Positions 1 through 54,895 of a DNA stretch of 54,895 nt are shown in pieces. Under the pieces are notes generated by a model. That model ran no database searches, was not told the origin of the DNA, and saw only the letters and a list, made by a program, of their open reading frames with translations. Positions within the stretch are counted from its first letter, which is position 1. Each line of letters starts with the position of its first letter. The translations under genes and the position numbers were made by a program. Source of the DNA: Vicinamibacterales bacterium (GTDB taxonomy: Bacteria; Acidobacteriota; Vicinamibacteria; Vicinamibacterales; SCN-69-37); contig DASZVJ010000105.1 of assembly GCA_035547155.1 (NCBI GenBank), positions 1-54,895 of the forward strand, given 5' to 3'.

Positions 1-1862
1 GGCGGTGCCGGCCGGCGGTATGTCGGGACGATGACCTGGAGCACTTCGAGCGCGCGGGCGGCGTCTTCGTGTCCGGCGGCGTCTTCCAGCGTCGCGATCG
101 TCTCCCAGAGGTGTTCCGGCGGTGGTGGTCCGCTGATGACCTGAATCTTGTCCTCGGCGCGCAGCGTGACTTCCTCGTCTTCGGTCATCAGCTCTTCGTT
201 GAGCTTCTCGCCAGGCCGTAGCCCCGTCACGACGATCTCGATGTCCTGATCCGGCACGAGGCCGGCCATCCCGATCATCTGACGCGCAAGGTCGAGGATG
301 CGGATCGGCTCGCCCATGTCCAGCACGCACAGCTCGCCGTAGCGGCCGTACGCCGCTTTCAGCACGAGGCTCACCGCCTCGGGAATCGTCATGAAATAGC
401 GGCGAACGTCGGGATGCGTGATCGTGACGGGGCCGCCCGCTTCGATCTGCTGCTTGAAGAGCGGCACGACCGATCCGTCCGAGCCCAGCACGTTGCCGAA
501 GCGCACGGCGCAGCCGCGGATCCCCGAGCGCCGCGCGACGTCACGCGTCATGATCTCGCCCACGCGTTTGGTCGCGCCCATTACGCTCGACGGCGCCACG
601 GCCTTGTCCGTCGAGATGAAGACGAGGCATTCGACGGGCAGACGTTCGGCGGCGCGGAGCAGGTTGCGTGTGCCGAGGACATTGTTCTTGATGGCCTCGC
701 ACGGCGCTGCCTCCATCAGCGGCACGTGCTTGTGCGCCGCCGCGTGGAAGACGTCCTGCGGCCGGCAGTGCTGGAGGAGCGCGTCGAGCCGGCCGGCGTC
801 GCGGATGTCGGCGAGGTACGTGGCCACGGACGCCGCCGGTGCCTCGCGACGGAATCGCTGCTCGAGCAGATACAACCCGTTCTCGTTGATGTCGACCGCG
901 AAGAGCTGACCGACGCCAAGCTCGACGAGCTGCCGGCAAATCTCGCTGCCGATCGAGCCGGCCGCGCCGGTCACCAGCACCCGTCGCCCCGCGAATGCGG
1001 ATCGCTCGTGCGGCGCGAACGCCACGCGGCGCCGCGAGAGCAGGTCCTCCGGCGAGACGTTCTGCAGCATGGCGCCCGCGCCGCGATCCTGGAAGTACCG
1101 AAACGACACGGGCAGCGTCTTGATGTTGATGCCGAGTCCGGTGCACGCCGTGACGACGTGACGGACGAGCTCCTGCGAGTCGCGCGGAACGGCGATGAGG
1201 ACGTTGCTGATCCGGTGCTTCGCGATCGCCGCCGGCAGCGCCGGGACGCCGCCGAGCACCGGCCGGCCGCTCACGAGATTCCGCCATTTCGACGCGTCGT
1301 CATCGATGAACCCGACGACGTGGTAGTCGTGCTCGCCCGAGCGTTGCAGATCGCGATACAGCATCTCGCCGGCGGCGCCCGCGCCGACGATGAGCGTGCG
1401 GCGGACGTCGCCGCGGCGGAGCCGCGCGAAGCGCGTGCGGTACGTCTGCGCCACGCGCGGCATGAACCGCACGGCCAGCATCGCGGCGCCCGTCATCAGC
1501 ATCTCGAGCACGACGACGGCACGCGGTGAGCGGGGCGCGCCCATCAGCGGCGCCAGTACGAATGCGAGGCTGCCAAGGCCGACTGCGACGACGACGCGTA
1601 TGGCGTCCTGGAGGCTGGCGAGACTGAACGATGTGCGATGCACGCCACACGCGAGATTGACGGCGATTCGGCAGACGAGCAGCGTCGCCAATGACGTCGC
1701 GGCGCTTCGAGCCGGGATTGCGGCATGGCCGTCGGCGTGCAGGAGCCACGCGAGCGTGAAGCTCATCGCGCACAGCGCGAGGTCGACGAACACGAGCAGG
1801 GAGAAGCGCAGAAGCGGATGCTGAAGGGCTGTTGGCTGCGTCCGCTGGCGCCGAGAAGACAT
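1..1862 (-). CDS. CapD/PglF/WbpM-family polysaccharide biosynthesis protein (membrane-anchored UDP-HexNAc 4,6-dehydratase type); C-terminus lies beyond the left window edge
   Basis: Absent from the ORF track because it is open at the edge. Hand translation of the minus strand from ATG 1862-1860 gives MSSRRQRTQPTALQHPLLRFSLLVFVDLALCAMSF (hydrophobic N-terminus). This is followed by TLIVGAGAAGEMLYRDL..YHVVGFIDDD, a first Rossmann-like module. GRRVLVTGAAGSIGSEICRQL (about 989-900) then supplies the GxxGxxG of the dehydratase domain. Confidence 0.85.
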   Translation of the reverse strand, partial: MSSRRQRTQPTALQHPLLRFSLLVFVDLALCAMSFTLAWLLHADGHAAIPARSAATSLATLLVCRIAVNLACGVHRTSFSLASLQDAIRVVVAVGLGSLAFVLAPLMGAPRSPRAVVVLEMLMTGAAMLAVRFMPRVAQTYRTRFARLRRGDVRRTLIVGAGAAGEMLYRDLQRSGEHDYHVVGFIDDDASKWRNLVSGRPVLGGVPALPAAIAKHRISNVLIAVPRDSQELVRHVVTACTGLGINIKTLPVSFRYFQDRGAGAMLQNVSPEDLLSRRRVAFAPHERSAFAGRRVLVTGAAGSIGSEICRQLVELGVGQLFAVDINENGLYLLEQRFRREAPAASVATYLADIRDAGRLDALLQHCRPQDVFHAAAHKHVPLMEAAPCEAIKNNVLGTRNLLRAAERLPVECLVFISTDKAVAPSSVMGATKRVGEIMTRDVARRSGIRGCAVRFGNVLGSDGSVVPLFKQQIEAGGPVTITHPDVRRYFMTIPEAVSLVLKAAYGRYGELCVLDMGEPIRILDLARQMIGMAGLVPDQDIEIVVTGLRPGEKLNEELMTEDEEVTLRAEDKIQVISGPPPPEHLWETIATLEDAAGHEDAARALEVLQVIVPTYRRPAP

Positions 1863-1936
1863 GCTCACGGCTGCTGGAATGTGAGTATAGACTAGCACGC
1901 ACTTTCCACGCCGACGCTCAGAACGGCGACGACGCG

Positions 1937-3454
1937 ATGATACGAGAACGCCGGCGACACGCCGCATTGGCGACGCTGACCGGGACGGGCCTCACCGTCT
2001 GCATCACCGTCGCGCAGGCGTTTCTCCTGGTGCCGCTGTGCCTGTCGCATCTCGGCGCCGCGCTCTATGGCGCATGGCGGGGCGCCTTCGAGTTGCTCGT
2101 CTGGGTGCAGCTGCTCGATTGCGGCATTCCGAATCTGTTGACGCAACGCGTGGCGGCGGCGCTGGCGCGCGGCGATCAGGCCGACGCGGCGCGCTGGACG
2201 TCGACCGCGATGACGACGCTCGTCGTCATCGCGTGTCTGCTGGCGTTCGCCGGCGCGCTGATCGCCCCGTTCGTCGGACGCTGGGTCGACGTCCCACACG
2301 ATCAGGCTGCGACGTTCATGCGCTGTTTTCAGGTCGGCGTGCTCGCGAGCGCCGTGCTGCTGGTGTTCAACGGCCTGCTCGGGCTGTCGCGAGGCGTCCA
2401 GTTGACCGCGCTCGTCAACGTCTCTCAGGTCGCGGGCGGCCTGGCCGGCCTTCTCGTCTCGATCGTGCTGCTGATCAAGGGGTGGGGGCTGTGGGCGCTG
2501 CCGATAGGATTGCTCGTGCGCGCCCTGTCGTCGCTCGCCGGCGGCATCGTGTTCCTGTGGCGCTTGCCGCGTGACCGCGGCGGACGGATCGTCCGTCCCT
2601 CGCGCGCGCTGGCCGGCGAGATCATGTCTCTCGCGCCGTCGATGGCGAGCGGCAGCGTCGGCTATCTGCTCGCGAACAACAGCGAGATCTTCCTGGTCGC
2701 GACGATTTTCGGCCCGGTGACGGCCACGATGTACGCGTTGACGCGCAGCGCGATCGACGGGCTGCGCAACTTGCTCGACTCGTTCGCGTGGGCGGTGTAC
2801 GGCGGGTTCTCGCATCTCGTCACCGCCGTGGATCGGCATCGCGCGCGGGCCGTGCTGCACGAAGTGCTGTGGCTGCGATTCGCGGCCGGCTGCCTGTGCG
2901 GCGCCATCGCCATCGCCGTCAATCGCGCGTTCGTGACGCTGCTCTTCGGCGCGGATCATTTCGGCGGCGTGTGGCTCACCGTCGGCTTCGCGTTGCAGAT
3001 GGTGGTGGGCGGCCAGGCGTTCCTCGCCAACTTCCTGTACCGTGCAGCCGGCCATGTCGGCGAGGGATCGCTATGGCTTGCAGCGGAAGCCGTCGCGCGT
3101 GTGGCCGCGATGCTGGCCGGCTTCTTTCTGATCGGCATCCTGGGCGCGCCGTGGGCCGCCGTCGTTGTCAGCACGGCGGCGCTGCTCGTGATGACCCGCC
3201 TCCTGAATCGGACGCTGCCGCCATCGGACGTGCGCGCCGCAGCGGGGCACTGGACCAATCAGGTCGCGCCGCTCGTCGTGCTGGCTTTCGGCGTGGCGGT
3301 TGCCCTCACGGGCCCGTCGCACTCCTGGATCGGAATCGTCGCGACCGGGACGGTCGTCGCGCTGCTCGGAGGCGGGCTCCTGTGGGTCATGGTACCCGCG
3401 AGCTCCGGCATCGGAGCATTGCCGCGATGGCTGTCATCGCCGATGGGACGATGA
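1937..3454 (+). CDS. Wzx-like polysaccharide flippase (MOP superfamily membrane protein)
   Basis: 505 aa, hydrophobic throughout with roughly 12-14 spans and no soluble domain. It is the first gene of the glycan operon. Start moved from the track start (1832) to ATG 1937 (MIRERRRHAAL). Confidence 0.6.
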   Translation: MIRERRRHAALATLTGTGLTVCITVAQAFLLVPLCLSHLGAALYGAWRGAFELLVWVQLLDCGIPNLLTQRVAAALARGDQADAARWTSTAMTTLVVIACLLAFAGALIAPFVGRWVDVPHDQAATFMRCFQVGVLASAVLLVFNGLLGLSRGVQLTALVNVSQVAGGLAGLLVSIVLLIKGWGLWALPIGLLVRALSSLAGGIVFLWRLPRDRGGRIVRPSRALAGEIMSLAPSMASGSVGYLLANNSEIFLVATIFGPVTATMYALTRSAIDGLRNLLDSFAWAVYGGFSHLVTAVDRHRARAVLHEVLWLRFAAGCLCGAIAIAVNRAFVTLLFGADHFGGVWLTVGFALQMVVGGQAFLANFLYRAAGHVGEGSLWLAAEAVARVAAMLAGFFLIGILGAPWAAVVVSTAALLVMTRLLNRTLPPSDVRAAAGHWTNQVAPLVVLAFGVAVALTGPSHSWIGIVATGTVVALLGGGLLWVMVPASSGIGALPRWLSSPMGR

Positions 3455-4707
3455 GCGCGCGGGGCAATCATGAGCGGTCACGCACGCCGCCGACGCCGCC
3501 CGTGGCGCTCGTCGTCATCGGCACGTTTGTGGGCGATGGCTCGCGCTTCCAGGGCCCGGCGTTCAATCGTGCGGGGCAGATGTTTCAAGCCGAGCTCGTC
3601 CGCGGGTTGTCGGAGGCGGGCCTCGTGCCCTCCGCGGTCTACAGCCTCGAGCCCGTGCCCGCGTTTCCCCGCATGCCGCGCCTCGTCGGGCGCGTCGGAC
3701 TGCTGGCCGCGACACGCGGCATTCGCGTCCGATTGATTCCGTTTCTGAACGTCCATCCCCTCAAGGTCCTGACCGCCGGGATCTCCACGTTGGCCATGCT
3801 CGTTGCCTGGGCCTGGCGTCATCGCGGCCAGCCGCGCGTGATGTGCGTGATCAATCTCACCATGCCGCCCGGCGTATGCGTCTGGCTGGCCGCGCGGATC
3901 ACCCGCAGCCGGGCGGTCGTCTCGGTGCTCGACGTCTGGCGGCCGGGCGGGATCGTGCCCGATACCTGGAAGTGGCGTCTCGATTTCGCAATGCAACGGT
4001 GGCTGCTGCCGCGCTTCGACGGACACATGGTCGTCTCGCGCGCCATTGCCGAGGATCTGATTCCCGGCAGACGCGTCTGTCTGATCGAGGGCGGCGTGCC
4101 GGCGGATCGCGTGGGCCCGCCGCCGGCCGATGTCCGTGCCGGGCCGCCGTTCCGGATCGTCCTCGCCGGCACGCTCGAACCGTACAATGGCGTCGAGCTC
4201 ATCGCGCGGGCCATGGCGCTGTTGCCTGACGAATACGAGCTGATCATCGCCGGTGCGGGCTCACGGGCGGCGTACGCCGCGGACCTCGCCGCGCGCGATC
4301 CGCGCGTGTCGTTCCGCGGATTTCTCAGCTTCGAGGAGGTTGTCGATCTGTATCGCTCCGCCGATCTCCTGCTCAACGCGCGGCTCACCAAGGCGGTGGA
4401 CACGCGCTATTTCTTTCCGTCGAAGCTGATGGAATTGCTCGCGTCCGGGACGCCGGTGCTCTCAACGTGCACGGGACACGTCGAGTCCGAGTACGGCCAC
4501 GTGTTGTATTTGCTGCGCGAGGAGACGCCGGAGGCGCTGGCGGTCCGCATTCAAGAGATCCGTGCGATCGATCCGGCGGAACGCGAGAGACTGGGCCTGC
4601 GCGCGCGTGACTTCATGCTCCGCGAAAAGACCTGGGATCGGCAGGGCGAACGTCTCGCGCGATACATCCGGGAGGACGTGCTCGGCATGACGTCGCCGCA
4701 CGCGTGA
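3451..4707 (+). CDS. Glycosyltransferase, GT4 (GT-B) family
   Basis: C-terminal YFFPSKLMELLASGTPVLST is an E-x7-E-like GT4 motif. ATG 3451 overlaps the wzx stop (ATGA). The upstream part of track ORF 2788..4707 is an out-of-frame overlap with wzx. Confidence 0.8.
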   Translation: MSARGNHERSRTPPTPPVALVVIGTFVGDGSRFQGPAFNRAGQMFQAELVRGLSEAGLVPSAVYSLEPVPAFPRMPRLVGRVGLLAATRGIRVRLIPFLNVHPLKVLTAGISTLAMLVAWAWRHRGQPRVMCVINLTMPPGVCVWLAARITRSRAVVSVLDVWRPGGIVPDTWKWRLDFAMQRWLLPRFDGHMVVSRAIAEDLIPGRRVCLIEGGVPADRVGPPPADVRAGPPFRIVLAGTLEPYNGVELIARAMALLPDEYELIIAGAGSRAAYAADLAARDPRVSFRGFLSFEEVVDLYRSADLLLNARLTKAVDTRYFFPSKLMELLASGTPVLSTCTGHVESEYGHVLYLLREETPEALAVRIQEIRAIDPAERERLGLRARDFMLREKTWDRQGERLARYIREDVLGMTSPHA

Positions 4708-5666
4708 CGGACGATCGCGTCGCGGCGCTCGTGATCTTCGGCGCCAGCGGCTTCGTCGGAGGGCACGTGCGCCGTGCCGCGCCCGCCTGGGCCCGCGACG
4801 TGCTGCTCGTCACGCGCCGCTCAACCGATCCGGCGCCTCACGAACGCGTCATCCATGGCGATCTCCGCGAGCCATCGTCGTTTGCGCCCGCGTTGCCGAA
4901 GGGCAGTGTCGTCGTCAACCTCGCGTTCGACGCGCACGCGCCAGCGGACGTCAATCTCGCGATGGCGGATGGCCTTGCCGCAGCCGGTGCGGCCTGCGCG
5001 GCGTCTCGCGTCGTCCATCTCAGCACCGCCACGGTCGTCGGGCCCTGCCCGGACCGATGGATCTCCGAAGACACGCCGTGCCGGCCCGCGACGCCATATC
5101 AGCGGACCAAGCTGGCGATCGAGGCGCGTTTGCGTGAGCGTGCGAGCGGGACATTTCCGCTCGTCGTGCTCCGGCCGACGGCCGTTTTCGGCGAGAACGG
5201 GTTGAACCTGAAGAAGCTCACGAACGATCTGCGGACGCGACCGCGCATCGAGAGCTACGTCCGCGCGTGCCTGTACGGCCGGCGTGCGATGAATCTCGTG
5301 CCCGTCGAAACGGTGACCGCCGCCGTACGGTTCGCGGCGACGTCGCCGCGCGCGATCGACGACGGCCTCTACCAGGTCGCAGCCGATGAGGCACCGGAGA
5401 ACAACTTCGCCGACGTCGAGCGCATCGTGCGGCGCGGCCTGGGATTTCGCGACCGCCGCGTCGAGCCGATTCGTCTTCCGCTGGCGGCGCTGACGGCCGT
5501 CCTCGAGGCGAGCGGGCGGTACTCGCTCAATCCCGCGGCGCGGTTCAGCAGCGACCGGTTGCGGCACGCGGGATTCACGCCGCCGGTGACGTTCGCCGAC
5601 GCGCTCGAGCGATACGCGGCCGCCGCGCACGACACGGCCTCGAAAGGAGATCCGGCGTCCGCATGA
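4704..5666 (+). CDS. NAD-dependent sugar epimerase/dehydratase (extended SDR)
   Basis: VIFGASGFVGGHV (GxxGxxG) and PYQRTK (YxxxK). The GTG start overlaps the preceding stop (GTGA). Confidence 0.8.
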   Translation: MTDDRVAALVIFGASGFVGGHVRRAAPAWARDVLLVTRRSTDPAPHERVIHGDLREPSSFAPALPKGSVVVNLAFDAHAPADVNLAMADGLAAAGAACAASRVVHLSTATVVGPCPDRWISEDTPCRPATPYQRTKLAIEARLRERASGTFPLVVLRPTAVFGENGLNLKKLTNDLRTRPRIESYVRACLYGRRAMNLVPVETVTAAVRFAATSPRAIDDGLYQVAADEAPENNFADVERIVRRGLGFRDRRVEPIRLPLAALTAVLEASGRYSLNPAARFSSDRLRHAGFTPPVTFADALERYAAAAHDTASKGDPASA

Positions 5667-6796
5667 AGCTGCTCGTCGTCAACATGACGCTCGACCCGAG
5701 GACCGGCGGCGGCAGCGCCGCGCGTGCGCTTCAGGCCACGCGCGCCCTCGCGGCGCAAGGCGTCGACTGCACGATCGCCACGACGGCGGTCGGATCCCTC
5801 ACGCAGACACAGCTGCGCGGCATCCGCATCGTCAAGCTGCCGTCGATTGGCGGCCGTTTCCGCGTGTCGTGGACGGGCTTCGAGGCGCTGCGAACCGCGG
5901 TTGCGGACGCCGACATTCTGATGCTCGTCAATCACTGGACGATCATCAACGTGCTGGCGTGGCGCGCCGCCGTGCGCATGGGCAAGCCGTACGTCGTGTG
6001 CCCGGCCGGTGCGCTGCCGCCGTTCGGACGATCGCGGCTGCTCAAGGTGATCTACAACGTTCTCTGGGGCCGGCGGCTGATCCGCAACGCGTCGGCGCAC
6101 ATCGCGATTACGTCGGATGAGATCGAGCACTACGCGCACTACGGTGTACCGGCCGGGGCCGTCACGATCATTCCGAACGGCATCCCGCACGTTCCTCCCG
6201 GCGTCGGCGACACCTTCCGCCAGCAGCATCGCCTCGGCGACGCGCCGATCGCGCTCTTCCTGGGCCGCCTCGCGCCGCTCAAGGGGCCGGATCTGCTCAT
6301 CGACGCCTTCGCCCGCGCGGCAGCGGACCTGCCCGGCTGGAGACTTGTCATTGCCGGTCCCGACGATGGGATGCTGTCGCAACTGCGGACGCAGGTGGCT
6401 GCGGCGGGCATGACCGGGCGCGTGACGTTCACCGGCTTTCTCGAGACGGCGGCGAAGGCCGACGCGCTGGCCGCGGCCGATCTGCTCGTCGTGCCGTCGC
6501 GCCGCGAGGCGATGTCGATCGTCGTGCTCGAGGCGGCCGCCGCGGCACGGCCCGTGCTCATCACCGATCGCTGCGGCATTCCGGACGTCGCGGAATCCGG
6601 TGGCGGGTGGGTCGTCGACGCCTCGGTCGACGGCCTCGTACGTGGCCTGAGCGCGGCCGCGCGCGATCGCGACGCGCTTCGCGCGATGGGCGCGCAGTGG
6701 CAGCGCGTCGCGACCGGGCGATTCTCGTGGTCGCACGTGGCGAAGCTGCACCTCGATTTGCTGTCGGCCGTCGCGGCGCGATCGGGAGGGCGATGA
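5663..6796 (+). CDS. Glycosyltransferase, GT4 family
   Basis: MKLLVVNMTLDPRTGGG at the N-terminus and PSRREAMSIVVLEAAAAARPVLITDRCG (E-x7-E). ATGA overlap with the upstream gene. Confidence 0.85.
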   Translation: MKLLVVNMTLDPRTGGGSAARALQATRALAAQGVDCTIATTAVGSLTQTQLRGIRIVKLPSIGGRFRVSWTGFEALRTAVADADILMLVNHWTIINVLAWRAAVRMGKPYVVCPAGALPPFGRSRLLKVIYNVLWGRRLIRNASAHIAITSDEIEHYAHYGVPAGAVTIIPNGIPHVPPGVGDTFRQQHRLGDAPIALFLGRLAPLKGPDLLIDAFARAAADLPGWRLVIAGPDDGMLSQLRTQVAAAGMTGRVTFTGFLETAAKADALAAADLLVVPSRREAMSIVVLEAAAAARPVLITDRCGIPDVAESGGGWVVDASVDGLVRGLSAAARDRDALRAMGAQWQRVATGRFSWSHVAKLHLDLLSAVAARSGGR

Positions 6797-8019
6797 GAAT
6801 CCTCCTCGTCACGCAGTACTTCTGGCCCGAGTCGTTTCGCGTCAATCACCTGGTCCAGGCCTGGCGCGATCTGGGCCACGACGTGACCGTGCTGGCGAAC
6901 ATGCCCAGCTATCCGGCGGGACGGACGTTCGAGGGATATTCGTGGCGCGGGCCGTACCGCGAGACGTACTTCGGCGCCGACGTGCGCCGCGTGCCGACGC
7001 TGCCGCGCGGCCGCCGCCGCAACGTCCGCGTGATTCTCACGTATCTGTCGTTCATCGCGAACGGCCTCGTCCTCGCGCCGTTCGTCGCACGCGGGCGCTT
7101 CGACGCGGTGTTCGTGTACGCGCCGTCGCCGATCACCGTCGCGCTGCCGGCGTTGCTGATGAAGCGGCTGCGCGGCACGCCGATGGCGATCTGGGTGCAG
7201 GATCTGTGGCCGGACAACCTCGCGTCGCTCGGCATCGTGCGATCGCCGCTGCTGCTGCGGATGGCGACGGCGCTTGGACGCTGGATCTATCGCCGCTGCG
7301 ATCTCGTGCTCGTGCAGTCTGCCGCGTTCGAAGCGCCCGTGCGACGCGTGTGCCCGGAGGTCGCGAAGATTCGTTTGCTCCCGAACTGGGCGGACGATTT
7401 CTACCGGCCCGAGACCGTCGAGCCGGACGCGCCAGAGCGTCGCGAGTTTCCCGAAGGATTCACGGTCGTCTTCGGCGGCAATCTGGGATCGGCGCAGGCG
7501 CTCGAGGTCGTGCTCGACGCCGCGGCGATGTTGCGCGATGCTGGCGTCCGATGGGTGTTCATCGGCGATGGCAATCAGCGCACAGCGCTCGAATCGGAGA
7601 GCCGCAGCCGCGGCTTGGACGACGTCGTGCGCTTCCTCGGCTGGCGTCCGGAGACCACGATGCCGCGCTATTTGAGCTTGGCGGATGCGCTGCTCGTGAG
7701 CTTGCGTCGCAACGAGAGCTTCGCGTCAACCGTTCCCGCGAAGCTGCAGACGTCGCTCGCGGTGGGCCGGCCGATTCTCGCCGCGCTCGAAGGCGAAGGC
7801 GCGCGCATCGTCCGGGACGCGCGCGCCGGCGTCGTCGTCGAGCCGGAGAACGCGCGGGCGCTCGCGGACGGCGTGCGCGCGCTCATGACGGCCAGCGCCG
7901 AGGCGCGAGCCGAGATGGGACGCAGCGGCCGGGCATACGCGACGACGCATTTCGATCGGGCCACGCTGGTGGCGCAGCTCGATCGGTGGTTGCGTGAGAT
8001 GACGGAGGCACGTGCGTGA
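6793..8019 (+). CDS. Glycosyltransferase, GT4 family, WcaI/WbuB-like
   Basis: The internal start MRILLVTQYFWPESFRVNHL is typical of WcaI/WbuB-type GT4 enzymes. ATG 6793 overlaps the upstream stop (ATGA). The track ORF begins at 6607 in the same frame. Confidence 0.8.
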   Translation: MRILLVTQYFWPESFRVNHLVQAWRDLGHDVTVLANMPSYPAGRTFEGYSWRGPYRETYFGADVRRVPTLPRGRRRNVRVILTYLSFIANGLVLAPFVARGRFDAVFVYAPSPITVALPALLMKRLRGTPMAIWVQDLWPDNLASLGIVRSPLLLRMATALGRWIYRRCDLVLVQSAAFEAPVRRVCPEVAKIRLLPNWADDFYRPETVEPDAPERREFPEGFTVVFGGNLGSAQALEVVLDAAAMLRDAGVRWVFIGDGNQRTALESESRSRGLDDVVRFLGWRPETTMPRYLSLADALLVSLRRNESFASTVPAKLQTSLAVGRPILAALEGEGARIVRDARAGVVVEPENARALADGVRALMTASAEARAEMGRSGRAYATTHFDRATLVAQLDRWLREMTEARA

Positions 8020-8915
8020 GGATTCTGATCCTTGGCGGCGACGGCATGCTCGGCCATCAGCTCCTGACGATGTGGTCGGAGCGGCACGACGTGACCGTCA
8101 CCGTGCGCCAGCCACTCGCGGCCTATGCGTCGTACGGCCTGTTTTCTACGCACAACACGATTGACGGCGTTGACGCGCGTGATCCCGATGCCGTGCGATC
8201 CGTCATCGAGCGCGTCTCGCCGGCAGCCGTCGTCAATGGCATCGGCATCGTCAAGCAGCGCGACGAGGCAAAGGCCGCGATTCCGTCCATCGAGATCAAC
8301 GCCCTCTTTCCACACCGGCTGCTGGAGCTGTGCCGCGCGGGCGGTGCGCGGCTCGTCCACGTCAGCACCGATTGCGTGTTCTCGGGGCGCACCGGCGGTT
8401 ATCGCGAGAGCGACGTCCCCGATCCCGTCGATCTCTACGGACGATCGAAGCTCCTCGGCGAAGTGGAGCACGCCCCCGGCCTCACGCTGCGCACGTCGAT
8501 CATCGGTCTGGAGCTGAGCCGCAAGGTGGGCCTGATCGAATGGTTCCTCGCGCAACGCGGTATGATTCGCGGGTTCCGTCGCGCGATCTACACGGGATTG
8601 ACGACACGCGTGCTCGGCAGGCTCATCGAGCGGATCCTTCTCGACCATCCGGATCTTCAAGGCGTCTGGCAGGTCGCGTCCGCGCCGATCACCAAGTACG
8701 CGCTGCTGACGGAGCTCTCGCGGCGGCTGGCCCGTACGGACATCGAGATTGCCGCGGACGACACGTTCGTCTGCGATCGCAGTCTCCTCGCGGATCGATT
8801 CGCGGATGCCACCGGCTATCGCGCGCCGGCGTGGAACGAGATGCTGGACGAGCTCGCCGGCGACATTCGGCAGCGGCAGGCACGCGCGGCCGTGGCGGGC
8901 GCGCAGGAAGCATGA
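8016..8915 (+). CDS. RmlD-fold SDR reductase (WbvR-like C4 reductase candidate)
   Basis: MRILILGGDGMLGHQL (GxxGxxG), STDCVFSG and YGRSKLLGE (YxxxK), about 299 aa. GTGA overlap upstream and ATGA overlap downstream. Confidence 0.75.
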   Translation: MRILILGGDGMLGHQLLTMWSERHDVTVTVRQPLAAYASYGLFSTHNTIDGVDARDPDAVRSVIERVSPAAVVNGIGIVKQRDEAKAAIPSIEINALFPHRLLELCRAGGARLVHVSTDCVFSGRTGGYRESDVPDPVDLYGRSKLLGEVEHAPGLTLRTSIIGLELSRKVGLIEWFLAQRGMIRGFRRAIYTGLTTRVLGRLIERILLDHPDLQGVWQVASAPITKYALLTELSRRLARTDIEIAADDTFVCDRSLLADRFADATGYRAPAWNEMLDELAGDIRQRQARAAVAGAQEA

Positions 8916-9994
8916 GACTCGCACACATGGATTTGACGGCGAAGCGCATCCTGGTGACGGGCGGGACCGGCTCGCTCGGCAAGGTGCTCGTGCGGCGGCT
9001 GCTCGCCGGCGAGCACGGCCGGCCGGGCAAGGTCATCATCCTGTCGCGCGACGAGGCGAAGCAGCACGAGATGCGGCTCGCGTATCAGCAGCGGCGCGTC
9101 GGCACCGACGAGGTCATCTACCACAACTTCACGCAGATCCTCGAGTTTCGCATCGGCGACGTGCGCGCGTACGGCGACGTCGCCGCGGCCGCGCGCGACG
9201 CGGACATCATCATCAATGCCGCCGCGCTCAAGCAGGTGCCGACCTGCGAGTATTTTCCCGAGCAGGCGATCCACACCAACTGCGACGGCGCGGCCAACAT
9301 CGTCCGCGCGATCCGCGAGCTGAGCCTGCCCGTCGAAGTGGTGGTCGGCGTGAGCACGGACAAGGCGTGCAAGCCCGTCAACGTCATGGGCATGTCGAAG
9401 GCGATCGCCGAGCGCATCTTCACGGCGGCGAATGTGCTCAACAGCCGGACCCGCTTCGTCTGCGTGCGGTACGGCAACGTCATGGCCTCGCGCGGATCGG
9501 TGCTGCCGCTGTTCCATCAGCAGATTCGTACCGGCGGGCCGGTGACGATCACCGCGGAATCGATGACGCGATTCCTCATGACGCTCGATCAGGCCGTCGA
9601 CACGGTCTTCGAGGCCATCGCGCACGGCGCGCCCGGCGAGATCGTCATTCCGACCGCGCCGTCCGCGTCCGTCATCAACATCGCGCGGGCCCTGATTGGC
9701 GACCGCGGCACGCCCATCCGCATCACGGGCATTCGTCCGGGCGAAAAGGAGCACGAGATTCTCGTGTCCGACGAAGAGTGCCGGCATGCGTTCGCTCGCG
9801 GCGGCTACTACGCGATCGCGCCGATGCTGCCCGAGCTTGCCGCGCTGCCGTCGTCCGATCGGTTGCCGCTCAATCGCGAGTACAGCTCCGCCGACGCGCC
9901 TGTCGATCTCGAGCGGACCGCCGCGTTGCTACGGGAAAATCATCTGATGCTCGATCAGGTCGATCTGGCAGAGGCCACGGAGCTGCTGCGATGA
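8912..9994 (+). CDS. UDP-N-acetylglucosamine 4,6-dehydratase/5-epimerase family (FnlA/CapE/WbjB/WbvB-like)
   Basis: ILVTGGTGSLGK; STDKACKPVNVMGMSKAIAE, where Met sits in the position of the SDR Tyr as in the CapE/FnlA class; RYGNVMASRGSV; MTRF. Soluble, about 360 aa. ATG 8912 overlaps the upstream stop; an alternative start lies at 8927. Confidence 0.8.
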   Translation: MRLAHMDLTAKRILVTGGTGSLGKVLVRRLLAGEHGRPGKVIILSRDEAKQHEMRLAYQQRRVGTDEVIYHNFTQILEFRIGDVRAYGDVAAAARDADIIINAAALKQVPTCEYFPEQAIHTNCDGAANIVRAIRELSLPVEVVVGVSTDKACKPVNVMGMSKAIAERIFTAANVLNSRTRFVCVRYGNVMASRGSVLPLFHQQIRTGGPVTITAESMTRFLMTLDQAVDTVFEAIAHGAPGEIVIPTAPSASVINIARALIGDRGTPIRITGIRPGEKEHEILVSDEECRHAFARGGYYAIAPMLPELAALPSSDRLPLNREYSSADAPVDLERTAALLRENHLMLDQVDLAEATELLR

Positions 9995-11163
9995 GCGCTC
10001 GCCCGCGCGCGAGCGGACGGCCGCTCTCGGTGATGACGATCGTCGGCACGCGTCCCGAGCTGATCAAGATGAGCCGCATCATCGCGGCCCTCGATCGCCA
10101 CACGCGCCATACGCTCGTGCACACCGGACAGAATTTCGACGACGGTCTGAACGGGGTGTTCTTCCGGCAGCTCGACATCCGCCGGCCGGACCACGTCCTG
10201 CGCGTCGCCGACGAGACCCCGGCACGCACGATTGGCAACGTGATTGCGAAGGCGGACGAGGTGCTCGCACGCGTCCGGCCCGAGGCGCTCGTGCTGTACG
10301 GCGACACGAACAGCTGTCTCGCCGCCATCGCCGCGAAACGGCGGCGGATCCCGGTGTTTCATCTCGAGGCGGGCAACCGCTGCTTCGACGATCGCGTGCC
10401 CGAGGAAGTGAACCGCCGGATCATCGATCACATCAGCGACATCAACATGCCGCTGACGGAGCACGCGCGCCGCTATCTGCTCGAGGAAGGCCTGCGGCCG
10501 GAGACGGTCATCAAGATCGGATCGACGATGCGCGAGGTGCTCGACTACTACCGGCCGGGCATCGAGGCGAGCGACATCCTGGAGCGGCTGTCGCTCGAGC
10601 CGGGACGATACATCGTCGTCAGCGCGCACCGTGAGGAGAACGTCGACGATCCGGCGCGTCTCAGCGCGCTGCTGGCGTCGCTCGACGCGCTGGCGCGCCG
10701 TTATCGGCGGCGCATCGTCATGTCCACGCATCCGCGCACGCGCAAGCGGCTGGCGGCACTGTCGCGCCGCACCGGCAAACGTCCGGCCACGATCGAGCTC
10801 CTGCCGCCATTCGGGTTCTTCGAGTGGATCAAGCTGCAGACGCACGCGTTCTGCGTCGTGTCCGACAGCGGAACGCTGAGCGAGGAAGCGACGCTGCTGC
10901 GCGTGCCCGGCGTCATGATCCGCGACGCACACGAGCGGCCTGAAGCGATGGAAGCCGGGATGACGATCATGAGCGGTCTCGGGCCGCGCCGGCTGCTGCA
11001 AGCCGTCGAGCTTGCGACGACGCAAGGCGCGCCGGCACGCAACGACGTTGCCGTGGCCGATTACGCCGAGCCGGACGTGTCGCGGAAAGTCGTGCGGATC
11101 GTGCTCAGCTATGTCGACTACGTGCGTCGCACGACGTGGTTCGAGTCGGGTGCCGGGGGCTGA
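9991..11163 (+). CDS. UDP-N-acetylglucosamine 2-epimerase family, non-hydrolysing (WecB/FnlC/WbvD-like)
   Basis: VMTIVGTRPELIKMSRII, HTGQNFD, HLEAGNRCFDDRVPEEVNRRIIDHISD and VVSDSGTLSEEA. ATG 9991 overlaps the upstream stop (ATGA). Confidence 0.9.
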   Translation: MSARPRASGRPLSVMTIVGTRPELIKMSRIIAALDRHTRHTLVHTGQNFDDGLNGVFFRQLDIRRPDHVLRVADETPARTIGNVIAKADEVLARVRPEALVLYGDTNSCLAAIAAKRRRIPVFHLEAGNRCFDDRVPEEVNRRIIDHISDINMPLTEHARRYLLEEGLRPETVIKIGSTMREVLDYYRPGIEASDILERLSLEPGRYIVVSAHREENVDDPARLSALLASLDALARRYRRRIVMSTHPRTRKRLAALSRRTGKRPATIELLPPFGFFEWIKLQTHAFCVVSDSGTLSEEATLLRVPGVMIRDAHERPEAMEAGMTIMSGLGPRRLLQAVELATTQGAPARNDVAVADYAEPDVSRKVVRIVLSYVDYVRRTTWFESGAGG

Positions 11164-12917
11164 AGCCGAACGGCCACCCATTCCCGCAGGCTGTTGATCA
11201 GCCACAGGCGCGTCGCGCGCGCGAGATCCTCGATCGTGATGACGCGCTCGCGGATCTCACCGGCATCGAGCAACTCGCCGCGGAAGACGCCGGCGAGCAG
11301 ACCGGATCGACGATCCGGCGTCCAGCGCTCGCCCTCGATCTCCGCGACGAGGTTGCCGATCGTGAACTCGGTGACGATACGCTCGTCGTTCCACAAGAGC
11401 ACATCGAACACGTCGGGCTGCGCGCGCCGATGCTCGTCGTAGACGTCGCGCTGCGTGGTCTTGTGATACAGACGCCAATCATCACGAGATACCGGCCTCG
11501 TCGCGAGGGCGACAGGCGCCGGTTCACGAATGGGCGCGTCGAGCGGCCGGCTTTCGATACGCGGATGTCCCGTCGCGTCGAGCTGCAGGCGCACGCGGCG
11601 GGACGTGCCCGCATGCGAACGCGCGTGCTCGCGCAACGCGCGCACGACGACGTCGTTGTCGAACGAGCGATCGAAAAACGCGGCCGACTCCCGCAGCCGC
11701 TGCAGATGTCTGGCTTCACGAGCGTATCGTCCGTCCTCGAGCCTCATGGTCTCGAGGAGATCGAACGCAGGCGTGGGCGTCAGGCACGCCGCCTTGCTGA
11801 TCGCCTCCGCGTACTCGTCGTCGGCGCGCGAGTCCCACGTGATGCCACCGCCGACGCCGTACGTGGCGACGCCGCGCTCGACGTCGATCGTCGCCGTCCG
11901 GATCGCGACGTTGAACACGGCGTCACCGGTGGGCGAGGCGTAGCCGATCGCGCCGCAGTAGACGCCGCGCGGTGCGCGCTCGATCGAGGCAATCAGCCGC
12001 ATGCTGCTCGTCTTCGGCGCACCGGTGATCGACCCGGCGGGGAAGAGCGCGGTGAAGACGTCCGTGAGCGTCGTGCCGGCGCGCAGGCGGCCTTCGACCG
12101 TCGAGACCATCTGCAGCACCGACGGATAACGTTCGACGTCGAAGAGTGACGAGGCGCGGACCGTGCCGATCTCGGCGACGCGGCCGACGTCGTTGCGCGC
12201 GAGATCGACGATCATCACGTTCTCCGCGCGATTCTTCTCCGACGCCGCGAGCCATGCGGCCTGCGCCTCATCATCCTCGCGCCAGCGTCCGCGCGGGGCG
12301 GTGCCCTTCATCGGCCGCGTGACGAGGCGTCCGCCGTTGATGCGGAAGAACAGCTCCGGTGACAGCGACAGCAACTGCCAGGGGCCGAGATCGAGAAACG
12401 CCGAATACGGCGCGCGCTGATCGGAGGACAGCCGCCGGTACAACGCCGGCGTTGTGCGCGGATCGAGCGGCGCACGCAGTCTGAAGGTGTAATTGGCCTG
12501 GTAGCTGTCGCCGGACAGAATCGCGTCGCGCACGGCCGCGACGCCGGCACGATGATCGTCGCGGGTGATGTCTGGCGTCCACGCTGGCCCTGGCCCCTCG
12601 TCGAGCGGGATGTCGTCGCGTGTCATGGAAGACGACGCGCCGGATACGGGTCGTTCGAACAAGCCGAACCACACGAGTGGAGGCCCGGACGGCTCGCGCG
12701 TCGTCAGCGCGGCATCGAATGCGGGCGCGGCTTCGTACGAGACATATCCCGCCGCGTACAGACCTCGCCGCAGTCCCGCTTCGACGTCCCGCATGGCGCG
12801 ACGTACGTCGCGGACGTCGGCCGCGACGACAATCTCGATGGGACGTTCGAAGATCAGCGGCGCGCGGCGCCCGGCCGCATCAGCGAAATCGAATCGGAGA
12901 TGGGGAACGGCGGGCAA
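11118..12917 (-). CDS. pabB: Fused aminodeoxychorismate synthase component I (PabB) and aminodeoxychorismate lyase-like (class IV aminotransferase fold) protein
   Basis: SGDSYQANYTF, LSLSPELFFR, RPMKGTAPRG, ENVMIVDLARNDVGRV, PAGSITGAPK, GVYCGAIGY and GGGITWDS. These are followed by a C-terminal domain of about 190 aa (LLETMRLEDGRY.., LLWNDERIVTEFTIGNL, GLLAGVFRGELL). Confidence 0.85.
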   Translation of the reverse strand: MPAVPHLRFDFADAAGRRAPLIFERPIEIVVAADVRDVRRAMRDVEAGLRRGLYAAGYVSYEAAPAFDAALTTREPSGPPLVWFGLFERPVSGASSSMTRDDIPLDEGPGPAWTPDITRDDHRAGVAAVRDAILSGDSYQANYTFRLRAPLDPRTTPALYRRLSSDQRAPYSAFLDLGPWQLLSLSPELFFRINGGRLVTRPMKGTAPRGRWREDDEAQAAWLAASEKNRAENVMIVDLARNDVGRVAEIGTVRASSLFDVERYPSVLQMVSTVEGRLRAGTTLTDVFTALFPAGSITGAPKTSSMRLIASIERAPRGVYCGAIGYASPTGDAVFNVAIRTATIDVERGVATYGVGGGITWDSRADDEYAEAISKAACLTPTPAFDLLETMRLEDGRYAREARHLQRLRESAAFFDRSFDNDVVVRALREHARSHAGTSRRVRLQLDATGHPRIESRPLDAPIREPAPVALATRPVSRDDWRLYHKTTQRDVYDEHRRAQPDVFDVLLWNDERIVTEFTIGNLVAEIEGERWTPDRRSGLLAGVFRGELLDAGEIRERVITIEDLARATRLWLINSLREWVAVRLQPPAPDSNHVVRRT

Positions 12918-12962
12918 GCGGGAACATTTTCACACGTTGAAGATCCGACGAGCGGCCACGGG

Positions 12963-13040
12963 GGGGCGCCCCTACGCGTCGCCCGGATCGTAGGGGCCGC
13001 CCTTGTGGCGGCCCTGGGCGCCCACAAGGGGCGCCCCTAC
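12963..13040. repeat. REP-like GC-rich palindromic element with three half-sites
   Basis: ggggcgcccctac (12963-12975), gtaggggccgcccttgtggcggccc (12990-13014) and tgggcgcccacaaggggcgcccctac (13015-13040). The last two form a near-perfect inverted repeat of about 25 nt. The exact reverse complement of the 25-mer recurs at 24458-24482. Confidence 0.85.
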
Positions 13041-13804
13041 GTCGTCACGGCGTCCGCGAGCTGCCAGAGATGGCGATCGAGCTCGTCCGTCAGGGCGTCG
13101 CGACGGTGGGCGGGGAAGGCGGGACGATCTTCGATGCGCAGCGCGCAGCTGCCGCGAAGCGCTTCAGGCAAGAGCAGGCTGGCGGTCACCGACTCCGGAG
13201 ACAGCAGGCCGCCGGCCTCGCCGGCCTGCTCGAGCTCTGCCGTGACCGCGCGCCACATGGCCGGGCTGCCGTAGCGCCGATCGATTTGCGCCGCGATGAG
13301 CCAACGCAGCGACGCGTAGCGCAGGTCCGTGCAGATGACCGCGTGGCCCGCCAGGTTGCCGGACGAAATCGCGGCGACCGCGATCTGCCACGCGGACGCC
13401 GTCTTCTGCGGCGGCGCCGCGGGCTCGTCGGCCGTCGTGTCGTGCTCGATCAGGTGGGCCAGGATCATCTCGAGGCCGATTTGCGTGGCCTCGTCGGTCG
13501 CGCATCGCCAGCCGCTGAGGTACGCGGGCTCGTCGGCTCGCGGCGCGTGGCAGTGCACCGCGCGGGCGCGCAGCGTGCACCGCTCGCCGGTCTCGAGGAT
13601 CACTTCGAAGACGTGCAGATCGCCGGTCGTGATGTCGATCGATGTCGCGACGAGAAAGCCGCCGGCGCTCACGTCGCGCATGTCCACGTCGAGGTGCAAC
13701 GTCGTGATCCGCGTCTTCAGCCGTCCCCGGACCGGGAATCGCGGCGCTTGACGGCGGGAGAGTGCAAGTTCGGGAGCACGACGAGCGAGCATGCTGCGTG
13801 GCAT
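13037..13804 (-). CDS. PilZ domain protein (candidate c-di-GMP receptor) with an uncharacterised C-terminal domain
   Basis: The N-terminus carries RRQAPR (RxxxR) and DVSAGG (DxSxxG) about 25 aa apart, which is the canonical PilZ c-di-GMP motif pair. The remaining 150 aa or so show no motif I recognise. Confidence 0.7.
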   Translation of the reverse strand: MPRSMLARRAPELALSRRQAPRFPVRGRLKTRITTLHLDVDMRDVSAGGFLVATSIDITTGDLHVFEVILETGERCTLRARAVHCHAPRADEPAYLSGWRCATDEATQIGLEMILAHLIEHDTTADEPAAPPQKTASAWQIAVAAISSGNLAGHAVICTDLRYASLRWLIAAQIDRRYGSPAMWRAVTAELEQAGEAGGLLSPESVTASLLLPEALRGSCALRIEDRPAFPAHRRDALTDELDRHLWQLADAVTT

Positions 13805-13994
13805 AGCAAAGGCGGTGCCCGTCTCGAGACCGATTTAGAGCCTGTCAAATGGTCGTTCGTGCAGATGTGCGCGCGAGACTTGGTGTCTCGTCAACAGAAT
13901 CGTCAGCCGCGCGCATGCGACGTGACACGCGCGCGTTGTGTCGCGATGTGCACGTGGACAGACCTCTGCGGCACCGCGCTTCGCGCGGCGCCGC

Positions 13995-14074
13995 AAACTT
14001 TGAACTTCGAACTTTGCACTTTGGGAATTGCAGGGTGGCAAATTTCGAAGTTCGAAGTTCCAAGTTCGAAGTTC
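13995..14074. repeat. Heptamer array, GAACTTY arm (13995-14022) and inverted GAAGTTC arm (14040-14074)
   Basis: aaacttt gaacttc gaacttt gcacttt, then a 17-nt spacer, then aaatttc gaagttc gaagttc caagttc gaagttc. Confidence 0.9.
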
Positions 14075-14098
14075 TGACGCGGCCGAAGGCCGCGTCAG
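14074..14098 (-). terminator. GC hairpin (11-bp stem, GAA loop) overlapping the ABC ATPase stop codon
   Basis: ctgacgcggcc-gaa-ggccgcgtcag. There is no clear U-tract. It directly abuts the heptamer array. Confidence 0.5.
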
Positions 14099-14757
14099 AC
14101 AATCCATCCGTCTCGCAGATTGATGATGCGCGAGCCGTAGGCGGCGTTCGTGTCCGAGTGCGTGACCTGCACGATCGTCGTGCCAGCGGAGTTGAGCGTG
14201 CGGAAGAGCTCCATGATGTCGCGGCCCTGTTCCGAATGCAGATTGCCGGTGGGCTCGTCGGCAAGCAGGACCTTGGGGCTCGCGATGACCGCGCGCGCGA
14301 CGGCGACGAGCTGCTGCTGTCCGCCGGAGAGCTGATTCGGATAGAGATCTTTCTTGCCGACGATTTGAAAGCGATCGAGCGTGTCCGCGACGAGACTCTG
14401 CCGCTCTTTTTTCGGGATGTCGCGGTAGGTGAGCGGCACCTCGAGGTTCTCGTAGACGGTGAGATCGTCCAGCAGGTGATAGCTCTGGAAGACGAAGCCG
14501 ATGTGCTGCTTATGCAGCTGCGTCCGCTGCTTCGGGCTCATGCGGTGGACCGGCATGTCGAGAAAGTCGTACTCGCCGCTCCAGATGCCGTCGTGCATGC
14601 CGAGGATGTGGAGCAGCGTCGACTTGCCCGCGCCCGATGGCCCCATGATCGACACGAACTCGCCCTCTTTGATGTCGAGCGTGATCTGGCGGAGGACGTA
14701 GTAGGTCGACGGTCCCTGTGGATAGGACTTCTCGAGGTTGCGGAGCGAGATCAGCAT
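14095..14757 (-). CDS. ABC transporter ATP-binding protein (MacB/LolD-type ATPase), with no adjacent permease gene
   Basis: GPSGAGKST (Walker A), LSGGQQQ (signature) and VLLADEPT (Walker B). ATG 14757 is preferred over the TTG at 14799. Confidence 0.9.
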   Translation of the reverse strand: MLISLRNLEKSYPQGPSTYYVLRQITLDIKEGEFVSIMGPSGAGKSTLLHILGMHDGIWSGEYDFLDMPVHRMSPKQRTQLHKQHIGFVFQSYHLLDDLTVYENLEVPLTYRDIPKKERQSLVADTLDRFQIVGKKDLYPNQLSGGQQQLVAVARAVIASPKVLLADEPTGNLHSEQGRDIMELFRTLNSAGTTIVQVTHSDTNAAYGSRIINLRDGWIV

Positions 14758-14799
14758 GGCGTCAGTGTAGCCTGATGCGCCCGTCCGCCGCCCGGGCAA

Positions 14800-15213
14800 T
14801 CACTGCAGCACGGGCTGCGTCGGCGCCGGATCGGCCGTGACCGAGAACGGCACCTCGACGAGGCGCTGCCCGTCGAACTCGCCAATCGCCCAGTACGTGC
14901 CAGGCCGCTCGAACGTCAGCGTGAGCTTCAGCGGCATGACGACCATCTCGCCGGAGTCATCGACCGTCGCCTCGCCTTCGCCGAGGAATTGCACCTCTTC
15001 GCCGGGCCGGCGGACGCCCATCCGGCACCGCACCTGTCCGGGGCCGCCTGCGTTCCACAGGCCGACCGCGAGTGTCAGCTGCACCGTGGGCGGATCGCTC
15101 TCCGTCCATCCGCCGATCCCCGTCGTCATCTGACGCAAGTCCGTCGGCCGATCGGGATCGTAGTCATGGCAGAACATCGCGAACGCAACGGTGAGGCGAG
15201 GGAAGGAAATCAT
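14800..15213 (-). CDS. Hypothetical small protein (about 137 aa, beta-rich)
   Basis: Clean ORF immediately upstream of the ABC ATPase. No motif recognised with certainty. The N-terminal LTVAFAMFCHDYD and C-terminal GTYWAIGEFDGQRLVEVPFSV resemble a widespread family of ~130-aa proteins of unknown function. No Shine-Dalgarno sequence is visible, because a heptamer array abuts the start. Confidence 0.5.
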   Translation of the reverse strand: MISFPRLTVAFAMFCHDYDPDRPTDLRQMTTGIGGWTESDPPTVQLTLAVGLWNAGGPGQVRCRMGVRRPGEEVQFLGEGEATVDDSGEMVVMPLKLTLTFERPGTYWAIGEFDGQRLVEVPFSVTADPAPTQPVLQ

Positions 15214-15216
15214 ATC

Positions 15217-15258
15217 GGGCTACGGGCTACGGGCTACAGGCTTCGGGCTACAGGCTGC
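15217..15258. repeat. Heptamer array (GGGCTAC), 6 units
   Basis: gggctac gggctac gggctac aggcttc gggctac aggctgc. It begins 4 nt upstream of the 14800..15213 start codon and covers the last codons of the flavin reductase ORF. Confidence 0.9.
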
Positions 15259-15877
15259 TGACCGACGGCCGCGTCATGTGGAAGCGTGCGGCGGCGGTGA
15301 TCTCGAAGTACTCGGTCGGGCCGCCGCCTCGCACGATCGGATGCGCGGCGACGGTGTCGTAGATGCCGGTGGCGACGAGATCCCGCGCGATGTGGACGCC
15401 GACGACCTCGCCGAGCGTCAGCCAGCTCTGCGCGACTGCGCCGTCGGCACCGTGCAGCGGCACGATCTGCGTGACGCGGCATTCGAACGACACCGGGCTC
15501 TCGGCCACGTGCGGCGCCCCCACGAGTCGTGAGGCGATCGGCGTGAGCTCGGCGAGCGCGAACTCGTCCACGTCCGGTGCGACGGCCGCGCTCGTCAGGT
15601 TCATCGCCTCGGCGAGCGGGCGCGTGGCCAGGCTCCAGCAGAACTCGCCGGTCTCCTGCGCATTGCGCACGCTGTCCTTCCATCCCGTGCTCGCAAAGCC
15701 GACGATCGGCGGCCGGTAGCAGAAGAGATTGAAGAAGCTGTACGGCGCGAGATTCAACTGTCCATCCGCGCTGCGGGACGAGATCCATCCAATCGGCCGG
15801 GGCGCGACGATGGCGTTGAGCGGGTCGTGGCGGAGGCCGTGTCCCTGGGAGGGCTCGTAGAAATAGGCGTCGGACAT
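15248..15877 (-). CDS. Flavin reductase-like FMN-binding domain protein
   Basis: LNAIVAPRPIGWISSRSADGQLNLAPYSFFN is the flavin reductase/DIM6 family core. Start set at ATG 15877 (MSDAYFYEP). Confidence 0.8.
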   Translation of the reverse strand: MSDAYFYEPSQGHGLRHDPLNAIVAPRPIGWISSRSADGQLNLAPYSFFNLFCYRPPIVGFASTGWKDSVRNAQETGEFCWSLATRPLAEAMNLTSAAVAPDVDEFALAELTPIASRLVGAPHVAESPVSFECRVTQIVPLHGADGAVAQSWLTLGEVVGVHIARDLVATGIYDTVAAHPIVRGGGPTEYFEITAAARFHMTRPSVSSL

Positions 15878-15939
15878 GCCGTCGGCCGTCAATTGTATGC
15901 GGGGGCCGTCGATCCGGCCGCCGCTCGTTCGTCTAGAGT

Positions 15940-15958
15940 ATGTAACGCCAATGTAACG
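15940..15958. promoter_or_regulatory. Direct repeat ATGTAACG x2 (11-nt spacing) in an AT-richer patch of a divergent promoter region
   Basis: atgtaacg at 15940-15947 and 15951-15958, overlapping the small inverted repeat cgccaa..ttggcg. It lies between the divergent genes 15248..15877 (-) and 15981..17036 (+). Confidence 0.3.
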
Positions 15959-15980
15959 TTGGCGCCTCCCCATACCCTTT

Positions 15981-17036
15981 ATGACCGAGCTTGCGGTTCC
16001 CGCTCCCGCCGCGATCGACGCACGCAAGAAGACCGCGTCCCGCATTTTCCTTGGCGCGCTGCTGTTCAACGCCGTCCTGACGGTCTTCTGGCTGCACGCG
16101 ATGGCCCGCGGCGAGGCATCGACGTTCGCCCACGGCTACCAGGTCGATCGCGAGGCGATCGGACGCGTCCTGTCCGGCATCGTGTTCTTCTACGTGATCT
16201 GGGGCTTCATCTGGTGGGGCATCAAGAGCGCCCTGCTGAAAGGGGTCGTCGGATTCACGCCGGAGGATCGGCGCGCCGCGTTCTCGTCGCGCATGGATCA
16301 GCCGTACGACGTGCCGGCGCTCGTCTCGCGCTACTCCGAGCGGCGCATCCGCATCGTCGACATGATCGGCCGTCGCGGCCGGTTCATCACGCTCGCGGCC
16401 GCGGGCTTCTATTACCTGTATGTGCAGGTGGCTCAGCATCCCGAAGCGAACTTCGCGATGGGATTCATCCAGGACAACCTGTTCGATGCGGTCGTCACCG
16501 GCTGGGTGTTTCTCGGCGTCTACTATCTCAACGGCTGGATCGGCGCGGTGTTCTACGGGCCGCAGTCGCGCGTGATGGACGGCATGCTGGCGCGCGCCAA
16601 CTGCCTGCTCATCACGACGCTCTGGGCCGGCTTCAAATTCATCATGGTGCCGGTCGGCGCGCACCTGGCGGCCGTCTTTCCGCGACAGGAGTTCGCGCCC
16701 ATCTTCGCGATGATCTGGGGCTCGTACATCGCCAACGACACGTGCGCGGAAGTGTTCGGATCGCTCTTCGGCAAACAGAAAATCAAGGTGTGGGGCGTGG
16801 GCGACGTGAACCGCAAGTCCATCGCCGGTCTCGTGGCGGGGTTTCTCGGCGCGTTCGTGCTCTGCGCCGGTGTCGTTGCGAGCCAGCATCTCGGGCCGTC
16901 GTGGTACGGCTTGTCACTGGCGATCGCCGTGTCGACGTCGTTCTTCGAGCTCTATTCTCCACGCGGCAGCGACGACTTCACGATGGCGACCGCCAACGCG
17001 CTCATCTGCTGGGCATTCGGGGCGTGGGTGCGCTGA
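15981..17036 (+). CDS. Integral membrane protein, possibly of the CTP-dependent polyprenol/phytol/dolichol kinase (CTP_transf_1-like) family
   Basis: Multi-span hydrophobic protein. The C-terminal NDTCAEVFGSLFGKQKIKV....NRKSIAGLVAGFL....SDDFTMATANAL resembles the GD..G..FG / KS.EG / DN pattern of polyprenol kinases. It lacks the CdsA signature. Confidence 0.45.
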   Translation: MTELAVPAPAAIDARKKTASRIFLGALLFNAVLTVFWLHAMARGEASTFAHGYQVDREAIGRVLSGIVFFYVIWGFIWWGIKSALLKGVVGFTPEDRRAAFSSRMDQPYDVPALVSRYSERRIRIVDMIGRRGRFITLAAAGFYYLYVQVAQHPEANFAMGFIQDNLFDAVVTGWVFLGVYYLNGWIGAVFYGPQSRVMDGMLARANCLLITTLWAGFKFIMVPVGAHLAAVFPRQEFAPIFAMIWGSYIANDTCAEVFGSLFGKQKIKVWGVGDVNRKSIAGLVAGFLGAFVLCAGVVASQHLGPSWYGLSLAIAVSTSFFELYSPRGSDDFTMATANALICWAFGAWVR

Positions 17037-17041
17037 ATCAA

Positions 17042-17082
17042 GAGCCGTGATCGAACCTGGAACTTCGAACTTCGAACGGCTC
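17042..17082. repeat. Heptamer array (GAACYTN x4) enclosed by a 6-bp stem, between convergent genes
   Basis: gagccg (17042-17047) ... cgaacct ggaactt cgaactt cgaacgg ... cggctc (17077-17082). Confidence 0.8.
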
Positions 17083-17086
17083 GTCA

Positions 17087-18079
17087 CTAGATCCCCGCGC
17101 CCAGCCAATCCGCGACGATCTTCGGGCTCGCGTTGCGGCCGAGCGCGTGTTCGGCGCGGTCGACGAGGTCGAAGGCGTCGACAAGACGATTCGCCTGGAA
17201 GCTGCCGAGCAGCGATCGCAGATCGGCGTCGAGGTCCGTGTTGGCCAGCGCGACGTCGCTCGACGCCGACAACGCGCTCAAGTCGCGGAGCAACGAGGAC
17301 AGGATCGTGAGCCGTGCGGACAGCGCTTCGCGATCGCGGCGCTTCGATCCGTGCTGCGCCAGCGCCGCGCTGGCCTTCAGCCGCTCCGCCATGTTCGTGC
17401 CGCGTGCCGCACGCAACAATCCCAACGCCGCCGCACGATCATCGTCGAAATCACCGGTCTCTTCGCTCAGCGCGCGCGAGACGCTGCCGCCCGACACCGC
17501 GGCCAGCCGCGCCGCCGTTCGGGCGTCGACGCCAGCACGCTCGGCCAGCACGCGCGCGACGTCGTGCTCGGAGAGCAGACCGAACCGCAAACGCCGGCAG
17601 CGCGACTGAATCGTCGGCAGCAGCGTGTCCGGATACGCCGTGATGAGGATCAGCATTGCGGCGGGCGGCGGCTCTTCGAGCGTCTTCAGGAGCGCGTCCT
17701 GCGCTTCGAGCGTCAGCTCGTCGGCCGGCTCGATGATGTAGACGCGCCGCGCACCCTCGAAGGGCCGATAGCCGACGACGTCGAGGATGCGCTCGCGCAG
17801 CGGCTTGATTTTGATCGACGCTTCGGAGCCCTTCTCGAGCCACGTCACGTCGGAGAACTGCCCGCGTGCGATGCGCGAGCAGACGGGACACGTGCCGCAC
17901 GCGTCGCCGTCGGCGCGATTCGGACAATTGACGGCTTGCGCGAGCGCGGTTGCGACCGCGCGTTTCCCGACACCGTCGGGCCCGGCGAACAGCAGGCTCT
18001 GCGGCACGCGATTGCGCCGCGCCGCCTGCCGAAGCAGGTCGACGACGGCAGCGTGGCCGATGATGTTGCGAAACGGCAT
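17087..18079 (-). CDS. holB: DNA polymerase III delta-prime subunit
   Basis: LLFAGPDGVGKR, CGTCPVCSRI (Zn module), YIIEPADELT, LLKTLEEPP and TIQSRCRRLRF. Confidence 0.9.
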   Translation of the reverse strand: MPFRNIIGHAAVVDLLRQAARRNRVPQSLLFAGPDGVGKRAVATALAQAVNCPNRADGDACGTCPVCSRIARGQFSDVTWLEKGSEASIKIKPLRERILDVVGYRPFEGARRVYIIEPADELTLEAQDALLKTLEEPPPAAMLILITAYPDTLLPTIQSRCRRLRFGLLSEHDVARVLAERAGVDARTAARLAAVSGGSVSRALSEETGDFDDDRAAALGLLRAARGTNMAERLKASAALAQHGSKRRDREALSARLTILSSLLRDLSALSASSDVALANTDLDADLRSLLGSFQANRLVDAFDLVDRAEHALGRNASPKIVADWLGAGI

Positions 18080-18120
18080 CGAGGCGATCCTATCGCGCAG
18101 GAGCCTTTGGTTGAGGGAAG

Positions 18121-18197
18121 TGGCGGGGCCGACGGGACTCGAACCCGCGACCTCTGGCGTGACAGGCCAGCGTTCTAACCAGCTGAACTACGACCCC
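18121..18197 (-). tRNA. tRNA-Asp: tRNA-Asp (anticodon GTC), CCA encoded
   Basis: Reverse complement: GGGGTCGTAGTTCAGCTGGTTAGAACGCTGGCCTGTCACGCCAGAGGTCGCGGGTTCGAGTCCCGTCGGCCCCGCCA. The cloverleaf folds by hand, with the acceptor GGGGTCG pairing to CGGCCCC, and the sequence is close to E. coli tRNA-Asp. Confidence 0.95.
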
Positions 18198-18202
18198 GCT
18201 CG

Positions 18203-18305
18203 GAGAACTTCGAAGGATGACGTTCGAAGTTCGAAATGCTGCTCATCGAACCCGTGTCGCCGAAAGATCTTTTCGAACCTCGAAATTCGCACTTCGAACT
18301 TCTGA
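18203..18305. repeat. TTCGAA-rich heptamer-type repeats filling the tRNA-Val/tRNA-Asp spacer
   Basis: gagaacttcgaaggatgacgttcgaagttcgaaatgc ... ttttcgaacctcgaaattcgcacttcgaacttc. Confidence 0.85.
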
Positions 18306-18308
18306 AAA

Positions 18309-18380
18309 TGGGCGGTGCAGGGCTCGAACCTGCGACAGCCGGCGTGTAAGGCCGATGCTCTACCACTGAGCTAACCGCCC
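18309..18380 (-). tRNA. tRNA-Val: tRNA-Val (anticodon TAC), CCA not encoded
   Basis: Reverse complement: GGGCGGTTAGCTCAGTGGTAGAGCATCGGCCTTACACGCCGGCTGTCGCAGGTTCGAGCCCTGCACCGCCCA. All four arms pair by hand. Confidence 0.95.
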
Positions 18381-18438
18381 CCACCGGCAACACGCGATTA
18401 TGGCATCGCCGCTGCCGTGATCGCAACCATGACTACGC

Positions 18439-18459
18439 GGGCTTCGGGCCACGGGCTAC
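18439..18459. repeat. Heptamer array (GGGCTWC family), 3 units
   Basis: gggcttc gggccac gggctac. Confidence 0.75.
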
Positions 18460-18503
18460 AGCGACGGAAAGGTCTCGTCGCGCGTCGCCTGTTGCGGAAG
18501 CCT

Positions 18504-18533
18504 GCGCACCGCGGACGGCCGTCCGCGGTGCGC
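18504..18533 (-). terminator. Perfect 30-nt palindrome immediately after the emrB-like stop codon
   Basis: gcgcaccgcggacgg|ccgtccgcggtgcgc. No U-tract. It contains the CGCGGAC heptamer that is also arrayed at 27730-27743. Confidence 0.5.
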
Positions 18534-20144
18534 CTAATGCGCATCCGCCGCGATCGCCGCCGCGGCGCGTGAGCCCGGCTTCCGCAGCAGGAACACCGCG
18601 GGGATGACGCAGACGAAGCTCGCGAGCAGCAGCAGCCACGCGTCGTTGTAGGCGAGCATCGAGGCCTGACGCATCATCGTGCCGTCGAGGATCGCCAGCG
18701 CGCGCTGCTGCGCGTCCGCGAGCGACGCGCCCTGCGTCGTCAGCATCGCGACGAGCGGATCGAAGCGCGCCTGGAACGCGGCGCTGCCCGGATACAGGTG
18801 CTGCACGAGATCGGCGCGGTGATACGCGATGTGCCGCGTCAGATAGGCGCCGAGCACGGCGATGCCGAAGCTGCCGCCGAGCTGCCGCGCGAGGTTGATG
18901 AGCCCGGACGCCTGCTGCGCCTCCTGCGGCTTCAAGCTGCCGAACGCGACGTTGTTGATCGGCGTGAAGAGCAGGCCGAGCGCCGCGCCGCGAATGATGA
19001 GCGCGTAGCGCGCGTCCGCTTCGCCCGCGACGGTCGACAGGTGTCCCAGCGTCCACATCGCGAGCAGCATCAGCGCCATGCCGCCGAGCACCAGGAAGCG
19101 CGGGTCGGCCATCGGCCGCTCACCGTTCAGCAGCCGTCCGCAAACAACGGCGAGGATTGCCGTCGCGACGCCGCCGGGCATCATCGCCAGGCCCGTCTCT
19201 GTCGGCGAGAAGCCGAGGATCGTCTGCGTGAACAGCGGGAAGATGATGACGCCGCCGTACAACCCGAAGCCGAGCACGACGAACAGCAGGATCGACGCCA
19301 GCAGGTCGCGGTTCTTCAGCACACGGAACTGGATCACCGGGTGCGAGTTGCGCGACGAAAGCTGCCACCAGATGAGCACCGACAAGGCGGCGCCCGAGAT
19401 GATCGATAGATACAGGATGCGCTTGCTCGAGTACCAGTCGAGGATGTTGCCCTCCTCGAGCACGTACTGCAGCGATCCGACGCCGACGATGAGCAGCGTG
19501 ATGCCGAGCCAGTCGATCGGACCCGTGCGGCGCTGCTGGCCCACGGGATCGTGCAGGAACGTCACGACGAGAAATGCCGACACGAGGCCGATCGGCAGGT
19601 TGATGAAGAAGCACCAGTGCCAGCTCGCGTTGTCGGTGATCCAGCCGCCGAGCGTCGGACCAAGCGTCGGCGCGACGATGACGCCGAGCAGGAAGATCGC
19701 CTGCACCAGGCCTTGCTCGCTGCGTGGGAACACCTGACGCAGCGTCGCCTGCGCCGTCGAGAGCAGCGCCGCGCCGCCCGCGCCCTGAATCAGACGCCAC
19801 ACGACGAGCATGCCGAGGCTCGTCGCCGTGCCGCAAAGCATCGACGACACGACGAACAGCAGGATCGAGAACGTCAGATACCGCTTGCGGCCGAACGTCT
19901 CCGTGAAGAACGCCGTCATCGGCAGCACGACGACGTTCGCGAGGATGTAGGACGTGCTGACCCACGCGACTTCTTCGCGCGTCGCGCTGAGATTGCCGGC
20001 CATCTGCGGCAGCGCGACGTTGATGATCGTGGTGTCGAGCACTTCCATGATCGAGGCCGTGATCAATCCGAGCAGGATGAACCAGCGCGTGCGATCGGTC
20101 GCCTCGCCGGCAGAGGCGGAAATGGTGACGGTGGAAGAGGCCAT
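18534..20144 (-). CDS. MFS drug efflux transporter, DHA2 (EmrB/QacA, 14-TMS) family
   Basis: ILLGLITASIMEVLDTTIINVALPQMAGNL, ETFGRKR and RLIQGAGGAALL. 536 aa, about 14 hydrophobic spans. Confidence 0.9.
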   Translation of the reverse strand: MASSTVTISASAGEATDRTRWFILLGLITASIMEVLDTTIINVALPQMAGNLSATREEVAWVSTSYILANVVVLPMTAFFTETFGRKRYLTFSILLFVVSSMLCGTATSLGMLVVWRLIQGAGGAALLSTAQATLRQVFPRSEQGLVQAIFLLGVIVAPTLGPTLGGWITDNASWHWCFFINLPIGLVSAFLVVTFLHDPVGQQRRTGPIDWLGITLLIVGVGSLQYVLEEGNILDWYSSKRILYLSIISGAALSVLIWWQLSSRNSHPVIQFRVLKNRDLLASILLFVVLGFGLYGGVIIFPLFTQTILGFSPTETGLAMMPGGVATAILAVVCGRLLNGERPMADPRFLVLGGMALMLLAMWTLGHLSTVAGEADARYALIIRGAALGLLFTPINNVAFGSLKPQEAQQASGLINLARQLGGSFGIAVLGAYLTRHIAYHRADLVQHLYPGSAAFQARFDPLVAMLTTQGASLADAQQRALAILDGTMMRQASMLAYNDAWLLLLASFVCVIPAVFLLRKPGSRAAAAIAADAH

Positions 20145-20150
20145 TCGCTT

Positions 20151-20247
20151 GAGGTTCTGAGTTCCGAGGTTCCAGGTTCTGAGGTTCGGGTTCCGAAGTT
20201 CTCCGGTTCCGAAGTTCTAAGTTCGAAGTTCCAAGTTCGAAGTTCTC
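20151..20247. repeat. Array of 13 units of 7-8 nt (GTTCNNR / GAAGTTC family)
   Basis: GTTC recurs with spacings of 7,8,7,8,6,8,8,8,7,7,7,7 nt. The array fills the pdxA-emrB gap and encodes the last ~10 codons of the pdxA ORF. Confidence 0.9.
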
Positions 20248-21125
20248 GCCAAACGCGCGGCGAGGACGATCGCTTCGACGAGACTGCCTTCATCGGCGAC
20301 GCCGCGGCGGGCGATGTCGAACGCGGTGCCGTGGTCGACGGACGTGCGGACGATCGGCAGACCGATCGTCACGTTGACGGACTTGCCGAACGCCGCGAGC
20401 TTCACCGGCACCAGGCCCTGATCGTGATACATCGCGATCACGACGTCGAAATCTCCGCGCGCGGCGCGCACGAAGAGTGTGTCGGCCGGATACGGACCTG
20501 ACACGTCGAGACCACGCTCGCGCGTCTGCTTCACGGCCGGCGCGATGACCGCATCGTCTTCGGGACCGAGCAGTCCCGCCTCGCCCGCGTGCGGGTTCAA
20601 CCCCGCGACGGCAATCCGTGGCTGTGCGATGCCGAACGACGGCAGTGACGCCGCCGTCAACGCGATCGTGCGAACGAGACCGTCCGTCGTGATCGCGCGC
20701 GGTACCTCCGACAACGGGATGTGCACGGTCGCGAGCACGACGCGAAGCACGTCGGACCAGAACAGCATGGCGACATCATTCGCAGCACGTCCGCACAGAT
20801 GTGCGAGCAGGTCCGTATGGCCGCGCCACGGCAGGCCGGCCGCCGCGAACGCCGACTTGCTCACCGGCGCCGTCGCGATCGCGTCCACGCGTCCCGCCCT
20901 CGCGTCCGCCACCGCACGAACGATCAGGTCGTACGCCGCCTGGCCGGACGCGGCGTTGACCGTACCAATCGGAAACGCCGCGAGGGCCGACGGATCCGTC
21001 GGCCCGTAGATGACCGGCTCGCACACCTCGACGACACGCGCGTGAGACGCGGCCTTGAGCGCGATCTCCGGTCCGATGCCGGAGGGGTCGCCGACGGTGA
21101 TCGCGACGCGAGGTCTGGCGGACAT
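20217..21125 (-). CDS. pdxA: 4-hydroxythreonine-4-phosphate dehydrogenase
   Basis: VAITVGDPSGIGPEI, GHTDLLAHL and MYHDQGLVPVKL..VNVTIGLPIVRTSVDHGTAFDIA. The start lies 3 nt after the emrA-like stop. The C-terminal tail (ARTSNLELRT) is read from the repeat array. Confidence 0.9.
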   Translation of the reverse strand: MSARPRVAITVGDPSGIGPEIALKAASHARVVEVCEPVIYGPTDPSALAAFPIGTVNAASGQAAYDLIVRAVADARAGRVDAIATAPVSKSAFAAAGLPWRGHTDLLAHLCGRAANDVAMLFWSDVLRVVLATVHIPLSEVPRAITTDGLVRTIALTAASLPSFGIAQPRIAVAGLNPHAGEAGLLGPEDDAVIAPAVKQTRERGLDVSGPYPADTLFVRAARGDFDVVIAMYHDQGLVPVKLAAFGKSVNVTIGLPIVRTSVDHGTAFDIARRGVADEGSLVEAIVLAARLARTSNLELRT

Positions 21126-21128
21126 TTC

Positions 21129-22340
21129 CTACTTCAGATACACCGTCGCATCCACCGACATGCCTGGCCGCAGCGGCGCGTTCGCGTCGTGCGTGCCGTC
21201 GAGCAGAATCTTCACCGGGATGCGCTGCACGACTTTCACGAAGTTGCCGGTGGCGTTGTCGGGCGGCAGCAGGCTGAACGTCGCGCCCGTCGCCGCCGCA
21301 ATGCTGTCGACGTGGCCGCTGAACGAGCGGCCGCCATAGCCGTCGACTTCGATCTCCGCGTGCTGGCCCACGCGCATGCGCGCGAGCTGCGTCTCCTTGA
21401 AGTTCGCCACGATCCACACGTCACTGAGCGACGTGATCGCCATCAGCGGCTGTCCCGCTTGAATGACCTGTCCCAGCTCGACCGATCGCCGGCTGACGAC
21501 GCCGTCGGTCGGCGCGACGATCGTCGTGCGCTCGAGATTGACGCGCGCCTGATCGAGCGCGGCCTGCGCCTGCTGCACCTGCGCGTCGGCACCGGCCGCA
21601 CGCGCCTGCGTCAACGCGATCTGTTGCGGCGCGGTGGACGCGGCCTGCGCCTGCGCGCGCGCCTGCGTCAGCGCACCGGCCGCTTGCGACCGATGCGCCT
21701 CGGCGACGTCGAGATTCGCTTCCGCCTCGTGCACGGCCGCCGCCGCGGAATCGACCGCCGCCTGCGCCGCCTGCGCGGCCGTCGTCGCCGCGTCGAACTG
21801 CTGTTTGGAGATTTCCTCTTTCGCCGCGAGCGGACGCAGGCGCTCGAGATCCTGCGTTGTGCGCGTTGCGTTGGCCGTCACCTCAGCGAGCCGCGCCTTG
21901 GCGGACGTCACCTTGGCGCGCGAGGCGTCGACCTCACGCTCGGCCGCGTGGACGGCGGTCTCCGCGTTGTCGGCGCCGGCGTTGGCCGAATGCTGTTCGC
22001 TGCGCGCGGTCTCCGAGGTGACCGGCACGCCGGCGTGCGCGGCACGGCTGGCCGCTTCCGCGGCGGCGAAATCCGCCTCGGCGCGCGCGACCGCGATCTC
22101 GTAGTCGCGCTTGTCGATCTCGACGAGCACGTCGCCGGCCTTCACGGTCTGGTTGTCCATCACGCGGATCGCCTTGACGGTGCCGCCGACGCGTGCCGCA
22201 ATCGGGCTTACGTGGCCCGCGACCTGGGCGTCGTCGGTCGACTCCCGCGGGACGAGGACACGCCAGAGCCAGAAGCCGCCCGCGCCGAGCACCACCACGG
22301 CTGCGGCGATGATCCAGGTGCGCTTCACTTCGATCGCCAT
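21129..22340 (-). CDS. HlyD/EmrA-family membrane fusion (periplasmic adaptor) protein
   Basis: N-terminal TM span, TDDAQVAGHVSPIAARVGGTV..V.DNQTVKAGDVLVEID (lipoyl-like motif), a long Ala-rich coiled coil and a C-terminal beta-barrel. Confidence 0.9.
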   Translation of the reverse strand: MAIEVKRTWIIAAAVVVLGAGGFWLWRVLVPRESTDDAQVAGHVSPIAARVGGTVKAIRVMDNQTVKAGDVLVEIDKRDYEIAVARAEADFAAAEAASRAAHAGVPVTSETARSEQHSANAGADNAETAVHAAEREVDASRAKVTSAKARLAEVTANATRTTQDLERLRPLAAKEEISKQQFDAATTAAQAAQAAVDSAAAAVHEAEANLDVAEAHRSQAAGALTQARAQAQAASTAPQQIALTQARAAGADAQVQQAQAALDQARVNLERTTIVAPTDGVVSRRSVELGQVIQAGQPLMAITSLSDVWIVANFKETQLARMRVGQHAEIEVDGYGGRSFSGHVDSIAAATGATFSLLPPDNATGNFVKVVQRIPVKILLDGTHDANAPLRPGMSVDATVYLK

Positions 22341-23720
22341 TTACTGCTGTCCTCCCACCAGTGCCAGGAACCGTTCTTCGACGCTGCCCATCGCGCGGGC
22401 CAGGCCGGCCTTCGCGATCGTGTGTGCGTAGACGCTTGCGATGTACTGCTCGCTCGCGCGTGCGACGGCTTCCTGCGCCTGCACGAGCTCGACCGTGTCG
22501 CCGACGCCTGCGCTGAAGCGGTCCTGCGCCTGCGTCAGCTCACTCTGCGCGAGCGTCTGCGCGCTCTGGGCGACCGTCACGGCCGAGGCAGCCGATTGCA
22601 GCGTCAACAGCGCAGACTCGACGTCGTAGCGCAGGCCGTTCTCGAGATCGGCCAGCTCGGCTTCACGCTGGCGGAGATCGGCGTCGGCGCGCTGCACGTC
22701 GGCGCGCGTCTTGCCGCCGTTGAAAATCGGCACGTGCACCGCCGCGGCCACCGTGTACGTCGTGTCGGATGAGCTGGCCTCGTTGCCGATCGCGCCGACG
22801 TCCGCGTCGACGTGCAGCGACGGCAGCGAGCCGGCGGACGCGGATCGGCGCGACGCTTTCGCGGCCTCGACGCGCGCGCGTGCGCTGGCGAGATCGGGAC
22901 GATGGGTCGCGGCTTCCTGCATCGCTTGATCGAGCGTCGGGGCCGTGCCCGCGACGAACGTGGTCGTCGTCGAGAGCTCGAACTTCTGATCGGCCGGCAG
23001 GCCGATCGCGCGCGCCAGCTGCAGCTTCCGATTCGCCAGCGTCGTCGTCGCCGCGATCTGCTGCGCACGCGCGCTCTCGAGCTGCACCTGCTGGCGGACG
23101 ACGTCGATCTGTGGCGCGAGGCCGGCGGCGTGCCGATCGTTGGCGAGCCGCACGAGCGCTTCTGCGGTCGCGACCTGCGCATTGGCCGAGTCGACGCGCG
23201 CGCGATCGGCGATCGCGAGGAGGTAGAGATTGCCGACGGCGAGCACGACCGTCTCGCGCACGTGCCGCGAGTCGGCATGCGCCGCCGTTTCGAGGGCGGA
23301 CGACGCGTGCAGCTTCTGCCAGGCGGCGACGTCGATGACCGGCGTCGACATTGCGAGCCGCGCGTCGAACACGTTGAACGGCCCGACGAGCGGCGGCAGC
23401 TCGATGTCGCCGAAGCCGGTGAAGCCGAATGCGGCGAGGCTGACGATCTGCCGGCTCTCGCGCACGGTGCCCGACAGGTGCGGCAGCAACTCGGACAACG
23501 CATCGAGCCGCGCGCTGCCGGCCTGACGAACCTGTTGCTCTTCGAGGATCACGCCAAGGTTCTGCTTGAGGCCGCGCGCGATGGCGTCGGCCAGCGAGAG
23601 CTGCAGCGTCGAGTCGGTCGCCGGCCCGGCCGGCACGCCGCCCGACAGCCGCGCGTCCTGTGCCCACGCCAGCGCCGGCATCAGGACGCCGATCGCCAGC
23701 CCGCGAAAGATCCGTCTCAT
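22341..23720 (-). CDS. TolC-family outer membrane efflux protein
   Basis: Signal peptide MRRIFRGLAIGVLMPALAWAQ, LSLADAIARGLKQNL, and duplicated coiled-coil/beta repeats. The gene abuts the adaptor gene with no gap. Confidence 0.9.
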   Translation of the reverse strand: MRRIFRGLAIGVLMPALAWAQDARLSGGVPAGPATDSTLQLSLADAIARGLKQNLGVILEEQQVRQAGSARLDALSELLPHLSGTVRESRQIVSLAAFGFTGFGDIELPPLVGPFNVFDARLAMSTPVIDVAAWQKLHASSALETAAHADSRHVRETVVLAVGNLYLLAIADRARVDSANAQVATAEALVRLANDRHAAGLAPQIDVVRQQVQLESARAQQIAATTTLANRKLQLARAIGLPADQKFELSTTTTFVAGTAPTLDQAMQEAATHRPDLASARARVEAAKASRRSASAGSLPSLHVDADVGAIGNEASSSDTTYTVAAAVHVPIFNGGKTRADVQRADADLRQREAELADLENGLRYDVESALLTLQSAASAVTVAQSAQTLAQSELTQAQDRFSAGVGDTVELVQAQEAVARASEQYIASVYAHTIAKAGLARAMGSVEERFLALVGGQQ

Positions 23721-24328
23721 CGTGTCGCCAATCCCTTCCAGAACAGACGGCTCGCGCGCGCGGCCGCCGCGTCAATCGTGTCGTCCGACCAGCCGGCGAG
23801 GCGCTGCAGCGCGAGCCCGCGCGCGAGGCTCACGATCACGCCCGCCGCGCGGCCCGTGTCCGCGACGGAGACGACGTGCTCACTCACCGCGTCCGCGAGC
23901 ACGGCCTGCCACGCATCGACTTGCGCCTGGTAAATGTGGCCGAGGGCAGTCCGCACTTTCTTGCGGACGTCCGGGCTCATCTCGAGCTGGCAGTGGTCGA
24001 TGAAGTCGCGCTTGCGCTCGAAGAACTCCAGCGTCGCGCGCACGTATCGCTCCAGCCGTGCATCGATCGTGCCGGGGGCCTGAATCGCCGGCAACGTGAC
24101 GTCGCGCAGCTCGTTGAGGTCCGATTCCAGCACCTGCCGCAGGATCTCGTCCTTCGAGCGGTAATAGAGGTAGACCGTGCCTTTCGCGACGTGCGCCGCG
24201 CGGGCGATGTGATCGACCGTCGTGTCGGCCACGCCGCGCCGGACGAACCGGTCGCGGGCCGCGTCCAGGATCTGACTGCGGCGGAACTCGGCGACGACGC
24301 CGGCTTTGGTGCGCTGCGGAGAACTCAT
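23717..24328 (-). CDS. TetR/AcrR-family transcriptional regulator
   Basis: ILDAARDRFVRRGVADTTVDHIARAAHVAKGTVYLYYRSKDEIL is the TetR helix-turn-helix. ATGA overlap with the tolC-like gene. Confidence 0.9.
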   Translation of the reverse strand: MSSPQRTKAGVVAEFRRSQILDAARDRFVRRGVADTTVDHIARAAHVAKGTVYLYYRSKDEILRQVLESDLNELRDVTLPAIQAPGTIDARLERYVRATLEFFERKRDFIDHCQLEMSPDVRKKVRTALGHIYQAQVDAWQAVLADAVSEHVVSVADTGRAAGVIVSLARGLALQRLAGWSDDTIDAAAARASRLFWKGLATR

Positions 24329-24340
24329 GTGTGTAGTCGA

Positions 24341-24356
24341 CTGACCACGCGGTCAG
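24341..24356. promoter_or_regulatory. Candidate TetR operator (perfect 6-4-6 palindrome)
   Basis: ctgacc-acgc-ggtcag, 13-28 nt upstream of the tetR start codon. Confidence 0.4.
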
Positions 24357-24457
24357 TGCAGAAGACCCAGTGTAGCAGATGCGGAGGGGGAGAACGTTAA
24401 CGGCGCACGGTGGGCAATCGCCCTAGGGCGGGCGACGTGATCGATGGCGGTCGGGCC

Positions 24458-24482
24458 GGGCCGCCACAAGGGCGGCCCCTAC
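24458..24482. repeat. REP-like element, exact reverse complement of 12990-13014
   Basis: gggccgccacaagggcggcccctac. A degenerate partner, cctagggcgggcgac, lies at 24422-24436. Confidence 0.85.
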
Positions 24483-24499
24483 AACGACTTCGGGCCGCG

Positions 24500-24537
24500 G
24501 TCTTCGTCCCTTCGTCCCCTGGTCCCTTGGTCCCCGC
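24500..24537. repeat. Octamer array (GTCCCTTS family), 5 units, abutting the gmd stop codon
   Basis: gtcttc gtcccttc gtcccctg gtcccttg gtccccgc. Confidence 0.85.
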
Positions 24538-24538
24538 T

Positions 24539-25507
24539 CTACCGTCGCCCCAGCCGCGCGACGTCCGCGTCGACCATCATGCGCACGAGGCCGGGGAAGT
24601 CGACGCTCGGCGTCCACTGAAAGCGCGCTTTGGCTTTGCTGGCGTCGCCGATGAGGTGATCGACTTCGGCGGGGCGGAGGAACGCGGGATCCTGCTTGAC
24701 GTGCGCGTGCCAGTCGAGACCGGCGTGCGCGAACGCGACTTCGACGAGCTCCTGCACCGAGTGGCTCTCGCCGGTCGCGATGACGTAGTCGTCGGCCTCG
24801 TCCTGCTGCAGCATCATCCACATCGCGCGCACGTAGTCGCCGGCAAAGCCCCAGTCGCGATGCGCGTCGAGGTTGCCGAGGCGCAGCTCCTTCGCCAGGC
24901 CGAGCTTGATGCGCGCGACGCCGTCGGTGACCTTGCGCGTGACGAACTCGAGGCCACGCCGCGGCGATTCGTGGTTGAAGAGAATGCCCGATACCGCGAA
25001 CAGCCCGTAGCTCTCGCGGTAGTTCACGGTGATGTAGTGCGCGAACACCTTCGACACCCCGTACGGGCTCCGCGGGTAGAACGGCGTCGTCTCGCGTTGC
25101 GGCACTTCGCGGACCTTGCCGTACATCTCCGACGAGGAGGCCTGATACAGCCTGATTTTGGGATCGACGACGCGAATGGCCTCGAGGACGCGGGTGACGC
25201 CCTGCGAGTTGAACTCGCCGGTGAGCATCGGCTGATCCCAGGACGCCGGGACGAACGACATCGCCGCGAGGTTGTACACCTCCGCCGGCTGCACGCGCTC
25301 GAGGACGCGGATGAGCGACAGCTGATCGAGCAGGTCGCCGGGGATCAGCGTCAAGCGATCGAGCAGGTGCTCGATCCGCCAGTAGTTGGCCGCCGACAGC
25401 CGCCGCGCGAGCCCGTAGACCTCGTACCCCTTCTCCAGCAGCAGCTCAGCGAGGTACGACCCGTCCTGCCCCGTGATACCCGTAATCAGCGCGCGCTTCG
25501 ACGACAT
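24539..25507 (-). CDS. gmd: GDP-mannose 4,6-dehydratase
   Basis: [68 protein letters not shown] and [10 protein letters not shown]. Start at ATG 25507 ([10 protein letters not shown]). Confidence 0.95.
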
Positions 25508-25512
25508 GGGCG

Positions 25513-25708
25513 AATACGATAGCAGATGGGAAGGGATGAGCCGGCGTATCGCGCTATCTCTCTTTCTCCCTATCGCACGATCTGACATCGGGCTCGCTCG
25601 TTATCTGCTCTGCGCGTGACCGCCGACGGCCAACGTCTGGTCGGCAGATAGCCAGATAGCCCGATGATCCAGATAGTGCGATAGCGCGATAGGGAGATAG
25701 GGAGATAC
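25513..25708. repeat. Octamer arrays of the GATAG/CTATC family in inverted arms across the gmd/GT2 divergent control region
   Basis: GATAG-type units at 25513-25540; ctatc-type units at 25546-25578 (gtatcgcg ctatctct ctttctcc ctatcgca). At 25645-25708: cagatagc cagatagc ccgatgatc cagatagt gcgatagc gcgataggg agataggg agatac. GATA start spacings are 8,8,9,8,8,8,8. Confidence 0.9.
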
Positions 25709-25722
25709 GAACGCCAGCTACA

Positions 25723-26595
25723 ATGTCTCCCTTGCCCGTCTCTCTCCTCATCGTCAACTACCACGTCTATGACGACCTCAATCGCTGTTTGACGGCGGTC
25801 GATTGCGCATTGCGGCCGGGTGATGAGGTCATCGTGTTCGATCAGGAGAGCGACGAGGCGAAGCGGGCGGCGGTCGAGGCGCGGCATCCGGGCGTGCGAT
25901 GGGTCGTCTCGCCGCGCAACGTCGGGTTCGCCGCCGCGATCAATCGCGCCGCGGCCGCGGCGCGCACACCGCGGCTGTTGTGGCTCAATCCCGACGCGGT
26001 GATCAGCGCGCCGGTCGTCGAGACGCTCGACGCGTGGCTGACGAGCCATCCCGAAACGGGATGCGTCGGTCCACGCGTGGTGAACGAGGACGGCCGGGTG
26101 CAAGCGTCCGCGCGGCGATTTCCGGATCCGACGACGGCCATTGCCGGGCGCTCGACGTGGCTCACACGTCACTTTCCGAACAACTGGCTGACGCGGCACA
26201 ACCTGCCGGCGCGGACCGCCGATCACCCGCAGACCGTCGACTGGCTCGCGGGCTCGTGCCTGCTCACGCGCCGCGATCTGTTCGAGCGGCTCGGCGGGCT
26301 CGACGAAGGATTCTTCCTCTACTGGGAGGACGCGGATTACTGTCGCCGCGCCGCGGCGCTCGGCTTCGGATGTACGTATCTCCCGGCCGTCTCCGTGCAG
26401 CACGCCGTCGGCCGCTCGGCCGCGCTCAATCCCGCGACGGCCATCCGTGCCTTTCACGCGAGCGCGTACCGGATGTTCGCGAAGTACACGGGACGCGTGG
26501 GGCGCGTGTGCGCGCCGCTCGTGCGGCTGGCGTTGTGGACGCGCGGCGAAATCCTCGCGCGCGCCGCGCTGCGGCGGATCAGGCACACGCGATGA
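25723..26595 (+). CDS. Glycosyltransferase family 2 (rhamnosyltransferase-like)
   Basis: VSLLIVNYHVYDDLNRCL, RNVGFAAAINRA, LNPDAV and YWEDADYCRRA are GT2 DxD-type motifs. Confidence 0.85.
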   Translation: MSPLPVSLLIVNYHVYDDLNRCLTAVDCALRPGDEVIVFDQESDEAKRAAVEARHPGVRWVVSPRNVGFAAAINRAAAAARTPRLLWLNPDAVISAPVVETLDAWLTSHPETGCVGPRVVNEDGRVQASARRFPDPTTAIAGRSTWLTRHFPNNWLTRHNLPARTADHPQTVDWLAGSCLLTRRDLFERLGGLDEGFFLYWEDADYCRRAAALGFGCTYLPAVSVQHAVGRSAALNPATAIRAFHASAYRMFAKYTGRVGRVCAPLVRLALWTRGEILARAALRRIRHTR

Positions 26596-27692
26596 TCGTC
26601 ATCGCCGGCGGCGGCGTGATCGGACTCGCCATTGCGCGCGCGCTTGCCCTGACCGGATCCGAGGTCTGCGTCCTCGAGCGGCACGGCCGCTGCGGCACGG
26701 AGACGTCGACGCACAACAGCGGCGTGATTCACGCAGGCCTGTACTATCCGGCCGGCTCGCTGAAAGGACGACTCTGCGTCGAGGGCCGCGAGCAGCTCTA
26801 CGCGTACTGCACGCAGGAGAACGTCCCGCACGTGCGCTGCGGCAAGCTCGTCGTGGCGCAAGCCGACGAGTTATCCGAGCTGGAGCGTGTGGCCGGGCTC
26901 GCGAAGGGCGCGGGCGCGACGATCGAGCTCGTGGACCAGGCGTTCGTCGCTGTGCGCGAGCCGTACGTGCGCGCGGCCGCCGCGCTCTGGTCGCCGGATA
27001 CCGGGTGGCTCGAGGCCGAAGCGCTCGTGCGGGCGCTGCAGGCCGATGTCGAGCGCCACGACGGCCACGTCCTCGTCGGCTCGCCGCTCGTGGCCGTCGA
27101 GCCGGCGCCCGCCGGGCTCATCGTCGTCACGCCGCAGGAGCGTATCGAAGCGGAGTTGCTGATCAACGCCGCCGGGCTCTACGTCGATGACGTGTCGCGG
27201 CTGGCCGGCGGCGACGATCTCCGCATCTATCCGTGCCGCGGCGAGTACGCGACGCTGACGGCCGGCGCGTCCGCGCTCGTGCGCGGCCTGGTCTATCCCG
27301 TGCCGCACGCGTCGGGCCACGGTCTCGGGACGCACTTCACGCGGACGATCGGCGGGGAAGTCTGGCTCGGACCGACCGTGCACTACGTCGACGACAAGCA
27401 GGACTACGAGCGCGATCGCGCGCCGGTCGAGTCGTTCCTGGAGCCGGCACGCGCGCTCGTGCCGGACATCACACTGGCGGACCTGCGACTCGGCGGCACC
27501 GGCATCCGGCCCAAGCTGCACCCCGCATCGGAGCGCTTTGCGGATTTTCTGATTCGGCGCGACTCGCGCAACCCGTACGTGATCCACGCGGCCGGCATCG
27601 AGTCGCCGGGGCTGACAGCGTGCCTGGCGGTGGGCGAGATGGTGGCGGGTTTAGCGGGCGACGGTCTGCGGTCAGCAGTCTGCGGGGAATGA
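26592..27692 (+). CDS. FAD-dependent oxidoreductase, L-2-hydroxyglutarate oxidase/dehydrogenase (LhgO)-like
   Basis: MIVIAGGGVIGLAIARAL (GxGxxG), ETSTHNSGVIHAGLYYPAGSLKGRLC and GIESPGLTACLAVGE. ATG 26592 overlaps the GT2 stop (ATGA). Confidence 0.8.
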   Translation: MIVIAGGGVIGLAIARALALTGSEVCVLERHGRCGTETSTHNSGVIHAGLYYPAGSLKGRLCVEGREQLYAYCTQENVPHVRCGKLVVAQADELSELERVAGLAKGAGATIELVDQAFVAVREPYVRAAAALWSPDTGWLEAEALVRALQADVERHDGHVLVGSPLVAVEPAPAGLIVVTPQERIEAELLINAAGLYVDDVSRLAGGDDLRIYPCRGEYATLTAGASALVRGLVYPVPHASGHGLGTHFTRTIGGEVWLGPTVHYVDDKQDYERDRAPVESFLEPARALVPDITLADLRLGGTGIRPKLHPASERFADFLIRRDSRNPYVIHAAGIESPGLTACLAVGEMVAGLAGDGLRSAVCGE

Positions 27693-27743
27693 GCGCAGCC
27701 CGCGGTCCGCAGTCAGGCCGACTGCAGACCGCGGACCGCGGAC
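27664..27743. repeat. Heptamer arrays: GTCTGCG arm (27664-27684, inside the lhgO-like 3' end) and inverted CGCGGAC/CGCAGTC arm (27701-27743)
   Basis: gtctgcg gtcagca gtctgcg ... cgcggtc cgcagtc aggccgac tgcagac cgcggac cgcggac. Confidence 0.85.
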
Positions 27744-27747
27744 GGTT

Positions 27748-30036
27748 CTATCTCGGTCCGGACAGCGTCCAGTCGACTGCGACAGCCGCCGGGTTCAGAT
27801 AGCCGTACGGCACGAAGGTATTGCCGCTCCGCGCCCACACATACATCTGACCGGTCACGCGATGCTGGAAGATCGCGTCGACGAACGGATCGCCCGCGAC
27901 ATTGGCGAGCGCAGCGAGCCGCCAGTTGGGATCGACTTGCCCCGCGCTGTATTGCGCCGCCAGCGTTGTTCCGTTCATCAGATAGATCTGCAGCCTGCCG
28001 TCGTCGTTCTGCCACGCGAGATCCCGCTTGCCGTCTCCGTCGAAGTCGGACGTGCCCACGATCTGCCAATCGAGGCCTGGCGCGAGATGGACCGCGTGGC
28101 TGGCATCCCACAACCAGTCTCCGCCGGCGAGCTTTGCCTGATCGCCGACCGTCGTCATGTACCAGATGTAGATTTCGCCCGTCTGCTGGTTGCGCCAGAC
28201 GATGTCGGCCTTGCCGTCACCGTTGAAGTCGCCCGTGCCGCTGATCCGCCAGAGCGCGGGATTGGCCTGGAGGCCGTTCGTCTGTTCGCCGACCTTCGAC
28301 TGGAAATCCATCTTGAACAGCCGCACGGCGCCGGTGATCTGGTTCTGCCAGAGCAGATCCGCCTTGCCGTCACCAGTCAGATCCGACGTGCCGACGACTT
28401 TCCACCCCAGGCCTTGATAGCCCGACACGTCCCAGAGAAACGCACCGCCCGTGAACGTCGTGCCGTTCATGTGCCACGCGTAGGCCATGCCCGTCGACTG
28501 GCTCGTGAAGACGAGCTCGGAGACGCCATCGCCCGTGAAGTCTCCGTTGGGTGCGGACTGAATGGGGCAGCCGTTGCTCGTCTGCGCGGCAAACTGCGGA
28601 CACTGATCGATCGAGTCAGGAACGCCGTCGCCGTCCGAGTCCTGCGGCGGGGGCGGAGGCGGCGCCGGACATCCGGTGGCCGTCTGGGCGAACTGGTTCG
28701 GGCATTGATCGGTGGAATCCGGCACGCCGTCGCCGTCACCGTCCGCAGGCGGTGGTGGCGTGCTGCTGCCTCCGGACGACGACGTGGTGAAGACCGGCAC
28801 CATAGATGGATCGGACGAATTGTTGGGATTGATGTCCTGGTAGGTTGGCAGCCATTCCTTGGCGGATTGGCTCGACGACACGCGCGTCAGCCATCCGCGT
28901 TCGCCGGACGAGGAGACCTCCGCGCTGATCTTGCCTCCGTACCCGTTGAGCTCCACAGCCGTGATGTCGTCGTTCGCTTTGTTCAACCCGGTGACGATGA
29001 TGGTCTGGCTCTGCGGGTTATAGGCCATGGCCAGCGAGTCGTAGCTGCCCATCGTGTAGCTGACATCGCCCATCTGCTGAAGGACACCGTCCTCATTGAA
29101 GGTCGCCTGGCGAATGCGGTACGGACCGTTCTCCCACCACGTCATGACGTACTGGTGCGTCAGCGGGCTGAAGGCCACGTCCGTCATGGTCGTGCTGATC
29201 GTGCAGCACGCAATCGTATTGAACGTCGTCACATGGGCGCCGGCGAGGTTCGAGGCCGGGACGATCGCGAAGTCGCTGCTGAAAGCGCCGGTCGTCTGAT
29301 TTTCACTGCTGAACGAGACGCCGAACTCGTTGCGATAGGGATTCCACGCGACACCCGGATCCCGCTGCCAGCTGCTCTGGATCGTGACGATGCTGCCGCT
29401 CCCGGCGCCGTCGAGACCGACGAGACGTGTCTTGAGGCCTTGCGTCGCGCCGTTTCCCTGCCAGGCGACGAGGAAGACCTGGCTCGTCGGCGAGTAGCCA
29501 ATCGCCGGTCCGCCCTGGAGGAAGCCCTGATTCTGCGCGTCCGACAGGATGTTCTCGGAGCCGAGGAGTGCGCCCGCCGAAGACACCATGCGCGAATGCA
29601 CTCGAATCTGCTTGATGTCCGCGTCCTCGGCGACCCACGCCACGAGGAACGCGCCCTGCCCGCCGTTGGCGTCCTGGCTATAGGCCGTTCGGACGTAATT
29701 CACGTGGTGCCCGACCTGCGTCGAGACGTAGAACGCCGGTCCTGTCGCGACGCCGCTCGCGTTGACGATGACCCCGGTCACACCAGACGGGCCCGCGGCG
29801 CCGACCACCAGGAACGTGTTGTGAGACGGATCGTGCGCCGAGCTGGTGCCGATGGTTATTGCGGGGGCTGCCGCTGGAAAACCGGCGGGCCAGGGCATCG
29901 TCGTTGGCGTGCCCATCGAGAGCTGCGCGCTCGCGGGCTGTGCCGCGACGACGCACATCGCGAGGCCGGTGAAGATCAGCGGGAGAAAGGGGGTCTTTCG
30001 GGCAAACCTGTGAGCCGAAACTGCCGACTTGCGCAT
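27748..30036 (-). CDS. Secreted multidomain protein: signal peptide, ~400-aa six-fold repeat domain of unknown family, two thrombospondin type-3-like Ca-binding repeats, and an FG-GAP/VCBS beta-propeller
   Basis: MRKSAVSAHRFARKTPFLPLIFTGLAMCVVAAQPASAQ; DGDGDGVPDSTDQCP and DSDGDGVPDSIDQCP; DFTGDGVSELVF, DLTGDGKADLLW, DFNGDGKADIVW and DFDGDGKRDLAW. GAGG lies 7 nt upstream of ATG 30036. Confidence 0.8.
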   Translation of the reverse strand: MRKSAVSAHRFARKTPFLPLIFTGLAMCVVAAQPASAQLSMGTPTTMPWPAGFPAAAPAITIGTSSAHDPSHNTFLVVGAAGPSGVTGVIVNASGVATGPAFYVSTQVGHHVNYVRTAYSQDANGGQGAFLVAWVAEDADIKQIRVHSRMVSSAGALLGSENILSDAQNQGFLQGGPAIGYSPTSQVFLVAWQGNGATQGLKTRLVGLDGAGSGSIVTIQSSWQRDPGVAWNPYRNEFGVSFSSENQTTGAFSSDFAIVPASNLAGAHVTTFNTIACCTISTTMTDVAFSPLTHQYVMTWWENGPYRIRQATFNEDGVLQQMGDVSYTMGSYDSLAMAYNPQSQTIIVTGLNKANDDITAVELNGYGGKISAEVSSSGERGWLTRVSSSQSAKEWLPTYQDINPNNSSDPSMVPVFTTSSSGGSSTPPPPADGDGDGVPDSTDQCPNQFAQTATGCPAPPPPPPQDSDGDGVPDSIDQCPQFAAQTSNGCPIQSAPNGDFTGDGVSELVFTSQSTGMAYAWHMNGTTFTGGAFLWDVSGYQGLGWKVVGTSDLTGDGKADLLWQNQITGAVRLFKMDFQSKVGEQTNGLQANPALWRISGTGDFNGDGKADIVWRNQQTGEIYIWYMTTVGDQAKLAGGDWLWDASHAVHLAPGLDWQIVGTSDFDGDGKRDLAWQNDDGRLQIYLMNGTTLAAQYSAGQVDPNWRLAALANVAGDPFVDAIFQHRVTGQMYVWARSGNTFVPYGYLNPAAVAVDWTLSGPR

Positions 30037-30191
30037 CACATGACCTCGAGGGAGCGTCCCGCCGAATCGCAGCGGGAAGCGGAGCCATTGTGTCTATCGG
30101 CCTGTTCCGTGTGTCACCTTAGGCCGGGGTGCGCAATAGCATACGCGAAGCGAGCCGGATTTCTTCGAAATTCACGACGTGACGCACGCGT

Positions 30192-32579
30192 TCATCGCGG
30201 GAGCGTCGTGCGGCGCATGCTGGCCAGCGGCAATCCGAGGGAGATGTAGAGCGCCGCGGCCACCCAGAAGTTCGCGTCGATGCCGACCCAGATGGACAAC
30301 GCGACGGCGAGAATCGACGCCAGCACGCCGAACGCGCCGTTGACGCCCCAGGCCCAGGCGATCACCGAAGGCGTCGACGCGGACAACCTGACGCCGATCG
30401 GAAAGCACATGCCCAGCAGCAATGAGAGCGGCGCCGCGAAGAGCACGACAATCGCGGTACGTGCCGGCAGGCCGTGCCCGATGGTGGCGGCGATCGTGCG
30501 CGGGAGCAGCAGGGCAATCAGGACGAGCACGAGACCGATGGCCGCAGGCACCAGCGAGAGGCGCCGGCCCGGTGCGATCGTGAGGCGCTCCGAGAGCAGG
30601 CTGCCGAGCCCCGTGAACAGCAGCATGGCGAACAACACGATCGCGAGCGTGTACGTCGGATGACCGAGATAGACGGAGAACCGTTGCAGGAGCCCCACCT
30701 GGATCAACATGAATCCGAATCCGATGATCGCGAAATACGCCATGGTCGTCGCGAATCGCCCGACCGACATGGCTGGCCGGCCGGCGGCGGCGAGCGGCCA
30801 GATGATGATGAGCCCCACGAGAACGGTGGTCACGCCGAGAAGAATGAGCAGGAGCAGCGTCGCGCGGAGATTGCCGCCGAGCGCGCCCTCGCGCGGCAGT
30901 GAGGCGCCGGACCACAGCGCACGCGGCTTCAACATGTTGAAGTAGTACGGCCGGGCGTCGGTCGGCGGGCTGTAGTCGTAGAGCGGATCGGCGATCGCCC
31001 GGCGGAGCTCGTCCTGTGACGTGCTGTGGGCGATGCGATCGATCACGGGGCCGCCCGTCGCAGGCGTCCACGGCGACACGGCGAGCTCGAAGCCCTTCGG
31101 CGCCATCACCGCCGTGAGCCGTGCTCGATCCGCGTCTGTGAACGGCGCGGTCGACACCATCAGCGTGGCGATTTTCTCGCGCACCGCCAGGATCAGGTGA
31201 TCCGATGGCCGTGCGACGTGTCGATCGAGCAGCGCGCCGACGCCGAGCGCGACGAGCCGCCGCGTTTCCGAGACGTTGTGCGGATCGAACCAGCGCGACA
31301 CGCTGAGCACGCCGCCCGGCTTGAGCCGGTCGAGGAACACCCGCCAGCCCTCGACCGTGTAGAGGCCGTTCTCCGACAGCGCGAATGCGCCCGCTCCGGT
31401 CGAGGCCCATGTGTCGACGAGCGAGATCTGGATGATGTCGAATCGCCGATCCGTGCGCGTCAAATACGCGCGGCCGTCGTCGTGGACGAGCGCGACGTTC
31501 GGCTGGTTGGCGATGTTGGCGAAGTCGCGATGGCTCGTCGTGAGCAGATCGATCATGATCCGGTTCACGTCGATGCCCACGATCGAGCGGTTCTGGCCCC
31601 ACAGCGCCGCGAGGATGTCGCGCCCGCCGCCGACGCCGATCACGGCCACGTCGCCGCGGCGCAGCGAATAGGGCAGCGTCGTGACGTCGTAGCTCACCCA
31701 TTCGAGCGACTCTCGCCGTCCGTCCCATTGCGTGATCGGCGAGCCCGCCTCGCCGTCGATCGCGAGCCACGCGATGCGTGCCTTGAACTGATCGGCCCCG
31801 ATGCCCGGCCCCCAGAGGAACGCATTGCCGTCGCCCGGCCGTTGCACGAGCACGTACGAATGGCTGTTCCACCGCGTGATGTCGTTCAGCTTGTTCAGCA
31901 GCCAGAGCTGACGGTTCTTGGGATAGATGATGGCGAGGGCCTCGCGCGATCCGTTGTTGAGCAGCGCGATGCCGACGAGCGCCGCCGCGAGCACGACGCG
32001 GCCCGTCACGCGGCTCGTGCCGGCGAGGCGCGCGAAACAGACGGCCGCGATCGCCGCCGACGCGCCCGCGAGAAAAATGGACGAGCTGACGTTGGTCCGC
32101 TCGAGCATGGGCACGACGAGCACGCAGCCGAGCGCGGCGCCGATCAAGTCGCAGGCGTACAAGCGCCCGATGGCGCCGCCGCATCGCGTCAGGGCCGTCG
32201 TGACGACGACGCCGGAGAGCACGAATGGCACGGCCAGCACGACGGTGAACGCCGAGATGGACAGGATCTCCATGACGTTCGCGTCGGTGATCGGCACGAA
32301 CGGCATGACGAGCGTGAACAGGTGCGAGATCGGGACGGCGAGCGCGAACGCCAGCGTGGCGCGCGCGAGCGAGCGCGGCGCGCGATCCGGCGAGAAGGCC
32401 GCCGGATGGAGAAAGACGAACACGGCGCCGCCGGCCATGCCGAGCATGGCCAACGAGACGGCGAAGAACGAGAGGTGATACCAGGTCAGGACCGACAGCA
32501 GCCGGGCATCCAGCGTCTCGAGCAGTAACGTGGACAACGTGGCGAAGAAGAGTCCCGGGCCGAGCCAGCGCGTGTGCAT
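30192..32579 (-). CDS. Polytopic membrane protein with a central spermidine synthase-like (class I SAM-MTase fold) domain
   Basis: DVAVIGVGGGRDILAAL...IVGIDVN...DIIQISLVD...GLYTVEGWRVFLDRLKPGGVLSV, flanked on both sides by hydrophobic modules of about 6-7 spans. Confidence 0.75.
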   Translation of the reverse strand: MHTRWLGPGLFFATLSTLLLETLDARLLSVLTWYHLSFFAVSLAMLGMAGGAVFVFLHPAAFSPDRAPRSLARATLAFALAVPISHLFTLVMPFVPITDANVMEILSISAFTVVLAVPFVLSGVVVTTALTRCGGAIGRLYACDLIGAALGCVLVVPMLERTNVSSSIFLAGASAAIAAVCFARLAGTSRVTGRVVLAAALVGIALLNNGSREALAIIYPKNRQLWLLNKLNDITRWNSHSYVLVQRPGDGNAFLWGPGIGADQFKARIAWLAIDGEAGSPITQWDGRRESLEWVSYDVTTLPYSLRRGDVAVIGVGGGRDILAALWGQNRSIVGIDVNRIMIDLLTTSHRDFANIANQPNVALVHDDGRAYLTRTDRRFDIIQISLVDTWASTGAGAFALSENGLYTVEGWRVFLDRLKPGGVLSVSRWFDPHNVSETRRLVALGVGALLDRHVARPSDHLILAVREKIATLMVSTAPFTDADRARLTAVMAPKGFELAVSPWTPATGGPVIDRIAHSTSQDELRRAIADPLYDYSPPTDARPYYFNMLKPRALWSGASLPREGALGGNLRATLLLLILLGVTTVLVGLIIIWPLAAAGRPAMSVGRFATTMAYFAIIGFGFMLIQVGLLQRFSVYLGHPTYTLAIVLFAMLLFTGLGSLLSERLTIAPGRRLSLVPAAIGLVLVLIALLLPRTIAATIGHGLPARTAIVVLFAAPLSLLLGMCFPIGVRLSASTPSVIAWAWGVNGAFGVLASILAVALSIWVGIDANFWVAAALYISLGLPLASMRRTTLPR

Positions 32580-32685
32580 GACGGTGCGGAGCGTTGAAGA
32601 AGGGAAGATGCCGAGAATCGGGATCGCCAGATTGTAGACCGGAGCGGCATGACAGGCGCGATCTCGTGCGTTAAGCTAGCGGGTG

Positions 32686-33468
32686 ATGGCCGATCCGCTG
32701 ATCATCGCCGGCCGCGCCTTCGACTCGCGGTTGGTCGTCGGTACGGGCAAATATCCCTCCCATGCCGTGATGCAATCGGCTCACGACGCGTCCGGGACGG
32801 AGATGGTGACCGTGGCGGTCCGCCGCGTCGATCTGTCAGCGACCGGCGAGGCGTCGCTGCTCTCGTGGATCGACACGGACCGCATCTTCCTGCTGCCGAA
32901 CACGGCCGGCTGCTACACCGCCGACGAGGCCGTCCGGACGGCCAGACTGGCACGCGAAGCCGGGCTGTCCAACTGGATCAAGCTCGAGGTGATCGGCGAC
33001 GAGCGGACGCTCTTTCCCGACAACGAGGCGTTGCTCGACGCGACGCGCACGCTGGTCAAAGAGGGCTTCGTCGTGCTGCCGTACACGAGCGACGATCCGA
33101 TCGCCTGCCGCAAGCTCGAGGACGCCGGCGCGGCTGCGGTGATGCCGCTCGGCGCGCCGATCGGATCGGGCCTCGGCATCCAGAATCCCAACAACCTGCA
33201 GATCATCAAAGAGCAGGCGCACGTGCCCGTGATCGTCGATGCCGGCGTCGGCACGGCGTCCGATGCGGCGATCGCGATGGAGCTCGGCGCCGACGGCGTG
33301 TTGATGAACTCGGCGATCGCCGGCGCGCGCGATCCGGTGCTGATGGCCATGGCGATGCGGCGTGCGGTCGAGGCCGGCCGCCTCGCGTTCCTGGCCGGCC
33401 GCATCGCGCGCAAGCGCTATGCGACGGCCAGCAGTCCTGTGGCCGGTGTGATCGGATCGGGAGCCTGA
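32686..33468 (+). CDS. thiG: Thiazole synthase
   Basis: [49 protein letters not shown] and [18 protein letters not shown] 32686, with an in-frame GTG at 32683. Confidence 0.95.
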
Positions 33469-33480
33469 GCCGCCGCGCCG

Positions 33481-34950
33481 ATGAGCTCATCGTCTCCGTC
33501 GTTCGCCGAGCCGTCGTCCACCGCGTCCGAGCCCCTCGACGTCCGCCTCGCGCGGCTCGAGCGTGAGCGTCTCGCGGCCGATCGCGCCTACAACGATGCG
33601 CTGACCGCGCTCGACCGTGCGCTCGGCGAGTATCCCGATCTGCCGCATCCGCCGCCCGTCCACGACGCGGCCGCGCTCGCGGATCTATCGCACGAGGCCG
33701 AGATCCTCGCGGGCGCCGATCCGGCGATCGATCGCTCGATCAAAGGCCGGCTGCGCGGGCTCGTCTGGCGCCTCGTCGCGCCGATTCTCGATCGTCAGCA
33801 GCGATTCAACGCGCGCGTGATCGATCAGCTCGCACGCGGCGGCGCGGCGCACGACGCCGCGCAGAGGGCCGTCGAGACGACGATCGCGGCGTTGCGCCGG
33901 GAGGTGGACCGGCAGCGGCTGCTGCACTCGCACCTGATCCAGTACCTGCAGACGATCACGCTCTACGTCGACACGAAGGATCGCATGTTCGGCGGGCAAG
34001 CGGAGATCCTCAACGCCGGGCTCGGCGCGGTCACCGGCGACTTTCTCAAGCGCTGGGAGTCGCTGTCCGTGCGCGAGACGCGCGTCGCCGAGCGGATCGC
34101 CGAGCTTGCCGCGCGCGTGGAAGACGCGCGCGCGACGTCGGCCATCGCCCAGCAGACGTCGCTGTCGCTCAAGCGCGACGTCGAGCGGCTGCTGGCCGCG
34201 CCACCCGTCGCCGCCGGCGAATCGCCGCGCGTCGAGGCGGCCACGCCGCCGCCCGATCTCGGCGCGTTCGAGTACCTCGCGTTCGAGAACGAGTTCCGGG
34301 GATCGCCGGCGCTGATTCGCGCGCGTCTCGAGACGTACGTCCCGATCTTCGACGGCCAGTCCGACGTGCTCGACATCGGCTGCGGCCGCGGCGAATTTCT
34401 CGATCTGCTGCGGCAGCGCGGCATCAGCGCGCGCGGCATCGATCTCAATCCGGCGATGGTCGACGACGCGCGCAGCCGCGGTCTCGACGCCACGTGCGCC
34501 GACGCGCTGACGTATCTACGCGGGCGGCCTGACGCGTCACTCGGCGGCGTCTTCGCCGCGCAGGTCGTCGAGCATCTCACGCCGGCGTATCTCGGCGAGC
34601 TGCTCGATGCGGCGGCGGAGAAGGTTCGTCCCGGCGGCCGCATCGTGCTCGAGACGATCAACCCACGCTGCTGGGTGGCGTTCTTCGAAAGCTATCTCCG
34701 CGATCCGACGCACGTCCGTCCGCTGCACCCGGAGACGCTGCAGTACTTGTTGCGTGTACGCGGGTTCCAGCACGTCGAGCTCCGTTTCTCGTCACCCGTG
34801 GCACCCGCCGATCGCCTGCAGCCCGTCGTCCTGCCCGATTCGCGTGACTCGGAGCTGTCCGACGCCGTCGCGGTGATCAACGACAACACGACGCGGTTGA
34901 ACGGCTGGCTGTTCTCATTCCAGGACTACGCGGTCGTCGCGACGAAATAG
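33481..34950 (+). CDS. Class I SAM-dependent methyltransferase with a ~270-aa helical or coiled-coil N-terminal region
   Basis: VLDIGCGRGEFLDLL (motif I), VFAAQVVEHL and GGRIVLETINP. The N-terminal part is rich in heptad-like A/L/R/E. Confidence 0.8.
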   Translation: MSSSSPSFAEPSSTASEPLDVRLARLERERLAADRAYNDALTALDRALGEYPDLPHPPPVHDAAALADLSHEAEILAGADPAIDRSIKGRLRGLVWRLVAPILDRQQRFNARVIDQLARGGAAHDAAQRAVETTIAALRREVDRQRLLHSHLIQYLQTITLYVDTKDRMFGGQAEILNAGLGAVTGDFLKRWESLSVRETRVAERIAELAARVEDARATSAIAQQTSLSLKRDVERLLAAPPVAAGESPRVEAATPPPDLGAFEYLAFENEFRGSPALIRARLETYVPIFDGQSDVLDIGCGRGEFLDLLRQRGISARGIDLNPAMVDDARSRGLDATCADALTYLRGRPDASLGGVFAAQVVEHLTPAYLGELLDAAAEKVRPGGRIVLETINPRCWVAFFESYLRDPTHVRPLHPETLQYLLRVRGFQHVELRFSSPVAPADRLQPVVLPDSRDSELSDAVAVINDNTTRLNGWLFSFQDYAVVATK

Positions 34951-34954
34951 GGAC

Positions 34955-35082
34955 GAAGGGACCAGGGGGCGACGGGACCAAGGGCGTTGTATCGCGCTAT
35001 CCCGCTAACGCACTCGCGCACTATCCGGGATCGGGCTATCGGGCTATCTGGTCATCTGCCGCCCCAAGCCCCAAGCCAGAAT
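34955..35082. repeat. Three concatenated short-period arrays: SAAGGGAC octamers (34955-34986), CTATCNNN octamers (34989-35060) and CCCCAAG heptamers (35062-35082)
   Basis: gaagggac cagggggc gacgggac caagggcg | gtatcgcg ctatcccg ctaacgca ctcgcgca ctatccgg gatcgggc tatcgggc tatctggt catctgcc | ccccaag ccccaag ccagaat. Confidence 0.9.
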
Positions 35083-35228
35083 CTGTTTGTACTTGCGCCG
35101 TCCGAGTGCGATACTGTTGCGCGCCGGACACGCGCTGCCCCGCGACCCTCCCGGGTGGCGTCGATCGGCCCGATACGTAGGTGGAGCTCCCAGCGCCGCC
35201 TCGGGACGATCCCCGGTTCGAGTCTTCC

Positions 35229-37043
35229 ATGCCCGTGGTGTTTGCATTTCTGACGGCGTTCGCGCTGACGGTGATTCTGGTGCCGTTGGTGGCGCAGTAC
35301 GCGCGCACGCGCGGCATGTACGCGCAGCCGTCCTCCGATCGCTGGCACCGGCGGCCGGTCCCCAAGGTCGGCGGCATCGCGATGCTGCCGCCGCTGCTGC
35401 TCGTCTGCACGTTGAGCGGCCTGTGGCCGTCGCTCCTGCCCGTGCTCGTCGGCACGTCGCTGATGTTCGTGGTCGGGCTCGTCGACGACTTCCGGATCTT
35501 CCGGCCCGGCACGAAGCTCGTGCTGCAGACCGTCGCGGCGGCGACGCTGCTGTATCTGCTGCCGGAGATCCGCATCACCGGGTACGCCATCGCGGACTTC
35601 CTGCTGGGGTTCGCCTGGATCATCGGCATCACGAACGCGATGAACCTGCTCGACAACATGGACGGCCTGGCGTCCGGCGTCTCGTTGATCGCCGGCGCGT
35701 GTTTTCTCGCCGTCCTGTATCTGATCGGCGTGCCCGCGGCCGAGCCGCTGGCCGTGGGCATGGCGGCGTTCGTCGGCATCACCGCCGGATTCCTGCTGTT
35801 CAATTTCCACCCCGCGTCGATCTTCATGGGCGACAGCGGCAGCCACCTGCTCGGATCGTTCCTCGCCGGCTCGGCGCTGATGGCGACGCCCGCGATGAGC
35901 TCGCACCTGGCGCCTGTCGCGGCGATTCCGGTCGTGCTCCTGCTGATTCCCATCTTCGACACGTCGTTCGTGACGTTGGCGCGACGGCTGTCGGGCCGCA
36001 GCGCCTTTCTCGGAGGACGCGATCACACGTCGCACCGCCTCGTGGCGCTGGGCATCGGTGAGCGCCGTGCCGTGCTGGTCCTGTACGTGCTCACGGCGCT
36101 CGGCGGCGGCGTGGCGCTGGGCCTGATCGGGCTGCCGCGCGGGTTGGCGTGGGGATTCGTCGCGCTCTACGGCGCGTCGCTCGCGCTGTTGGGCGTCTAT
36201 CTCGGTCACGTCGAGGTCAGCCGCGGAACGACGACGGCCGCGGCGCCGCTGCCGTCGGAAGTGACGGCGCGCTATCGGCTCTATGAAGTGCTCCTCGATA
36301 CCGTCCTGATCAGCGGCGCGTACTATCTCGCGTTCATCGGCCGTTTTCGCGACGCGCAGTTCGCCCAGTTCGTGCCGTACTTCGTGCGATCGCTCCCGCT
36401 CGTCGTCGGCATCCAGCTCGTGACGTTGTGGCTGTCCGGCAAGTACCGTCACGTGTGGGCCCGGCTCGGCCCGTTCGAGATGTTCGAGCTGTTTCGTGCG
36501 TCGACGCTCGGGGTGGCCGCGTCGGTCATCGCCGTGCTCTATCTCGACCGCTTCCAGGGCTACTCGCGCTGGGTCTTCGCGTTCGATGCGGTGCTCGCGC
36601 CCATGTTCATCATCAGCGCGCGTGTCGGCCTGAGCGCCGTTGACGACTACTTGCGCCTGCGCCGGACACGCGGCCGATCGGCGATCGTCTACGGTGCGGG
36701 ACGCGGCGGCGCGCTCGCGGTCCGCGAGATCCTGCAGAACCCGTCGCTCGGCCTCACGCCGATTGGCTTTCTCGACGACGACATGGCGAAGCGGCGGCTG
36801 CGCGTCGATGGCCTCGGCGTGCTGGGCACGCTGGACGATCTGCCGGCGCTGCTCGACCGGCGCAGCGGTCAGATCTCCGCGGTCATCGTCGGCATCAGCA
36901 ATCTCCCGCGCGAGCGTCTCGATCGCGTCTGCGAGATCTGCCACACGCACGGGATTGCCGTGCGGCGGATGCGCGTCGATCTCGAGGACGTCCGCCGGTC
37001 CGCCTCCTCGCCTCCGGGCGTCGTGCGATTTCCCGGCGCGTGA
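35229..37043 (+). CDS. Polyprenyl-phosphate HexNAc-1-phosphate transferase (WecA/MraY GT4-type PGT) fused to a CapD/WbpM-type N-terminal membrane and Rossmann-like module
   Basis: N-terminal half: RRPVPKVGGIAM, ITNAMNLLDNMDGLASG and FNFHPASIFMGDSGSHLLG. C-terminal half: 4 hydrophobic spans, then SAIVYGAGRGGALAVREIL..LTPIGFLDDD..LGVLGTLDDLP..ISAVIVGI. This parallels residues ~20-290 of the CapD-like protein encoded at 1..1862. Start at ATG 35229. Confidence 0.8.
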   Translation: MPVVFAFLTAFALTVILVPLVAQYARTRGMYAQPSSDRWHRRPVPKVGGIAMLPPLLLVCTLSGLWPSLLPVLVGTSLMFVVGLVDDFRIFRPGTKLVLQTVAAATLLYLLPEIRITGYAIADFLLGFAWIIGITNAMNLLDNMDGLASGVSLIAGACFLAVLYLIGVPAAEPLAVGMAAFVGITAGFLLFNFHPASIFMGDSGSHLLGSFLAGSALMATPAMSSHLAPVAAIPVVLLLIPIFDTSFVTLARRLSGRSAFLGGRDHTSHRLVALGIGERRAVLVLYVLTALGGGVALGLIGLPRGLAWGFVALYGASLALLGVYLGHVEVSRGTTTAAAPLPSEVTARYRLYEVLLDTVLISGAYYLAFIGRFRDAQFAQFVPYFVRSLPLVVGIQLVTLWLSGKYRHVWARLGPFEMFELFRASTLGVAASVIAVLYLDRFQGYSRWVFAFDAVLAPMFIISARVGLSAVDDYLRLRRTRGRSAIVYGAGRGGALAVREILQNPSLGLTPIGFLDDDMAKRRLRVDGLGVLGTLDDLPALLDRRSGQISAVIVGISNLPRERLDRVCEICHTHGIAVRRMRVDLEDVRRSASSPPGVVRFPGA

Positions 37044-37198
37044 TCCGCGCCGAGCGCCGAACGCGCGTACGGCGCGGACAAGTCAAAAGTTGAAAGCCAA
37101 AAGGTGTGGTACGCGGTGTCGGTGCGCCGGGTCCGCACGTGTCGGCCGCCGCCTGTCGCCTATAGCCCGAAATATGCCATGCTCGCCCGTAAGCCTTC

Positions 37199-37666
37199 AT
37201 GTCCAAGAAGCCTGCTGAAGAGCTCATCACCGACAACCGCAAGGCCGGGCACGACTATCACTTGCTCGAGACCTTCGAGGCGGGCGTCGTGTTGACCGGC
37301 ACGGAGGTGAAGGCGATCCGCGAGGGCCGCGTCAATCTTCGCGACAGTTATTGCCGCTTCGATCAGGGAGAGGCCTACCTGCTCGGCATGCACGTCGGGC
37401 AGTACAGCCACGACGGATACCACGTGCACGACGCCACGCGGGCGCGCAAGCTGCTGCTGCACCGCGAGGAGCTCAACAAGCTGCTCGGCAAGACCACCGA
37501 AAAAGGGCTGACGATCGTGCCGACGCGCATGTACTTCAAGGGCGGCCGCGTGAAGGTGGCGATCGCGCTGGCCAAAGGCAAGAACACCGTCGACAAGCGG
37601 GAGACGATCCGCCGCCGGGAAGCGGAGCGCGAAACGCGCGCGGCGATCAAGAGCCGCCGGGTATAA
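37199..37666 (+). CDS. smpB: SsrA-binding protein (trans-translation)
   Basis: NRKAGHDYHLLETFEAGVVLTGTEVKAIR, KLLLHREELNKL and GLTIVPTRMYFKGGRVKVAIALAKGK. Confidence 0.95.
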   Translation: MSKKPAEELITDNRKAGHDYHLLETFEAGVVLTGTEVKAIREGRVNLRDSYCRFDQGEAYLLGMHVGQYSHDGYHVHDATRARKLLLHREELNKLLGKTTEKGLTIVPTRMYFKGGRVKVAIALAKGKNTVDKRETIRRREAERETRAAIKSRRV

Positions 37667-37675
37667 TTGCCGCCC

Positions 37676-38230
37676 ATGAAGCGACCGGTGTGGCTCATCT
37701 TAGGTGTGGTCCTCGCGGTGCTCGCCGCGTGGTGGTTCCTGCGATCCGGCAGTGGCGAGCGCGTCACCGTCCATCTCGTGGATCAGTTCGACAGCGCCAA
37801 GGAAAAGCGGCCGTCGCCGGACGTGTTCTCGCTGATCGACGCGACGATTGGCGGCGTCACGAAGCGAGCCATCCACGTGAAGCAGACGAGCCGCATCGTC
37901 ATTCCAGTCGTCGTGCCGGAGAACGGCGAGTTCAAGACGAGCCTGGGCTTGCTGGAGCCGGCGTGGACGATCCCCGGCGACGGTGTGCTGTTCCGCGTGC
38001 TGCTCCGGGCCGGCGGGCCACCGGAGGAGATTCTGAACATCGTCATCAATCCGTTCGGCAATCCCGGCGATCGGCAGTGGCACGACGTGACGCTCGATCT
38101 GTCCGAGTACTCGGGTGAGACGGTCGACCTCTTCCTCAACACGAACAACAGCCCGCCGTCGCATCCGCAGCGCGACGATCCGAACGGCGATCTTGCGGTC
38201 TGGGGCGATCCGCGCATCGTCACGCACTGA
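37676..38230 (+). CDS. Hypothetical membrane-anchored protein
   Basis: N-terminal TM span (VWLILGVVLAVLAAWWFL) followed by a ~150-aa beta-rich domain (..WHDVTLDLSEYSGETVDLFLNT..DLAVWGDPRIV). ATG 37676, 9 nt after the smpB stop. Confidence 0.55.
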   Translation: MKRPVWLILGVVLAVLAAWWFLRSGSGERVTVHLVDQFDSAKEKRPSPDVFSLIDATIGGVTKRAIHVKQTSRIVIPVVVPENGEFKTSLGLLEPAWTIPGDGVLFRVLLRAGGPPEEILNIVINPFGNPGDRQWHDVTLDLSEYSGETVDLFLNTNNSPPSHPQRDDPNGDLAVWGDPRIVTH

Positions 38231-38241
38231 CGCGCCGCTGC

Positions 38242-39387
38242 ATGACCACGCACGACCCGGCGGGGCCCGCGGTGCCGCTGCTCGATCTGCAGGCGCAATA
38301 CCGGCCGATTCGCGGCGAGATTCTCGAGGCGCTGACGCGCGTCGCCGACAGCCAGCGGTTCATCCTCGGGCCGGAGGTCGAGACCTTCGAGCGCGAGATC
38401 GCCGCGCAGCTGGAGGTCGAGCATGCCGTCGGCCTGTCGTCGGGCACCGATGCGCTGCTCGCCGTGCTGATGGCGATCGGGATCGGGCCCGGTGACGAAG
38501 TCATCACGCCCACGTACTCGTTCTTCGCGACCGCCGGCACGGTCAGCCGGCTCGGTGCGACGCCGGTCTTCGTCGACATCGACCCGCGGACGTTCAACCT
38601 CGATCCCGCGTTGCTGGCACGCGCGCTGACGCCGCGCACGCGCGCCATCGTGCCAGTGCACCTGTTCGGCCTCTCGGCCGATCTCGATCCCGTGCTCGAC
38701 ATCGCGCGTCAGGCTGGCGTGCCGGTCATTGAGGACGCCGCGCAAGCGATCGGCGCGCGCTATCACGGGCGCGTGCTCGGCGGGTTCGGCCTCGCGGCGT
38801 GCTTCTCGTTTTTCCCCTCGAAGAACCTCGGCGCGTTCGGCGATGGCGGCCTGGCGACGACCAACGACGCGAGCCTGGCGCGTGAGCTGCGCCTGCTGCG
38901 CAATCACGGCGCGGAGCCGAAGTACGTCCACGCGCGCGTCGGCGGCAACTTCCGCCTCGACGCGATACAGGCCGCCGTCTTGCGCGTCAAGGCACCGCAT
39001 CTGGCGGCCTGGTCCGATGCGCGCCGCCGCAACGCGGATCGCTATCGCGCGCTGTTCGACGAGGCGGGACTCGCCGGCATGGTCGAGCTGCCGATCGAGC
39101 CGCCCGGGTACACGCACATCTACAACCAGTTCGTGATTCGCGTGGCGCAGCGCGACGCGCTGCGCGCGTTCCTGACGTCGCAACGCGTCGGGACCGAGAT
39201 CTACTATCCGATTCCGTTCCATCGCCAGGCGTGTTTCGCCCAGGTGCCTTCCGCGCACGACGCGTTTCCGGTGGCGGACCGGGCCGCCGAAACGTCGCTC
39301 GCGATTCCTATCTACGGCGAGTTGACGCGCGCGCAGCAGGCGCACGTCGTCACGGCGATCGCCGCGTTCTTCGGACGGGCTCGATGA
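38242..39387 (+). CDS. DegT/DnrJ/EryC1/StrS-family PLP-dependent sugar aminotransferase
   Basis: FILGPEVETFEREIA, GTDALLAVLMAIGIGPGDEVITPTYSFFATA, VIEDAAQAIGA and SFFPSKNLGAFGDGG (the PLP Lys). Confidence 0.9.
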   Translation: MTTHDPAGPAVPLLDLQAQYRPIRGEILEALTRVADSQRFILGPEVETFEREIAAQLEVEHAVGLSSGTDALLAVLMAIGIGPGDEVITPTYSFFATAGTVSRLGATPVFVDIDPRTFNLDPALLARALTPRTRAIVPVHLFGLSADLDPVLDIARQAGVPVIEDAAQAIGARYHGRVLGGFGLAACFSFFPSKNLGAFGDGGLATTNDASLARELRLLRNHGAEPKYVHARVGGNFRLDAIQAAVLRVKAPHLAAWSDARRRNADRYRALFDEAGLAGMVELPIEPPGYTHIYNQFVIRVAQRDALRAFLTSQRVGTEIYYPIPFHRQACFAQVPSAHDAFPVADRAAETSLAIPIYGELTRAQQAHVVTAIAAFFGRAR

Positions 39388-40238
39388 GGCGGCTCGCGCT
39401 CGTCGTGGGGGCCGGCGGACAGCTCGGCGAGGCGATGACCGATCAGCTCGGCGCACGACACGAGGTCGTCGCCGTGACGCGATCGACGCTCGATGTCACC
39501 GACGCGGCGGCGGTGCACGCGTTCGTCCGCGCCGTGTCGCCGGACATGATCGTCAACTGCTCCGCATACACGAACGTCGACGGCGCGGAAACGCGCTCGC
39601 TCGAGGCCTTCCAGGTCAACGCGATGGCGGTGCGCGCGCTCGCCCGCGCGGCGCAGGACGCCGACGCGACGCTCGTGCACTACAGCACGGATTTCGTGTT
39701 CGACGGTGCGATCGACCGGCCGTACACCGAAGACGACGCCCCGAATCCCCGCGGCGCGTACGCGATGTCGAAGCTGCTCGGCGAGTGGTTCGCGGCCGAC
39801 GCGCCGAAGCACTACGTGCTGCGCGTCGAGAGCCTGTTCGGCGGCGTGAAGGCCCACAGCAGCATCGACAAGATCCTCGCGAATCTGCGCAGCGGCGCGA
39901 CCGTACGCGCGTTCGCCGATCGCACCGTCTCCCCAAGCCTCGTCGACGACGTCGTGTCAGCCACAGCCGGTCTCATCGAGCGCGGCGCGCCGTACGGGCT
40001 CTATCACTGCGTGAACACGGGCTGGACGACCTGGGCCGGCATCGCGCGTGAGCTCGCGCGCCTCGCCGGGCGGCCGGACGCGACAATCGAAGAGACGCGC
40101 ATGGCCGACGCCGCACTGCTCGCCAGCCGCCCACTGTTCGCGGCGCTGTCCAACGCCAAGCTCACCGCCGCAGGCATCTCGATGCCGACGTGGGAAGACG
40201 CGCTGAGGCGTTATGTCGCCACTGGCGCTCGACAGTGA
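39384..40238 (+). CDS. rmlD: dTDP-4-dehydrorhamnose reductase-family protein
   Basis: LVVGAGGQLG, VNCSAYTNVDGAE, HYSTDFVFDG and YAMSKLLGE. ATGA overlap with the aminotransferase gene. Confidence 0.8.
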   Translation: MRRLALVVGAGGQLGEAMTDQLGARHEVVAVTRSTLDVTDAAAVHAFVRAVSPDMIVNCSAYTNVDGAETRSLEAFQVNAMAVRALARAAQDADATLVHYSTDFVFDGAIDRPYTEDDAPNPRGAYAMSKLLGEWFAADAPKHYVLRVESLFGGVKAHSSIDKILANLRSGATVRAFADRTVSPSLVDDVVSATAGLIERGAPYGLYHCVNTGWTTWAGIARELARLAGRPDATIEETRMADAALLASRPLFAALSNAKLTAAGISMPTWEDALRRYVATGARQ

Positions 40239-40244
40239 CTCCAG

Positions 40245-40337
40245 TCAACTTTGAACTTGGAACTTCGAACTGCGAAACAAAAGCATTCTGCGTGAAGTAA
40301 CACTCTTTCGCGATTCGTAGTTCGAAGTTCGAAGTTC
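40245..40337. repeat. Heptamer arms, GAACTTN (40245-40272) and inverted GAAGTTC (40311-40337)
   Basis: tcaactt tgaactt ggaactt cgaactg ... cgattcg tagttc gaagttc gaagttc. Same architecture as 13995-14074. Confidence 0.9.
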
Positions 40338-40355
40338 GCGCGCCGAAGGCGCGCG
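40337..40355. terminator. GC hairpin (8-bp stem, GAA loop) between convergent rmlD and thiS, candidate bidirectional terminator
   Basis: cgcgcgcc-gaa-ggcgcgcg, ending 1 nt before the thiS stop codon. Confidence 0.5.
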
Positions 40356-40556
40356 CTAGCCTCCGCCGACGAACTTGACGATCTCCACTTCCGCGCCATC
40401 GTCGATCGTCGTGGTCGCATAGCTCGCGCGCCGCACGACGACGCGATTGAGCTCGACAGCGACGAGGCGGCCGTCGAGACCGAGATGATCGAGCAGGCCC
40501 TGAACCGACAGCGCGTCCGGGACGTCGGCCGGATCGCCGTTCAGAAGAATTCGCAT
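40356..40556 (-). CDS. thiS: ThiS/MoaD-family sulfur carrier protein
   Basis: 66 aa, MRILLNGD..., C-terminal ..[10 protein letters not shown] (the diglycine terminus). The start overlaps the upstream GT4 gene by 16 nt. Confidence 0.85.
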
Positions 40557-41905
40557 GAGATCGACGGAAAGTCGGCGAGCACGTCCGCGACGTGCCGCGA
40601 CGGATCGGGACGCAGGTGGCGGGGAAGAGCGGCCTGCGGCTCGGGTATCTCCGCGGCCGCCGTCATGATGCGCACGAACGCGTCGGTCATGCGCGCTTCG
40701 CTGTGCTCGGCCTGCCAGTACGCGCGTGCGGCCCGGCCCAGCGAGGTGCGCAACTCGGCGTCCATGGCCAGCCGTCGCATGGCGAGCGTCAGCGAGTGAT
40801 CTTCGTCGACGATGTCGATGGCAACGGTGACGGGATCGAGCGCGGGGTGCGAGCGGGACCAGTCGCGCGGGTCGAGCGATGGCACGTGCGCCTGATGCGC
40901 GAGCGAGATGACGATCGTCGGACGTGCGGCCGCGATCGCGCGCACCCAGGGACCTGACGTTTCGACCGCCGTCGGCCAGCGGAGGTTGAGGCTCACGTCG
41001 ACCGCCGCAATCGCGCGATCGAACGCGTCATCGTCGAGCACGCCGGCAAGCACGATCGCGTCGCGCACGCCGAGCGCGTCCGCGAGGCTGGCGATGTCGA
41101 CCGCTGGATCGGCCGCGCCGGCGAGCAGCAACCGCGCGCGCGGCATCCGTTGCCGCGTGGCCGCGAACGCCCGAAGAATCTGCGGAATCCGCTTGTCGGC
41201 GGTCAATCCGCCGAACGCGCCGAAGACGATCGCCTCGTCGGAGAAACCGAGCGCCGCGCGCGCGGCGCGGCGCTCGTCGTCCGCGAGCGGATCGTCGCGA
41301 CCGTCGCCGAGCGGCACGTACTCGATGCGGGCGTCTGGTGAGGCCGCGGCGAGCGCCGCCGCGCCGCCGCGTGTATGGACGGCGGTCACGCGCGAGGCGG
41401 CGACGACGGCTCGCGTCATCGGCCAGAGCGCGTAGTACGGCCCGTCGAACCCGGCGATGCCGAGCTCGGCCGCCGCGACGGGCGTGTCCGGCTGATCGAA
41501 CGCCAGCTCCGCGCGGTAGTCAGCGGTCCGATGGCGCGAGAGCAGCGCGTGGCCGCGGGCGTGGTGCAGCCGCGCGTCGTGCAGCACGGCGAGTCCGGGC
41601 CAGCGAAACAGATAGGGCCAGATGTACGCGTGCTGCGTCGAGTTGCCGAGCTGATAAATCGGGAGATCGTACTGTGCGCGCGCGTGACGCCAGACGAGCT
41701 CGTGCGCGGAGAGGACGCGCGTGCGTCCGGGCTCGGGCGGCGCGGGTGATGCGGCGCGATCGATCGGCGCGGCCGGGACGGCGCGTGCGTCGACGAACAC
41801 GTCGATCGCGTGGCCGGCGGCGGCGAGCCGCGCGACGAGCGCGGCGGATCGGCCCGCGATGCCGCTCGACTGCGGCGGCCACGGACTGAGCCACGCGAGA
41901 CGCAT
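40541..41905 (-). CDS. Glycosyltransferase, GT4-like
   Basis: [37 protein letters not shown] is a GT-B N-domain start. 454 aa. Confidence 0.7.
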
Positions 41906-41948
41906 CGCATTAGTTTACCTGGGCGTCGCCGCAACCGCTCGCATCGCA

Positions 41949-41978
41949 TTGACTTGGCCGACGCTCGTTCGTTAGCAT
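41949..41978 (+). promoter_or_regulatory. Candidate sigma-70-type promoter of the nuo operon
   Basis: TTGACT (41949-41954), an 18-nt spacer, then TAGCAT (41973-41978), about 100 nt upstream of nuoA. Confidence 0.3.
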
Positions 41979-41980
41979 CT

Positions 41981-42007
41981 GAGCTTGTTCGAGCGGCGAA
42001 CAAGCTC
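41981..42007 (+). promoter_or_regulatory. Perfect 11-bp inverted repeat (5-nt loop) directly downstream of the candidate -10, either an operator or a leader hairpin
   Basis: gagcttgttcg-agcgg-cgaacaagctc. Confidence 0.5.
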
Positions 42008-42076
42008 GCCGTGCGCCGCTGCTATCGTCCGTCTTCGCACCGCCCATGCGGGGACGTCCCGGGAGACCCCTGATCG

Positions 42077-42445
42077 ATGGAAGGTTTTCTTCCCATCCTT
42101 ATCATGATCGCCCTCGGCGTCGGATTCGCCGCCGGCAACGTCTTCCTGTCGCAGTTTCTCGGTCCCCGCAAGCCGTCTCCGGAGAAGAGCGCGCCGTACG
42201 AGTGCGGCATGCCGCCGGTCGGCGACGCGCGCGAGCGCCAGTCCGTCAAGTTCTACCTCGTGGCGATGATCTTCCTGCTCTTCGACATCGAGGTCGCGTT
42301 CTTGTATCCGTGGGCGATTGCGTTTCGCGATCTCGGCATCATCGGCTACTGGCAGATCGTGACGTTCTTCCTTCTGCTGGTCACGGGCTATGTCTACGTG
42401 TGGCGCAAGGGCGTATTTGATTGGAGCGGCGAGCGATCGCGCTGA
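42077..42445 (+). CDS. nuoA: NADH-quinone oxidoreductase subunit A
   Basis: [33 protein letters not shown]. Confidence 0.95.
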
Positions 42446-42472
42446 CGTCCGTCGTTTCGATCGGTTCACATC

Positions 42473-42937
42473 ATGCCTGAGCTGGAAATTCCCGTTCTGA
42501 CCACGACCGTCGAGAAGATGGTCCAGTGGGCGCGTCGATCGGCCATCTGGCCGGTGACGTTCGGTCTGGCGTGCTGCGCGATCGAGATGATGGCGATGAG
42601 CTGCGGCCGCTACGACATCGCGCGCTTCGGCGCGGAAGTGTTCCGCGGATCGCCGCGTCAGTCGGACCTGATGATCATCGCGGGCCGGCTGTCGCGCAAG
42701 ATGGCGCCCGTGCTGCGCCGCATCTACGACCAGATGCCCGAGCCCAAGTGGGTCATCTCGATGGGCGCGTGCGCGAGCTGCGGCGGCGTGTTCGACAACT
42801 ACGCGATCGTGCAGGGTGTCGATCAGGTCGTGCCGATCGACGTCTACGTCCCGGGCTGTCCGCCGCGTCCCGAGGCCCTCATCTACGGCATCGTCCAGTT
42901 GCAGCGGAAGATCGATCAACAGCGGATGAGCGCGTAG
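42473..42937 (+). CDS. nuoB: NADH-quinone oxidoreductase subunit B
   Basis: [37 protein letters not shown] and [11 protein letters not shown] (the N2 cluster cysteines). Confidence 0.95.
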
Positions 42938-42939
42938 AC

Positions 42940-43551
42940 ATGGCTTCGACCGACGCCTCTCCGATTCTCGACGTGCTGCGGGCCGCCGTGCCCGACGCCG
43001 CGCTCAACGCCGCGGCCGCCGTCGACATGCCGACCATCGTCATCGATCGCGAGCACGCGCTCGAAGTGTTCGCCGCGCTGCGGGATCATCCGGCGCTGCA
43101 ATTCGCGCTGTTGTTGGACGTGACGGCCGTCGATCGGCTGCCGGCCGAGCCGCGCTTCGAGATCGTGTATCACCTCGCGTGTCTCGGCGAGGCGTTCGCG
43201 TCCGGCACGCCGGCGCCCGCGCGCCGCTTGCGCGTGAAGATTGGGCTGCCCGGCCACGACGCGCGTGTGACGAGCGTGACGTCGCTCTATCCTGGCGCCG
43301 GATGGCCGGAGCGCGAAGTCTTCGATCTGTTCGGCGTGTTCTTCGAGCATCACGCCGACCTGCGCCGGATCCTGACGCCCGAAGAATGGACCGGTCATCC
43401 GCTGCGGAAGGATTATCCGGTGCAGATCCGGAAGTCGACGCAGTCGTGGGAGCCGATTCAAGTGTCGGCGGAGGAATTCGCCGAGAACATCCGGCGGCAG
43501 CGTGCGGAAGCGGAGCGCCGCGCGCGCGAGGCGGGCCAATCGGGTGACTGA
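42940..43551 (+). CDS. nuoC: NADH-quinone oxidoreductase subunit C
   Basis: LLDVTAVD, FEIVYHL, GAGWPEREVFDLFGVFFEHH and PLRKDYP. Start at ATG 42940, 3 nt after the nuoB stop. Confidence 0.9.
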   Translation: MASTDASPILDVLRAAVPDAALNAAAAVDMPTIVIDREHALEVFAALRDHPALQFALLLDVTAVDRLPAEPRFEIVYHLACLGEAFASGTPAPARRLRVKIGLPGHDARVTSVTSLYPGAGWPEREVFDLFGVFFEHHADLRRILTPEEWTGHPLRKDYPVQIRKSTQSWEPIQVSAEEFAENIRRQRAEAERRAREAGQSGD

Positions 43552-44143
43552 TCGCGACGTCGTGCGGCACGTCTGCCTCGAGGCGGCCGCGCTGCATCAG
43601 CGCATCGCCGAGATCGGCGCCGACGCCATCGTGAAGGCGGCCGGCGTGATTGGCGAGGCGCTGGCGTCGGGGCACAAGGTGCTGGTGTTCGGCAACGGCG
43701 GCAGTGCGGCCGATGCGCAACACTTCGCCGCGGAGCTGGTCGGGCAGTTCAGCCGGCGCGCCGATCGTCCCGCGCTGCCGGTGATGGCGCTGACGACGGA
43801 TCTGGCGATCATGACGGCGGTCGCCAACGATTTCGGGTTCGCGGCGGTGTACGCGCGTCAGATCGAGGCGCTCGGCACGGCCGGCGACGTGGCGCTGGCG
43901 ATCACGACCAGCGGCCGCTCGGCGAACGTGAACGAAGGCCTCCGATGGGCGCTCGATCGATCGTTGACGACGATCGCGTTGACCGGGGGCGATGGCGGGG
44001 AGAGCGGCCGTCTGGCGGACGTGCACGTCAACGTGCCGGACGGCAACCCGCAGCGCGTGCAGGAAGTGCAGCAGACGATCCTGCACGTGATCTGCGAGCT
44101 GGTCGAGCGGCGGCTCGCGGGGGCGCCGGGGCGAGAAGCGTGA
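43544..44143 (+). CDS. gmhA: SIS-domain protein, phosphoheptose (sedoheptulose-7-phosphate) isomerase GmhA-like (DiaA-like not excluded)
   Basis: KVLVFGNGGSAADAQHFAAELVG, MALTTD, NDFGF..VYARQIEALG..GDVALAITTSGRSANV, ALTGGDGG and RVQEVQQTILHVICE. The GTG at 43544 places GNGGS at about residue 50, as in E. coli GmhA. The gene overlaps nuoC by 8 nt and ends 3 nt before nuoD. An alternative in-frame start lies at 43502. Confidence 0.75.
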   Translation: MTDRDVVRHVCLEAAALHQRIAEIGADAIVKAAGVIGEALASGHKVLVFGNGGSAADAQHFAAELVGQFSRRADRPALPVMALTTDLAIMTAVANDFGFAAVYARQIEALGTAGDVALAITTSGRSANVNEGLRWALDRSLTTIALTGGDGGESGRLADVHVNVPDGNPQRVQEVQQTILHVICELVERRLAGAPGREA

Positions 44144-44146
44144 GAC

Positions 44147-45334
44147 ATGCCTGAGATTCGCACCGAAACGATGACCGTCAACATGGGGCCGCAGCACCCC
44201 AGCACGCACGGCGTGCTGCGCCTCGTGCTGGAGCTCGACGGCGAGACGATCGTCTCGCTCGATCCGACGATCGGCTTCCTGCACACGGGCATCGAGAAGA
44301 CCGCCGAGCAGAAGAAGTGGCAGCAGGTGATCCCGCTCGTCGAGCGCATGGACTACCTGGGCCCGCAGTCGAACAGCCTGGCGTTCTGCTTGTCGGTGGA
44401 GCGGCTGCTCGGCATCGAGAGCACCATTCCCGATCGCGTGACGTACATCCGCGTGCTCATCGCGGAGCTGCAGCGGCTCAGCAGTCACCTCGTCTGGCTC
44501 GGCACGCATGGCATGGAGATCGGCGCGATCTCCGTGATGATGTACTGCTTCCGCGAGCGCGAGCAGCTGCTCAACATCAACGAGATGCTCGCCGGTTTCC
44601 GCATGTTCCCGAGCTACATGCGAATCGGCGGCCTACGCGAGGATCTGCCGCGCGGCTTCCACGAGGCCGTCACGGCGTTTCTCGACAAGTTCCCGGGCAA
44701 GCTGGACGAGTACGAGAAGCTGCTGACGAAGAACAACGTGTGGCTGAAGCGCACGAAAGGCGTCGGCAAGCTATCGCGCGAGGACACGATCGCGATGAGC
44801 CTGGTCGGTCCGATCGCGCGCGCCGTCGGCATCCCGTACGACGTGCGCAAGATGTTCCCGTACCTCAAGTACGACACGTTCGACTTCAGCGTGCCAACGG
44901 CGACCGACGGTGACGTCTTCGCGCGCTACACGGTCAAGGTCGCGGAGATGCGGCAGAGCGTGAAGATTGCCAAGCAGGCGCTCGAGCGCATCTCGCCGAC
45001 GGGCAAGTTCGACTGCGGCGACTACCGCATCGTCCCGCCGCCGAAGGATCGCGTGTACACGGAAATGGAAGCGCTCATCCAGCACTTCCTGCTGTACTCG
45101 CAGGGGTTCAACGTGCCGGCCGGCGAGGCGTACGTGCCGGTCGAAGGGCCGCGCGGCGAGCACGGGTTCTACATCGTGTCGGATGGCGCGAACCGTCCGA
45201 TCCGCGTGAAGGCGCGCGCGCCGTCGCTCATGGCGGTGCAGGGGCTGTCGAAGATGGTCGTCGGCGGCCTCGTCGCGGACTTGATCGCGATCATCGGCTC
45301 GACGGACGTCGTCATGGGAGATGTGGATCGATGA
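44147..45334 (+). CDS. nuoD: NADH-quinone oxidoreductase subunit D
   Basis: MGPQHPSTHGVLRL, GFLHTGIEK, ERMDY, RIGG and PRGE.G.YIVSDG. Confidence 0.95.
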   Translation: MPEIRTETMTVNMGPQHPSTHGVLRLVLELDGETIVSLDPTIGFLHTGIEKTAEQKKWQQVIPLVERMDYLGPQSNSLAFCLSVERLLGIESTIPDRVTYIRVLIAELQRLSSHLVWLGTHGMEIGAISVMMYCFREREQLLNINEMLAGFRMFPSYMRIGGLREDLPRGFHEAVTAFLDKFPGKLDEYEKLLTKNNVWLKRTKGVGKLSREDTIAMSLVGPIARAVGIPYDVRKMFPYLKYDTFDFSVPTATDGDVFARYTVKVAEMRQSVKIAKQALERISPTGKFDCGDYRIVPPPKDRVYTEMEALIQHFLLYSQGFNVPAGEAYVPVEGPRGEHGFYIVSDGANRPIRVKARAPSLMAVQGLSKMVVGGLVADLIAIIGSTDVVMGDVDR

Positions 45335-45939
45335 GCTTTCATCCCGCCATGGACTACGGGCGTGGGCGCCACCAGTCCGCGCGCGCGCTGCCGGAAGAGG
45401 GACCGGCGTTCGTCTACACGGCAGAGAACCGCGCGAAGCTCGACGAGATCTGCGCGCGCTATCCACCTGAACGGCGCAAGTCGGCCATCCTCGCCGCGCT
45501 CTATCTCGCACAGCACCAGCAGGGCTATCTCACGCGCAACGCGATGCGCCACGTCGCCGAGGCGATCGGCTGCACGGCTGCAGAGGTCGAGGACGTCGTC
45601 ACGTACTACACGATGTTCTACACGCGGCCGGTCGGGAAGTACGTGCTGACCGTCTGCCGTACGCTCTCCTGCGCGCTGATGGGCGCCGAGCGCGTCACCG
45701 AAGAGCTGGCCGAGGCGCTGGGCGTCAAGCCCGGTGAGACCGACGCGTCCGGCACGTTCACGCTGCACGAGGTCGAGTGCCTCGGCGCGTGCGATCGCGC
45801 GCCGGTCATCGGCGTCAACGATCACTGGCAGGAGTGCCAGAAGCCGGAGGACGTCCGCGCGCTCATCGACGGTCTGCGAAAGAATGGGCCGTCCGTGCTG
45901 ACCGGCTGTCACTTGAAGGTCGCGGGAGAGACACGATGA
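45331..45939 (+). CDS. nuoE: NADH-quinone oxidoreductase subunit E
   Basis: SAILAALYLAQ, VCRTLSCALMGA and VECLGACDRAPV (the 2Fe-2S cysteines). ATGA overlap with nuoD. Confidence 0.9.
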   Translation: MSFHPAMDYGRGRHQSARALPEEGPAFVYTAENRAKLDEICARYPPERRKSAILAALYLAQHQQGYLTRNAMRHVAEAIGCTAAEVEDVVTYYTMFYTRPVGKYVLTVCRTLSCALMGAERVTEELAEALGVKPGETDASGTFTLHEVECLGACDRAPVIGVNDHWQECQKPEDVRALIDGLRKNGPSVLTGCHLKVAGETR

Positions 45940-47249
45940 GCATGGAACCGCTGCTCACGCGGTACGTCCGCGAGCCCAACAGCTTCACGCTCGATTTCTA
46001 CACGCAGCATGGCGGATACAACGCCCTCCGCAAAGCGCTCGGCATGACGCCCGATGCGGTGATCGACACCGTGAAAGCGTCCGGGCTGCGCGGCCGCGGC
46101 GGCGCGGGCTTTCCGACCGGCATGAAGTGGCAGTTCGTCGACAAGAAGTCGGCGAAGCCGCGCTACATCTGCTGCAACGCGGACGAGAGCGAGCCCGGCA
46201 CGTTCAAGGATCACGTGCTGATGGAGCGCAACCCGCACCTGCTGTTCGAGGGCTGCCTCATCGGCTGCTACGCGATCGGCGCGAAGGTCGCTTACATCTA
46301 CATCCGCGGCGAGTTCTACCACGTGCAGGAAGTGCTCGAGGCCGAGCTCGCCAAGGCGCGCGCCGCGGGCTTCGTGGGCAAGAACATCTTCGGCTCGGGC
46401 TTCGACTGCGAGATCTACGTCCATCGCGGCGCCGGCGCGTACGAAGCGGGCGAGGAGACGGCGCTCATCGAATCGCTCGAGGGCAAGCGCGCGCAGCCGC
46501 GGCTGAAGCCGCCGTTCCCGGCCGTCGAAGGCCTCTACAACTGTCCGACGGCGGTCAACAACGTCGAGACGCTCTGCAACGTGCCGCTCATCATCGAGCA
46601 CGGCGCGGAGTGGTACGCCAAGCTCGGCCCGGAGAAGAACGGCGGACCGAAGCTCTACTGCATCAGCGGCCACGTCAAGCGGCCAGGCGTCTACGAAGCG
46701 TCGATGTCGACGACGCTGCGCGAGCTCGTGTACGACGACAAGTTCGGCGGCGGCATCCGCAACGGCCACGCGCTCAAGTGCGTGATCCCCGGCGGATCGT
46801 CCGTGCCCGTCCTCCTGCCCGATCAGCTCGACATTCCGGCCAGCTTCGACGGGGTCGCCGCGGCCGGCTCGCTCCTCGGATCGGCCGGCATCATCGTCAT
46901 GGACGAGACGACGTGCATGGTGTGGGCGGCGGAGAACCTGCTGCATTTCTACCGTCACGAGTCGTGCGGCAAGTGCACGCCGTGCCGCGAGGGCGGTGCG
47001 TGGCTGCACAACATCCTCGGCAAGATCGAGCGCGGTGAAGGGCAGATGAAAGATCTCGATCTGCTGCTCTCGATTGCGGGCAACATCACGGGCAAGACGC
47101 TCTGCGCGTTCGGCGATGCGGCCGCGACGCCGGTGCTGACGACGGTGAAGACGTTCCGCGCCGAGTACGAGGCGCACATTCGTGAAGGCCGGTGCACGGT
47201 GCCGGCGGACTGGCGCGCGTCGCGCCGCGTCCTGACGGCGGCCCACTAG
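45936..47249 (+). CDS. nuoF: NADH-quinone oxidoreductase subunit F
   Basis: GLRGRGGAGFPTG.KW, CNADESEPGTFKD, GAGAYEAGEETALIESLEG and ESCGKCTPCREG. ATGA overlap with nuoE. Confidence 0.95.
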   Translation: MSMEPLLTRYVREPNSFTLDFYTQHGGYNALRKALGMTPDAVIDTVKASGLRGRGGAGFPTGMKWQFVDKKSAKPRYICCNADESEPGTFKDHVLMERNPHLLFEGCLIGCYAIGAKVAYIYIRGEFYHVQEVLEAELAKARAAGFVGKNIFGSGFDCEIYVHRGAGAYEAGEETALIESLEGKRAQPRLKPPFPAVEGLYNCPTAVNNVETLCNVPLIIEHGAEWYAKLGPEKNGGPKLYCISGHVKRPGVYEASMSTTLRELVYDDKFGGGIRNGHALKCVIPGGSSVPVLLPDQLDIPASFDGVAAAGSLLGSAGIIVMDETTCMVWAAENLLHFYRHESCGKCTPCREGGAWLHNILGKIERGEGQMKDLDLLLSIAGNITGKTLCAFGDAAATPVLTTVKTFRAEYEAHIREGRCTVPADWRASRRVLTAAH

Positions 47250-47251
47250 TC

Positions 47252-48289
47252 ATGCCATTCGGAATCACCCCCGAGCTCATCGCGAACCTCGGCGTCATCG
47301 TCGTCGTCTTCTTCGCGCTGCAGATTTCCGCGGCCGTGCTCGTCTACATGGAGCGCAAGGTCGCCGCGTTCGTCCAGCAGCGCTTCGGTCCGTATCTGGT
47401 CGGGCCGCGCGGCATGATGCAGCCGCTGGCGGACATCGTCAAACTCCTGTTCAAAGAGGAGCTGCGGCCGAAGTCCGCCGATCCGATCCTGTTCTACGTC
47501 GCGCCGGTGCTGAGCGCGGTCGCGGCGTTCGCGGCGTTCGCGGTCGTCCCGTTCGGCGCGGATACGACGTTCTTCGGCCTGCTCGATCGTCCGATCCATC
47601 TCGCGGCGGCGGACGTCAACGTCGGCCTGCTCGTGATCTTCGCGATCACGTCGATGGGCGTGTACGGGATTGTGCTGGCCGGATGGGCGTCGAACAGCAA
47701 GTACTCGCTGCTCGGCGGGCTGCGCTCGTCGGCGCAGATGATCAGCTACGAGATCTCGTACGGGCTGTCGTTCGCGGCCGTGATCATGCTGGCCGGATCG
47801 CTCTCGCTCGGGCACATCGTCGATCAGCAGGCCGGCTACTGGTTCGGGTTCATCCCGCGCTGGTTCATCTTCCTGCAGCCGCTCGGCTTCTTCATCTTCC
47901 TGACGGCCGGCGTCGCGGAGACGAACCGCGCGCCATTCGACTTCCCGGAAGCGGAGCAGGAGCTCGTCGCGGGCTATCACACCGAGTACAGCTCGATGAG
48001 CTTCGCGCTGTTCTTCCTGGCCGAGTACGTGAACATGGTCACCGTCTCGGCCGTCGCGACGGACCTGTTCCTCGGCGGCTGGCACGGCCCGTTCCTGCCG
48101 GAGTGGCTCGGCTGGATCTGGTTCCTGATCAAGCTGTTCGCGATTCTGTTCTTCTACATCTGGATGCGCTGGACGTTGCCGCGGTACCGCTACGACCAGT
48201 TGATGGAGTTCGGCTGGAAGTATCTGCTTCCGGCCGCGGTGATCAACCTGCTGGTCACGGCCTTCGTGGTCGTGTACTACGGCTTCTAG
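47252..48289 (+). CDS. nuoH: NADH-quinone oxidoreductase subunit H
   Basis: [72 protein letters not shown] and RYRYDQLM. The start lies 2 nt after the nuoF stop. Confidence 0.95.
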
Positions 48290-48297
48290 AGCAGCTC

Positions 48298-48807
48298 ATG
48301 GACGCCCTTTTCTTCTGGATTCTCGCAGCCGGCGCGGTGGTGGCCTCGCTGCTCGTCATCGGGCAGCGCAACCCGATGTACAGCGTGCTGCTGCTGATCG
48401 TCTCGTTCGGCGCGCTGTCGGGCCTCTACATCCTGCTCGGCGCGCCGTTCGTCGCCGCGATTCAGATCATCATCTACGCCGGCGCCATCATGGTGCTCTT
48501 CCTCTTCGTCGTCATGCTGCTGAACGTGCCGACGGAGACGCCGCAGGAGGGCCGGCTGCGCCTGCTCACCGGCGCGGGGCCGCGACGGTTCGGCGCCGTG
48601 CTCTCGGTCGTGTTCATCGGCGAGCTGGCGTGGGCGTTCAGGCGCATCCAGGCCGCGGCGCTGCCCTCGGGCGCGCCGGAGACGAGCGTCCACGCGATCG
48701 GCCTGAAGCTGTACCGCGACTACGCGTTCGCGTTCGAAGCGACGTCGGTGCTGATCCTCGTGGCGATGGTCGGCGCGGTCATCCTGGCGCGGAAGGAAAC
48801 GAAGTGA
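48298..48807 (+). CDS. nuoJ: NADH-quinone oxidoreductase subunit J
   Basis: [51 protein letters not shown]. Confidence 0.9.
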
Positions 48808-49115
48808 TCCCGGAGCCCACGTTCAACTCGTATCTGATCCTGTCGGCCGTGCTGTTCTCGATCGGCACGGCGGGCGTGTTCCTGCGGCGCAATCTGATCA
48901 CGATCCTGCTGTCGGTCGAGGTGATGCTCAACGCGGTGAACCTCACCTTCGTGGCCGCCGATCGCTTCTTCCAGACCGTCGACGGGCAGATCATCGTGTT
49001 CTTCGTCATGACCGTCGCGGCCGCGGAGGCCGCCGTCGGCCTGGCGATCATCATCGCGCTGTTCCGGCACAAGGAAACGCTCAATCCGGACGCCTTCACG
49101 TCGTTGAAGTGGTGA
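48804..49115 (+). CDS. nuoK: NADH-quinone oxidoreductase subunit K
   Basis: [34 protein letters not shown] and [17 protein letters not shown]. The GTG start overlaps the nuoJ stop (GTGA). Confidence 0.9.
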
Positions 49116-49119
49116 CCGC

Positions 49120-51144
<2,025 letters not shown>

Positions 51145-51187
51145 ACGCGTGTCTTCGCGCCGTCAGCGGCGGCGAAGCCGGCCTCGG

Positions 51188-51265
51188 CAAGTTCGACGTT
51201 CGACAAGCTCACGTCGCCCCGAGCCTGTCGAGGGACGAAGTTCGAAGTTCGAAGTTCGAAGTTTC
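51188..51265. repeat. GAAGTTC-family heptamer repeats inside the nuoL-nuoM spacer
   Basis: caagttc gacgttc gac... and gaagttc gaagttc gaagttc gaagttt. This 133-nt gap contrasts with spacers of 27 nt or less at all other nuo junctions. Confidence 0.9.
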
Positions 51266-51277
51266 GTGGGAGGCCGC

Positions 51278-52885
51278 GTGCTGACGTCTCTCGTCGTGCT
51301 GCCGATCATCGGCGGCCTGCTCGTCCTGCTTCTCGGCAAGGGCCGCGACGGCCTGGCGCGGCAGCTTGCGCTGGCCGTCTCGCTCGTGGTGTTCGCCATC
51401 AGCGTCGCGATCTGGGCGCGCTTCGATGCGTCGCCGACGGCGGCCGCGTACCAGTTCGTGGAGCAGCACAGCTGGCTGCCGGACTTCGGCATCTCGTACC
51501 ACGTCGGCATCGACGGCATCAGCCTGCTGCTCGTGGTCCTGACGACGTTTCTGACGCCGATCGCGCTGCTGTGCTCGTGGGAATCGGTCGACGAGCGCGT
51601 GAAGGAGTTCTCGTTCTTCATGCTGCTGCTCGAGGCGGCGATGATCGGCGTGTTCGTCTCGCTCGATCTGTTCCTGTTCTACGTGTTCTGGGACGCGATG
51701 CTGATCCCGATGTACTTCCTGATCGGCATCTGGGGCTACGACCGGCGCATCTACGCGAGCATCAAGTTCCTGCTCTACACGATGGCCGGTAGCGTGCTCA
51801 TGCTCCTGGCGATCATCTGGATCGCGTACTACCATCGCGCGGTCACCGGCGTGCCGAGCTTCGATCTCACGGACCTGCTCGCGCTGAACGTGCCGGCCTC
51901 CGTGCAGACGTGGCTCTTCCTCGCGTTCGCCGTGGCGTTCGCGATCAAAGTGCCGCTGTTCCCGTTCCACACGTGGCTGCCGGACGCGCACGTCCAGGCA
52001 CCCACGGCCGGCTCCGTCATCCTCGCCGGCGTGCTGCTGAAGATGGGCACGTACGGCCTGCTGCGATTCGCGTTCCCGCTCTTCCCGCAGGCGGCCGCGT
52101 ACTTCACGCCGTGGATCGCCGTGCTGGCCGTCATCGGCATCGTCTATGGCGCACTGGTGGCGATGGTGCAGCCGGACATGAAGAAGCTGGTGGCGTACTC
52201 GTCGGTGAGCCACCTCGGCGTCGTCGTGCTCGGACTCTGCGCGTTGACGATCACCGGCGTGCAGGGCGCCGTCTATCAGATGCTCGCGCACGGCATCTCG
52301 ACCGGCGGGCTCTTCCTCATCGTCGGCATGCTCTCCGATCGCCGGCACACGCGCCTGATTGCGGAGTTCGGCGGCTTGAAGGCCGTCATGCCGAAGCTCG
52401 TCGGCGCGTTCCTGCTCGTGACGCTCGCGTCGATTGCGCTGCCAGGCACGAACGGCTTCATCGGCGAGTTCCTGATTCTGATCGGCACGTTCACGAGCCA
52501 CACGCTCGATCGCGCGCACGTGTTCGCCGCGATCGCGGCGACGGGCGTGATCTGGTCGGCCGTCTACATGCTCTGGATGTTCCAGCGCGTGAACTACGGG
52601 CCGGTGACGAACGACAAGAACCGCGGCCTGCGCGATCTGAGCGTGCGCGAGTGGCTCGTGATCGCGCCGATCTGCGCGATGGCCATCGTCATGGGCGTCG
52701 TGCCGGGGATTTTCCTGAAGCCGATGGAGCCGGCCGTGCGCCGCACCGTCGAGCACATCGTCGCGTCGCCAGGACCGGTCAACGCGGGGCTGCGTGCGAC
52801 GATGCCGGCGTTGGGCGTGCCGGCGCCAGCGGCATCCGAGGCGGAACGTGCTGACGCGGCGCCGATGACCGCGTCCGCGCGCTGA
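51278..52885 (+). CDS. nuoM: NADH-quinone oxidoreductase subunit M
   Basis: GIDGISLLLVVLT, FYVFWDAMLIPMYFLIG.WG, KVPLFPFHTWLPDAHVQAPTAGSVILAGVLLKMG and AYSSVSHLG. GTG 51278 is preceded by gggagg (51268-51273). Confidence 0.9.
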   Translation: MLTSLVVLPIIGGLLVLLLGKGRDGLARQLALAVSLVVFAISVAIWARFDASPTAAAYQFVEQHSWLPDFGISYHVGIDGISLLLVVLTTFLTPIALLCSWESVDERVKEFSFFMLLLEAAMIGVFVSLDLFLFYVFWDAMLIPMYFLIGIWGYDRRIYASIKFLLYTMAGSVLMLLAIIWIAYYHRAVTGVPSFDLTDLLALNVPASVQTWLFLAFAVAFAIKVPLFPFHTWLPDAHVQAPTAGSVILAGVLLKMGTYGLLRFAFPLFPQAAAYFTPWIAVLAVIGIVYGALVAMVQPDMKKLVAYSSVSHLGVVVLGLCALTITGVQGAVYQMLAHGISTGGLFLIVGMLSDRRHTRLIAEFGGLKAVMPKLVGAFLLVTLASIALPGTNGFIGEFLILIGTFTSHTLDRAHVFAAIAATGVIWSAVYMLWMFQRVNYGPVTNDKNRGLRDLSVREWLVIAPICAMAIVMGVVPGIFLKPMEPAVRRTVEHIVASPGPVNAGLRATMPALGVPAPAASEAERADAAPMTASAR

Positions 52886-52890
52886 CATCC

Positions 52891-54327
52891 ATGCTGAACC
52901 AGATCATCCCCATCGTTCCCGTCCTGATCGTCGCGCTGTCGGCGTGCGCGGTGCTGCTGGCCGAGGCGTTCCGCCGGCAGGGTGATTGGATGCCGGTCGG
53001 CTGGCTCGGGCTCATCGGCCTGGCCGGCGGCATCGTGACGTCGATCTCACTGTGGGATCGCAACGCGACGGGCTTCGGCGTCATCACGCTCGACAACTAC
53101 GCGCTGTTCTTCAACGTGACGATCTGCGCCATCGGCGCGCTGACGATCCTCTTGTCGTCCGGCACCGCCGAGCGCGATCAGCTGCCGACGGGGGAGTACT
53201 ACGCGCTGATGCTCTTCTCGCTCGCGGGCATGATGCTGATGGGATCGACGCGCGATCTGCTCGTCATCTTCGTCGCGCTCGAGATCATGTCGCTCGGCGT
53301 CTACGTGCTGACCGGGATCAAGCGGACGAGCGAACAAGGCGCCGAGGCCGCGTTCAAATACTTCGTCATGGGCGCGTTCTCCAGCGCGTTCTTCCTCTAC
53401 GGCATCGCGCTCGCGTACGCGGTCACCGGCACGACGAAGCTCGACGAGATCGGGCTGCGCGTGGCCGGCGCCGTCAACGATCCGAACATCCTGCTGATCC
53501 TCGCGATGGTGATGCTGCTCGTCGGCTTCGCCTTCAAGGTCTCGGCCGTGCCGTTCCACATGTGGACGCCGGACGCGTATCAGGGCGCGCCCACGCTCGT
53601 GACCGGCTTCATGTCGACCGGCATCAAGGCCGCGGCGTTCGCCGCGTTCGTTCGCGTGTTCCTCTCGTCGTTCGAGCCGCTGCGCGGCGACTGGATGCCG
53701 ATGCTCTCGGCGATCGCCGGCCTGACGATGATCCTCGGGACCGTCGTCGGCGTGGCGCAGTCGAGCGTCAAGCGCATGCTCGCGTACTCCAGCATCGCGC
53801 ACGCCGGCTACCTGCTCGTCGGGCTCATTGCTGCGAGCTCGGCGGGGAAGGCGTCGATCCTCTTCTATCTCGTGGCCTACGCCGTGACCAACCTCGGTGC
53901 GTTCGGCGTGCTCGCCGCGCTCTCGACGCCCGATCGGCCGCACGACGACATCCGCGATTTCGCGGGTCTCTGGCGCGAGCGACCCGGCCTGGCCGGGCTG
54001 CTGACCGTGTTCCTGCTCTCGCTCGGCGGCTTCCCGCCGACCGTCGGCTTCGTCGCGAAGTGGTACATCTTCAACGCGGCGATCCAGGAGAACCTGATCG
54101 GCCTCGCCGTGTTGGGCGTGCTCACGAGCGTCGTCTCGGTCTTCTTCTACTTCCGCATCATCGTGCAGATGTACATGTCCGACGAGACCGCGCCCGGTCA
54201 TCGGCCGCGCGTGCCGGCCGTCGCGCTCGCCGGCATGCTCATCGCGCTCGTCGTCGTGTTCTACCTGGGCATCGTGCCTGGACAGCTGCTGACGGCGGCC
54301 GCCGATTCGGTCGCGACGATTTTCTGA
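52891..54327 (+). CDS. nuoN: NADH-quinone oxidoreductase subunit N
   Basis: LEIMSLGVYVL, EAAFKYFVMGAFSSAFFLYG, KVSAVPFHMWTPDAYQGAPT and AYSSIAHAGY. Confidence 0.95.
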   Translation: MLNQIIPIVPVLIVALSACAVLLAEAFRRQGDWMPVGWLGLIGLAGGIVTSISLWDRNATGFGVITLDNYALFFNVTICAIGALTILLSSGTAERDQLPTGEYYALMLFSLAGMMLMGSTRDLLVIFVALEIMSLGVYVLTGIKRTSEQGAEAAFKYFVMGAFSSAFFLYGIALAYAVTGTTKLDEIGLRVAGAVNDPNILLILAMVMLLVGFAFKVSAVPFHMWTPDAYQGAPTLVTGFMSTGIKAAAFAAFVRVFLSSFEPLRGDWMPMLSAIAGLTMILGTVVGVAQSSVKRMLAYSSIAHAGYLLVGLIAASSAGKASILFYLVAYAVTNLGAFGVLAALSTPDRPHDDIRDFAGLWRERPGLAGLLTVFLLSLGGFPPTVGFVAKWYIFNAAIQENLIGLAVLGVLTSVVSVFFYFRIIVQMYMSDETAPGHRPRVPAVALAGMLIALVVVFYLGIVPGQLLTAAADSVATIF

Positions 54328-54409
54328 ACGCGCACGTCAGGCCCGCGCGACGGCTGCGTTGCGGGCACCGGCGTGACGCGATACGATCCCGCCGCACTCC
54401 ACGTTTGTC

Positions 54410-54850
54410 ATGACGTCTCACACGCCGACCGATCGCGTGCTGCCCGACGAGCCGATCTACCGGCCGATCGAGCGCTTCTGGCCGTACGCCGAGCTGTCCG
54501 AGCAGCCGACCGAAGAGGAGCTCGCGCGCCTGCATCCGGAGCTGCGCGAAGTGCTCTTCGGGGCGCCGTCGCTGCCGTTCTCGATCTCGATGGTCTTTCG
54601 CGCGTTCGACGGGCCGGATTATGAGCGCGCCGTCGCGATCGCGAAAGCGTCGGACGAGTACATCGAGACCGTCGTCGACGGCGTCACGCGCCACCGCGCA
54701 CGATTCTTTCCAGGCCCGCGAGCGCTCGATCTGCGCAATCTGTGGGAGATCGTCCACCGGTTTCCGGAGACGGAGGTCCTGCTCGACGATCGGCCGGTGC
54801 CGTACGCGAAAGAGCTCTGGCTGCCGTTGATCTGGTTGCTGATTTGGTGA
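54410..54850 (+). CDS. Hypothetical protein
   Basis: 146-aa ORF with a composition that looks like coding sequence. No recognisable motif. Hydrophobic C-terminal tail (LWLPLIWLLIW). Confidence 0.45.
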   Translation: MTSHTPTDRVLPDEPIYRPIERFWPYAELSEQPTEEELARLHPELREVLFGAPSLPFSISMVFRAFDGPDYERAVAIAKASDEYIETVVDGVTRHRARFFPGPRALDLRNLWEIVHRFPETEVLLDDRPVPYAKELWLPLIWLLIW

Positions 54851-54895
54851 GCGTGCGGGAGCGGCGAGGACCGGAGGCGGGGGAGGTTGAGGGAC

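Follow-up and report, generated by a model that had tools for sequence, protein, structure and literature searches.

The nuo operon, which carries the genes of complex I, is among the most conserved operons of bacteria. Its canonical 14-gene form is represented by nuoA-N of E. coli, where nuoC and nuoD are fused (nuoCD), and by nqo1-14 of T. thermophilus. The operon found in the window (the whole stretch of DNA analyzed here, 54,895 nucleotides from a Vicinamibacterales bacterium) has its subunit genes arranged in the canonical relative order, but departs from the canonical form in two respects: nuoC and nuoD are separated by an unrelated biosynthetic gene, and nuoG and nuoI are encoded elsewhere in the genome. 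The inserted gene is of the gmhA type, gmhA being responsible for the first step of LPS heptose synthesis.

Structures of stand-alone GmhA are available for P. aeruginosa (1X92), B. pseudomallei (2X3Y and 2XBL), and N. gonorrhoeae (5I01). The protein encoded in the window has the same length and the same SIS fold; it superimposes on the solved GmhAs with TM-scores of 0.85–0.92 and an rmsd of 1.3–1.8 Å, at 38–42% identity, and shares with them the H-E...Q-H residues (spacings 4 and 8), as well as the Ser/Thr phosphate loop. The pathway partners present in its genome are also the same. The location is different, however, with the window gene residing in a complex I operon, whereas the others are either free-standing or belong to a gmhA-hldA-hldC-gmhB/LPS cluster, a type that also occurs in other Acidobacteriota. 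In addition, the window protein scores under the NCBIfam equivalog cut-offs of the GmhA families. E. coli DiaA (2YVA, 4U6N) likewise has this fold, of the tetramer-type SIS, with a TM-score of 0.90–0.91 and 39–40% identity to the window protein, but DiaA is devoid of the catalytic Glu (PMC4697000), whereas the window protein keeps all catalytic residues, and its gene is without a link to replication genes.

No description of a gmhA within nuo was found in the full-text literature searched; the gene order appears to be unreported in the searchable literature, and the function of the gene appears ordinary. What makes the locus significant is the presence of an unrelated biosynthetic gene, with overlapping reading frames, in a highly conserved operon, and its retention across an order of abundant soil Acidobacteriota. 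The new elements of the present analysis are a deletion scar in a genome of the same genus (G001), a count of losses on a tree of NuoB, NuoC, and NuoD, the grouping into clades of the embedded, free, and xenologous copies, the join of the window to contig C158, and a negative sample at the level of the phylum.

Layout of the operon and its junctions

The source genome, a MAG of 3.9 Mb, is fragmented into 276 contigs and 95% complete; the operon in the window is its sole nuo operon. All complex I genes of the window form one operon on the + strand, with the subunit order A-B-C-D-E-F-H-J-K-L-M-N (Table 1). Neither nuoG nor nuoI is present in this operon; a nuoG-like gene and nuoI are encoded on other contigs of the same genome. 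Genes of envelope glycans are found on both sides of the operon.

Table 1. Features of the window, with the heptose genes found on other contigs of the same genome
Feature	Location	Strand	Support
Promoter-like site TTGACT-18-TAGCAT, upstream of nuoA	41949-41978	+	consensus match only
nuoA	42077-42445	+	PF00507 on orthologous gene in L142; 78-99% identity to nuoA of relatives
nuoB	42473-42937	+	Oxidored_q6, 9.7e-30
nuoC (30-kDa subunit)	42940-43551	+	Complex1_30kDa, 2.2e-40; stop TGA 43549-43551
gmhA, 199 aa, D-sedoheptulose-7-phosphate isomerase (probable)	43544-44143	+	SIS_2, residues, fold
gmhA interior missing in G001, 545 bp	43562-44106	+	blastn; flanks 43544-43561 and 44107-44143 remain
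nuoD (49-kDa subunit)	44147-45334	+	Complex1_49kDa, 9.3e-107
nuoE	45331-45939	+	
nuoF	45936-47249	+	
nuoH	47252-48289	+	
nuoJ	48298-48807	+	
nuoK	about 48804-49115	+	
nuoL	49120-51144	+	
nuoM	about 51266-52885	+	
nuoN	52891-54327	+	
Contig-end overlap with contig C158, 141 nt	54755-54895	.	100% identity
Heptose-7-P kinase	C158:6131-7078		343.8 bits, cut-off 345
GT9 heptosyltransferase and Wzy_C-type O-antigen ligase	C158, directly upstream of kinase		
Second heptose-7-P kinase	C228		289.8 bits
Adenylyltransferase	C11		above cut-off
Adenylyltransferase	C228		
GmhB phosphatase	C228		
HldD epimerase	C29		317.6 bits, above cut-off

A 199-residue SIS-domain ORF inside the complex I operon had been described in an earlier note on this DNA, and every coordinate given there was confirmed, as were its overlap of 8 nt with the nuoC stop and its end 3 nt before the ATG of nuoD. 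The 3' end of nuoC reads GGT GAC TGA, and the GTG start of gmhA (43544) lies within these last codons, so that the two frames share GTGACTGA (43544–43551). At the other end, the gmhA stop TGA (44141–44143) is followed by GAC and then by the ATG of nuoD at 44147. The GTG at 43544 is preferred as the start over an upstream GTG at 43502, since homologues open with the same V/M-T-D-R residues, and in two of them an in-frame stop is located just 5' of the equivalent start.

In a scan of the region 41500–45500, the single promoter-like site is the one located 5' of nuoA, and no terminator-like site was found; gmhA itself contains neither. Among insert-bearing loci, the identical 8-nt overlap at the nuoC–gmhA junction is present in 11 of 33. 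The gmhA–nuoD junction is tight in 22 of 34 (overlapping in 13, with a gap of 0–15 nt in 9), while in the other 12 a spacer of 29–296 nt precedes nuoD, and strict coupling of gmhA to nuoD is therefore not maintained. Judging from the spacing of the genes, gmhA is most likely co-transcribed with nuo and translationally coupled to nuoC. The suggestion of the earlier note that this is a heptose gene co-regulated with respiration stands as far as its identity and the signals of co-expression are concerned (the protein is a catalytically intact GmhA and the only one in the genome, and its gene is tightly packed and lacks both a promoter-like and a terminator-like site); the question whether such a position has been selected is a separate one and is taken up in the last section.

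Identity of the embedded protein and its pathway

The ORF is recognized by the Pfam model SIS_2 (PF13580) with an E-value of 2.8e-24. The motifs of GmhA named in the earlier note are all present, with GNGGSAADAQHFAAEL at residues 50–65, TTSGRSANV at 121–129, and QEVQQTILH at 173–181, the last conforming to the pattern QEV....LH with a spacing of 8 between Q173 and H181. The HMM comparison that the note had proposed, extended to other NCBIfam models, gives as the top match the phosphoheptose isomerase NF010546 (192.6 bits, cut-off 276), followed by TIGR00441, gmhA (167.2 bits, cut-off 209.45), and by the DiaA model (141 bits, cut-off 352). The protein is thus under every NCBIfam equivalog cut-off, which is an annotation threshold and not a biochemical feature, and for this reason its NCBI label is merely 'SIS domain-containing protein', the name by which automatic annotation under-calls these GmhAs; in JGI it is labeled 'D-sedoheptulose 7-phosphate isomerase'. 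The free gmhA of G001 is sub-threshold as well (194 bits with NF010546 and 180.9 with TIGR00441), and the low score therefore reflects divergence at the level of the phylum and no special property. Neofunctionalization, as it might be read from the sub-threshold score, was rejected in view of the equally low score of this xenologous gene and the invariance of the catalytic residues.

GmhA structures in the PDB are matched over the full length of the protein, with E-values between 7e-43 and 2e-36. An AlphaFold2 model, calculated with an alignment of 45 sequences, has a pLDDT of 95.2 and superimposes (Foldseek) on GmhA from P. aeruginosa (1X92) with a TM-score of 0.92 and an rmsd of 1.4 Å. It includes no extra element, and the length of 199 residues is close to the 197 of solved GmhA. 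In the structure of GmhA from N. gonorrhoeae, Zn is coordinated by H61, E65, and H183 from one subunit and by Q175 from its neighbor; E65 and H183 are required for LOS synthesis, and the Ser/Thr loop has a role in the binding of phosphate (PMC5387315). Residues H60, E64, Q173, and H181 of the window protein align with H61, E65, Q175, and H183, respectively, and are invariant in alignments of both 18 and 45 relatives. The same is true for T122, S123, G124, and S126 of the phosphate loop (T121–S126). The Glu, Gln, and His residues constitute the conserved catalytic set; E. coli DiaA has a Ser at the position of the Glu (PMC4697000). Since all features of sequence and fold are present and the hallmark of DiaA is absent, the window protein is assigned to the active type of GmhA. 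Taken jointly with the explanation of its position offered below, it is quite probable that the ORF represents a catalytically intact GmhA which would act as an isomerase.

The source genome contains exactly one homologue of gmhA, namely the one embedded in nuo. A search for a second gmhA and for its partners, also proposed in the earlier note, yielded no second gmhA, but all remaining steps of the ADP-L-glycero-beta-D-manno-heptose route were found, with kinases, adenylyltransferases, GmhB, and HldD located on other contigs (Table 1). The claim that no other heptose-pathway gene is nearby holds inside the window but fails beyond its end. The final 141 nt of the window match, at 100% identity, the beginning of contig C158 in its reverse complement. 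Past the join, this contig carries purH, two PMT-type transferases, the heptose kinase, the O-antigen ligase, and GT9, and it is collinear with the region downstream of nuoN in the relative G023. Through this join the kinase, the ligase, and GT9 are placed 5.7–9 kb beyond nuoN, about 16 kb from gmhA, so that the apparent lack of nearby heptose genes results from the point at which the contig happens to stop. Many relatives have both genes on one contig, with 12–20 kb between gmhA and the kinase.

The embedded GmhA, in the same joint judgment, quite probably supplies the ADP-heptose/LPS-core pathway of the organism, and in reconstructions of the pathway in these genomes gmhA should be sought inside nuo. 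In this lineage the pathway is nevertheless not strictly tied to gmhA, since ten relatives have kept a heptose kinase and have no recognizable canonical GmhA, at least one of them (G015) having only a divergent SIS protein. Ordinary GmhA features in a genome that also has the other heptose genes are what the earlier note had regarded as speaking against its own proposals, and for the most part this is what was found.

Distribution and losses of the insert

In 61 relatives belonging to the same family or order, the location of GmhA was compared with that of the orthologous NuoD, and the loci were read; four further genomes of the order were added from the phylum sample, bringing the number of order members to 65. 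Instead of being unique to this assembly, a possibility raised in the earlier note, the nuoC–gmhA–nuoD synteny is present in 38 related genomes, which represent all families of the order in which this type of nuo occurs. One of them is the independent assembly GCA_964447255.1, in which a 95%-identical protein is encoded within the same nuoA-B-C-SIS-nuoD order; near relatives carry the source name 'Vicinamibacterales bacterium'. Outside of the order, gmhA was found beside nuo in none of the 36 genomes sampled (one of the same class and 35 other Acidobacteriota of many families), three of which have a classical gmhA-kinase-adenylyltransferase(-gmhB) cluster. In a wider scan of contigs with the family alignment, the matches listed, which were mostly distant GmhAs of other phyla and were used as an outgroup, included at least four Acidobacteriota MAGs with the insert, and among the same matches the arrangement was seen in no other phylum. 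The nuoC–gmhA–nuoD junction can be used as a synteny marker for the order.

In 15 genomes of the same family, nuoC adjoins nuoD without gmhA, and their NuoD is 81–97% identical to that of the window. The clearest case is that of G001, a genome of the same genus whose NuoB, NuoC, and NuoD are 99, 92, and 97% identical to their counterparts in the window. In a blastn comparison with G001, the block 42927–43561 (90.6% identity) is followed directly by the block 44107–44470 (96.4%), which amounts to a clean deletion of 545 bp from the interior of gmhA, with the first 18 and the last 37 nt of the gene left as a scar. The region of the nuoC stop and the 37 nt located 5' of the nuoD ATG are preserved in this scar, and the latter segment probably carries the ribosome-binding region of nuoD. 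Another gmhA is found on a different contig of G001. In the GmhA tree this copy lies outside the Vicinamibacterales clade, near sequences from Thermoanaerobaculia and Desulfuromonadaceae, and it is for this reason taken to be a foreign replacement. In the other 14 insert-free genomes, no scar of gmhA is recognizable in the spacer between nuoC and nuoD, which is either 2–15 nt long or filled with short repeat hairpins.

In a tree of NuoB, NuoC, and NuoD, no lineage outside family f1 lacks the insert; the insert-free state is confined to this family, where the pattern needs eight changes, at least four of them forced by well-supported branches. The simplest history is that of one ancient insertion followed by repeated loss. 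The 28 embedded copies all fall into a single clade of the GmhA tree (SH-aLRT 100), and the free copies of G005, G013, G024, G035, G047, and G050 are nested in the same clade. The free gmhA of G005 is immediately beside a heptose kinase and that of G050 is 5 kb from one, indicating that the same orthologue can function outside nuo, in the company of heptose genes. A recent horizontal acquisition of the insert was rejected in view of the single clade of embedded copies and of the scar in the sister genome.

Explanations of the position of gmhA

We consider it likely that GmhA is a passenger on the transcription and translation of nuo, with no role in complex I, because the gene has been deleted repeatedly, once in a sister species. 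According to this explanation, gmhA would have entered the main complex I operon, at a site between nuoC and nuoD, in the ancestor of the order (Vicinamibacterales). Since then, with no promoter visible for gmhA alone, the gene would depend for transcription on the nuo promoter and for translation on coupling to nuoC, and the initiation region of nuoD would lie in the 3' end of gmhA. For gmhA to be removed, another gmhA would have to take over and the deletion would have to leave the translation of nuoD intact, and loss would follow where the two come together; this double requirement would be the reason for the persistence of the position. The deletion in G001 is recent, its scar spares exactly the putative translation signals of the neighbors, and the loss is accompanied by a foreign replacement. 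With a single ancient insertion and at least 4–8 independent losses, the locus would illustrate clearly how, in nature, a passenger gene can become trapped in the operon of a host. We infer that the reason for the retention is neutral. The long, order-wide retention might also be due to an advantage instead of inertia.

Such an advantage is the subject of a rather unlikely alternative, in which a normal GmhA has its position selected in order to tie the supply of heptose for the LPS core to the expression of complex I, and with it to the state of growth or respiration, the coupling fixing the ratio of GmhA to NuoC and NuoD. The presence of the arrangement in all families of the order with this nuo type, mostly with tight or overlapping junctions, and the envelope-glycan genes flanking the operon on both sides are consistent with it, as is the response of gonococcal GmhA expression to anaerobiosis and iron (PMC5387315), by which gmhA is under physiological regulation in another organism. 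However, this alternative is weakened by the multiple independent losses within one family, among them the deletion in the same genus; moreover, the replacement copies are located elsewhere (some beside hldE), long spacers separate gmhA from nuoD in about a third of the loci, and the nuo operon has gained no other heptose gene. We regard as very improbable the proposal of the earlier note that the SIS protein serves as an accessory or assembly factor of complex I. In such a moonlighting role it might be an additional subunit or a chaperone of assembly, keep or lack isomerase activity, and perhaps be tied to the split-off nuoG and nuoI. The gene does lie exactly between the genes of two subunits of the Q module, with junctions of the coupling type, in an operon that is conserved in this form across the order and is otherwise unusual in the absence of nuoG and nuoI, and a second, non-catalytic role of GmhA has been suggested in Neisseria (PMC5387315). 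A subunit or an obligatory assembly factor would be expected to co-occur strictly with the complex I operon, but the 15 family members have the same operon without the gene, and the scar in G001 testifies to a recent loss in a background of nearly identical NuoB, NuoC, and NuoD. Orthologues from the same clade are found away from nuo, beside hldE; moreover, the active site is fully conserved, no surface element has been added, and this is the sole gmhA for an otherwise complete pathway. The insert opens no new question about complex I. There is at best a slim chance that, in the lineages which keep it, the tetramer of embedded GmhA takes on an additional task other than catalysis while the split complex I is being built, for example as a chaperone of NuoC and NuoD nascent from coupled translation, for which the genomes that lost it would have compensated otherwise.

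Two further readings have next to no probability. A paralogue of DiaA, as considered in the earlier note, would be a SIS tetramer without catalytic function which binds DnaA and governs the timing of replication initiation; the DiaA model ranks third among those of NCBIfam and the DiaA structures fit the predicted fold nearly as closely as 1X92, but the score is far under the cut-off of that model, and the Glu that is Ser in E. coli DiaA (PMC4697000) is retained and invariant, as are Q173 and H181. The genome would, besides, be left with no GmhA at all despite the remaining pathway. As for gmhA having been misplaced between nuoC and nuoD in a metagenomic bin, so fragmented a MAG might invite the suspicion, but a misassembly is excluded by the same gene order in the independent assembly and in 37 other genomes, by junctions that consist of overlapping reading frames, and by the sister genome, which keeps both ends of gmhA as a scar.

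Isomerase and kinase genes of the heptose pathway

Besides gmhA, which in the window lies between nuoC and nuoD and is the only homologue of its genome (G000), this genome carries a second heptose cluster on another contig, consisting of genes for GmhB, a heptose-7-phosphate kinase and an adenylyltransferase, with no gmhA among them. Most of the 61 relatives in the sample have two kinase paralogues, scoring about 340 and about 290 bits, and this recurrent pair suggests that two heptose branches are served by a single isomerase.

Canonical GmhA was not found in five genomes of the family (G014, G015, G016, G031, and G032; 84–100% complete), all of which retain the heptose-7-phosphate kinase at full score. 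The best isomerase candidate in G015 is a divergent SIS protein of 201 residues, scoring 87 bits with the gmhA model TIGR00441, in which the catalytic Glu is replaced by Asp and the Gln by Glu. This protein may act as the isomerase, either as a divergent form or as a non-orthologous replacement, or else the heptose pathway may be supplied by a different route.

A number of near-complete genomes from the family or order (G019, G012, G043, G045, G048, G052, G055, and G058) lack the orthologous nuo operon entirely; in them NuoD is either absent or represented only by a paralogue of 41–48% identity, and gmhA of the order's own clade was found in none of these eight genomes. The sole gmhA of G019 is a foreign copy (44% identical) located beside hldE, G012 and G055 yielded weak SIS matches only, and the search for GmhA in the other five gave no match. 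In the GmhA tree, a protein from a MAG labelled Verrucomicrobia (L104, QHNJ01000120.1) falls on a long branch within the Vicinamibacterales clade, a placement that could reflect either horizontal transfer or a binning error.

Complex I loci and nuoC–nuoD spacers

In the window, nuoF is followed by nuoH, and nuoH by nuoJ, leaving no space for either nuoG or nuoI. Other contigs of the same genome carry a short NuoG-like gene and a nuoI, and its complex I is therefore encoded at no fewer than three loci.

In relatives in which nuoC adjoins nuoD, the spacer between them is often occupied by short tandem arrays forming inverted repeats, such as GGCCCAA (four copies) followed by TTGGGCC (three copies), or AAACTCC arrays opposite GAGTTTA arrays. 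These arrays look like an intergenic hairpin element typical of the lineage. Similar octamer and heptamer arrays occur elsewhere in the genome of the window.

Locations of the features discussed
Feature	Location	Remarks
Second heptose cluster	G000 C228:4853-6956 (L146)	
Divergent SIS protein	L143:435-1040 (G015)	
nuoF–nuoH–nuoJ	window 45936-48310	
Short NuoG-like gene	G000 C11:5892-7379	375.6 bits, under the cut-off of 470; middle portion of the model unmatched
nuoI	G000 C118:7422-7799	151 bits, over the cut-off
Repeat-bearing nuoC–nuoD spacers	L124:2959-3081 (G032); L136 (G028); L128 (G015); L127 (G014)	
Terminal segment shared with C158	window 54755-54895	141 nt, identical
Continuation on C158	L116	purH, two PMT/ArnT-like GT-C transferases, heptose kinase, O-antigen ligase, GT9, TPR protein, ispE
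ORF directly 3' of nuoN	window 54410-54850	146 aa

The 3' end of the window

The final segment of the window is identical to the end of another contig of the same genome, C158, and this overlap looks like an assembly break at k=141. The ORF that directly follows nuoN keeps the same position in the relative G023 (67% identity, tblastx), in which the region downstream of nuoN is collinear with C158.
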